This document shows positions 1 to 64,000 of a DNA stretch of 64,000 nt, one piece after another. A program made the translations under genes and the position numbers. This stretch comes from the human T2T-CHM13v2.0 reference genome, Homo sapiens: the NCBI RefSeq assembly GCF_009914755.1, contig NC_060945.1; one strand, given 5' to 3'. Below the pieces are notes generated by a model, which did not search any database, was not told the DNA's origin, and saw nothing but the letters and a program-made list of their open reading frames with translations. Position 1 is the stretch's first letter, and the number at the start of each line of letters is the position of its first letter.

Positions 1-2680
1 AGTGGATCATTTAGGCCATTACATTCAATGTTAATATTGAGATTTGAAGTACTGTTCTATTCATCATGCTGGTTGTTGCTGCTTGAATACTTTTTTTCAT
101 TGCGTTATTGTTTTATAGGCCCTGTGAGATTTATGTTTTAAGGTGGTCCTATTGTCATGTATTTTGAGGTTTTATTTCAAGACATAGAACTCTTTTTATC
201 ATTTCTTGCAGTGCTGGCTTTGCAGTCGTAAATTGTCTCAACATTTGTTTGTTTGAAAAAGATTTTATCTCTCCTTCATTTATAAGGCTTAGTTTCAATA
301 AATACAAAGTTCTTGGCTGATAGTTATTTTGTTTAAGGAGGCTAAAAATAATACCCCAATCTTTTTTGGCTTGTAGGGCATCTTTTGAAAAATCTGCTGT
401 TAACCTGATAGGTTTTCCTTTATAGACTACCTGATACTTTTGCCTCATAGCTCTTAAGATTCTTTCCTTCATCTTGACTTTAGATAACCTGATAACTATG
501 TGCAAAGGTGATGATCTTTTTGTGATTAATTTCCTAGGTGTTCTTTGAGCCTCTTTTATTTGGATGTCTGGATATCTAGTGAGGCCAGGAAAGTTTTCCT
601 TAATTATTTCCTCGAATAAATTTTCCACACATTTAGATTTCTCTTCTTCCTCAGGACATCAGTTATTCTTATGTTTGGTCATTTAACATAATCCCAATTT
701 TCTTGGAGTCTTTATTTATTAAAAAATTTTTTTGTCTTTGTCAGATTGGGTTAATTTGAAAGTCCTTGTCTTTGAGCTCTGAAGTTCTTTCTTCTGCTTG
801 CCCAATTCTATTGTTGAAACTTTCCAGTGTATTTTGCATTTCTCTAAGTGTGTCTCTCATTTATATAAGTTGTAACTTTTTATGATATCTATTTCTCTGG
901 AGCCTTTTTCATCCATATTCTGTTTTTTTTTTTAAATTCTTTAAGTTGGTTTTCTCCTTTCTCTGGTACCTCTTGGAGTAGCTTAATAATCAAGCTTCTG
1001 AATTGCTTATCTGGCAATTCAGAGATTTCTTGTTTGTTTGGACCCATTGCTGGAGAGCTAGTGTGATCTTCTGGGGTTGTTATAGACCCTTGTTTTGTCA
1101 TATTACGAGAATTGTTTTTCTGGTTCCTTCTCATTTAGGTAGACTCTTTCAGTGGAAAGATCTGAAATTCAAGGGCTGCTGTTCAGATTTTTTTTGTCCC
1201 ACTGGTGATCCCTTGAGGTGGTACTCTCCCCTTTCCTCTAGTGATGGGGCTTACTGACAGCTGGACTGCAGTGATTGTTATTGCCCCTCTGGGTCTAGCC
1301 ACCCAGTTGGGTTATCAGGCTCTGGGCTAGTGCTGAGTAATGGCTGCAAAGAATCCTGTGATGTAATCCATCTTCAGGTCTTCCAGCCATGGATATTAGC
1401 AACTGCTCCAGTGAAGGTGGGAGGGGAGTGAAGTGGATTCTGTGGGAGTCCTTGGTTGTTGTTTTGTTTAGTGTGGAGTTTTACTTGAATTCTGGTTATT
1501 TTAGCAGTGAGGTTGTCATGTGGACAGACTTAGGATCTCTGGTTAGTCAAGGTGTTGCAGGTGGTAGAATTAACTGTTGTTTTCTCCTTCTTTGGAGCAG
1601 GATTGTTCCATTTTGAGTCATCATAATGGCTTGAGTTGGTTGGCCTGCAACCAGGAGGTAGCACTTTCAAGAGAGCACCAGCTGTAGTAGTCAAAGGGGA
1701 ATATAAGCTTGTCCTAGGTTGGCTAGAATCAGTATTCGGGTTTTTCAAGTGATGGGCAGGGCCATAGAGCTCCCAAGAGTTTATGTCTTTTGTCATCGGC
1801 TACCAGGTCAGGTAGAGAAAAACCATCAGGTGCAGGCCATTAGGTGGTTCTGAGCTCAGACTCTCCTTGGGCCAGGATTGCTGTAGCCATTCTGGGTGTG
1901 GAGAGTGGTACTCAGATCAATGGAGTTATGTTCCCAGGGGGATTATGGCTGCTTCTGCTGCATCATACAAGTCACCAGGGAAGTGGGGGGAAACTGGCAG
2001 TGACAGGCCTCACCCAGCATCCATGCAACCAAGAAGGCCAGTCTTACTTTCCCCATGCCCCATCAGTAGCATCGAGTTTATATTCAGGCAGCCAGTGAGC
2101 AGGGCTGAGATTTTGCCCCAGGCTACAAGACTCCCGGATGAGAAAGCAAGCTGGGCTTTCAGGCCTCATCCCTCCCCACTTCTGGCACCACTGGCTGTGG
2201 CATCTAAACTTGTATGTGCATTTCCCATTTGCACCCCCTTGATTCTGCTCAGGAAAATTCATGCTCAGTCCAAATTATTACAAAATTCAGCTAAAAACTT
2301 CCATCATCTGGTGGTACCTTCCCAGTTCTGATGGCTGCCTTCCCCAAGGACCCCTATGAGTTAAAGCTTCCCTGGGCTAGAGCTGGGGACCAGGAGTGCC
2401 TACAGAGTTCATCCCGCTGCTTCTACTTTTATATTTCACTTGGCTCCCTAAGTCTGTTTCAGCTCTAGGTAAGGTTAAATCCTTCTCCCATGATCTGAGC
2501 TGTCTTGTGGAGTTTGCAGTAGCAAACTGCTTTTTTTAGAGGGTTCGTGAATTCTTTCAGTTTTCACGGTACTTCATATGGTGGTTCTTGAAGCAAAAGT
2601 TCACAATGTGAATCTCCACACGCTGTTCTGTACGTCCAAGAGTGAGATGCACATTTGTCCTGTCTCCTATCCATCATTCT
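1..2680 (-). mobile_element. L1PB-type (L1PBa-like) LINE-1, 5' UTR plus degenerate ORF1, running off the window edge
   Basis: ORF track 155..628 (ENLFEEIIKENFPGL..HIVIRLSKV..KGKPIRLTADFS) and 889..1134 (MRRNQKNNSRNMTKQG) are L1 ORF1p fragments; the minus strand at 2680 begins AGAATGATGGATAGGAGACAGGAC, resembling the L1PB 5' end. Confidence 0.92.
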
Positions 2681-2759
2681 ATTTTTTCCAAAACCAGAAA
2701 ACACCATCAACTTGATGTGTGTGACATATGTGAAAATAAGTCATGTGATATTGGCTGAT

Positions 2760-2918
2760 TGGGAATGGGTCCAATAGATTTTATAGATTGATGGAAATAT
2801 TCTACATCTTTATAGGAGTGGTAGTTACAGTTACTTAAGTAAATATATTTATAAAATCTATCAAGTTAAATAAGATTTGTGCATTTTATTGATTTTTATA
2901 TCTCATTAAAAATAAAAT
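2760..2918 (+). mobile_element. old L1M (L1MC/L1ME-like) 3' end fragment
   Basis: GATGGAAATATTCTACATCTT...AAGATTTGTGCATTTTATTG...CTCATTAAAAATAAAA resembles L1M 3' UTR ends. Confidence 0.6.
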
Positions 2919-3029
2919 GACATGAAAGCATAAACTCAACAACAAAAACTGTATCTGGTTACCTTCGTACAATGTTTTTATCAGTAAACAGAGGTAGAAT
3001 AAAAATAGCTTACAATAGCACAACTGTTT

Positions 3030-3240
3030 TCAGCAGACCTGTGTTTGAGACCTAGTTTTGCCACATGCTCCCGATATGGCTTTGAGAAAAGTAATTAACT
3101 TCTCCAATTAATTACTCTTAGCTTTGCCATCTATAAGGTAAGAATAATGAAAGTTCCTATCTCACAGAGTTGTAATACTTAAATAAAGGGGCAAAGAACA
3201 TTTACCTGTGCATGGCATATAAAAAGAGGACAATAAAAGT
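3030..3240 (+). mobile_element. MIR SINE
   Basis: CAGACCTGTGTTTGAGACCTAG...CATCTATAAGGTAAGAATAATGAAAGTTCCTATCTCACAGAGTTGT, MIR core-like. Confidence 0.7.
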
Positions 3241-3782
3241 CCCAACACTATCTTTGCTTCCAAATTTAAGACAAGAATATTAGATTTAGCTGAAAACTGT
3301 CATATCTTTAAATGTTTAAATAGTTATTAGTTAAAATTAATTGAGATATTCTGAGTACTACAGCAAAATTTTATTTAAAAAATTCAACAAAATATATTAG
3401 AATAGAATCATAATCACAAATATAATTGAAATAACATAGTACCTAGAAGCATTAATCTTCTTGAAGTCTATTTCATAATAATGAAAAGCTGCCAAGACCC
3501 ATATTTTATTTCACCCTTATCAAATTCTCAATATTTTCAATGTTTTTCACGTCGCTCAAAATGATGGAGTTTGAGTTCTATTTTGTTAAGGCAGAGCACA
3601 GGGCATAGTCTCTGTCACCAAGCGAATCTAATAGTAAAAAGAATCAATGTATCCTCAACACTTTATTATTTCCCATAAAACATTGCATTTCTCAGAGAAT
3701 TTAGTTTATTCAAATATGAAAAAATACTACGTAATAAAATTTAAAGAATTATTTTAAAAATAAATGCATTAAATTCTTTCAC

Positions 3783-4078
3783 TTTTTTTTTTTTTTATTT
3801 TTGAGACAGAGTCTCACTCTGTCGCCCGGGCCGGAGTCCAGTGGTGCGATCTCGGCTAACTGCAACCTCTGCCTCCGGGGTTCAAGCAATTCTCTGCCTC
3901 AGCCTCCTGAGTAGCTGGGATTATAGGTGCCTGCCACCACGCCTGACTAATTTTTGTATTTTTAGTAGAGACGGAGTTTCACCATGTTGGCCAGGCTGGT
4001 CTTGAACTCCTGACCTCATGATCCACCTGCCTCAGCCTCCCAAAGTGCTGGGATTACAGGCGTGAGCCACCATGCACC
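3783..4078 (-). mobile_element. Alu (AluS, Sg-like)
   Basis: poly-T followed by a full dimeric Alu in reverse complement. Confidence 0.95.
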
Positions 4079-4084
4079 GCTTAG

Positions 4085-4220
4085 TTTATCTCACTACCTG
4101 GGTGATGTGATCATTCATACACCAAACCTCAGTGACCTATAATTTCCCCATGTAACAAATCTGTATATGTATCCCATGAGCCTAAAATCAAGTTAGAAAA
4201 GATAAATAAAATCTAATAAA
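4085..4220 (+). mobile_element. L1PA15/16- or L1PB4-like 3' tail fragment
   Basis: TCACTACCTGGGTGATG..ACACCAAACCTCAGTGAC..CATGTAACAAATCTG..CTAAAATCAAGTT plus A-rich tail. Confidence 0.8.
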
Positions 4221-4587
4221 AATCATTTTAAAAGTATACTTTACAAGCTACAAAAGTATCTTCATATTTGTTTTATGATTTCCAGGGGAAGAAAGTTAGA
4301 TAATGAAGAATGAAATAATTTGAAAAAGTTTTTTGGTAAATGTTAAAAAAATAATAATTACATTTCACAGTTTCAGTATATGGAAAAATTTATTTTGACT
4401 CCATAGCATTTTCATTTAAATGCTTTGAAAAACAAACTCAAAATATGTTTTAAATTGTTGATGATTTCAAATATTACAGGAATAGAAACTTTAACTTAAC
4501 ACAGAATGATTATCTGGCTTCCTTCTGTAAAATATCTTAAAGGTTAATGTGGATTTGAATTGCACAACATTCCAAATGCTTCTCCCC

Positions 4588-4636
4588 TTTTAAAAAGAAT
4601 AGTCTTATCTTTTAAAAAGAATACTCTTATCTTTTA
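4588..4636. repeat. 22-bp tandem duplication
   Basis: TTTTAAAAAGAATAGTCTTATC followed by TTTTAAAAAGAATACTCTTATC (1 mismatch). Confidence 0.85.
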
Positions 4637-5211
4637 TTTTTCTTATGCAAGAGCAAAAATAAGGAAAAAATATATTATTCAGGAGAATCATGGCAACAAT
4701 TTAAGGAAGACAAAACCAGTCTTTAGCAACCAGTATACATATATATCATCTTTTTTTCTGCTTTAGGGTAGGTTGCTTCTATCACCAACCTGTTCCAAAT
4801 CCTCCTCTTACATGCACCATTAAAACATACTCTTTCAAAAACGAGGTGATAAAATCACAAATATCAATCTATCGTTTAGAAGAAGGTACCTTTATTTTAC
4901 CTTAAAGGAATTTGATATATAATGGAGAAAAGAAAATTACTTTCTAATTTCCAAGACTCAAAAAGTGTCTTGGGGAATATCTCTGTCCTTGTTTGTTTAT
5001 TTTAAGGCTGATGGCCTTTTCAGAATTCCCAAAATGATAATAAGTAAAAGTATCTACTATTATGACTACATTTAGATTACATGTCAATACACAATGAATC
5101 ATTGTCACATTTACGGATAAGTTATAGGTCCAGTTTTGTGGTCGTATTAAAGAGAATAAAGTTAAATTAAGTAAATTTGAAAGTTTGTTAATCTTTTTTC
5201 ATGGTGACAAA

Positions 5212-5567
5212 TGTCTTAGTCCATTTGGACTGCTATAATAAAATAGCATAAACTGTGTGGCTTATGAACAACAATTTATTTTCTCACAGTTCTGGGAGCT
5301 GGAAAGTCTAAGATCAAGGTGCTTACAGATTCAGCATCCAGTGAAAGCTAATTCCTCATAAATGGAATTTTCTTGCTTCATCCTCACATGATGAAAGGGG
5401 CAAACAAGCTCTGTTGGGCCTCTTTTCTAGGGGCACTAATTCCATTCATCAGGGCTCCACCCTTATGATGTAGTCACTTCCCAAAGTTCCCACCAATTAA
5501 TACTATCATATAAGATTAGATTTCAACCTAGGAATTTTGGGTGACACAAACATTTAAAAATGTAGCA
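5212..5567 (-). mobile_element. MLT1A-like MaLR solo LTR
   Basis: TGTCTTAGTCCATTTGGACTGCTATAA...CTCACAGTTCTGG...AAGATCAAGGTGC...GACACAAACATT...TAGCA with TG..CA ends. Confidence 0.85.
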
Positions 5568-5679
5568 ATCAATATGTTTAATTAAGTTGTTCTAACGATT
5601 TCTTTCTTATACAAACTTCATATCTGAAGATACATACTTTGAATAGTAGTCCTTATTATACAGATTAACTAATGGTCAC

Positions 5680-6045
5680 TGTGTCAGTTAAAACATAAGT
5701 AGTGTTGTAATAAAAAAAAGTATTTAAAATCCTTGGTTACAGAAATAAATTTATTTCTTGCTCATGTTCAGGTTAATTATAGATTGGCTGTAGGCCTTCT
5801 CTATGTCATCTGCACTCCAGAACGCAGATTGACCAGGCAGCCTCTCTCTGAATATCTTTGAAATGGGAAAAGAAAAATGGAGCATCACACATAGCTATCA
5901 AAGTTCATGCACATAACATGGAAATCCTGAGTTCAACATAGATTTAAGGATTTAAAGAGTCAAGGATTTCAGTAATCCCTCTACAGAGTCAGTCATGAAA
6001 CAAAGAAAATCACAATATTTGGAAACAAAATTACATCCACTACAG
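5680..6045 (-). mobile_element. old MLT1 (MLT1K/L-like) LTR
   Basis: AAATTTATTTCTTGCTCATG..CACTCCAGAACGCAGATTGACCAGGCAGCC resemble old MLT1 motifs; highly diverged. Confidence 0.5.
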
Positions 6046-6989
6046 TACTTTAGCAATCATGTTGTTTTATTTCACTTTGTTTATAAATGAGGAAATTAGT
6101 CTTAAAAAACAAAAGCAACTTGTCCACATAACAGTTATTTAATCATAGTGTCTGTCCCAACATGAAAATAAAATCATAGTTTTCTTTCTTTCAAGATTAG
6201 TAAACATAAACAGAAATGTTACTAGAAATTCTCCACCGTGTTTTTGCAACAGAAGGAAGAAGGGAAAGCTAGACAAAGCAGATGGCAAAACATGTGTCTT
6301 ATGGTCTCATCTATTATTAAATAAATTATTGATAGCAATATATTCACCATGAATTTATTTATATATTGAATGGATAGCCTCTACTTCTTTCCATGACTAA
6401 AATAATTATTTTCATAGAAGAATAGATTCTAAGAAGAAAGAAATAATATTTTGGGGGAAACCCTATGTTTGTATTCAAAGTGAATTTATAAATACTTTCT
6501 GAAAATCTTTCAACCTTTTAATCTATCTAAGCTCTATAACTGATCCAAGGGCAGATATATCTTTTGAGTTTCTCCATTTTTCCAACTTATAATGAATTAA
6601 AATAGTGATTCATACTGTTATTTAACTCTTTAATGTGTCACTGTCATGCATTCATAGGGAAGTAGATTTCATTACCTATAAATAAAGGACCATGATTCCA
6701 TTCAGCCGTGAACATCAAATAGGCAAGTAATAGATATTCCATAAATGCCTAACGATAGACTGTGCATTAGAAAAAAAATCATTTTATACTATGAATAGCT
6801 GAAAATACTGGTTAGCCCTGTAGAGGGAATAATAAAATTTATTACTCTCAAAACTGCTCAATATTTATGACCTTTCATATGAAGCATTTGTTTAAAATTT
6901 TTAGAAAAATTGAATGAAAAAATAAAAAGATGAGTTTTTTTTTCCTTTTGTATGGAGGTTAATGAGTTAGTGAAAGCTCATTACAATAG

Positions 6990-7110
6990 GCTTGGTAACA
7001 TGAATTTGAACTCAATGCTGCAAAAATTAATAGTATAAACCTGGTGAAGTCTTTAATTCTCTTGTTTTAGGTTCCTCATTGATATAATAAAGGAACTAAA
7101 CTAAATTACA
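6990..7110 (+). mobile_element. MIR fragment
   Basis: AAGTCTTTAATTCTCTTG..GGTTCCTCATTGATATAATAAAGGAACTAAACTAAAT. Confidence 0.5.
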
Positions 7111-7679
7111 ATTGACTTTTTCTTTCCATATTTCAAAAGTATAGAGTAAGAATACTAGCATGTTTTACTGTTGCTATGCAAGCAATACCACCGTAATTGG
7201 GTTTTGCAATGAAAAGTTAATGTAAAATAAGAAATAATATACCATTATCCAATATAATGATGAGCAGTGTTTTTATGAGTGCTTATCTTAATTTTGTTCT
7301 ATTTTATAATGTAATATTATGAGCAGCCTATATAAACACATAGTGAAATATCCAATGATAAGGCATAGTCTCTATATTTTTGGCAAATATATATTTAAGT
7401 CAAAAAGCATTTACAGGCAAGAAATATGAAATCCATTAAAATCCATTTGATAGGAATTTTATTATGTACATGTCACACAATAAGCACTTTCTCCCATACC
7501 ACCTTATTTACCCAGACCTGTTATTCAGCATACTATAGCACCACAAACAAACCTGCTGGGCTCTCTCTCCTATCTTTTGAGAAAAATATTTTAAATTTTG
7601 GCAACCTCAGCTATTCCTGTCAATGTCAATCTAATAACATGTTTGTGAGCAAGTTAATACTCCATTCATAATAAACAAC

Positions 7680-8800
<1,121 letters not shown>

Positions 8801-11016
8801 TCAATAACCACATGTCTGGTCATGGGGTATTCTTGACTAGCTTCTATGGTTAATCTGCTTCCAAGGTTAATCTGCTTTCTTTTTAAGTGATTTAGTTTGA
8901 GATAGGATAGAAATCATCAAACTTTGACAACAGTTTAAAATTCCTGGCACATATCTCTTGAAAATAAATATCATATTATTTTCCATTCATTTTAAGTGCT
9001 TGTTTAACAGAGACGTGATAAACTCAATAGAGGGTTTTGGTGGGCATGTTATGTTATCATTATCCAAATTTAAGGAGAATCTTCAACAATAAATTATTCA
9101 CAACTGAGGCATATAAAAAAAACACGCTATTATTGTGCCAACGTGCATAAATATATATTAAATTTGTAAACCTAATTATATTTGGATTTTTAACCCCTAG
9201 TGCTAAAAATCAGTTACCATTTGAATCTGAATCTGTCCTTTTATTTCTTTTTGAAAGCCTTAAATAGTACTGAATTCCATTTCCTATTTAGTAAAGACAT
9301 GCATTCTATTATTGTAATGTTTGTTTTGTTTGTTGCTTTTCCTTATAGTAATGACATGCCAGCCTCCATGTAACTTCTTGAATTCTTAAGTTGGAAACAC
9401 TTGTATTTGAAATAAAATTCTTAGGTGTATAACCAAATTCCTGATATTTAAAGGATGTGCAGGCTTAGATAAGGTATTTACTATTTTTAAAACCCTCTGC
9501 ATTAGTAAAAGGGTAGTAATAAGAAAAAAGTAGAGTTACTAACAAAGGAGTTATTCAGACTGACAATATAACACATAAAGTCCATAGGTTATGTGTCGTT
9601 AATACCAGATATGGATTCTGGCTTTCCTAATCATTTTCTATAGAAGCATTTATAGTCACAAAGATGGGACTCAGTGGGAATGAGCCAATTCAGGTCAAAA
9701 GGGTATTCGAATACATCTATAACCATTGATAATTTTTTATAACATGTATTTCTTAGGTATTTTTTGTAACTATAATTGCAACTATATATAATAGTATTTT
9801 ATGCACAATAGTGTAGACATAACAGGATTTTGGGTTATTTCCCCAAACTTACTAGCAAAATTACCATTTTCCTACAAGTCATATGTCTTTCATTAGTGGG
9901 TAGGTCACTAGAGGCCAATGAAGAAAAAACACAGGAGTCTATCTATAAAGAGACTTAACCATATCTAGCAAGCTAATAACAAACTTTATTAATGCAGGCT
10001 TCCTAGTGTCATGTTGGATCACAGCCGATTTCTCTCCTGTGAACGTAGCACAATGGTGACTCCCAATTTATCTCATGCTAATTTAACCACGTGACATACA
10101 TGTTTATTTTAATTTGTGTCCCTTTAACTGGGAGTCAGTTACTGTAAGATCAAGTTTGTCATAGTTTAGAATGGCTATAATGATTTCATAAATATTGTAC
10201 TCCAGCACACCTAGCCACTGACCGTTTAAGTATATCAGATCCCCCTGCAATCAATATGCCAATGAGTTCTTTCTAACTGAATGGCTATGATCTCCTTGAG
10301 AGTTGTTGGCAAGCAGAATGCCCTGTAGCCCTGTTTAGTAATATACATACACCACTTACATATTGCTTCATAATCTTTTCAGCTGACTCCTGAGTGTTGT
10401 CAGTATTCTAGTGGAACACCCCTATGAGTGTCCCAAACTAGGTTAAAAAGTTCTTCTCATTATCAGGGGTAAGAGTTCAGAGAAACCAAGTCATAAGACC
10501 CAAAATGCCTTTTGCACACTGAAGCCATCAAATTGGAATCTGTGCAGCTTATACCATCACAAATGCTGCTGCCACTGAGTGCTTGAAGCATGCATACAAT
10601 TCAAGAATACTGTAAAAGTGTCCAAAAGAGTGTGCCTTCTGGATATTTTAGATTCAGCATATTCAACTCCTATGGTCGTTCGCTCTGAATATGACAAAGG
10701 CTTCTCATAATCATTCTAAGTATGAATCATTAATTATATTAACTGATTATATCATATTAATTATCACCCCGTTGGACATTATTCTGCTTACAAAAAGTTA
10801 TGATTACATATTATTCTACCCACTTTCAGGTTTGGTGCTTGACTGCTTTGAGTAACAGCAAAGTGGCCTCTGAAATACAAATGTGTCTACTTTTATCCCA
10901 ACAGGCTATCTTCATACACAGCATCAGAGTAATTCAGCTACTCATTGTCAACTGACTGCCACATACATGGTCTGATGCAAAGATAGAATTTATTTCAAGG
11001 TTAAAAAAGAATAAAT

Positions 11017-11428
<412 letters not shown>

Positions 11429-11889
11429 TCAACACAAACCATGACTCTGAATCACAATAATGAGAAACAGACAGGGGTTTACTTTTCCTACACTGGAAAC
11501 TTTCTTGGGAAATGAGTGAGATTGCATTCTTTTTTATCATGTTTACTCATTTGATTTACTCATTATTTTTACACTCGACATTAATGATGAGACATTTATG
11601 CACATTGAAAAGTGTTTGTTGCACTAATGAACAACTTGAATATTGAATGATGTAGAAAATTTAATTTCCAATTTTATGGTTAATCAAGAACATTTTTGCT
11701 GTAAATTCTACATAAATTTGGAGGTATATGTCTGTACATCCATATACTCAAAATATAATTTTAAGTAGATAAATTGTTTCTTGAATTTGAATATGTTTTA
11801 TCTTATAAACTATATTAGATCTAAATTATTGTGTCAAAGTCCCAAAGACATACTTTTTGATTAAGCATGTTATTTAGTTCTAAAGTCAT

Positions 11890-11926
11890 ATGTGTGTGTG
11901 TGTATGTGTGTGTGTGTATGTGTGTG
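11890..11926. repeat. (TG)n microsatellite
   Basis: interrupted TG run. Confidence 0.9.
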
Positions 11927-12070
11927 TTCTCAGTAGAAATAAGCAGAGAAACCCTTTTTGTTAGCTCAACAAAAGACCATTACCTATTGCTCCTGTAAAT
12001 GGCAAACACAAAATCCTCATAAATGAATTCTATTACTATTTCAAAATATAGTTTTCAGGACAACTCATTC

Positions 12071-12971
<901 letters not shown>

Positions 12972-13500
12972 CTAGAAATACCATTTGACCCAGTGATCCC
13001 ATCACTGGGTATATTCAAAAGATTATAAATCATGCTACTGTAAAGACACATGCACACGTATGTTTATTGTGGCACTGTTCACAATAGCAAAGACTTGGAA
13101 CCAACCCAAGTGTCCATCAATGATAGACTGGATTAAGAAAATGTGGCACATATATACCATGGAATATTATACAGCCATAAGAAAGGATGAGTTCATGTTC
13201 TTTGCAGGGACATGGATGAAGTTGGAAACCATCATTCTAAGCAAACTATCACAAGGACAGAAAAACAAACACCGCACGTTATCACTCATAGATAGGAGTT
13301 GAACAACGAGAACACATGGACACAGGGTGGGGAACATCACACACCGGGGCCTGTCAGGGGCTAGGGGGCTGGAGGAGGGGTAGCATTAGGAGAAATACCT
13401 AATGTAAATGACGAGTTGATGGGTGCAGCAAACCAACATGGCACATGTATACCTATGTAACAAACCTGCACGTTGTGCACATGCACCCTAGAACTTAAAG

Positions 13501-13544
<44 letters not shown>
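12972..13544 (+). mobile_element. L1PA6-like 3' end with (AAT)n tail
   Basis: CTAGAAATACCATTTGACCCAG...GTAAATGACGAGTTGATGGGTGCAGCAAACCAACATGGC...TAAAGTATAAT then (AAT)n 13503-13540. Confidence 0.94.
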
Positions 13545-13664
13545 CAGCTAATTCAGATTTCATCCTTTAGCTACCTTCTCCTAATTAAATAGTAGTTCTT
13601 TTTAAATTTTATTTTTTAATTCTATTTTTCTCTGGTCCTTTTAAAAGTAAAATAATATCATCAA

Positions 13665-13848
13665 TTTATAGTATATTTCAAAATAGCTAGAAGGGAAGAT
13701 TTGGAGTGTTCCCAACACAAAGAAATAGCAAACGTCTGAGGAAGATTTTAATTACAGTGATTTGATTATGACATTTTGTATGCATGTATCAGAAACACAC
13801 ATGTACCCCATAAGTATGTAGAACTATTATGTATCAATAAAAATAATA
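13665..13848 (+). mobile_element. L1MA-type 3' fragment
   Basis: GTATATTTCAAAATAGCTAGAAG..CCCAACACAAAGAAAT..ATGTACCCCATAA..TATGTATCAATAAAAAT. Confidence 0.8.
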
Positions 13849-13909
13849 CGTCTCTTAAATGTTTTAAAATGAAAATTTTAACACCTATTTTAAAAATAAA
13901 ATAATAAAG

Positions 13910-14110
13910 CAAGTGTGTCCAACCTGTGGCCAGGATATCTTTGAATGCAGCCCAACACAAATCTGTAAATTTTTTAAAAACAATATGAATTTTTTTTGCA
14001 ATTTTGTTTTAGGCCATCAGCTATCATTATTACTAGGATGTTTTATGTGTGGCCCAAGGCAATTCTTCTTCCAATGTGGTGCAGGAAACCCAAAAGATGG
14101 GACACCCCTG
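13910..14110 (-). mobile_element. MER30 hAT-Charlie non-autonomous DNA transposon
   Basis: ends CAAGTGTGTCCAACC / GGGACACCCCTG; internal CAGCCCAACACAAAT and TTATGTGTGGCCCAAG match MER30. Confidence 0.88.
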
Positions 14111-14530
14111 CTATAAATACTAGATTGTATTTATATGTCTTAGGAGGAGTTAATATAAAATATGATTTATTATAAAAGGTAATTATATTAACATTATGAA
14201 CTTTTTTGAAAATTTGTTTAGCTGCTAAAAATTTAAACAATACCTTGAAAATCAATGACAAACAGAAAATTGATCCAACATTTATAAGCACAAGAGTGCA
14301 AATCACTTCTAATTATACTAGTTTGGTGTCCCATTGAATACTCATTTTCTCTTTATTTAGTCCAGATTTGACATATTCATGATATAAAAATAAGATCCAG
14401 ATAAATCATTATTCTGATTTTATCCACCAATGAGAGGAAAAGTTAGTATTTATTTTATTCATAATCAAGATTTTGTTCATAAATAACTCATGTTAACATT
14501 CATTAGGCACGCTTGCATTTTTTTCACATT

Positions 14531-15021
<491 letters not shown>

Positions 15022-16625
15022 ATGTTTTTCTTTAATCATATTGGTAAGTAAGCACAGTAATAAAGAGAATGAATTTAAATATTAATTAGGGGAAATGGAT
15101 ATCTTAGAGAAAAAATTATGTGGCCTGAAGACATGTTAATGCTACTTACCATTTTATAGTTAATGCTACATAATATTAGGGACAATTTTTCCCTAACGTT
15201 AGGGATAGTTTGAAAGATTTGAAGAGTTATGAATAAATTGCCTAAAACAGGATTTAAGTGTTAATAGGTCTAAGTCAATTGAAGTTAAAAAAAAAATCAG
15301 TAACAACTAAATTTAAGGTAAACTTATAGGATATTGTACCACGGCCAATATCCATGGTCACTTAGTCACTTAGAATATACTTTAAAAGGACATATTATTT
15401 AATATAAAATGCCAAGTTAAAGTGAAAAACAAAGTACCCTACACCTACACAGAATAAAAGATAAACAGTTATTTGATTGTATAAATTAAAATTGATTCTG
15501 ATTTCCAATTAACCCACAACTTGATGAATTCACAGCCTGAGGAAATATCCAGCATATTAATTTGTTCTCATTTCCTTTTATTAATGAAACAGTGTTCATC
15601 TATAACACGAATCTCTGGAACTGATTAAAGTATTGAGTAACTGAAGACATGATATGGGTTTTTTGTTGGTTTCAGATGGAGAACAATGAACAAAATGATG
15701 GAGTTGAGCAATCTCCTTTTTTTTTTAGTATTTAACTGGAACAAAATAAAACATTATCTACTTAGGTCATTATATTGACTTGACCAAGTTTAATTTAACT
15801 TACGAGGACCATAATCAAATGTATCATTAGAAAATATTAAAATACCATGTAAGTATGAGGAGATATTTAAAAAGCTCTTCTTAAAAAGATATCAGTAACT
15901 AATCAAATAAATATTATAGTATATTATTGATGTATTAAAAATTAACTCTCAAAATTTAAGTCAAATGTACATTAGATGTCTGAACCCATGAATTACTCTC
16001 AGAAAACACAATAATCATATATATGTCATATTAGAAATACTTAGAGAAAGAAAATTCTATTCAAATTGAAGTCATCTAAGCCTCTTCATTTTAATGTTTT
16101 AAATTTCTTGAAACAAAGTAGAAAATTTAAGAAAACACACATAAAGGATAAATAAAAGCCTATCAATTCATGCATATGTTTTGCATTCAAAAGACAGAAT
16201 TTAGATACTAATTAACATAAAAATATTGATTTCTAAAACCTGATTTATGACTTTTTCCAAAATATTTTTTTCTTTGATATTTCCAAGTATTATTATTGTT
16301 ATAACACATATTATTATTATAACCAAGTATTATTGGTTTTTTTATATTTACAATAAATGAATGGAAATTTGTCTCCTTTTAACTCCATAAGAGATGTAGT
16401 TTCTAAGAAGTAATGATAAGTATATGATTTATTTAAATCACCATTAAGGAAATTTCATAAAATTTTTGGGAAATATTTCACTTTTGTTTGTATTTTGGAA
16501 CAGATTTATAGTAAGAGAGAGAATAGATATCTATACTGGGACCATAATAAGCTGAACTAATAGTGTAAATTTTTTACTGTAACTTTCATCCCAAATTTCT
16601 TTTATATTCTTCTTTCTCTTAGCCT

Positions 16626-17098
16626 TGTGAACCCTGAATATCTGAGACAGGTCTCAGTTAATTTAGAAAGTTTATCTTGCCAAGGTTGAGGGCATGCACA
16701 GGTGACACAGCCTGAGAAGGTCCTGATGACATGTAGCCAAGGTGGTCAGATCATAGTTTGGTGTTATACATTTTAGGGAGACATGAGACATCAATCAACA
16801 CATGTAAGATGAACATTAGTTGTGCCTGGAAAGGCAAGACAACTCAAAACAAAGGCACGAAGACTTGAGGTGGGGAGTGGGCTTCCAGGTAATGGGTAGG
16901 TAAGAGACAAATGATTGCATCTTTTGAGTTTCTGATTAGCTCCTCCAAAAGATACCATCACATATGCGTTTATCTCAGTGGTCAGAAGGGTGACTTTGAA
17001 TAGAATGGGAGGCAGGTTGACCCTAAACAGTTCCCAGCTTGACTTTTTCACTTTAGCTTAGTGATTTTTAGGGCCCCAAGATTTATTTTCCTTTCACA
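16626..17098 (-). mobile_element. MER4A1-like ERV1 solo LTR
   Basis: TGTGAACCC..CTGAGACAGGTCTCAGTTAATTTAGAAAGTTTAT...CAAGATTTATTTTCCTTTCACA. Confidence 0.88.
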
Positions 17099-17529
17099 GT
17101 GTGTTTTCCTTCTTGTTGACTTACCATATTTTCTTTTATATTATGCTATGGAGTTGGAATTTTCTTGTATTTTGGAGTCTACAAAGCTGTTGTTTTCTAA
17201 GTAAACTCTTTAATACATCATGTTCAGAAATGTGCTTCTTCAGTGAATCACAAAGTTCTTGACAATATTTTCATATTTTGCAGATTTTTGATAGGTACTC
17301 TGCTGTTTGTCTGCTTTCTCGGTTATTCTTTTATGAATGGATGACATCTCTCCATAGCTGGTCTTTACACAGAGACTTAATGGCCCCAGAATCATCACAA
17401 AGTAGTTGAATTTTAGCTGAGGTGTCCAGTGAGTTCTGTTTCCTAAAATATTTACTTGGAGTAATACCACTTTCTTTTATTTTCACTGACTAGGACTCTT
17501 ATTATTTTCAAGAATGAGATTTATCATAT

Positions 17530-17889
17530 TGAGGCAGGAAAATAGAATCTGGAGGCAGAGAGCATAAGGCCAATTCACACTTCAGCTATGACAGGAAATA
17601 TCCTCTCTATAGGGCATAGGCCCAGTAAATGACTTTGTAACTTTACTTCATCCTCTCCATTTACATAGGGCATACCCGAAGTAACTAATGGAATCCTCTA
17701 GAGGGTATTTAAACTCCCGAAAGTTCTGTAACAGTGCCCTTGAGCCCTTTGCTTGGGCCCGCTCCCACACTGTGGAGTGTATGCTTTCATTTTCAATAAA
17801 TCCCTTCATTCCTTCCTTGTTTTGTTTGTGTGTTTTGTCCAATACTTTGTTCAAGATGCCAAGAACCTGGACACCCTCCACCAGTGATA
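17530..17889 (+). mobile_element. MER61A-like (MER51/MER61 group) ERV1 solo LTR
   Basis: TGAGGCAGGAAAATAG..GGCCAATTCACACTTCAGCTATGACAGG; TATTTAAA box, AATAAA, end CCAAGAACCTGGACACCCTCCA; 4-bp TSD ATAT on both sides. Confidence 0.85.
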
Positions 17890-18174
17890 ATATGATTCTT
17901 CTTTCACAATATATTACTTACACAATGTTGGAGCTTGCTTTAGCATTATGAGTACAATGACTGATCCAGTGATTTTGGATCAGTCATTTCCTAAGTGTTA
18001 TTATGCAAAAAACTACAAATAGAATCCGCTAACATTGAAAGGATTCTTAAAACTTTCTTCACAATACATTGTATCTCAAAGTTTAAGCCACTGTTCCTCA
18101 GTACAATGAACCCCGAAACTTTGTGTAATGTATCTTTCTTGCTTTAGTATTTTTTTCTCTTTCAACATCCCTAG

Positions 18175-18560
<386 letters not shown>

Positions 18561-18639
18561 TCCCTTACATATTCTAACTGAACCTGCCCTTACCACAAAG
18601 GCACCACTTACTCTGAAGCCATTGTAAGTAGAGATTGGT

Positions 18640-18899
18640 TTATTTATCACAATCTCCAGGAAATTTAAAAAAATTACCTCTAGATATAGATTGATATATA
18701 GATAAAGAAATGTAGGTCTAGATATTTATGTATGTATATATTCTGTTCTCTTCTACCATTTTATTACTGATTATTTTATCACAGTCCCCAGGAATTAAAA
18801 AAATTTATATAATGGAGAGTAATATAAATATAGTTATATAGATATAAGATATAGATAGGTATGCATATATTCTAGTGTCTTATACCATTTTATCACTGA
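18640..18899. repeat. diverged ~130-bp tandem duplication
   Basis: TTTATCACAATCTCCAGGAAATTTAAAAAAATT...TACCATTTTATTACTGA and TTTATCACAGTCCCCAGGAATTAAAAAAATTT...TACCATTTTATCACTGA. Confidence 0.75.
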
Positions 18900-19099
18900 A
18901 AAATATGAAAAACTACATCTTGATTATCTTTCTTCCTTAAATACAAAAACTACTCTTCTTGATGGCTAATGCCTGTTTCTGGACACCATTCGTACCTCAC
19001 AAGTACGTTCAACCTGTCTTGAAACTATATCTTCCCACTTATTTTTAAAGACACAAAAATCTCAATTCAAATTACGTGGACCTCTCCAGATATATCTAT

Positions 19100-19475
19100 T
19101 TCTTCTTCTTAACACTACATTTATCAAAAATTTTATTTAACTATTATCTTTGTTCCTCACTCCGCACTAACTCCTGTATTGCTCCACCAAAACTACTCTA
19201 ATTTTGTCTTCACATAGGTCATTTTACAGAGATTTTCAGCTCCCATATTACTTGACTTCTCAGCAGATTTTGTCCTAGTGAAATCCTGTGTTCTTTTGGT
19301 AACATTCTATTCCTTTGTTGTGACCCAGTTTTCTCTTTGTTTTCCTATTATGACCCTTGCTGGCTGATGCTATACTATCTGGATAAGAAAAGTTGAAAAT
19401 CCTCAATATTTATTACAAGCTATCTGCTTTGCTAAAATTATATCCTTTTCCTGGACAATCATACACGACACACAC

Positions 19476-19506
<31 letters not shown>

Positions 19507-19640
19507 GAACTATTTTTTTCAATTCTGCAAGTAGCTTACAAATTTATTTCTTAATCACCTTTCTGTTCACAAGAGTCTCATATCCAACCTCATATGTTTG
19601 GTATTTTTCTTGAATGTCTTAGAGTTGTCTCAAGCAAACC
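19100..19640 (+). mobile_element. L2 LINE fragment (RT region), containing a (CA)n at 19468-19506
   Basis: CCCATATTACTTGACTTCTCAGCAGATTTT translates P-I-L-L-D-F-S-A-D-F, cf. L2 RT ILLDLSAAFD. Confidence 0.65.
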
Positions 19641-19649
19641 CAACATGCT

Positions 19650-19735
19650 TACTATACTTTGCATGTTTGTCCCCTCCAAACCTCATGTTGAATTTTGATT
19701 CGCAGTGTTGGAGGTGGGGCCTAATGGGTGGTGTT
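19650..19735 (+). mobile_element. MST-type MaLR LTR 5' fragment
   Basis: ATGTTTGTCCCCTCCAAACCTCATGTTGAA..GTGTTGGAGGTGGGGCCTAATGGG. Confidence 0.75.
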
Positions 19736-21179
19736 CCTTCACAATTCTCCATAAATTAACAGGTTCCTCAAACTGAAAGCCAGTCTTCTGGAAATGGCTG
19801 GACAACTAGAGATGAAATAATGTCCAATTCCTTGATTTACCATATTGTAGTACAAGTAAATTCCTATTTTGAAGCAGTTTCTCCATGATGATATTGCTTG
19901 CCATTTCAGCACATGCATTTCTACTATTTTCTCAATAGCAACTATCCTAAACTTCTGTGGGTTTTCCTAATACACTCACAGAATGTAGAATTTCTGGATT
20001 GTGGTAGCATGTGCTAAAAGTTAAGTATAATTCTAGTTCTGATTCAGAATATATCATGTAGTAAACTTATGAGAAAATATGAAAAACTTGAACCAAAACA
20101 CATTAAACATGGTCATAAAAAGACATAGTCAATTATGGTTTTGCAAAAGCCCTTGTAAAGCTGAAAAGATTGTTGGTATAAAAAGCTAATCTGTTTCTAT
20201 TACTGACTAAGGTGTATGATAATTATATTTATGTTATCAAGGGTGAGCAGGCAATGGATATAAAAGAGATAAGAACAGATGAACCAATCTCAGTGTTATC
20301 TATCTGCCTTCTACAGAAATGCATTAAGGGAAAGAGCAATGTTGTTATTCTACTGTGAAAAGGAAATTATGAAATTTTAAATTTGTGCCAATAGAAGCAA
20401 AGAGAAGTGGAAAGATGGGTGAAACTGATCACTGTAAGCATCTGGTTTCAGTAATTCAGTCTGCTCAAAATAAATGTTTATGATAGGAAGTCGGCAGCAC
20501 TTGTAAGTTGATAATTTATAAATGTGAAAACTAACTCCCCTCCAAAATACTTGATCACAATGTATTTTTTCAAACTAGTATGCTGTGGAAGAAATGCCTT
20601 TAGCTTCTAGATGAATGTTTACTAAAAACAGGCCCCATGTTGTTAATTCTATTTTTATAATGTTGATATTCACATCAGGCTTAACTAGGCATAAAATAAA
20701 AACAAAATAAGGCACTATAATTTTTTATTCAATTTAAGAATTATAAGTAATTTTATTTACACATGAGAAATGCAAAGCTAATTTTATATGACATTTTACA
20801 TTTACATAAAGTTAAATACTTAAAGGTATGTATTTTGATAACCATTGATTTATTTTTTAAATGGTCTAATTAAAATCATATTTGAATTCTCAATTATTTT
20901 CACTACTAAATAAAGCATCATGACTGAATATAATCTTAAAAAGGATATTCATTCCTACAAATATGGGGAGAATACAGTTATTAAAGTTTTAAATTATACA
21001 TTTAATATTTCAAAATTTAATGAGTGACATTATACGTTGTAAAAGTACAGTATCATAGTATCTTGATATGTTAAAATCTTGGATGTCATCAACAAACTTA
21101 TAAATAGTTTCCTTAAAAATTTAACTAACATGCTATAGAATTAATTTTCATGGTCTCAAATTGTACTGACTGATATTGT

Positions 21180-21278
21180 AACCAATAGTAGCAGTCCTAG
21201 ACTAGTGTCAGTTACCATATGGTACAGCACAAACAGAGAACGTTTTTTATCATCTCAAAGTTCTACAGGACAGTACTG
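21180..21278 (-). mobile_element. MER3-like hAT fragment
   Basis: TACCATATGGTACAGCACAAACAGAGAAC..CATC..AAAGTTCTACAGGACAGTACTG. Confidence 0.6.
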
Positions 21279-21938
21279 TTATAAAACTATTCAATTTATA
21301 AAAACAATTTCATGACTTACCCTTATTCTTTTTCTTTATTTTTTTATTATTAAATATGTGACCACTGTGGAAATTTAAAGTTAGCTCATAATTTGCTTTA
21401 AAAACATAAAATCCATAACTATTTTGAAGCAAAGTCTCACAGCAATGTCATTTGTTTTCTTTAACTGTTTTTCTAAGTCAGTTCGGAAAACAAAGAAGGT
21501 AAAATTAAATCACTATTGATTAAACATCTAGCAATGAGACTCTTATTTCACCTTGTCTCTTAAATACATTAAAATTCAGACCAAATAATCTTTACAAAGA
21601 AAAAATAACTTAAAGCCAAACAAGCGGAAGACTTAAGTGATGCAGAGTGTATTTCTTATTCATTTGTACAGAAAACTATATTTCTATATAACTTTTGCAG
21701 AATTCTATACAAGGCAATTGTTTTCTGAAATGAAGTAGATTTCTATGACATACACAGACTTCATTTTCGGACTACTTCTTTTAATGTCAAAACGAATGCA
21801 ATTATCTGATATCACCATATTTATAATGCTTATTATTTTATTTGGTTAATTAATAATTAAATCATATATAACAATTATATGCTACTTCTTAAATTAAGAA
21901 CTGTAAAGGCCCATATTTACCCAGGTTTCGCTGATCTC

Positions 21939-22384
21939 TGTTAAAAGAAAAATTTTAGACAAATTAAATTTAACAGAGTTTATGATTGATAGCAAAGAAT
22001 GATTCATGAATTAGGTAGCACTCAGAAGAGATTCAGAGAGTTCTACCCAGCAGTGTGGGCAGCAAGCTTTATAGGCTTTATACTTTTGGAAGGAAAGTAG
22101 AGAAATCACCTGATTGGCTACATCTAGGCCTTTGCCCTTTTTAAACATAGCATGATGAGCCATTTGTTTTACTTGGGCATGGGGCCTGATTAGTTGGCTG
22201 CTCATGATTGTCTGAAGTTTATCTTTGATTGGCTGAAATTCAGCTGTTCGTTATGAAAATATACTCCCAAGTTAGGCTTCAGTTTGTTTACTTACTATAA
22301 TAAGTTAGGTTGTGGCTTGTTGCTTAGAAACTCAAAGTCCAGAGACAGTCTCAGGCTAATGGCCTCCTGCCCACTTATTTGGCA
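21939..22384 (-). mobile_element. MER57/MER93-group ERV1 solo LTR
   Basis: TGTTAAAAGAAAAATTTTAGACAAATTAAATTTAACAGAGTTT, several GATTGGCT (reverse CCAAT) motifs, ends in CA. Confidence 0.8.
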
Positions 22385-23097
22385 TCCCCTTTGGCAACTA
22401 TTGTTTTGAAATAATAGTGAAATATCCAGTTCACAAGCAAACATTGTCCTTTTTTAACTGTAAATTGATGACATTGGAAATGCTCTAACATTGCTTCAGA
22501 GGCTATAATTCTCTTTAAGAACCTTGAGTGTAGAGTTTTTATTTAACCTATTAACAAGCATGTTATTTTTAACAGGCAAGACACCTATGTACTATCGAAC
22601 ATAGTACATGCACAGTAAGTATATGTTCAACTAAATTAACAAACAGTCCACTAAATTTGTCACAGGTCTGGCCTATAATGGTTGATCAATAAATATTTGT
22701 TCAATGAATTAAAATATAACTAAGGAGCCTAAAAGAGTGATGAAATAACCACTAATATGCATATACCAATATAAACATATGTATTATTTTATCAGTTGAG
22801 TCTACTTATGCTAATTAAAATTGAAAATTTCCCCAGAATTCTGTTTTTTAACTACTGAAACTATAAAAGCCTGAACACGAAAAACAATTGTGTTGTCAAA
22901 TATACATCTTTGAGGTCTTTCCACTTCTTTCTATTGTAATATCCTAAATGGTAGCCTGGAAGACCGAGAGTCCACGTGAGCGTCAAATAGCTTTATCACA
23001 AAGAACATTGGATAAGTATTTAGATTTCACATTTCAGCTTATGTTTTCTACTACATATCAAACTACATAAAAATAAATCAATAGAAATGTATTGGTT

Positions 23098-23220
23098 TTA
23101 TGACCTTAACGAAATTCACTTAAACTCTCCAAATGTCAATTTACACAGCTGAAAATGTAATCAATAATATCTGTATTTCTGAGTCCAGTACTTTTTATAA
23201 GTATTAAATCACTGTTATAA
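23098..23220 (+). mobile_element. MIR fragment
   Basis: TGACCTTAACGAAATTCACTTAAACTCTCC..CAGCTGAAAATGTAATCAATAAT. Confidence 0.5.
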
Positions 23221-25440
23221 ACATTTTTCAAAAGCAAGGACTCATATTTAAAGATAAAAGATCATATTTTATAAAGACAAAAACATCATATTTAAAGTAC
23301 TCAGGAGGAACATCTAATAGCATTATTAGTCATTTATGAAGAATTCTATTTATAAATTATTTAGATAAAAAGTGATTATACTTTTTTAACCATATATGTA
23401 TCTTAGCACTCGATGCTCTTCCAAATACTTATTGGTTATTTAGAAATACCAACTGAAGTTATGATTCATAGCTGAATTATGATACAATATTTTCTGAGGA
23501 TATAATATATTTAAAAATTAAAGGCAATTGCTGGGTTGATAAGTATTTATGTCTTGGAGCCTCAAGAACACTGGCTCTCAAAACATATTTTAGAGACTTT
23601 AATTTGACATATAAGATCCCTCAGATAATCGACAATATAATCTAATCTTATACTAATGCCACTTAATAAATGTTATCAGTTTACTGGTTTCTGAATTAGT
23701 TGCTATGAAAAGAGTAACAAACATCCTTAGGTGACTGCATTAAGCCATCAGTAACTTCACAAGCCATTATTGAATGACTCATTGAATGAGTCCTATGTCC
23801 AGTAAGTGTGGGGAATTGGAAAATTTGACTCCAAAATAATGATTGTGCCAGCTAACATTTAAAGCATATAGTTTTCTGGAGATAATTTTAGAATTAAAAC
23901 AGAAGTTTAAAACAATCACACATTTTTTCAAGTGTCACAATTAGTCTCCATAAATTGAATAGGGAAAAACATCCAAACAGTTCCTATTGGTCTGAAATAG
24001 TTTATGCCACTTAAGAAGGTTTGAAATTCTTAAGGTTTATGATAAAACTCTTCGTTTTCATTGGTAATATGATTAATAATGAATGTTTTATTAATAGTTC
24101 ATCTTATAATTGTAAGTGCTGAGTTAAGGGAAATTTGATAGCTTTTCCTGCACTTGATCTTACAGTCAAGAGCCACATTTTAAAATCCATTGCTCTAATT
24201 ATAGTCAACCACTGAAATAGTGTTTTGTCAGTTTTCCTCTGGGACATGGATTGATGTTTTTATCCTCTGTAAAAGCCAGCATGATCACTCAACAAGGATT
24301 ATACCTTATTTTCTGTAAATAGAGTATGATATTAATATTGGAAGCTCTTGAAAATTATTTAAAACTTGTCAAGTTTTCTGCCCTCATTGAGTGATGATTG
24401 ATGAGGCAATATTTGCAATCTGTAGTAAGTTTTATGAGTGAAAGTTGTTGAATAAGTAATAGAGTACAAGCTACTTTAATTAAATAATAATTTATTAGAA
24501 ATTTCCCCATTTCTTCTCCTTCCAAAGATACTTGGAAAACCAATTAATGAAATATTTATGACATTTAAGAAACCAAAATTAAGATTTTTTTTTTGTTTCA
24601 TCATAGAACACTTAATAGCTCATTGTTTCTTGTAGTTGAAATATTTCTCACCAGGCAAATATCTTACATTTCTAATGGTGCCAAAAACGGGAGCAGCAAT
24701 GATATCAATAACGAAAGCAAAATTATTTTGAATGGTTAAAGACATTTTTTACTACCAGTTCTGCAAAAACTAATAACTGATAATCATGCTGTTGTTTCAC
24801 ATAATTTTATCCTATAGTGTCTGTTTTTCATTGTACTATGCAATGACTGTTTTTGTGGAATGTACAGAATGAGAAGGTGATTTTTATTTAACGTTCATTA
24901 TACTTTAATTTCATTAGGTATTTTAGTTAAATGAGGCCAAATTGCACGGGTTCAGCTTAACTGATTTTTGTATAGACAAATAAACTGTCTTTATTGTTTT
25001 TAACAGACATGCTAGAATTTGACTTAGATCATTAAATCATATCTACTTATTTACAAAGATGTTTTGAGAATGGATTTTTAAAATTAATTAAGTTTAAATA
25101 TCAGACCAACATGTCAAAACAAATACTATATAATTCCATACTCTAAAATACTTATTGTACTTTTATTTTTATAACTAATACTAAGATATGCCCAGTGTTC
25201 TCATGAGCATTACACTTACTATAGAAAGCAAACATCTCATCAAATTTAAATTCTTAGAAATGTGGAATATATCTTCAAAAATCTAAGTCATAACTAAAAT
25301 AATTTTGTTAATTTAGATTATTTTATTAAATATATTTTCATTCCATTCATCTGGCTGACATTTTGAAATGAAATGCAAACAATTCTCCAATTAATAATTT
25401 AATTTTTAAAGATGAGTTTAATATTAAAAATTATTACATT

Positions 25441-26084
<644 letters not shown>

Positions 26085-27153
26085 TTGATAGGAATTTCTT
26101 TGTAACATACTTAGTAATTTGAAATGAATTCAAAATAGTTCACATAATCTCATGCACATATTATACATTCAAATGATTTTGAAAATGATCGGCATAAATA
26201 TTTGCAAATCTAGCTTTATCTAAAAATTGTTAACAAGATAGGAGAATATTTTTATTTATGCAAATTTTAAATGCCTTTTTAAGATCAGAATTTCCAAACA
26301 GATATGTTTAGTCTATGAGGAAATTGTTTTGATCTACAGTCATATAAATGAAGAACCAGTAATCTGATTCTAAACTTAGAAGTAAAGAGGAATTCCTAGT
26401 AACTTAGAAAATGTGCCCAACAAGTACAAAACTGTTAATTCAAAAATTAAGATAAACTCAATTCTGAGATAAATTATAAAAATTATTAAATAATTATTTT
26501 ATGTGAAGAGGCAATAACAATAGAAAAAATATCCCCAATGCCTGTATCTCATTTATTTATTATTATTATTTTACTTAAAATAAATTGTAAAAGGTACATA
26601 GTAGTAGTTTCCTAGCCTCCTAAGCCTTTCCCATAGAAAGTATTCATTTCAGGGCCGCAGGGCAATTCAGTGATGCTTTCCAACACTCAGTGTTGTTGTC
26701 GACACTGTCATTATTATCAAAATTGACTCCTTTTAAAATAGTTCAAAAATAAATCCTGTATATTTATCTCTGAAGTCTGCATTTGTGTGTTATTTTCTTG
26801 CTATTTGTTTCCCTGTCTAAGAATGCTAGAATAAAGCTACCATGAGAAAAGAGGGTATATTTTCCCCAAATACTCATAAAATTGTGGATATTTAATCTAA
26901 TGAGAGACTGAACAGAAATATTCCGCATTGTAGGAACACCTGCCACCTGAGGATCAGGGTGCCTCATAAAAACAGCTGTACTGAGTAACCTCTATCCCCT
27001 CTACCACACTGATGCACTGATCTGCGGCACCTAGGTGCTACCAATTAGGCAGGCCACTGGAAGATTCTATTCTGGGAAACATGACCTCTTACGGAAGAGA
27101 GATAAACTATACAAATGGTTGTGACTGATGTACATTTTTTTTTCTTAATTTAA

Positions 27154-27563
<410 letters not shown>

Positions 27564-27567
27564 CATT

Positions 27568-27866
27568 TATTTATTATTATTTTGTGTGTGTGTGTGGGTG
27601 TGTGTGTGTGAGACAGAGTCTTGCTCTGTCACCCAGGCTGGAGTGCAGTGTGGTGACCTCAGCTCACTGCAACCTTCACCTCCCAGGTTCAAGCAATTCT
27701 CTTGCCTCAGCCTCCTGAGTAGCTGATACTACAGGTGCCCACCACCATGCCCACCTAATATTTGTAGTTTTTTAGTAGAGACAGGGTTTCACCATGTTGG
27801 CCAGGCTGGTCTCGAACTCCCGACCTCAGGTGATCCTCCCACAGACATGAGCCATAGTGCCCAGCC
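27568..27866 (-). mobile_element. AluS (Sx/Sz-like) with (TG)n tail and ~28-bp deletion
   Basis: GACCTCAGGTGATCCTCCC joined directly to ACAGACATGAGCC. Confidence 0.92.
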
Positions 27867-28259
27867 CTCCCTTGTCTTTAGTGTGTTGAATCTGATTTTC
27901 ATCATTAGCCGTGTGTTCCCTAAAGATTTGCAATGTGGAGGAGAAACAAGGCATTTGCTTCTTCCTCCAGGAGTGGTAACCGAATGTTGGGGTTTAGGTG
28001 GGAATTTTTGCAGTAACCTCTGAATGCCTCTGACATTCATTCACACTGAGGCTTCAGAGGAACTGCTAAGTCAGTATCCTGACTCTAGCTGGTAGCTGCT
28101 GTTTTTTTGACTGAATATCTGTTAGATCAAGAAATCTAAGTTAGTGTGGTGCTTATTCTAACTTCTCTTCTAAGCCTTCCAATAACTGTGATATTATTAA
28201 CTCACTTTGTTATTGAAAAACCTATTTATTTTTCATGAAACTCTTGGACAATAAATGCA

Positions 28260-29380
28260 TTATATCATTAATTAAATTATTGAAAAATGTTAGACACTTG
28301 GGGAAATTTCTCAGAGAGCAGAGAGAAATAGGAAAAAAAATTTTAAAGTAGATAACAATATAAATGATAGCAGTTCTTGTTACTCAACAGAGAGGACTTG
28401 AACAACTAACTAATTCAAGGTTCTTTCTGTTAACAGACAAAGTATCTAACTTTAAAAGACACACCCAATGATAAACCCAAAGAGTAAGAAAAAACCACAT
28501 GATGGGTGCATTATGCTGAAATGTGAGAGTTCTGAGGTCAAAAAGAAGTTCCTACAAGATTGCAGAAGAATTTTTAAAAGTACACACAAAAGATCAAGCA
28601 TCAGAACTATATTAGTTTTCAACAACCACAATTGGAAACCACTATTGGAAAACTAAGAAGATATTAATAATTCCAATATTAAAATATCAAAGAAGATATT
28701 AAAAATTCCAAGGTAAAATTATTTCCAACTCAGAATAAAATTTCTAGCCAAACAAATTGCAAAATAAAGTTTGCCAGATATGCAAAGTATCAAAAATTTT
28801 CTTCCCATTCCCATTGTCTCAAGAAGCTACTAAAGGAGGTACCTCATAAAAATAGTTTTTAGTATTTGGAGATCCGTATTGGAACACGTAAGATAACTCT
28901 GAGATTGCTATCTTTTAGAAGGTTAAAAATGATAAGCTTGCATATTTTAAAAGCAAATTTACATGTATAGTGGATTAATTGCTAAATTATGATAAATACC
29001 CAGATACAGAGTAAATGACAACAATGTAATCATTGGGATTACATTGGGATTACTCCATGGGAAACAAGCAAAAACAAATGTATATAATAAAAAAATCATA
29101 GTAGACTCCTTGCCTCAGCCGTATAAAGGGAAAACAACATATATAATATGTGTAGGGCAATCTTATATTTGTTAACAAATCAATAAATTATCAAGAAATG
29201 TAAGCATATTTTGTAAATATATGCAGAAAAATATCAAAAACCACAGAAAAAATTCTTTCAAGTGGCTGCCCCTAGGACAGAATGCACAGGAAAATGTATG
29301 ACATTCTTTTAAATTTCAGTGATACTTGAAAAACTACTTGACATTTTAACTTAGTCATATATGATTTGATAAAAGCAAAA
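28260..29380 (+). mobile_element. HAL1-like (half-L1) element, degenerate
   Basis: ORF1-like remnant (ORF 28468..28656), ATTATTTCCAACTCAGAAT..CTCAAGAAGCTACT..GAGGT, 3' AAGTGGCTGCCCCTAGG..TTTGATAAAA. Confidence 0.6.
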
Positions 29381-29857
29381 GTTGCCTTTTAATAGACCAA
29401 TTAGGCTGCATTGGCTTCGTGATTTTCAAATAAACAGTACACTAAATTTCAAGCTGTATGTATTCCTGTGGTGTTTTAATGTTTCAAGTGAGTATGCATT
29501 TTGTATAGCAGAAAACAATCATATTTTAAGGTGAAGAGGACAAAAGTGTGCTATATTTTTTAACTTTTTTTTTTAATTTGAGAATATCCACCTATGGGCA
29601 CTTTACTTTCAAACACATATTTACAGAGTTGTTTTCCTTAGAACCCTGTCCATGACCTTCCATTGTCTTTTAGTTTTGAAAATTGCCTGAGAGTATTTTA
29701 AGTCTAGACTCATTTTGATGCTTTTCCTGAAAATAAGCTATATACCAGCTGGATTATAATTAAGACATACAGAAATTCCTGCAGAATGACTCTAGACTTA
29801 GTTTGGAAATGATTCTAGTTTGCATTCTATTTTGCACAAATAATTTGGAAGAAAAAA

Positions 29858-29885
29858 ATCTCTCTCTCTATATATATATATATAT
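29858..29885. repeat. (TC)n(TA)n microsatellite
   Basis: direct observation. Confidence 0.85.
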
Positions 29886-31756
29886 TTGTGATTGTTCTAT
29901 AGTTTTGTTTTTGTTGTGTTTTTTCTTGTTTATAAAAATTTTAGGTATAGATATCAAAGCAATGTTTTTTACATAGAATTTTCATCTTTACTATGCTTTA
30001 CTAGTCTAAATTATACAAGATTTATTCAATTTGGCCACCGGAGACTTTTAGGAATGCAATTTGTTAATGCAAACTTTTGTTTCTCCAATGGTAATTAACT
30101 TTTTCAGGGAATCCTTTTTCTTCTTCATTAGCTAATATCTATAATATAATGACAATGATTATATAATATTAATAATTTAATAATTATTTTTTATTTTGAA
30201 AATTTTTCATTTACTTGACAAATATTTTAATATACTTATTTGTCTTAAATACCAATTTAATTAACAACACGATTTTGGGAAAATTCCTCTTTTCTTCTAT
30301 AAAATATTCTTAATTTCAAGTGCCTTCTATTTGAAGTCATTTTATGTTTTTATGTTTTATCTGTTTGTTGGTTTATTTTGCTTTAGAATTTCCTTCTCTT
30401 AACCTGGTGTGTGAATATCAGAATGTATAGAGTTAAATTTCTTTGAATGACCTTAGTTATAGAAATATGCCAGAATAGTTTTAATTATAAGTGTCTAGAA
30501 GATAATTTTGGCTGACATGGTGCTCAAAAGCTATATTGAAAGCTACCCCTCTCAGCAAGATAAGGAAGAGAAGGTTAGATGGCCTTAGCATGTCCATGGT
30601 CACAGAAATACTATTTAAATGAAAGGAAGAAAGAGACAACTATGCAACAGAAATCTTGATATGATTAGAGCTTCTTTATTAAAATCCATAACTTTTTCGT
30701 CTCCTAGGAATACAAATAATATGTCATGCAGCTTATGCCTTTCATAAAACTTTTAATACAAGTTAACAGAAATGCTGTTGATTTACTTAGCAGGATAACA
30801 TTTTCTATAAGAATCAAAACTACTGATTTAGCTATAAAAGAATTCACAACATTTGCATTAATTAATCCAGCTTCATATATAATATAATGTGTGAATTTTC
30901 TAGCTGCTCACAATTCATTTTGGCTCTTTATTTTCATGAATGATGATTATGATTATGATCATGATCATTGTGTCTGAAGATACTCAAATATAATATCACG
31001 TTTTTTTTTCTTTCAAAATTAATACCCTGGGAAAAAAGAACCTAACATCAAATGCTTATATTATTTCCTTGATGTTGTTATTTTTACAGTCATTAATCCC
31101 TACCATGGATGTCAGTAAATAAATTTAAGTTTGGAATATATTGAAGATTACCTAGGAACACGATCAGAATGTGTGTGAATGTGTGTGTGATTCTGAATTC
31201 TGATACACAACAGAGGAATGACTGGCAGATTTCACACCCAAGCCTTTAGTGTCAGTAAACTAGATAAGAATATTGTAAATATGAATGAACAACCATTAGA
31301 AAGGAAGAGAGATAAAAAGGGGAGGAAAATGTTCAGCTTCATGAAAAGAGAATGAAAGTAATCAGTGTCACTAAAATTCAAAACACTAGTGAACATTGGT
31401 TTAAAAATTAGCAACAGATATCAGTGACAGTATGAACAAAAATAATTAACAATTAAATTGAAAATTACAGCTGCATATCATTGTTTCTCAAATATATACC
31501 AGCTAATAGAGAAATAAGGATTCTCACAATTTATTTTAATTTAATCTTCTTCACACATTTCAGACATATTACAAATTCAAAAATGGTTAAACAAGTTTAA
31601 CACCTCCAGAGTAGTCATTAAAAAATCGAATATAATTTATATGAAATAGTGTGAAGTGCCAAGTAAGTAGTAAACGATTTAATCTTATGACAAAATACTA
31701 CATATTAATGGACCAAGTCATCAAAGTGTCTACAAGTATTAAAAATAAGACATCTA

Positions 31757-32146
<390 letters not shown>

Positions 32147-32999
32147 TCAACAGTGAAATGACTTTTTATGGAATACAGTTTGAGGGTCATAGATCAAATT
32201 GAATTATATTACAGGGTTCCCTCTATGACACACAATACATGTAATAAATAACTTGGAAACTAGTTCTGATACATAGTTTATAATCTTACTTTTAAAGAAA
32301 AGCAACTTTGTGAACAACAGGGAAGACAATTTCTTGATTTTGGCACTAGCAAAGAAATAGGTTTATGGATTTCAAATACAAATAATAAATGGAATCACTT
32401 GGAGAATGGGAAGATTAATAACATAAAAGTCCACCAAGTTTACATAGAAATCTTCAAATACTGTGGCTGATTTCTTGTGTTTATCTTACCAAACTGTAAA
32501 AATGCTTTCAGAGTATTGCAGAATACTCTACAGTTGAGATAATAAGCTACTCTTATGTTATTTATGCAATATTATTCTTTAATAAACAAAATGTATTGTA
32601 TTTTAATTGTATAACTATTTGAAAATATTTTAACTGTATTTCCTAGGAGTATAGATTTTTAGAGGAAAGCACATTCAAATGGATTTAATAAAATCTAAAA
32701 TATTTAGTTGATGAACTGACATTTTTATTAATTAAAGGGTAATTTAATAGTCATCTACTCCAATTTTTTTCTAAAGGAGGCTCTCTCAAAACTTGTATCT
32801 AAAATATGGAGAAAAACATTTGTTTTACTCACAACCTGACAAGGTACTTAATTTTTATTTACAAGTGCTCTATTTTAAGTCCTTCATTTGATTTTTAATC
32901 ATAAAAATAATTAATGTATTCACTCAAGAGAAACTTGGGGTGCAGAGTCTGTGAAACTTTGCGTATTTCAGGAAAAGATACATAGATGGGTTAAGCAAC

Positions 33000-33440
33000 T
33001 GCTGCAATTTGAATGTCTCCTTCAAAATTCATGCTGAAACCTAATCCCCATTGTGTGACTATTGAGAGGTGGGAATCTAAAAGTGATTGGATCATAAGAG
33101 CTCTGAGCTCATGAATAAATTAATCCATTAATAGATTAATGGATTAATGGGTTAATGGATTAATTGGTTACCATGAGAGTGGAAATGGGGGCTTTATAAG
33201 AAGAGGAAGAGATATCCGAGCTAGCATATTACCATGCTCAGCCCCTTTCCCCTTTACCACGTGATGCCTTGCTGTTTCAGGACTGTAGTCTCACCACCAG
33301 CAAGAAGGCCCCTCACCAGATGATACTTCTGTTACCTTGTACTTCTCAGCCTCCAAAACTGTAAGACATACATTTATTTTCTTTAGATATTACCTAGTTT
33401 AAGGTATTCTGTTATAAGCAACAGAATTTTGACTAATACA
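33000..33440 (+). mobile_element. MST-type (MSTB2/MSTC-like) solo LTR
   Basis: TG..CA ends, GGATTAAT repeats, perfect 5-bp TSD GCAAC (32995-32999 / 33441-33445). Confidence 0.9.
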
Positions 33441-33747
33441 GCAACCCACTACATTTAAAGGGGATGGGAAGACCAAATTAAATTTTCATTTCAGTACATT
33501 GTATAGATGGTAGAGTTATAAAAGTGTAATGTGCAAATATCTTAATATTTTAAGATAAATTAAAAATTATAATTATGTAGGCTGAAATTATTAAATGATT
33601 TCTATATACATAAGTTCTATGTTAAGTACTTTGTGTCAGAGTTCTGGGCCTGAAACTTTACACACTGTTATACATATTGTCAGTTAGACAGGGACCTACT
33701 CAAAAGGCATTTTTTAATCACTTGCAAGAATCAGTAGAAAACAAATG

Positions 33748-34153
33748 CAGGTGAATTTGGAACAATGCAGGGGTTAGGGGTATTGGCCCCCTGCACAGTT
33801 AAAGCCAGTATATGTTTTGACTCTCTAAACAACATTACTAATAGCTTACTGTTGACCAATAACATAAACAACGCGTATTTTTGTATTCTATTTATTCTAT
33901 GCTGTATCCTTGATGTAAGCCAGAGAAAAGAAAATATTATTAAGAAAATCATAAGGAAGGGAAAATATGTTTGCTCTTAAGTGAAAGTGGATCACCATAA
34001 AGGTCTCTATCTCTGTAATCTTCACAAGTTGCAGGCTAAATAGGAGGAGAAGTGGCTAGTCTTGCTGTCTGTTTCAGAGGTGGCAGAGGTGGGAGAAAAT
34101 CTGTGTATAAGTGGACTCATAGAGTTCAAACCCATGTTTTCAAGAGGCAACTT
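33748..34153. mobile_element. Tigger2a-like TcMar DNA transposon
   Basis: GAACAATGCAGGGGTTAGGGG..CTAATAGCTTACTGTTGACC..AAGTGGACTCATAGAGTTCAAACCCATGTTTTCAAGAGGCAACT (degenerate TIRs). Confidence 0.85.
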
Positions 34154-34409
34154 TATTTTAAAATGAAGGAATTTTAAAAGAAAACTAAATATCAGAAAGA
34201 GTATTGTATCGTTATTTCCAGATCAAGCATTTTTGGTAAATTGATTCAATCATTCTAATATTACCTAGATGAAATCTGTCAGCACAATGTTGACGAAAAT
34301 TAAATGGCATTTCCGACCTCATAATTTATTGTTAGGGACATAATATATCTCTAAAAAGTAATGACATAATATACTTTTGACATTATAACTTTAAAAAATA
34401 TAATGTTTA

Positions 34410-35020
<611 letters not shown>

Positions 35021-35611
35021 TCTCGGTACTTAACAGACCACAATGATGTATTGTATCTCTTGCTGAAGAGAATTTACTATCAGAGAATGCTTTAATCAAA
35101 GCATGGAGATTGTGATGGTTGTTGATGAACACTTATTTGAATGATAAATTTAAATATTTAATAACACTCTCGTACCATGTAGTTTATATTATCAAAGATA
35201 TACTGAATTAGAGGTGACTCCGCTTTGTTTTTTACAAAATCCCAGATGGAAGAACGGTCATTTATGAATGAAAGAAGTCAGATGAAATATAACTTATATT
35301 TGTAAAAATATACTCACACAGGCAATGGATAAGTCATGCATATTTGTTTTCTCAAAAGACGCCTGCATTGAGTGGTAGTGAACAAAAGGGTTGATTCTGA
35401 ATTTGAAGTGGTTAACCACAAAACTCTCCTCTAATATTTTAAATTAAAATTATTATAACCTGTTAGTATTTTTATCTATTAATAATTCAAAATAATAACC
35501 TTATACTACATTTTATTCTCTCTTTTACTGCAATGCCAGTTGAGTTATTGATGTGGTGGTTGTTTGATTTTCCATCAGACTGGAGGCTATTTTGTAAAGA
35601 AAATCATGTTG

Positions 35612-35901
35612 CAGTCAGATAGCCAAGGATAAACTCTCAACTCAGTCAGTTTCCAATTCCATCACTTTGGTAAATTGGTTATATTCTAAAGTATTACTGC
35701 TCAAGGTGTGGTTCCTGACCTAGAAGTATCAATATTACTGGGAAATTGTTGAAAATGTTAACTCTTGGATCTTTAACTTTGGGGTTGAAGTCCCAAACTC
35801 TGTTACATCAAGTGACTTCCACACATAGTATTTGAGAATCACTGCTCTGAATTTTAGTATCTTCAAATGTGAAGTTGATTTAATAATACTTCCTATTTCA
35901 A
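35612..35901 (+). mobile_element. MIR 5' part, interrupted by MER5A and then by L1PB
   Basis: AGTCAGATAGCCAAGG..CTTTGGTAAATT | CTCTGAATTTTAGTATCTTCAAATGTGAAG..AATAATACTTCCTATTTCA. Confidence 0.6.
35690..35844. mobile_element. MER5A-like hAT element
   Basis: CTCAAGGTGTGGTTCC..ACTGGGAAATTGTTGAAAATG..TTTGAGAATCACTG. Confidence 0.7.
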
Positions 35902-37474
35902 ACATGGCATATTGGAGGCAGTGTTAGCATGCCTCTCCCACTAGGAAAGACAAAAGATATGTAGATATTCACACTGTGAACTTTTTTCCAATGAGCAATG
36001 CAGGAACTTAACAGGAAAACTGAAATCCACAGGTTTTTTGAAAGAAGTGGCAGGCCATAGCCTACACCATGAGCCAGGCGAAAAACTGTTAAGTCCTCAG
36101 AGTGTGAGAGGGAGAGAGACTGTCTCTAGGATATGTTCCCCCATTGGGGAACCTGGCAGTCTAGCTTATGAGGAAAGGCCTTAACCTACCTAGCACTGGA
36201 ACTGATTTAGGTGGCAGTGAGGAAGATAAAAGTAGGAATAGCAGTGGGAGGAGACTTGTGTTAATTTCCAGTCTCCAGCACAGACGAAGGGAAATCGTTC
36301 CTTATTCTGCCTCACAGGGGACCTCATGAAGTCTGCCAACCCAAATGAATTTTGCGATATAACCTCAAGTGGGGAAGAACTCCCTTAGCCAGAGCCGGGG
36401 CAGGCAGGGTTGTAGGGTGCAGGCAAGTGGGAAGTGTGTTACAGCCATAAGTGCAGGAGCTGGGCACCCAGGCTGTGTGGGAGAACTGGAAGGGATGTGG
36501 CCAGAAGGCTGTAGTTCTTGTATTCATAGGAAGGTAGATGGTCCGGAGCAGTTTTGAGTTCTGAGCTTAGATGACCTGGAATGTAGCTCACTCCTGCTAC
36601 CAGAAAACTATGGGTGTGAGATCTGTCCTTCCCAGCGCATAGGAGCTGGGTGGGGTTTGCTGCAGCATGTTACTCCCCACTCTCTGTATGAACTATTCTT
36701 TGCAGCAGAGGCAGTTACACTCCTCTCTGTAACATTACCCCAGTTGGCAGAAAACTACCCTCCCACCCAACAGCAACAGGGGCCTTGGTTTGCTCCACAT
36801 GCAGAGATTCAGAGAATAGACCTGCTTGACCCATCCCCCAGCTGGCTTTGCTCCTATACTGGCCATGGTAGCTTAAGGCAAGCACAAATTCCAAAGCTAC
36901 TCTGACAGCTGATGCACTTTTCCAAGCACCACCTCCTGACTGGAAGCCAACCGACACAGTCCATTATAGCATCAACAGATAGAATAACACTGTACCCAGG
37001 AAGGGGAAAACTTGTGCATGACCTCAGCTATCACCATTGCCTGCAGCAACCTGGCTAACCAGGAGGTTCTGAGTCTGTCCAGGTGACCTGTTCATTACTT
37101 GCAGGTGTTCTCCATCAACAGCCCGGAATGTGGCAGCCACACTGTGTAGGTAATCCCAGAGGAACACAGCATATACAGTAGCCTGGCTTTCAGGGACTCC
37201 TACTTCTAGAAGAACAAGGAGCGTACCACATTAAGGGGACACCTCATGGGACAAAAGAACTCAAACAGCAGGCTTGAGGTCCAGATCTCTCTGCTGACAG
37301 GGTTTCTTTCAGCAAAGAAGCCATTGTAATGCTGGGCTCAGCACCGAAAATCTATGGTTCGACTCCAACAGACAGGCAGCTCTGGTGTTTGCAAAGAGTC
37401 TTGGAGAAGGGGACTTCTTTCCCCCCTTGTTTATCACTGCAGACACATCTGGGGCTCTTCTTATGGAAGCTCAG

Positions 37475-37841
37475 TGTATTAGTCTGTTTGCACATGGCTG
37501 TAAAAAACTATCTGAGATTGGGTAGTTTATAAAGAAAAGAGGTTTAATTTACTCACAGTTCCATATACAGGGGAGACCTCAGGAAACTTACAGTTATGGT
37601 GGAAGGTGAAGGAGAAGCAAGGCATGTCTTACAGGGTGGCAAGAGACAGCGAGAGTGAGGGGAGAATGGGAAAACACTTTTAAACCATCAGATCTCATGA
37701 AAACTCATTCACTATCATAAGAACAGCATGAGAGAAACCACCCCCATGCTCCAATCACCTCTCACCAGGTACCTCCCTCAATACATGGGAATTATAATTC
37801 TAGATGAGATTTGGGTGAGGATACAGAGTCAAACCATATCA
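37475..37841 (-). mobile_element. THE1D-like LTR (3' LTR of the provirus)
   Basis: TGTATTAGTCTGTT...AAAGAAAAGAGGTTTAAT...GATGAGATTTGGGTG...AAACCATATCA, adjacent to the polypurine tract (TTCCACCCCGGCCC on the + strand). Confidence 0.9.
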
Positions 37842-39600
37842 TTCCACCCCGGCCCATCAAAAATCTCATGTCATTCTCACATTTCAAAACACAATCATGC
37901 CTTCCCAAGAGTCCCCTGAAGTCTTAATGCACTCCAGCATTAACTCAAAAGCCCAAGTCCAAAATCTCATCTGCAACAAGGCAAGAGTCTATCATCTATG
38001 AACACGTAAAATCAAAAGCAAGTTAGTTACTTCCAAGATAACAACGTGGGTACAGGCATTAGGTAAATGCTCCCATTCCAAATGGGAAAAATTGGCCAAA
38101 ACAAAGGGGCTACAGGCCTTATGCAAGTCTGAAACTCAGTGGGAGAGTCACTAAATCTTAAAGCTCCAAAATAATTTCCTTCGACTCCATGTCTCACATC
38201 CAGGGCACACTGATGCAAGACGTGGGCTCCCAAGGCCTTGGGCAGCCCTGCCCTTGTGGCTCTGTAGTGTACAGCCCCTGCAGCTGCTTTCATAGCCTGG
38301 TGTTAAGTGTTTGCTGCTTTTCCAGGTGCACAGTGCAAGCTATTGATGAATCTATCATTCTGGAGTCTGGAAGAAGGTGACTTTCTTCTCATGGTTCTAC
38401 TAGGCAGTACCCCAGTGGGGACTCTGTGTGGGGGTGCCAACCCCACATTTCCCCTCCGCATTGTCCTAGTAGAGGTTCTCTACCAGGGCTCCACTCCTGC
38501 AGCAGACTTCTGCCTGGACATCCAGGTGTTTCCATACATCTTCTCAAACTTAGGTGGAGGTTCCCAAACTACAATTCTTGCCTTCTGCACACCCACAGGC
38601 TCCACATCACATGGAAGCTGCCAAGGCCTTGCACCCTCTGAAGCAGCGGCTCAAGCTGTACTTTGGTTTCTTTTAGCCAGTCTCTGCTCTGGCTCCCTTT
38701 TAAACATAAATTCCATTTCAGACCATTTCTTTGTGAATGCATATGACTATACACTTTCAGGAGAAGCCAGGTCACACCTTGAATGCTTTGCTGCTTAAAA
38801 TTCTTTTTTTTTTGACAGATACTCTAATTATCTCTTTCAAATTCATAGTTCCACAGATCTCTGGGGCAGGAACTTCATAGTTCCGCAGATCTCTGTGCCC
38901 CAGCCCATGAAACAATTTTTCCCACCTAGGCCTCTGGGCCTGTGATGGGAGGGGATGGCAAGAAGATCTCTGAAATGCCCTGGAGACATTTACCCCATTG
39001 TCTTGGCTCTTAACATTTGGCTATTCTTTATTTATGCAAATATCTACAGCCAGAGACTTTAATTTCTTCCCAGAAAGTGGGTTTTTCTTTTCTACCACAT
39101 GGTCGGGATGCAAATTTTCCAAACTTTTGTACTCTGCCTCCCTTGTAAACATAAGTTCCATTTCAGACAATCTCTTTGTGAATACATATGACTATGTGCT
39201 TTCAGAAGAAGCCAGGTCACATCTTGCATGCTTTGCTGCTTAGAAATTTTTTTGACAGTTACGCTAATTTTCTCTTTCAAGTTCATAGTTCCACAGATCT
39301 CTGGGGCAGGGACAAAATGCCACTAGTCTCTTTGCTAAGGCATAGCAAGAGTCACCTTTGCTTTAGTTCCCAATAAGTTCTTCATCTCCATCTGAGACCA
39401 CTTCAGCATGGACTGAATGCTAATATCACTATCAGCATTTTGGTCACAGCCATTAAACAAGTCTCTAAAGAGCTCCAAACTTCCCTACATCTTCTTGCCT
39501 TTTTCTGAGCCCTCCAAACTGTTCCAATCTCTGCTTCCAAAGCCACTTCCACATTTCAGGCATCTTATAGCAGTGCCCCAAACTTCTGGTACCAATTTTC
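37842..39600 (-). mobile_element. THE1D/MSTA-type MaLR internal region
   Basis: typical THE1-int sequence; element-sense 5' end GAAAATTGGTACCAG (PBS region) at 39600. Confidence 0.9.
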
Positions 39601-39824
39601 TGCTTCTCTTTGAAGGTCACTGCAGCCATCAGCTTCACAGAATTTACTTTTCTTCACATCGCTGTTTTTTTTTTTTTTTTTTAAACACTGCAGCCCCTCC
39701 CTGCCTGGCCTGTGCTTCCCACCAACGATGACCTTTCTGCAACTTCAGTGCCAGTGGAATCCCAGATCTGCGGCTGCTTCTGAGCACTGCTGACTGCTTC
39801 TAGGTCCCAAAACCACCAATCAGA
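39594..39824 (-). pseudogene. HPF1: 5' fragment of HPF1 (C4orf27) mRNA, probable 5' UTR plus codons ~1-43, occupying the THE1 5' LTR position
   Basis: minus strand from 39735 translates [47 protein letters not shown] versus remembered human HPF1 [43 protein letters not shown] (11/17 and 17/22 identities); ATG has become AAG; substitutions R>H, G>R, P>L, R>Q fit CpG decay. Confidence 0.88.
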
Positions 39825-39841
39825 AGAGCCAAACCATGTCA
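39825..39841 (-). mobile_element. 17-bp terminal remnant of the THE1 5' LTR
   Basis: AGAGCCAAACCATGTCA matches the other LTR end AGAGTCAAACCATATCA (37825-37841); followed by CTCAT, matching left TSD CTCAG (37470-37474). Confidence 0.8.
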
Positions 39842-40969
39842 CTCATCAAAGGTAGACCCATAGACAGCCCTTCTGGAACTGCAGGGTGACTGCATTCCCA
39901 CAGAAGGAGCACCCTCCAGGTCCAGGCCTGCATGGGAAATAGAGTCACAATTCCTCTCTATTTAGACATTCCTGAAGATGAAAAGAGGTGCTTGTCTAAT
40001 CTGAATAGCTGGAACACTCGTTCAAGAGTGTGTTTGGGAAGTGAGTAACTTTCCTGGGAGCTGAGTTGGCTCCAATCCTTCTATCTGATAAGATCTCAGT
40101 GTGTTTCACTGAGAGCTCCCCCAGCCACCTATGTCAAGGCTGGGACCTCTGCCCACCATTGGGTACTGCATTATGCACCTGCTTTAGCCACAGCAGGTTT
40201 TTACCAGGGGCACCTCCTCTTTGGGCCTGAAGCCTGAGGTATTCAACCAAGTAAATAAAATACTAGGAGAAAATAAAGAAAGAAAGAAATACACAGACTA
40301 CAGAGGAATAAGATAAGCTTCAAGAGACTTCTGCCATTCCAACCCTAGAGGAGAAAGTGAACTTGTTCACACACTGAGCACACTGCTGCTACAACCAGAG
40401 CCAAGAAAGCCATCAGACAAAGACTCTCTATAACTGAGGAAATCATACAAACTCTTCACTCCTGAAAGCACCAAGACCTGAATTAGTCTAGAAGAAACAA
40501 TAAACATCCTTCAGGAAGAAAAAAGAAATTGAAGAAACAGTCAAATAAAAAATAAATTCAAGTATAATTAGAAGAAATAATCTAACCAAATAAGAGAAAT
40601 CAGAAAGATATTTCTGGTGCTATGACAAAATAAGGTGCTATAACTGCCCAAAATATCACACTAGCCGCCCCCCCCCCCCCAGCAATGGATCCAAACCCAG
40701 ACAAACCTTTTGAAACACCAAATTTTAAAAATTCAAAAATTTGATTATTAAGCTATTCCAGAAGGTGTCAGAGAAAGGTGAAAACCAACATAAAGAAATT
40801 TTAAAAAATTTTAGGATACAAATAAAAACTTTTCTAAAGAGATAGATATCTTAAAGAAATGCAAATCAGAATTTCTGGAAATGAAAGGTACACTTAGAGA
40901 ATTACAAAATGGAGGGGAAAGTTTCAACAATGGACTACAAAGGGAAGAAGAAAAAATTTCATAGCTCAC

Positions 40970-41342
40970 TGATATGGTTTGGCTGTGTCCACATCCAAAT
41001 CTCATCTTGAATTGTAGTTTCTGTAATCCCCACAAGTATGGCAAGGACCAGTGGGAAAAAACTAAATCATGGGGGCTGTTACCCTTATGCTGTTCTCGTG
41101 ATACTGAGTGAGTTTTCACAAGACGTGATGGTTTTATAAGGGGCTATTTCTCCTTTGCTTGGCATTTCTCCTTCCTGCTGCCCTGTGAAGAAGTTGCCTT
41201 TCTTCCCCTTCACCTTCCACCATGATTGTTAATTTCTTGAGGCCTTCCCAGCCATGCAAAACTGTAAGCCAATTAGATCTCTTTCCTTTATAAATTACCC
41301 AGTCTTGGGAAGTTCACAGAAGCATAAGAACAGACTAATACA
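40970..41342 (+). mobile_element. THE1C/D solo LTR inside L1PB ORF1
   Basis: TGATATGGTTTGGCTGTGTCC...CAGACTAATACA; TSD CTCAC / CTCAG. Confidence 0.93.
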
Positions 41343-41536
41343 CTCAGAGACAAGGGTTTTGAATTAACCCAATCAGAAAAAAAGAAAGAAAGATGAATAC
41401 AAAGAAATGAGCAAATTCAAAATACCGATGAAACAAAAAGTTGGTTGAGAGAATAAAAAAATTATACGTTATTAGCTAGATTAACCAAGAAGAGAAGAGA
41501 GAAGATTCAAATAAGCTCAATTAGAAATGAAACTGG

Positions 41537-41658
41537 AAGCACATGGTTTCTAAAGTCACCTGCTTGACCCTCTTCCAAGTTGTACTTTCCTTCTTTTCTC
41601 TCTTTTCCTTATTATTCTAAAGCTTTTTAATAAACTTGCACTCTGGCTCTGAAAAAAA
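41537..41658 (+). mobile_element. polyadenylated ERV1 LTR fragment (MER50/MER41-like U3-R end) inserted by TPRT
   Basis: GTCACCTGCTTGACCCTCTTCCAAGTTGTACTTTCC..CTAAAGCTTTTTAATAAACTT; A8 begins 17 nt after AATAAA; 14-bp TSD AGAAATGAAACTGG / AGTAATGAAACTGG. Confidence 0.8.
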
Positions 41659-42515
41659 AGTAATGAAACTGGGGACATTACAACTGACCCTACAGAAGTA
41701 CAAAATAACATTTGAGATTATTATAAACACCTGTATGCATGCAAACTAGAAAACCTTGAGGACAACCTAGATTAGGAGGGTTATAAGTTTCCAGGAATTT
41801 ATCCATTTATTCTAGGTTTTCTATTTGTGTGCATTAAACCAGGAAGAAATAGAAATCCTGAACAGACCAAAGGTAAGCAGCAAGGTTGAATCAGTAATAA
41901 GGAAAAATTGTCAACAACAAAAATGCCCAAGGCCAGGTGGCATCACGGATCATTTCTACCAGGCATTCAAAGAAGATTTGATACCAACCCTAGTGAAATT
42001 ATTCCAAAAGGTAGACAAAGAGGGAATCCTCTTTAAATCTTTCTATTAAGCCAGTATCACCCTGACACCAAAACTAGGAAAGGACCTAACCAAAAAGGAA
42101 AACTATAGACTAATATTCCTGATGAACATAGATGCAAAATCCTCAACAAAGTACTAACTTACCAAATCCAATAACACATCAAGAAGATATATACAATGAT
42201 CAAGTGGGTTTCATCTCAGGGATACAGGGATAGTTTAATATATGCAAGTCAATCAATGTGATATATTATATAAACAGAATGAAAAACAGAAACCGTATGA
42301 TCATCTCAATAGATGCAGAAAAAACATTTGATAAGATCCAGGATCGCTTTAAGATAAAAATGCTCAACAAACTGGGCCTAGAAGGGACTTACCTCAAATT
42401 ATTGAAAGACATATATGACAAACCCACAGCCAACATTATTACTGGATAGATAAAAGTTGAAAGCATTCTCCCTGAGAACTGGAAGAAGACAGGGATGCCC
42501 ACTTTCACCACTTCT

Positions 42516-43950
42516 TTTTTTTTCTTTTTTTTTAAATTATACTTTAAGCTCTAGGGTATATATGCACAATGTGCAGGTTTGTTAAATAGGTATACATGTG
42601 CCATGTTGGTGTGCTGCACCCATTAACTCGTCATTTACATTTGGTATATCTCCTAATGCTATCCCTCCCCCATCCCCTCACCCCACAACAGACCCCGATG
42701 TGGGATGGTCCCCTTCCTGTGTCCAAGTGTCTCATTGTTCAGTTACCGCCTATGAGTGAGAACATGCGGTGTTTGGTTTTTTGTCCTTGCGATAGTTTGC
42801 TGAGAATGGTAGTTTCCAGCTTCATCCATTTCCCTACAGAGGACATGAACTCATCATTTTTTATGGCTGCATAGTTTTCCATGGTGTATATGTGCCACAT
42901 TTTCTTAATCCAGTGTATCATTGATGGACATTTGGGTTGGTTCCAAGTCTTTGCTATCGTGAACAGTGCTGCAATAAACATACGTGTGCATGTGTCTTTA
43001 TAGCAGCATGATTTATAATCCTTTGGGTATATACCCAGTAATGGGATGGCTGGGTCAAATGGTATTTCTAGTTCTAGACCCTTGAGGAATTGCCACACTG
43101 TCTTCCACAATGATTGAACTAGGTTATAGTCCCACCAACAGAGTAAAAGTGTTCCTATTTCTCCACATCCTCTCCAGCACCTGTTGTTTCCTGACTTTTT
43201 AATGATCGCCATTCTAACTGTGTGAGATGGTATCTCATTGTGGTTTTGATTTGCATTTCTCTGATGGCCAGTGATGATAAGCATTTTTTCATGTGTTTTT
43301 TGGCTGCATAAATGTCTTCTTTTGAGAAGTGTCTGTTCATATCCTTCACCCACTTTTTGATGGGGTCGTTTGTTTTTTTCTTGTAAATTTGTTTGAGTTC
43401 ATTGTAGATTCTGGATATTAGCCCTTTGTCAGATGAGTAGATTGCAAAAATTTTCTCCCATTCTGTAGGTTGTCTGTTCACTCTGATCATAGTTTCTTTT
43501 GCTGCGCAGAAGCTCTTTAGTTTAATTAGATTCCATTTATCAATTTTGTCTTTTGTTGCCATTGCTTTTGGTGTTTTAGACATGAAGTCGTTGCCCATGC
43601 CTATGTCCTTAATGGTATTGCCTAGGTTTTCTTCTAGGGTTTTTATGGTTTTAGGTCTAACATTTAAGTCTTTAATCCATCTTGAATTAATTTTTGTATA
43701 AGGTGTAAGTAAGGGATCTAGTTTCAGCTTTCTACATATGGCTAGCCAGTTTTCCCAGCACCATTTATTAAATAAGGAATCCTTTCCACATTTCTTGTTT
43801 CTGTCAGGTTTGTCAAAGATCAGATGGTTGTAGATGTGTGGTATTATTTCTGCGGGCTCTCTTCTGTTCCATTCTCTATATCTCTGTTTTGGTACCAATA
43901 CCATGCTGTTTTGGTTACTGTTGCCTTGTACTATAGTTTGAAGTCAGGTA
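42516..43950 (-). mobile_element. 5'-truncated L1PA4/5 inserted antisense in L1PB ORF2
   Basis: poly-T, 3' UTR, ORF2 C-terminal fragments (ORFs 42739..43353, 43155..43904); TSD CACCACTTCT (42506-42515 / 43998-44007). Confidence 0.95.
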
Positions 43951-46065
43951 CTGGAAGTCCTATTCTGAACAATCAGGCAAGAGACAGAAAGAAAGGACAC
44001 CACTTCTATTCAACATAGTACTGGAAGTCCTATTCTGAACAATCAGGCAAGAGAAAGAAAGAAAGGACATCCAAATAGGAAAAGTGGAAATCAAACTATC
44101 ATGGTTCACTGCTGATATAATTGTATACCTATAAAGAACTAAGGACTCATCCAAAAGACTCCAAGATCTGATAAACAAATTCAGCAATGTCTAAGGTTCC
44201 AAGATCAATGCATACAAATCAGTAGCATTGCTGTACATCACCAACAACCAAGCTGAGAATCAAATCAATAACTGAATTTGCTTTACAACAATTGCAAAAA
44301 ATATTAAATACATAGGAATATATTTAACCAAGACAGTGAAAGATCTCTACAAGGAGAACTACAAAACACTGCTGAAGTAAATTATAGATGACACAAACAA
44401 ATAAAAACACATCTCATGCCCATGGATTGGAAGAATCAGTATTGTAAAAGTGACCACACTGCCCAAAGCAATCTAAAGATTCAATGCAATTCCCGTTTTA
44501 AAAACCACATTATTTTTTCAAGAATTAGAAAAGACATTCTTAAAGTTCATATGGAACCAAAAAGGAGCCTGGATAGACAAAGAAATCCTGAGCAAAAAGA
44601 ACAACTCTGGAGGCATCAAGTTACTGGACTTCAAGTTTTACTTCAAGGCTATATTTAGCAAAACAGCATGGTACTGGCATAAAAGTAGGCACATAGAGAA
44701 CTGGAACAGATTAGAGAACCCAGAAATAAAGCTAAATACTTAGAACCAACTGATCTTCAACAAAGAATTCAAAAACGTAAATTGAGGAAAGTACGCTTTA
44801 TTTAATAAGTGATGATGGGAAAACTGGCAAGTCACATGCAGGAGAATGAAACTGGATCCCTGTCTCTCACCTCATACTAAAATCTACTCAAGATGTATCA
44901 GAGACTTAAATGTAAGACCTGAAACCATAAAATTTCTAGAAGAAAACCTAGGAAAAACTCCTCTGGACATTGGCTTCGGCAAAGAATTTATGACTAAAAC
45001 CACAAAAGCAAATGCAACGAAAATAAAAAAAATATATGAGATCTGATTAAATTAAAAATCTTCTGCACAGCAAAAGAAATAATCATCAAAGTAAACAAAC
45101 AACTCACAGCATGGAATAAAATATTTGAAACCTATACATCCGACAAAGGACTACTATCCAGAATATACAAGGAACTCAAACAAATCAGCAATAAAAAAAA
45201 TAAATCTTTCCATCAAAAAGTGGGCAAATGACATAAATAGCCTGAAAGAAGATATACAAATGGCCAACAATCATATGAAAAAATGCTCAACATCAGTAAT
45301 CATCAGGGAAATGCTAATTAAAACCATAATGAGATTCCACCTTACTCCTGCAAGAATGGTCGTTATTGAAAAGTCAAAAAACAATAGATGTTGGCATGGA
45401 TGTGGTGAAAGGGGAACACTTATACACTACTGGTGGGAATATAAATTAGTACAACCTCTATGGAAAACGGTATGAAGATTCTTTGAAGAGCTAAAAGTAG
45501 ATCTACCATTCAATTCAGCAATTCCAGTACTGGGCATCTACCCAAAGGAAAATAAGTGGTTATGTGAAAAAGACACATGCACATGTATGTTTACTACAGC
45601 CTAATTCACAATTACAAAAACATGGAACCAGCCGAAGTGTCCATCAGTCAATGATTGGATAAAGAAAATGTGGTATATATACACGGTGGCATATTACTCA
45701 GCCATAAATGGAATAAAATAATGTTATTTTGCAGCAACTTGGTTGGAGCTGGAGGTCATTATTCTAAGTGAAGTAACTCACGAATGGAAAATCAAACACC
45801 ATATGTTCTCACTTATAAGTGGGAGCCAAGTTATGAGTATACAAAGGCATATAGAGTGATATAATGGACCTTGGAGTCTCCAAGGGAGAAGGGTGAGAGG
45901 GAGTATATGCGATAAAAAAAAGAACTACATATTGGGTGCAATGTACACTACTCAGATGATAGGTGCATTGAAATCTCAGAATTCAGCACTATATAATTGA
46001 CCCATGTAACCAAATACCACTAGTACTCCCAAAACAATTGAAATCTGAAAATATATTAATTAAAA

Positions 46066-46175
46066 AATAATGTTACCTACTTCAACAGATTATAATTAAG
46101 ATTATATTACATAATCCTGACAAACAGTACAGTGAGTATTAAAATTTCTCAGTAAATATTAGCTATAATATAATT
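46066..46175 (+). mobile_element. MIR 3' part (continuation of 35612-35901)
   Basis: TACCTACTTCAACAGATTATAATTAAGATTA..CTCAGTAAATATTAGCTAT. Confidence 0.6.
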
Positions 46176-46237
46176 ATTAGACTATTTTTCATTAGCTTAG
46201 AGAGAAGTTTCGCCATTGATAGAAGTGAGGTTAAGAA

Positions 46238-46412
46238 CAGAGGCTGTCAAAGTGTGACCTCCAGAGCAGTAGCATTAGCATCCTGGGAACTTGTCAGAAA
46301 CAAATTCCTGGGTCCCAGGCAGCTCTTACTGAATCAAAAACTCTGCAGCAATTTGGGTTTTTAGCAAATTCTCCAAGTAATTATGATTCATGCAAAAATT
46401 TGGGAACCATTG
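46238..46412. mobile_element. MER5A
   Basis: TCAAAGTGTGACC..AGCATCCTGGGAACTTGTCAGAAA..TACTGAATCAAAAACTCTG..TTTGGGAACCATTG. Confidence 0.8.
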
Positions 46413-46877
46413 AATCTGACAGCTGATACAAGTATTTCCAATCTGCATAAATATTTTGAATTCAATCATTTGTCTTTTCTTGAAGTGGACTGATCACATC
46501 ACTTAAAAAATAATCATATTAATTGCATGCACAATATCCTTAGTATTCCAAAATTTACTTGTCTTCTAAATTTTCTTTGTTACCTGTCAGAACAATATTA
46601 TCAAAATAACAATAATCTAATCATTCAAATATAGACAGATGATAGACAGATGATAGATTATAAATAAAGTGTGAAATAGGCTACATGGTTTGTAACCTCA
46701 ATAATTATACAGTTTTTTATATGTGACAAAACACTCACGTGTAAATAATATTGTAGTCATTGTATATCAAAATAAGGATAATAATCAAAAAGTTAAAAAA
46801 ATTTTAAAAACTGAGCATTTATAATGTATGGCTTGCCATGAAGTAATGTTTTCAGCTTTAAAAATGTTTAAGTTACG

Positions 46878-46940
46878 TACACACATCTATATATACACAC
46901 ATCTATATATATATATATATATACACATACACATATATAT
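46878..46940. repeat. (TA)n/(CA)n compound microsatellite
   Basis: direct observation. Confidence 0.85.
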
Positions 46941-47083
46941 GAATAATTTATTCCAATAATTAAAAAATAATGAATTTGGTCTAGCTAAATATAGGTGCAT
47001 TTTAGAAATAGATAAGAAATTGTAAAAATATCAGCCAATTGTTAAACTCACAGTCTTTGATTACCTGAAAGAATTCTGTGCCT

Positions 47084-47392
47084 GGCCGGGCACAGTGGCT
47101 CACACCTGTAATCCCAGCACTTTGGGAGGCCAAGGTGGGCAGATCACCTGAGGTCAGGAGTTTGAGACAAGCCTGGCTAACATGGTGAAACCCTGTCTTT
47201 ACTAAAAATACAAAAATTAGCTGGGCTTGCTGGCGTGCGCCTGTAGTCCCAGCTACTTAGGAGGCTGAGGCAAGAGAATCACTTGAACCCAGGAAGCGGA
47301 TGTTGCAGTGAGCCGAGATTGCACCACTGCACTCCAGTCTGGGCAACAGAGCGAGACTCTATCTCAAAAAAAAAAAAAAAAAAAAAAAGAAG
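47084..47392 (+). mobile_element. AluSx
   Basis: GATCACCTGAGGTCAGGAGTTTGAG; TSD AGAATTCTGTGCCT. Confidence 0.95.
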
Positions 47393-47473
47393 AGAATTCT
47401 GTGCCTTTTATCCCTGTCTGTTTATGTGTGCATGTGCATGTGCAGATCCAGTCTCAGAAAAGTATAAGAATGC

Positions 47474-47728
47474 AAACACCGCATATTCTCACTCATAGGT
47501 GGGAATTGAACAATGAGAACACATGGACACAGGAAGGGGAACATCACACTCTGGGGACTGTTGTGGGGTGGGGGGAGGGGGGAGGGATAGCTTTAGGAGA
47601 TATACCTAATGCTAAATGACGAGTTAATGGGTGCAGCACACCAGCATGGCACATGCATACATATATAACTAACCTACACATTGTGCACATGTACCCTAAA
47701 ACTTAAAGTATAATAATAATAAAAAAAA
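47474..47728 (+). mobile_element. L1PA3-like 3' fragment
   Basis: GCATATTCTC..GGAGATATACCTAATGCTAAATGAC; TSD AAGAATGC. Confidence 0.93.
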
Positions 47729-50338
47729 GAATGCTTGCTTACAAATTGTGTTTCTTTAGCACTTAATGTTGTTTTGTGTTTTTCAAAAAAACAGCATCCA
47801 AATATACTGGTTGACAATTTGTTTCCAGTTTTTTTCTATAAATGACAAATAGGATATTTAATTTTTGTCTAGCGTAGAGAAGAAACATTATAATTTTGAC
47901 AAAAATATGGTTTCACCTTTCATATAAAATTCTAAACCCGGTAGCACACTTACCTGAAAGGTGAGAAATATGACATTGCCCCAGTAAGTGACAACATCTG
48001 TGGTGCTATCGCAAGGCTAAATTCCTTTATTGTGTCTTTTATAAGATACTGTTAAGTCTAGCAAAATACCATTTTGAGATGCTACTTAAACGTGGCTCAG
48101 AATAAATAAAAAATTGTCAAAGAAACGTTTTAAATTAACACTTCTGATTTTAAAATATAAAGCAATCAAAGACAGTGGTTTTCCAACGTGAACACACCGG
48201 GTATCAGAGGAGTATTATTGAGGCAATGTAAAGAGTATGACAGAAATCACTGACACAGCCACTAGGGATGCACGAAGCCATTCATAAGATATGTCTTTGG
48301 TGTATTTTATCTGCTCCACTTACAATAAATCCTATGTTCTTGAAAGAATGTCATATTTATACTCTCAGGAACTGCCTTGTTAGTCATGTAGTTTAGTAAC
48401 AGTGCCAAAAATAGTTCAGACTTTCTTGACCTTCTCTGTCTAGCATATAAACCTTAACCTGGAAGGAGCAGCTTTGAAGTCAGAGGGCAGTTATAGATCT
48501 GTCTGATTCTGATCCTTAGTTTCTCTACTGAGATTGCAAACACTCACTTGATATATTACATAAAATATTCTTTCATACTCCATCATGAACAGTACAAATA
48601 GTATTTAAACCCATCATATCTTTCCAAATATCACTTGTGCAATTATAATATGTTTTTCTTTTAGAAGGAATACATTGTCTTTCATAATTATATAAAATTA
48701 AAAATTGTGTTACACAACATGAGTTGTTTACTTCTATGAGCTGTGCAACGTTTGATGATGTCCTTTTTGAGGACACAAAAGCAGATATTGACATGCAGTA
48801 TCATGCATGTGTTCTTAGAGAAGAGTTTAAATATGAAGATGATGGTATAGCCATCAGTTGGGATCTCAAATAAATTGTTTAATAAGTGTATTTCTATATT
48901 CAAAAGGCTGAAATAAACTTAAATCTTTTATGGCATTGCCCTTTTATGAATTGGCTTAGCTTATGTATTCTAAATGCCCATAAGTGATATTTTTTGGCTT
49001 CTTACTTCTTTATAACCAATCAAATTACATTTATAAAAGATTATTTAAATAACATTATCAACTAATATAAATATTTCAAATGTCTAGCAAGGCTGTAATT
49101 TATATATTCAAATATATCGTTCTAAAAATATTTGTACAAAGATAGAAATAATATTAGGTCACGCATAATGTATGTAGTGACTAAATTAAAAAGAAAGAGG
49201 AATTAGGTATAAAATTCCATTATTCTCCACCATACTTTCCTATGTGTTATAAAATTTAAGCAAATATGTCTTCAAGTCATGTTACATTATCTTCATAGTA
49301 AATTAATTTTTTCAATCACTGTGAGTAAATTGAGACATAACTGATAATTTGGAATTAGTTATATAATTAATTTTGTCAGTGCATTACAATTTTTAAGAGA
49401 CCGTCTGTCTATAAAAGGATCTTAAGAAATTAGATTGGAAAATTACTATTATAACATTCTAAAAGCATAATATTAGAACTACAAGACCTTAATTATTTAG
49501 CACGAATCAAGTGACCTGACAAACTCAAAGTGCTAAATTGGCAATCTGTTTACCCGAGTATTTTCAGTAAGTTTTGTCTACTTTATAAGAAGACTGACAG
49601 GGATTGCTTTTTGCTATGAGACAGCCAAGATGACCTTTGAGTTCCCTCCTGAATTCTGAAGAAGAAACAAGTAAGATGGACAGGCTTGGTCAATTCTGAT
49701 AATCAAAGGGCCACTTGACATTTTTAGTGAAGAGAAATAGAAATTCTAACGAGAATGTTTGGATAATACTAATTAAGGTGAGCTTGGTGGTATAAAAGTT
49801 ATCACACCCACTCTCAAGGGCCACAGACACAAGTCACAAATAAACTTAGATATTGAATAGTGAAAAGATGGTGAATACAATTGGAACTGGAGAAGCAGAG
49901 TGAAGAATTAACTCCAAATTGACTAAATTGTCAAAGTCTAAATTCTTAACCCTGAATCTAATTAAACAACAGGTGATAATGGTTAATTTAAAAACGGATG
50001 CTTAGTTAATTAGCTATATCCGAGCATAATACCATTTTAGTAGCAAGTAAAAACCATAATTATATTAATAGCAGATTTCTAACACTTAATTTGTTGATAT
50101 CCTAATTATAGGATTTGTTTTAACTTTATGAAAGAAAATGAAGCATCTAAGTCTGCTTTTAACAAAATAACTCATGTTCTTCAGGGCATATGACAAAAAT
50201 CTATTTCAGTGTAAACATTAGTGAGAAAATATCCACAGAGAGTAAAGCCCATGAAGTTAGTAAAATAGTTTTATTATTTTGTGATACTATATAGCTAAAT
50301 TAAATTGGCTACATTGTTTCATAAATACATCTAGTGTG

Positions 50339-50374
50339 GAGAGAGAGAGAGAGTGAGAGAGAGATAGAGAGAGA
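50339..50374. repeat. (GA)n microsatellite
   Basis: direct observation. Confidence 0.85.
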
Positions 50375-52149
50375 CTATGTATATTTAAATGTGTAAAGAA
50401 GAAGCAGACCATTCTGCTCTTTTGTTCATGCAACTCTCTATCTGCTCACTTAAAGACACATTGGCATTTGAGACCTAAAATTGTTACTTTGTTGTTGAAA
50501 TAAAGAATGAACGGAAAGTCAAGGACATTGATTTTGATGACAATATTGTCAAGATCTGTATTTTAGGAGGAAGTATGTAATATTTTTATTTTATAAAAAA
50601 GTAGATCTTTAGGGAGAATGCATTTAGGGCAACTTGAATCTGTCTCCTCAGTTTAAAAAAATAAAAGATCTTTGGCAATTTACTAAATAGTTCATTTATT
50701 TTGAGTAGTGATTACTAGATATTTATCATCAATAAATTCTATCAGTTTGAATTTTAAAAGTAAATAAGCCCCAAATTCTAAAAATTTAAGTTTAAATTTT
50801 ATACAGTTTTACAAAACTAAGAATTATCAAATAAAAAATGCATGGTCCAAGAGCTTCTAAAGCTTTGAAAATGTTTAGTATTTATATGTCATGTAATGTG
50901 CATTGGACACTAGGTTGTTTCCTTCAGAGCGGACCCAGTTAGCATTCATTCATTTTTCCAAACATCACATAATTGACTCTTAAAATTGCTACTTAGTTCA
51001 TCTAAATTTATTTTCAACATTCTTCTAGAAAATCTGGAGCTGGGGTTTCTCAAATTATTATCTGAAGTCATGTAGAAACAAACATTTCAACACTTAAAAA
51101 ACTTTTACGAATTAAAATCAATTATTCACAACTAAAAGAAAATTAGCCATTACTTCATTTTACAGACAAGTCGGGGAATATATGCTGTGTTGTTGAAATG
51201 GCAAACATAATTTCTGCAGTGTAATACAATGGAAAGAAAAGACAGATATTTTTGGTTACTGTCTTGGTTTTGTCTTCTCAAAAAAACAAAAAACAAAAAA
51301 AAAAAAACAAGAAAAAACCAGTTTGCTCTATGAGGATTGCTCATAACTTTTTTGCAGCTCTCACAACATTAAAAAAAATAAAGTTGGAGTTTATTCTGTA
51401 TGTAAAATATTGGCATTAATGTGGATTAATTTAAAAGATTGGTGAGGTTAAAATTTCCTAATATTATTATAATTGTTATTATAGGTATATTAATTAAATA
51501 TTTATTTGGGGTGGTAGAGATTAGAGAGGTAAAGGTAGGAGGAGAGAAACAGGGAATTAGGAAAGAACTGGTATAGATAAGAACAAAGTAGGAGATAAAG
51601 CAGATTGGAACAAAAGAGACATTTATATCAAGGGGACAAAAAGGCCCCATAATGGACCGTTAACAAAAAAAAATCAAATATTCCATTATTTCTTCAGAAT
51701 ATGTTAATTGAGTGGATAAAATGGAATAAATATTTTTGGTGTATAGATTATACCATTGATCAAGGGAGACTTGGACTTGCCTCAAACGTATGTTCAGTTA
51801 CCAGGTTTTAAATACTGATTCAGAAATAAACTCCCCTATGAATCTTTGCCATACATAAAATGTGGGAGTAGATATAACCTGCTCTGATTGAAGAAATATG
51901 AATATTAATATGCCCAAATGTAAGGACTTCAACATGGTGGAAGGATTAGTCAACAGCAGGAGAGGCTGGGAAGACAGAGGATTTAGAGACATACATGTAA
52001 GAGATCAAGAGGCTTTCCATATTACTAATTTGACTTGATTTTTAAGTCAAGGTTGGATCACTAAAAGACTTTATGCAGTAGCCTTATATTGTTTAACTGG
52101 AATTTTTTAAAAGATTACTTTGGGCACAACTTTGAAATGGATTGGAGCT

Positions 52150-53246
52150 GAGTGATAGGTGGAATTCTAAGATGACTCCCAAGTACCACTCACTGCTGTG
52201 AACACTCTTGTGTAATCCTTTCCACTTGAGTGCAGGTAGGAACTCATAGCTTTGAGCCGACAGACTCTGGCAATATTTTTGCAGATGTCATTAGGATCTT
52301 TAATAAACTGACTTTAACTTAATAAAGAGGAAGATTATACAGAGTAGGCCCTATTTAATCAGATGAGCCCTTTAAAAAGAGATCAGAGCTTTCCTGAAAT
52401 GAGACTCCAAAGAACAGCAAGTTTGTCTGATTGATTGGCTTAGTCCACTTTTTCTTTTGTTGCTATAAAAGAATACCTGAGGCTTGGTAATTTATAAAGA
52501 AAAAAAGGCATTTACTTGGTTCATGATTCTGATGACTGGAAAGTTCAAGATTGGGCTTCTGCATCTGTTGAGGGCCTCAGAATGCTTCCACTCATGGCAG
52601 AAGGCAAACAAGAACAGAGATCACATGGTGGGAGAAGAGAAAAGAGAAGCAGGGGAAGGTGCCAGGCTCTTTTTTTAGTAACCAGTTCTCTCAGAAACTA
52701 ATAGAATGAGAACTTAGTCTTAAAGGAGGACATTCATCTATTTATGAGGGATTCACTCCTGTGACTCAAATATCTCCCATTTGGCCCCTCCTCCAACATT
52801 GGAAATCAAAACTTAGTATGAGGTTTGTACAGGAAAAACAGCTGAACCATAGCACTGCCCTTGAAGAAGCAGGTTTCATGTTCTCAGGGGGACTGTGAGA
52901 GGACCAGTGAAGGGGCTTTGGAGTAAAGACCAGGGAGCAACCTGTAAAGCTGAGAGTAGGCTCTGGCTGACAGCCAGTGAGAAAATAGGAACTTCTGCCT
53001 ACAATCTACAACCACAAGGAAGTGAATTCTGCCAGCAACCAGGTGAATTTGGAAGAGGTGACCCAAGCTGCAGAGAAATATGCAACAAACAGAAATTGTG
53101 ATGATATCCTTGTGAGATCAGGAGCGGAGTGCACAGTTAAGCCATATCCACACTCCTGACCCACAAAACTGTGAAAAAATTTAAAGAGTGTTGTTTTAAC
53201 TATACATTTGCAGTGATTTGTCAGGTAGAAATAGAAAACCAATACA
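52150..53246 (+). mobile_element. MLT1E-like LTR interrupted by an MST LTR
   Basis: GAATTCTAAGATGACTCCC..GCAGATGTCATTAGG..TGACAGCCAGTGAGAAAATAGG..AATAGAAAACCAATACA. Confidence 0.82.
52436..52854 (-). mobile_element. MST-type (MSTC/D-like) solo LTR
   Basis: CTTAGTCCA..GTTGCTATAAAAGAATACCTGAGGCTTGGTAATTTATAAAG...AACCATAGCA. Confidence 0.85.
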
Positions 53247-54339
53247 ATTTGCATATAATTTAAAGAGGAAAGTTAAAAGAAGATAGAGAAAATTGTGAGC
53301 TCAAAGAAATAGTTTCAGATCAGCATATCCTACTCTATACAGTAGTAGTATCTAACCCTTTAGTAATAAATAGTACCATAGTAATAAGTTAGATTATTGA
53401 TCTTATGCTTTGCTATATCTTGGATCAGGTACTTCAGTGTATTTGTATCACCTGTTTTTTTGAAATCTTCAACTCCCTGACTTTGTAACGCTGCATGGAA
53501 AATCCAAGTGTAGACTGATTATTTGGACTACAGTGGCAGTGACTGGTGATTTTTATATTTGCCAAAAATGATTACTAAGTTTGGAGGTAGATATTTTCCA
53601 CTTCTCAAAAATTTTTACAAAGTTACTTGTGTAATCTCTTGAGTATAAGTATTCCATACATACTTCAAGTAAATGTGTGAGTTTTCATTTCTATTCAATA
53701 AAGTAGAATGAATCGTCCTAGGTGTCTTCTGAGTCTTTACTTTCAGAATAAGAATAATATACTTCTGCTTTTCTAAAATTTTAATAATGAGTTAACACAA
53801 CACTCAGAATCAAAGACCAAAAAACTACAGCTTCCTTCCTCATCTTAGGCCTTTTTCTACCTGGGTAAGAATTCTATAAAATTGCAAAATTAAAGGTTTT
53901 CCTAAAATACGTCTATTTGTTGAAGATTTTAATAGAAATAATAATGTAATGTTGTCAAGAAAATAAATTTTATATCCTATGTTTGTACTTCTAAATAATT
54001 GTATAGCCTGTGGCAATTTGCTCACCCTCCTTGTTACTTAGTTTAGTTAGCAGATAAAATGGATACAATTTTATTACCTTACTCCATGGTAATTTCAGCC
54101 TAAACTGAATTTAAAAATGAGATTAAATGTGGATATCTATGTGGCTATTTCCAGTTCTAAAATGTATAACTCCGTTAATATATGCATTAATATATAACAT
54201 TATAAAGTTGCATATGAATATCTAATATTTGTAATGGGCATTTATGAAGAACACTTTTTTATTGATGTTTTTCTAGCTACTCTTCTCCTATTTAACTTGG
54301 ATCCTCACTAATTACCCCTGATAAATTACAGTAGATAAC

Positions 54340-54893
54340 TATTGTAAAAGACACTAGTTAAGGTGAACTTAGGGAGTAAAAAAAATGTCATATAATCTTC
54401 TCCCACTAAATATGGACAAAATCTCTGACTTTCTTCTAAGCAAATGAATATGGCAAAGTTGAAGTGATATTGCAGATGTAATTAAGGTTCCTAACCAGTT
54501 ATTTAGGCCTAACCTTAACAAGTGAACTTTTTAAAGAGTGCGTAGGCTATCTTGGAGATTACAGACTCAAAGCAATAGACTCTCTATCAATATTGTTTGA
54601 TTTAAAGCACCAAGCATCCATGAACCTACAGCTCCAAGAAAATAAATTCTGCAAAAAACCTGAGAGAGCTTGTAATGGAATCCTTCCCTATTCAAATGCA
54701 ACCTAGTTGACACCTTGATTTTTATCTTGGTGAGACCTTTCAGAGAAACCAGCTAGGTCCTGCCCAGACTTCTGACCAATAAAAACTAAGTTGTAATAAC
54801 TTAGTTTTTAAGGTAATAAATGGGCATTGCTTTAAGTCACTGAGTGCATTAGTCAATGTTCTCCAGAGAAATAGAATCAATAAGATACACATA

Positions 54894-54930
<37 letters not shown>

Positions 54931-55414
54931 TTTATACAGTAATTGACCCATGAGATTACAGAGGCTGAGAAGTCCTGCAATATGCCATTATTAAGGTGGA
55001 GAATGGGGAAAGCCAGTGGTATAATTCAGTTCAAATCAAAAGGCTTGAGAACCAGAGAAACAAACAGTCCCAGTACAGTCCCAAAGGCCTAAGAACCAGA
55101 AGCGATAAGGTTTGGTGTCAGGAGAAGTTCCATGTTCCTGCTCAAACAGATAAACCATTTCCCTTCCTCTGCTTTTTGTTCTATTTGGCCCCTCAGTGGA
55201 TTGGATGATGCCTGCACACATTGATGAGCATGGCTTCCCTTTACTCAGCCTGTTATTTCACATGCTACTCCCTTCCAGAAACACACTGACACATCCAAAA
55301 ATGTTTTAACAGCTATCCGGGCATTCATTAACCCAGTTATGTTGACACACGAAATTGGCCATCACACTAAGTTTATGGTTAACTTTTTTTGTGCAGCAAT
55401 AGAAAACAAATACA
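54340..55414 (+). mobile_element. MLT1E/F-like LTR interrupted by MLT2
   Basis: GAATATGGCAAAG..GCAGATGTAATTAAGGTTCC..TTTAAGTCACTGAG | CTAAGTTTATGGT..GCAGCAATAGAAAACAAATACA. Confidence 0.78.
54845..55366 (-). mobile_element. MLT2C/D-like ERVL solo LTR with internal (CA)n
   Basis: TGCATTAGTCAATGTTCTCCAGAGAAA..GAGGCTGAGAAGTCC..GTTGACACACGAAATTGGCCATCACA; TSD CTGAG / CTAAG. Confidence 0.87.
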
Positions 55415-55424
55415 ACCACTGCAT

Positions 55425-56180
55425 TTACATTTTTAGAACTAACCTCCTTCCTGAACTCCTTACAGATATTTCCAAATGGCTACAGACATCCCTACCATTA
55501 ATCTCCCTGTCATGTCAAACTTTCCCAACTCAATTTTGACCTGTTGTTCTTGTCCTTTGAATGTTATCTTTAGTTAACAATACCAAACCAACCAGCCAAT
55601 TTAGAAATACAGACTCAATCAAACAACTAAATAAATGACCTGGATTGTATCTATCCTTATATTTTTGCTTTAATTAACATGTCCACTCTATCACTCCTGA
55701 TGGTATCTGTGAGTATATAACTGGCTACTACCTCAAACATTTCTTGAGTTCTTCCTAGTTATCTCTCCTATCCTGCCACAAGTTGGCCCCTATTCCTTGT
55801 CTGAAGAGGCTGCCCTGCCAAAGAAATTGCCCTCTGAGATATTTAAAGCATGAGATCACATACACATAAAATAATGTTCTTCTAAAATATCAGACCCTCT
55901 TATAAATACGGGCAAACTTGTTCATGATTCTCTACCTACCAAGTTCCCAATTAGAATATCCAGGCAAGAAGTTACTGTTGGGGCAGAATTACCCACTCTT
56001 CCCCAGTTCTGTATTTATTTTATTGTATATGTCATGCTTATTGCAAAATATGTGTTAACATGGCTCTTTCTCCTTATGAAATATAACCCTCAAGAACAAA
56101 GGAGATATCTTTGTATTACAACATTTGCACTGTGGTAAACACATCATAAATACTTAGTAAATATTGTTTGCATGAATAAG
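55425..56180 (+). mobile_element. L2 3' region
   Basis: CTCCTTCCTGAACTCC..TTCCAAATGGCTACAGACATC; terminal TACTTAGTAAATATTGTTTGCATGAAT. Confidence 0.6.
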
Positions 56181-56889
56181 CAAATATAAAATTACTATTA
56201 CAATCACACACAGGCATTTCTTGCAATTATGTATAATGGCTATAGGTCAATTTGCAAAAGAAAAAACAATTTGCTTAATAGCTAATTTGTTAATGGTTCA
56301 TTCATCAAGTTTTCTAATACATGAATTAAAAATAATGTTCCTTGTGTTTATAGAGTTTATAAAGTTTTGTATGGACTGGGATATAACAGTTTTTAGGGCG
56401 CCTAAAAATACTTTTAAAATTTTATTTGGTTTTATTTATTTTCTAAAAGCATTTTTTAAACCACTGCTGCATCAAAACTAAGAATTACAGCATGGTTTGG
56501 TTTCCTAACAATATTTACTAAATTTAATTAATACATAACAAACATCACTTCAATATTTTGTAAGTGAACATTTCAGTTTGTAATTATTTTGTACAACTTT
56601 TAAATGTTATTTTCCTAAAGAATATTTTAAACTTAATATCTTATTTCTGGCAAAAATTAGGCCATATGGGGTACACTGTTTTTATCTTCTGTTTTATTAT
56701 TTTACCCAACTTTAACAATTTGGGGATTTTTAATAAATGCATCTTTAATTATTTTTTTCAAAATATCATTACAAATGTGCCCATCAGATTTGAGGTGATA
56801 ATTGTAGCAATTCTTATGGTAATCTATTGCAATTAACTGACAAAACATAAAAATTTACAAAGATTAGAATGGATCATAGGGAATCATTC

Positions 56890-56990
56890 CATATCTTGAC
56901 TATATCAATGTCAATATCTTTTTGTGAAATTATACTATAGCTATGAAACCTGTTATTATTGGGAAAAGTTGAAAGTATCTATAGAATCTT
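56890..56990 (+). mobile_element. L1MC-type 3' fragment (remainder at ~58240-58300)
   Basis: ATCTTGACTATATCAATGTCAATATC..TATACTATAG..GTTATTATTGGGAAAA; resumes ATGTGAATCTACAATTATTTCAAAAT after the L1MA. Confidence 0.65.
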
Positions 56991-56992
56991 CC

Positions 56993-58237
56993 TTTTTTGC
57001 TTTTTAATCTTTTTGTATAAATTTATGGGGCACAAGTGTGGTTTTATTACACGAATAAATTGCATAGTCATGAAGTCACAGCTTTCAGGATATCAATCAC
57101 CCAAATAACATACATTGTACCTATTTCATAATTTCTCATCACCAACCACCCCCCGCCTTCCCATCCTTCCAAATCTCCGTTGTCTATCATTCCACACTCT
57201 AAATCCACGTGTACCCAGGTTTTGGCTCCCACTTATAAGTGAGAACATGTGGATTTGTCTTTCTGTGTCAGAGTTTCACTCACAATAATGACCTCCAGTT
57301 TTATCCATGTTGCTGCAAAAGATATGATTCATTCTTTGTAATGAATGAATAGTATTCCATTATGTACATATACCATATTTTCTTTATCGAATCATCCATT
57401 AATGGACACTTAGATTGATTCCATATCTTTGCTATTGTGAATAGTACTGTGATAAACTTATGAGTACTGGTGTTCTTTTGATATATTAATTTTTTTTCTT
57501 TTAATAGATACCCAGCAGAGGGATTGCTGAATTGAATGGTAGTTCTATTTTTAGTTCATTGAGAAATCTTCATACTATAGAGATTCTAGTAATTGACGTT
57601 TTACCAACAATGTGTAAGCATTCCCTTTTTTTCTGCATCCTAGCCAACATCTATTTTTTTCTTTTTAGTAATAGCCATTCTAATGAATGTAAGATGACAT
57701 CTCATTGTGGCTTTAATTTGCATGCCTCTGATAATTAGTGATATGGAGCATTTTTCTTCATTTGCTTGTTGGCCATTTGTATGTCTTTTGAAAAATGTCT
57801 GCTCATGTCTTTTGCCCGCATTTTAATGAGATTATTTCTTTCCTCATTGTTGTTGGGTTGTTAAGTTCCATGTAGATTCTGAATATTAGCTCCCTGTTGA
57901 CTATATAGTTAGTAAATATTTTCTCGCTTTCTGCGGGTTGTCTGTTCACTCTGTTGATTATTTCCTTTGTTATGCAGGAGCTTTTTCAGTTTAAGTAAGT
58001 CCTATTTGTTTCATTTTTATTGCCTGTACTTTTGAGGACTTAGTCATAAATTCTTGTCTAGACTAATGTCTAGAAAATATTTCCCTAGGTTTTCTGCTGG
58101 TATATTTATAGTTTCAGGTGTTACATTTCAGTCTTTAACCCATTTTGAATTGATTTTGGTATATCGTGAGAGATACAGGTACAGTTTGACACTTCTGCAT
58201 ATGTCAATCCAATTTTCCCAGCACCACTTATTGAAAA
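56993..58237 (-). mobile_element. L1MA1/2-like 3' 1.2 kb
   Basis: AAATTTATGGGGCACAAGTG..GCTCCCACTTATAAGTGAGAACATG..CCAATTTTCCCAGCACCACTTATTGAA. Confidence 0.9.
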
Positions 58238-58349
58238 ACTTGTCCTGTATTTTTAAAAATTAATGTGAATCTACAATTATTTCAAAATATAATTTTTATA
58301 AAAATTCTGGAAAATTTGTGCTCATTGTCATCAGTTCCTCAAAAATCCT

Positions 58350-59330
<981 letters not shown>

Positions 59331-60569
59331 TTATTGAATTGCTTTCTTATTTCCATAAGTTTTAGGCTGTACCAACAAATATCAAAAACAATAGAAAATT
59401 ACATTAGAGGCAAACATTATACACACAATGGGATAAACTAGACATGAAGCTATATTTTTATTCAGAGCACAAGTACACAGACAAATATGAAGCAAAAACA
59501 GTGAGCCGACAAAAATGAGATCATCTTAGTGTAAAAAATAAGTGAGCAGCAAAATAAAGATGAAACTGAGAGTACTCTTAACAAAAAATTCTGTTATTAC
59601 AAATATTGACAGGCAGCAGATTATTTGACTAAAAGAATCAGTCACATATTTGACACAGTTAACAGAAATTTCCCTCTATTTCAATTCACCTTTCTTTTCT
59701 TTCTTTCATAAACTATGACTGTAGCAGCTTTTTAAAAAGTTTTAAAATACGATTCAAGTGAAACAGGCACAGGTGTCTTTTTTCATGTAAATCAGTTAAA
59801 AGCCAAGTGGCCAGAAAAAATATATAAAAATAACAATCTATCAAGTTTTGGGAAAAGTACATGCATCCTAAAAGAATAGTACTATGTTTTTTCATATAGC
59901 AGATTTATTCTGTTTCTCCTACAATTTTAAATGTTTTCACTGCCAAAGTTAGACGTAAATTTGCTAGATTAGCCCCATGGTCAGTAATAGTTTGTACTTT
60001 TTGTATTGTAGTCTGAAAATGTAACTCTAACCCCACAGGCCTGAAACCTGGTGGGAAAATGATCGATAAGTGTTTTAGATTGAACAGTCTTACTACGTAT
60101 GACTTATCTATTAAAATGAAGAACTTTCATGGTTTAATAGAATGACTGCTGTATTCAACTACAACAAGGTCTTCCATCCTTCTTATAAATCTTAAGAATG
60201 TGTTTAAGGTTTCTTTCACCTTTACTCTATCCCATGGAAGTTAATTGGGAATAAAAAGATTTATCAATTCAGTCACTATAATTTAAGACCAGGCATCTGC
60301 TTAGAAATACAATAACCACAATTCATACTTAGAGAAAATTGTTTCATTTAACCATTTTTTAAAAAATATATACAGAATCCAAACACTTCTTACCACTTTA
60401 ATGATTGCTTTCCTCATCTGAGCCACCAACATCTCTCACTGCCAGAGTTGTAATAACAATATTTAGTGAAATTGCAAATGAGAGTATGAAATGATTGTGA
60501 TCAAAATTCTGCAATGGTTTCTCATTTTTTCAACGTGTAAGCCTATTGGTCAAAATAATCTCATTTCTA

Positions 60570-60900
<331 letters not shown>

Positions 60901-60968
60901 TTATAAGATGTTTCAGCCCCTCTGAATCCATTGTTTTATCTAAAAAAAAAAATACTAGGTATACTTCC

Positions 60969-61261
60969 TGCCGGGTGTAGTGGCTCACACCGTAATCCCA
61001 GCATTCTGGGAGGCTGAGGAAAGTGGATCACGAGGTCAGGAGTTCGAGACGAGACTGGCCACGATGGTGAAACCCGTCTCTACCAAAAATATAAAAAAAT
61101 TAGCTGGGCATGGTGAGGCATGTCTGTATTCCCAGCTACTCAGGAGGGTGAGGCAGGAGAATCGCTTGAACCCAGCAGGTGGAGGTAGCAGTGAGCCGAG
61201 ACCACCACTACACTCCAGCCTGGGCGACAGAGGGAGACTCCATCTCAAAAAATAAATAAAT
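60969..61261 (+). mobile_element. Alu (AluSg-like)
   Basis: GATCACGAGGTCAGGAGTTCGAGAC; perfect 19-bp TSD AAATACTAGGTATACTTCC (60950-60968 / 61262-61280). Confidence 0.94.
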
Positions 61262-61849
61262 AAATACTAGGTATACTTCCACCCTATGGTTTAACCATTG
61301 GCTTATTCTTCTCTTGGAATGCTTTTTTACCCAGGTAAACCTTCAAAATTCATGTTTTTAATATGGCCAGCTCTGACAGTTCTATTTGATACTGAAAATT
61401 GTCTATTCCCAATACGTCCCATTAATGCTTCATTCCTGGCAATCCTAAATGCTCTTAGATTGTTTTCTATATTTTGTAGCACATCTTCTATTAACGTGTA
61501 ATTATGTTATAATGGTTTTTATTTTCTACTTTACATTGCCCCCTTTATATAAGCTGTATATAATTGAGAACTTTATTTTGTTCTTTAATATTCAATCACC
61601 TAGAAGGGCACCTAGAACATAATATGCCTCAGATATTTTTGAATACATCTATTGATTAAAGAATTAAAAATTTAACAAAATATATATTTAATTTATCAAT
61701 CAGTTATGCTTTCAATTAAAAATACACTAAGTGCTTATTGTATTCTAATAGTTCTTTTGATTCAACTAAACAAAAGAGAGAATAAAGAGATTAAAAAATG
61801 AAAGGGATTTGAGCCCTATGGATGGAGAGACGCTAAAGTAGATATTAGC

Positions 61850-63515
61850 ACCAATATTCAGAATTTGGAAAACAGGTGAGCTTTTCCTGAACTGGTGAAT
61901 AAAGAAAATCGATGCTTAACATGAATGCAATCATATTTATCTCCTAAGAACTCCAGACATGTACAGGAAGTAAAAGGTCCATGTAAAACTTTAAAACATG
62001 GGCTTATAAAAGGAGGTGGAAACGGGATGACAGGTTAACAATGCAATTGAAATCCCTGTTCCCACTCAGTATAACCAAGCATATCTACACAGACTTCGGA
62101 AGATAGAAATTCAAAATTATTGTAAGCAAACACATTCTCTTAAGACAAGAAATGGAAAGATTTCTCTCAGGTGAAGCCATTCAGCCAAAAAGATAAAACT
62201 AAATCTACTAATAGTTGTAGTTGCCTACTAATAGTTGAAAATGTCCAACCTAATTCACCTCCTCAGAGACTAATTGAAAAATTTTGTGTCTATGAAGCTT
62301 GCAGTATACTAGTGATACAAAAATATGATTAGTTATGCAGGCTTCACTATCCATTTGAATAAAAGTCAGAGTTTGAAAAACACTGAAAAACAAATTTAAA
62401 AAAATAAGAAAATATTCTTCTGTGAAATTTAGGGAGAAAATTTTATCCATGAAACCAAGATAAGAAGAAACATTCAGAGAATAAAAAGAGCTTATGGAAA
62501 TTAAAGTAAGAATGTAGTAAAATAATTCAATGTAAGGATTAGGTCAAGTTAAAGAAATCTATAAAACACAGGGAATTTGATACACATTATAAAACAATTA
62601 AGAATTCAATGATTTGATTCATTGATGTCCAACACTTTAATAATAAAAATTTAGATCTTCAACTCATATTGTGAAAATGAGAGTAGAAATACTATGAAAC
62701 TAATAATTCAGAAGAATATCTTGAAGACAAGCCAATACGTTGTGAAATTTCAGAATAAGGTAGACAAAGAGGGATTTCATATTTTTAGAGAGAATATAAA
62801 GGCAATGGAAGATTACTTGCAAAGGACTAGAAAGTAAAACAGCATGGAGCTTCCGAACAGAGAGACCAAATTTCAAGATCATAAAACAATGCATTCAAAA
62901 TTCTAAACAAATTTGCTTCTAAGGGGAAGACAAAAGGAAATTAAATTGATATCATTCTTGTGGTCTATCAAATAGAGAGCTATCTTCCAATAATGAGGGA
63001 TGGATTCATGAAAAGTATATAGAACACTAATAAATTAAGTAACAAAAGTATTTACTCCAGGAAATAACAAAAGTTGTATAGGAAAGGAAAATTACCATAA
63101 CCTAGCTCTAAAAAGTTTTCATGCTCATAAACATGTGCTCATAACAGTGGAAAACTTGAACATTGATTGTTTTAACTAAAGCAGTACTGGAGCTATATTG
63201 GAAAGTAGGTAGAAAGACATGCATGTGAAAGGGAGAATGAGGAATCTAACAAATGCAAGTGTGCCTTTTTACTTTAGGATGTAGAGAAAATATAAATTTA
63301 AAAATGAAGAAAACAAATTATAATCAGGCCATTTCCAAATACAAAGGTATATTGAGAAAAACGGGGGCAAATCTCAAGAGGTTTCAATTGGTTGCTCTTC
63401 GAACTTCAGGTCATGGCTCATTTCACTGCAATGGCCTAGGGGCTGGTTTTTATTGTAATCTTCCAAAAATAATTAGATTGTTTATATTATACAATGTAAG
63501 ACTTCAGTAAAAATA
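61850..63515 (+). mobile_element. HAL1-like element, degenerate
   Basis: TCCATGAAACCAAGA..CATTCAGAGAATAAAAAGAGCTTATGGAAATTAAA..AATGCATTCAAAATTCTAAA; 3' part with GGTTGCTCT and A-rich end. Confidence 0.55.
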
Positions 63516-64000
63516 ATGGTAAAAATAACTATCCTTATAATTTCACTCTATCTTTTGTTGGAAAGGAGAATGTTTATCGCCTTTTGTTTTAAGAACTATC
63601 ACTTTATAGGCTTCTTTCCTATTTCCTTTTCTAACTCTAGTGCTCAGTTTCTGCCATAGACACTTGAGGTTTAATGTAAGATTGTTACTGTCATTTTGTC
63701 AGTTGCTTCCTGAAAGGCATGGTGTTCTAATTTCACAGCTGTGCAACTTATAAAATACTGTGATGTAACCTTTAATTGCCATGTGAAGTAAAAAAAGAAA
63801 AAATGTTGGAATAAACATTGGATCCATAATAACATTTTTAATTATTTTTCTCCTGGTGACCAAGGTGCTTGACTAAGCCTTCTAAATCATTTTTGACAAC
63901 CACATGTATTATTTATATCATGACTCGGTATGATTCTTAGAAATGAACAGGTAAAAAGAAGGGGAATTGAACACAGGAAGAATTTAAGTTTTTTAAAGGA

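What the first reader, a model, noticed from the sequence alone, without database searches (positions are those of the whole stretch)
37470..39846. THE1 provirus whose 5' LTR is replaced by the 5' end of a cellular mRNA (HPF1): apparent gene capture by a MaLR element
Seen, in element (minus) sense: TSD, 17 bp of LTR terminus (TGACATGGTTTGGCTCT), ~230 bp of foreign sequence, PBS region and internal sequence, polypurine tract, full 3' LTR, TSD (CTCAT/CTCAG on the + strand). Seen: the foreign piece has no TSD or terminal poly(A) of its own and is co-oriented with the provirus. Knowledge: it translates like the HPF1 N-terminus ([17 protein letters not shown]), HPF1 being the PARP1/2 serine-ADP-ribosylation cofactor; L1-made retrocopies normally keep the 3' end, whereas this keeps only the 5' end. 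Inference: RT jumped from the THE1 RNA onto a co-packaged HPF1 mRNA, copied to near its 5' end, then returned to the LTR tip, keeping both att ends so integrase gave a normal 5-bp TSD. This would be a fossil of retroviral-style transduction by a non-autonomous MaLR. The six-frame track misses it because the ATG is now AAG.
Basis: partly seen in the sequence, partly recalled or inferred. Interest (0 to 1): 0.92.

Follow-up and report, generated by a model that had tools for sequence, protein, structure and literature searches.

The report
Old THE1 element carrying HPF1 fragment
An ancient, dead retrovirus-like element on human chromosome 21 carries the spliced front end of the host HPF1 messenger RNA where its left-hand repeat should be, a rare fossil of a copying enzyme hopping between RNA templates.

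Summary
On the minus strand, window 37475-39841 is a 2,367-nt MaLR (THE1-class) provirus between 5-nt flanking repeats, 4 of 5 bases alike. It has a full 367-nt 3' LTR and a 1,753-nt internal part. That part starts with a primer-binding site matching tRNA-Leu(TAA). Only the first 17 nt of the 5' LTR remain.

The rest of that LTR is replaced by 231 nt (39825-39595) of host HPF1 mRNA in the same orientation. This covers exon 1 from 24 nt upstream of the RefSeq start, joined without the 3,995-nt intron to the first 81 of 160 nt of exon 2. Translated, it hits only HPF1 chains in the PDB.

The inner junction lies in a 7-nt microhomology that abuts the primer-binding site. The outer junction shares 1 nt.

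Divergence points to roughly 40-70 My. No second copy turned up in T2T.

Best reading (0.7): two template switches late in minus-strand synthesis inside an ERVL-type particle. This is LTR-mediated retroposition, a known kind (Tan 2016), here replacing an LTR. Repair of a later break with HPF1 cDNA is not excluded, because no primate orthologues were on hand.

The element is old and broken and has no envelope gene. Nothing is referred.

The parts
37470..37474 (.). Flanking 5-nt repeat on the element's 3' side (host DNA)
   Evidence: It agrees with 39842-39846 at 4 of 5 bases. The chance of at least 4 of 5 is 0.016.
37475..39841 (-). Whole element as it stands: LTR tip, HPF1 piece, internal part, 3' LTR (2,367 nt)
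37475..37841 (-). Complete 3' LTR (367 nt)
   Evidence: It aligns over positions 1-367 to the 5' LTRs of 6 of 9 kin, over 1-362 and 3-367 in two more, and over 79-367 in one. Identity is 78-83% in eight kin and 70% in one.
37842..39594 (-). Internal part as a whole (1,753 nt). It opens with a primer-binding site matching tRNA-Leu(TAA) and holds the broken remnant of the single putative gag reading frame of MaLRs. The bounds of that gene and the places of its breaks are not given.
   Evidence: the first 394 nt are 80-82% identical to 39 kin rows, out of 5,281 first-look candidates of which 40 were scored; the primer-binding site matches at 14 of 18 ungapped and 16 of 18 gapped; the longest open stretch on the element's strand is 88 codons; 0 of 6 ORF pieces reach a Pfam cut-off.
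39595..39825 (-). Captured host piece: spliced 5' end of HPF1 mRNA (231 nt). It corresponds to chr4:173118099-173117961 joined to chr4:173113965-173113885. The exon 1 / exon 2 joint lies between window 39688 and 39687.
   Evidence: Over 218 aligned bases the identity is 82.1%. There are 15 CpG-transition differences among 38 CpG-site positions. Non-CpG differences are 21 of 180.
39595..39601 (-). Inner junction: 7 nt shared by HPF1 exon 2 and the element (the last LTR base plus the 6-nt spacer before the primer-binding site)
   Evidence: The spacer is present in 9 of 9 kin. It is identical to this copy's bases in 3 of 9 and one base off in 6 of 9. The chance of at least 7 nt at a random joint is 3.8e-4.
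39665..39682 (-). 18-nt A run inside the HPF1 piece, at the place of the parental run of six A near the start of exon 2
39825..39841 (-). Tip of the 5' LTR (17 nt). Its last base is also the first base of the HPF1 match, a 1-nt overlap.
39842..39846 (.). Flanking 5-nt repeat on the element's 5' side (host DNA)

Best explanation
A non-autonomous ERVL-MaLR element of the THE1 class was being reverse-transcribed in a particle supplied by an autonomous relative. That particle also held a spliced HPF1 mRNA.

Inferred sequence of events:
1. First-strand synthesis began and transferred normally, which is why the 3' LTR is complete.
2. Near its end, the growing minus-strand DNA had copied the primer-binding site and the few bases beyond it. 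There it left the element's RNA and re-annealed through 7 complementary bases inside HPF1 exon 2.
3. It copied the mRNA back across the exon 2 / exon 1 joint and ran off at or near the mRNA's 5' end.
4. It then landed, with 1 nt of overlap, 17 nt from the end of the plus-strand strong-stop DNA and copied that tip.
5. The product had both proper ends, so integrase inserted it with a 5-nt target duplication.

The product had no 5' promoter or R/U5 and was dead on arrival.

Shown here: the anatomy, the spliced HPF1 origin, the two junctions, the age and the lack of further copies. Inferred: the order of switches, the co-packaging, and the template used for the tip.
For: - RNA origin: exon 1 and exon 2 are joined without the 3,995-nt intron.
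- Orientation: the piece is co-oriented with the element. This model requires that.
- Inner junction: it lies in 7 shared nt that abut a primer-binding site matching tRNA-Leu(TAA). Chance of at least 7 nt is 3.8e-4.
- Start of the piece: it begins 24 nt upstream of the RefSeq HPF1 start. It does not begin at a random place in the mRNA.
- LTR tip: it ends sharply, with 14-16 of 17 matches followed by 0-2 of 13.
- 3' LTR: it is full length, which rules out an aberrant first strand transfer.
- No L1 hallmarks: there is no terminal A tail and the target duplication is 5 nt.
- Age: the HPF1 piece is at least as diverged as the element. Non-CpG JC distance is 0.127 for the piece against about 0.10-0.116 per lineage from kin pairs. 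Capture therefore dates to about the time of integration.
- Literature: microsimilarity-guided double template switches in particles are the published model for LTR-mediated retrocopies (PMC5131818). Particles carry cellular RNAs, and reverse transcriptase switches templates often (PMC5086612).
Against: - No orthologous locus of another primate could be read, so capture before integration is not shown.
- Repair of chromosome breaks with reverse-transcribed spliced mRNA also gives partial, tail-less inserts flanked by microhomology (PMC4516963).
- The outer junction shares only 1 nt, and the chance of at least 1 nt is 0.44.
- The start of the piece is not shown to be a real HPF1 transcript start. 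It lies 24 nt outside the annotated gene.
- The spacer of this element's own parent is inferred from kin. It is identical in only 3 of 9.
- Textbook RNase H action should have removed the template beyond the primer-binding site. The model therefore needs a second genomic RNA or incomplete degradation.
- The target duplication is 4 of 5, not 5 of 5.
Confidence: 0.7

Rival explanations
1. Repair after integration. A normal THE1 provirus later suffered a chromosome break in its 5' LTR and lost about 350 nt. The break was patched with a partial reverse-transcribed HPF1 cDNA through microhomology (RT-product-mediated break repair).
For: Such repair inserts spliced, partial mRNA copies without A tails and with 1-7 nt microhomologies. 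In mouse zygotes it does so together with MaLR/ERVL sequences (PMC4516963, passages read). The junctions here have 7 nt and 1 nt of overlap.
Against: - The lost stretch would coincide by chance with the LTR body. One edge is 17 nt from the element's end and the other is within the 7 nt next to the primer-binding site.
- The insert would by chance be co-oriented with the element.
- The insert would by chance begin at the mRNA's 5' end, whereas the published inserts are cut at both ends.
- The piece is not younger than the element.
Confidence: 0.2
2. DNA-level copying from an existing HPF1 copy. The donor would be the chr5 processed pseudogene, the chr9 duplicated pseudogene or a lost copy, copied by replication template switching or gene conversion.
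For: Two other HPF1 copies exist: LOC646058 on chr5 and LOC389705 on chr9. Microhomology at junctions also fits replication-based switching.
Against: - The chr9 copy keeps its introns.
- The chr5 copy starts about 74 nt downstream of this piece's start. It also lacks bases that this piece has.
- No other match exists in T2T: the search gave 5 places in all.
Confidence: 0.04
3. A chimeric RNA served as the genome. An HPF1-THE1 fusion transcript, made by read-through or splicing, was packaged and copied.
For: The piece is co-oriented with the element and lies 5' of the primer-binding site.
Against: - The breakpoint is 81 nt into the 160-nt exon 2, not at a splice site.
- A genome lacking R/U5 would give a 3' LTR without a normal U5 end, yet the 3' LTR is complete.
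- This model does not explain the 17-nt LTR tip upstream of the piece.
Confidence: 0.03
4. An L1-made processed pseudogene of HPF1 that happens to lie next to, or was hit by, a THE1 insertion.
For: An 18-nt A run lies inside the piece.
Against: - The A run sits at the parental run of six A and has HPF1 sequence on both sides.
- The piece keeps the 5' end of the mRNA, not the 3' end.
- The piece lies inside the element's flanking repeats and LTR tip.
- No HPF1 sequence lies outside the element on chr21.
Confidence: 0.01

Closest known systems
LTR-mediated retrocopies (Tan et al. 2016, PMC5131818). Three human cases are reported, among them FAM8A1 inside a HERV-K provirus (Jamain 2001, known to me only as cited there).
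   Same: A partial, spliced host mRNA copy sits inside one LTR element. It replaces part of the element, has microsimilarity at a fusion point, and shows no L1 hallmarks. The published model is a double template switch in the particle.
   Different: In the cases described in the text I read, internal reading frames are replaced and both LTRs are expected to co-exist. Here the 5' LTR itself is replaced except for 17 nt, and the inner switch abuts the primer-binding site. The carrier is a non-autonomous MaLR.
Retroviral transduction of host genes (oncogene capture)
   Same: Host RNA sequence is joined to viral sequence by reverse-transcriptase template switching at short similarities. Tan et al. 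cite this as the analogue.
   Different: From recall: classical capture starts from a read-through chimeric RNA, keeps both LTRs and yields a transmissible genome. This product lost its 5' promoter and left no further copies.
RT-product-mediated double-strand-break repair (Ono et al. 2015, PMC4516963)
   Same: Spliced partial cDNA, no A tail, and microhomology of 1-7 nt. MaLR/ERVL reverse transcription is implicated.
   Different: Those inserts lie at breaks and are cut at both ends, without regard to element landmarks. Here both edges coincide with landmarks of reverse transcription, and the piece reaches the mRNA's 5' end.
L1-made processed pseudogene, e.g. LOC646058 (HPF1 pseudogene, chr5)
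   Same: A spliced copy of the same gene. The chr5 copy also crosses the exon 1/2 joint.
   Different: The chr5 copy runs on through later exons. The chr21 piece keeps only the first 43 codons plus the leader. It has no terminal tail and lies inside an LTR element with a 5-nt target duplication.

Membership tests
ERVL-MaLR, THE1 class | LTRs of about 350-370 nt with retroviral end dinucleotides | tested here: met
   The 3' LTR is 367 nt. It aligns end to end with the 5' LTRs of 6 of 9 kin and nearly so with 2 more. The size range for THE1 is recalled, not taken from a call.
ERVL-MaLR, THE1 class | 5-nt target-site duplication | tested here: met
   4 of 5 bases agree. The chance is 0.016. No paralogue of the flanks was found in the window to show the empty site.
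ERVL-MaLR, THE1 class | Primer-binding site complementary to the 3' end of a leucine tRNA | tested here: met
   against tRNA-Leu(TAA) plus CCA: own copy 14 of 18 ungapped and 16 of 18 gapped; nine kin 14-18 of 18 gapped. The four other Leu isoacceptors score lower: own copy 10-12 ungapped and 13-15 gapped. ARAGORN confirmed 4 of the 5 cut loci as tRNA-Leu. It found nothing in the CAA locus. Other amino acids were not compared.
ERVL-MaLR, THE1 class | Short internal part with one putative gag frame and no pol or env (Zuo 2023, PMC10735291, Introduction read) | tested here: inconclusive
   The internal part is 1,753 nt including a private duplication, which is too short for pol or env. 0 of 6 ORF pieces reach a Pfam cut-off. 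The longest open stretch on the element's strand is 88 codons. No intact relative was on hand to recognise the gag frame itself.
ERVL-MaLR, THE1 class | Thousands of dispersed copies in the human genome | tested here: met
   There were 5,281 first-look candidates for the first 394 internal nt. Of these 40 were scored, and the 39 kin rows are all 80-82% identical.
ERVL-MaLR, THE1 class | Assignment to a named subfamily (THE1A-D as against MSTA/B) by a repeat library | not testable with these tools
No Dfam/RepeatMasker library is available here. The chr21 mask table has no names and only fragments.
LTR-mediated retrocopy (Tan 2016) | Host sequence is a spliced mRNA copy | tested here: met
   Intron 1 (3,995 nt) is absent, and the exon joint is as in chr4 HPF1.
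LTR-mediated retrocopy (Tan 2016) | Flanked on both sides by the same LTR element, which is discontinuous (part replaced, not merely interrupted) | tested here: met
   A 17-nt LTR tip lies on one side and the primer-binding site and internal part on the other. About 350 nt of LTR is missing between them.
LTR-mediated retrocopy (Tan 2016) | Microsimilarity at the fusion points | tested here: met
   7 nt at the inner joint. Only 1 nt at the outer joint.
LTR-mediated retrocopy (Tan 2016) | No L1 hallmarks (terminal A tail, long target duplication) | tested here: met
   The internal A run sits at the parental A tract.
LTR-mediated retrocopy (Tan 2016) | Both LTRs co-exist in the product (stated as an implication of the model) | tested here: not met
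   Only 17 nt of the 5' LTR are present. This is the respect in which the locus departs from the described cases.
L1-made processed pseudogene | Keeps the mRNA 3' end with an A tail and has a target duplication of about 7-20 nt | tested here: not met
   Only the 5' end (leader plus 43 codons) is present, and there is no tail at either border.
RT-product-mediated break repair (Ono 2015) | Insert of partial cDNA at a break, made after the target sequence was already in place | not testable with these tools
This needs orthologous loci of other primates.

The most novel reading that the evidence does not exclude
The locus records an accident at the very last step of minus-strand synthesis in an extinct ERVL-type particle. 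The DNA left the THE1 RNA just past the primer-binding site, ran off the 5' end of a co-packaged HPF1 mRNA and landed on the tip of the plus-strand strong-stop DNA. The provirus was therefore integrated with a host mRNA in place of its 5' LTR.

Such an LTR-replacing capture by a non-autonomous MaLR is not described in the texts I could read. It would also define a searchable signature: LTR tip, then a spliced mRNA 5' end, then the primer-binding site. That signature could be used to census which host mRNAs rode in germ-line particles some 50 My ago.
Probability: 0.6. Interest if true: 0.55.

Novelty: new member of a known kind. Interest (0 to 1): 0.45.

Why it matters
- Very few host-mRNA captures by LTR elements are recorded in the human genome. 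Three are reported in Tan 2016. This one is unusually legible: both junctions, the splice joint and the primer-binding site are all still readable after tens of millions of years.
- It ties a MaLR, which has no reverse transcriptase of its own, to template switching onto a host mRNA.
- It dates an HPF1 transcript in the germ line of early simians.
- It adds an unannotated HPF1 pseudogene fragment on chr21. RefSeq lists no gene in this window.
- No function is expected. The piece is the leader plus 43 codons with a changed start position, and the element lost its 5' promoter.

Tried and rejected
**Readings rejected**
1. L1-made retrocopy. The A run is internal and sits at the parental A tract, and the piece is the 5' end of the mRNA.
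2. THE1 inserted into an older HPF1 retrocopy. No HPF1 match lies on chr21 outside the piece.
3. DNA donor on chr5 or chr9. The chr9 copy is unspliced. The chr5 copy starts about 74 nt further in and lacks bases.
4. Fusion at a splice site. The breakpoint is 81 nt into the 160-nt exon 2.
5. Chimeric RNA as genome. The 3' LTR is complete.

**Steps that led nowhere**
- No paralogue of either flank exists in the window, so the empty site could not be shown.
- Pfam gave nothing at cut-off for 6 ORF pieces.
- Rfam gave 0 matches in the window.
- There are no tandem repeats in the element, and the composition is unremarkable.
- The chr21 mask table is fragmentary and unnamed.
- Which of chr4 or chr9 was the source is not settled. 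At 12 sites where they differ, the piece agrees with chr4 at 6, with chr9 at 2 and with neither at 4.

**Literature searches**
- THE1 + HPF1 gave 1 unrelated paper.
- C4orf27 + pseudogene gave 1 unrelated paper.
- The main text of Tan 2016 mentions neither HPF1, C4orf27 nor THE1.

**Not counted**
I did not count stops and frameshifts of the putative gag frame. No intact relative was on hand and no consensus may be built. I can say only that the longest open stretch is 88 codons, and that one duplication with a small loss interrupts the internal part.

**Corrections of my own work**
- One search was a term-syntax error, corrected.
- In one search an anchor for chr9 exon 1 failed. It was redone.
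- One search gives 18 and 81.

Full report
**Anatomy.** Read on the minus strand, the stretch 39846-37470 holds, in order:
- a 5-nt flanking repeat
- 17 nt that match the start of an LTR
- 231 nt of foreign sequence
- a 1,753-nt internal part
- a 367-nt LTR
- the second 5-nt repeat

The two flanking repeats agree at 4 of 5 bases (chance 0.016). The 17-nt tip matches the start of the element's own 3' LTR at 15 of 17, and the LTR starts of eight kin at 14-16 of 17. The following 13 nt match at only 0-2 of 13. The tip therefore ends sharply.

**The foreign piece is the spliced 5' end of HPF1 mRNA.**
- A search of the whole T2T genome with 236 nt gave 5 places:
  - the piece itself
  - HPF1 exon 2 on chr4 (70/77, 91%, E 3.6e-20)
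  - the unprocessed pseudogene LOC389705 on chr9 (also 91%)
  - the processed pseudogene LOC646058 on chr5 (67%, contiguous across the exon joint)
  - a 35-nt chance match to the A run on chr1

  Gene names come from the RefSeq table.
- The upstream 139 nt align to HPF1 exon 1 at 107/139, E 2e-26. The alignment begins 24 nt upstream of the RefSeq gene start.
- Exon 1 ends at its donor and is followed at once by the first 81 of the 160 nt of exon 2. The 3,995-nt intron is absent.
- The piece thus covers the leader and the first 43 codons.
- Its 25-aa translation found four distinct PDB sequences, all Histone PARylation factor 1, residues 19-43 (best E 2.2e-5).
- An 18-nt A run lies where the parent has six A. 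It is a slipped tract, not a retroposition tail.

**Junctions.** I fetched nine natural kin that have a 5' LTR.
- In 9 of 9 kin a full LTR ends 6 nt before the first base of the primer-binding site. In one of them this was found by extrapolating the LTR alignment.
- Those 6 nt plus the last LTR base equal the last 7 nt of the HPF1 piece. The spacer is identical in 3 of 9 kin and one base off in 6 of 9.
- The inner crossover therefore lies in a 7-nt microhomology (window 39601-39595). The chance for a random joint is 3.8e-4.
- That microhomology abuts the primer-binding site directly.
- The primer-binding site matches the 3' end of tRNA-Leu(TAA) plus CCA best among five Leu isoacceptors. The own copy matches 14 of 18 ungapped and 16 of 18 gapped. 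The kin match 14-18 of 18.
- The outer joint shares 1 nt.

**Family.**
- The 3' LTR aligns over its whole length to kin 5' LTRs at 78-83% identity in eight kin and 70% in one.
- The first 394 internal nt gave 5,281 first-look candidates. Of these 40 were scored, and all 39 kin rows are 80-82% identical.
- The internal part is too short for pol or env, and 0 of 6 ORF pieces reach a Pfam cut-off.
- Zuo 2023 (PMC10735291; Introduction and Results read) describes MaLRs as non-autonomous, with one putative gag frame. It describes the THE1 group as simian-specific, younger than about 70 My, with more than 40 My of change.
- No repeat library was on hand, so the name THE1 and any subfamily rest on recall.
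- The internal reading frame is broken. The longest open stretch on the element's strand is 88 codons. I could not count the stops and frameshifts.
- One stretch of about 190 nt occurs twice in this copy, with 88% and 93% identity between the two parts. It occurs once in 3 of 3 kin. It is a private rearrangement and by its divergence a later one.

**Age.**
- Against chr4 HPF1 the piece is 82.1% identical over 218 nt.
- 15 of its 39 differences are CpG transitions, among 38 CpG-site positions.
- Non-CpG differences are 21 of 180, a Jukes-Cantor distance of 0.127.
- Half the pairwise distance to kin is 0.10-0.116.
- At 2.2e-9 per site per year (a recalled rate) this is 45-58 My. A slower rate would push it past the 70 My bound of the family.
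- I give roughly 40-70 My.
- The element is old and broken and has no envelope gene. No referral condition is met.

**Mechanism.** Four features are expected if the capture happened late in minus-strand synthesis:
- the co-orientation
- a switch just beyond the primer-binding site
- a host copy that runs to the mRNA's 5' end
- retention of just the LTR tip, which integration would be expected to need (my inference)

The complete 3' LTR shows that the earlier steps were normal, and it excludes a chimeric RNA genome. This matches the published model of microsimilarity-guided double template switching in particles (PMC5131818, passages and section 6 read). It also matches what is known of cellular RNA in particles and of template switching (PMC5086612, passages). 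The order of events and the template for the tip are inferred.

**Main rival.** The rival is repair of a later chromosome break with HPF1 cDNA. Such repair gives spliced, tail-less, microhomology-flanked inserts (PMC4516963, passages). It does not explain why both edges fall on landmarks of reverse transcription, why the piece reaches the 5' end, or why the piece is as old as the element. I put 0.7 on capture during reverse transcription and 0.2 on later repair.

**Novelty.** The kind is known. Tan et al. report three human LTR-mediated retrocopies, but the list is in a closed supplement. Their main text names none of HPF1, C4orf27 or THE1. My searches found no paper on this locus. The departure from the described cases is that the 5' LTR itself, not an internal frame, is replaced. 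No second copy of the chimera was shown in T2T (matches in closed regions are not shown). The product was a dead end.

**Limits.**
- No other primate genome was available.
- No repeat library was available.
- Supplements were closed.

Noticed in passing
inside the element's internal part (window 37842-39594); places not repeated: A stretch of about 190 nt occurs twice in this copy (two parts, 88% and 93% alike), with a small loss next to the second copy. Three of three kin have it once. By its divergence it is younger than the insertion.
   Followed up: partly
window 39665-39682: An 18-nt A run inside the HPF1 piece sits exactly where the parental exon 2 has six A. This is slippage, either during copying or later.
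   Followed up: yes
L003 and L007 (chr9:15002600-15007599, LOC389705): An unprocessed (duplicated) HPF1 pseudogene. It is 89.9% identical to chr4 over 1,082 nt including intron flanks, and 94.5% identical over the exon 1/2 span.
   Followed up: partly
L004 (chr5:180641522-180642656, LOC646058): A processed HPF1 pseudogene. It starts about 74 nt downstream of the chr21 piece's start, directly after an A run that follows Alu-like sequence. It lacks 4 nt at the exon 1/2 joint relative to chr4. That could reflect another donor site or a later loss.
   Followed up: no
L006 (chr4:173117500-173118700): Three different 5' bounds for HPF1-derived sequences. The chr21 piece starts 24 nt upstream of the RefSeq start. 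The chr9 pseudogene's annotated start and the chr5 retrocopy's start fall about 47-50 nt downstream of it. This suggests dispersed transcript starts.
   Followed up: no
L005 (chr1:45728035-45728069, MAST2 intron): A 35-nt match (94%) to the exon joint plus the A run of the piece. I take it for chance, driven by the A run.
   Followed up: no
window 33110-33170 and 34686-34736: Two short AT-rich tandem arrays upstream of the element.
   Followed up: no
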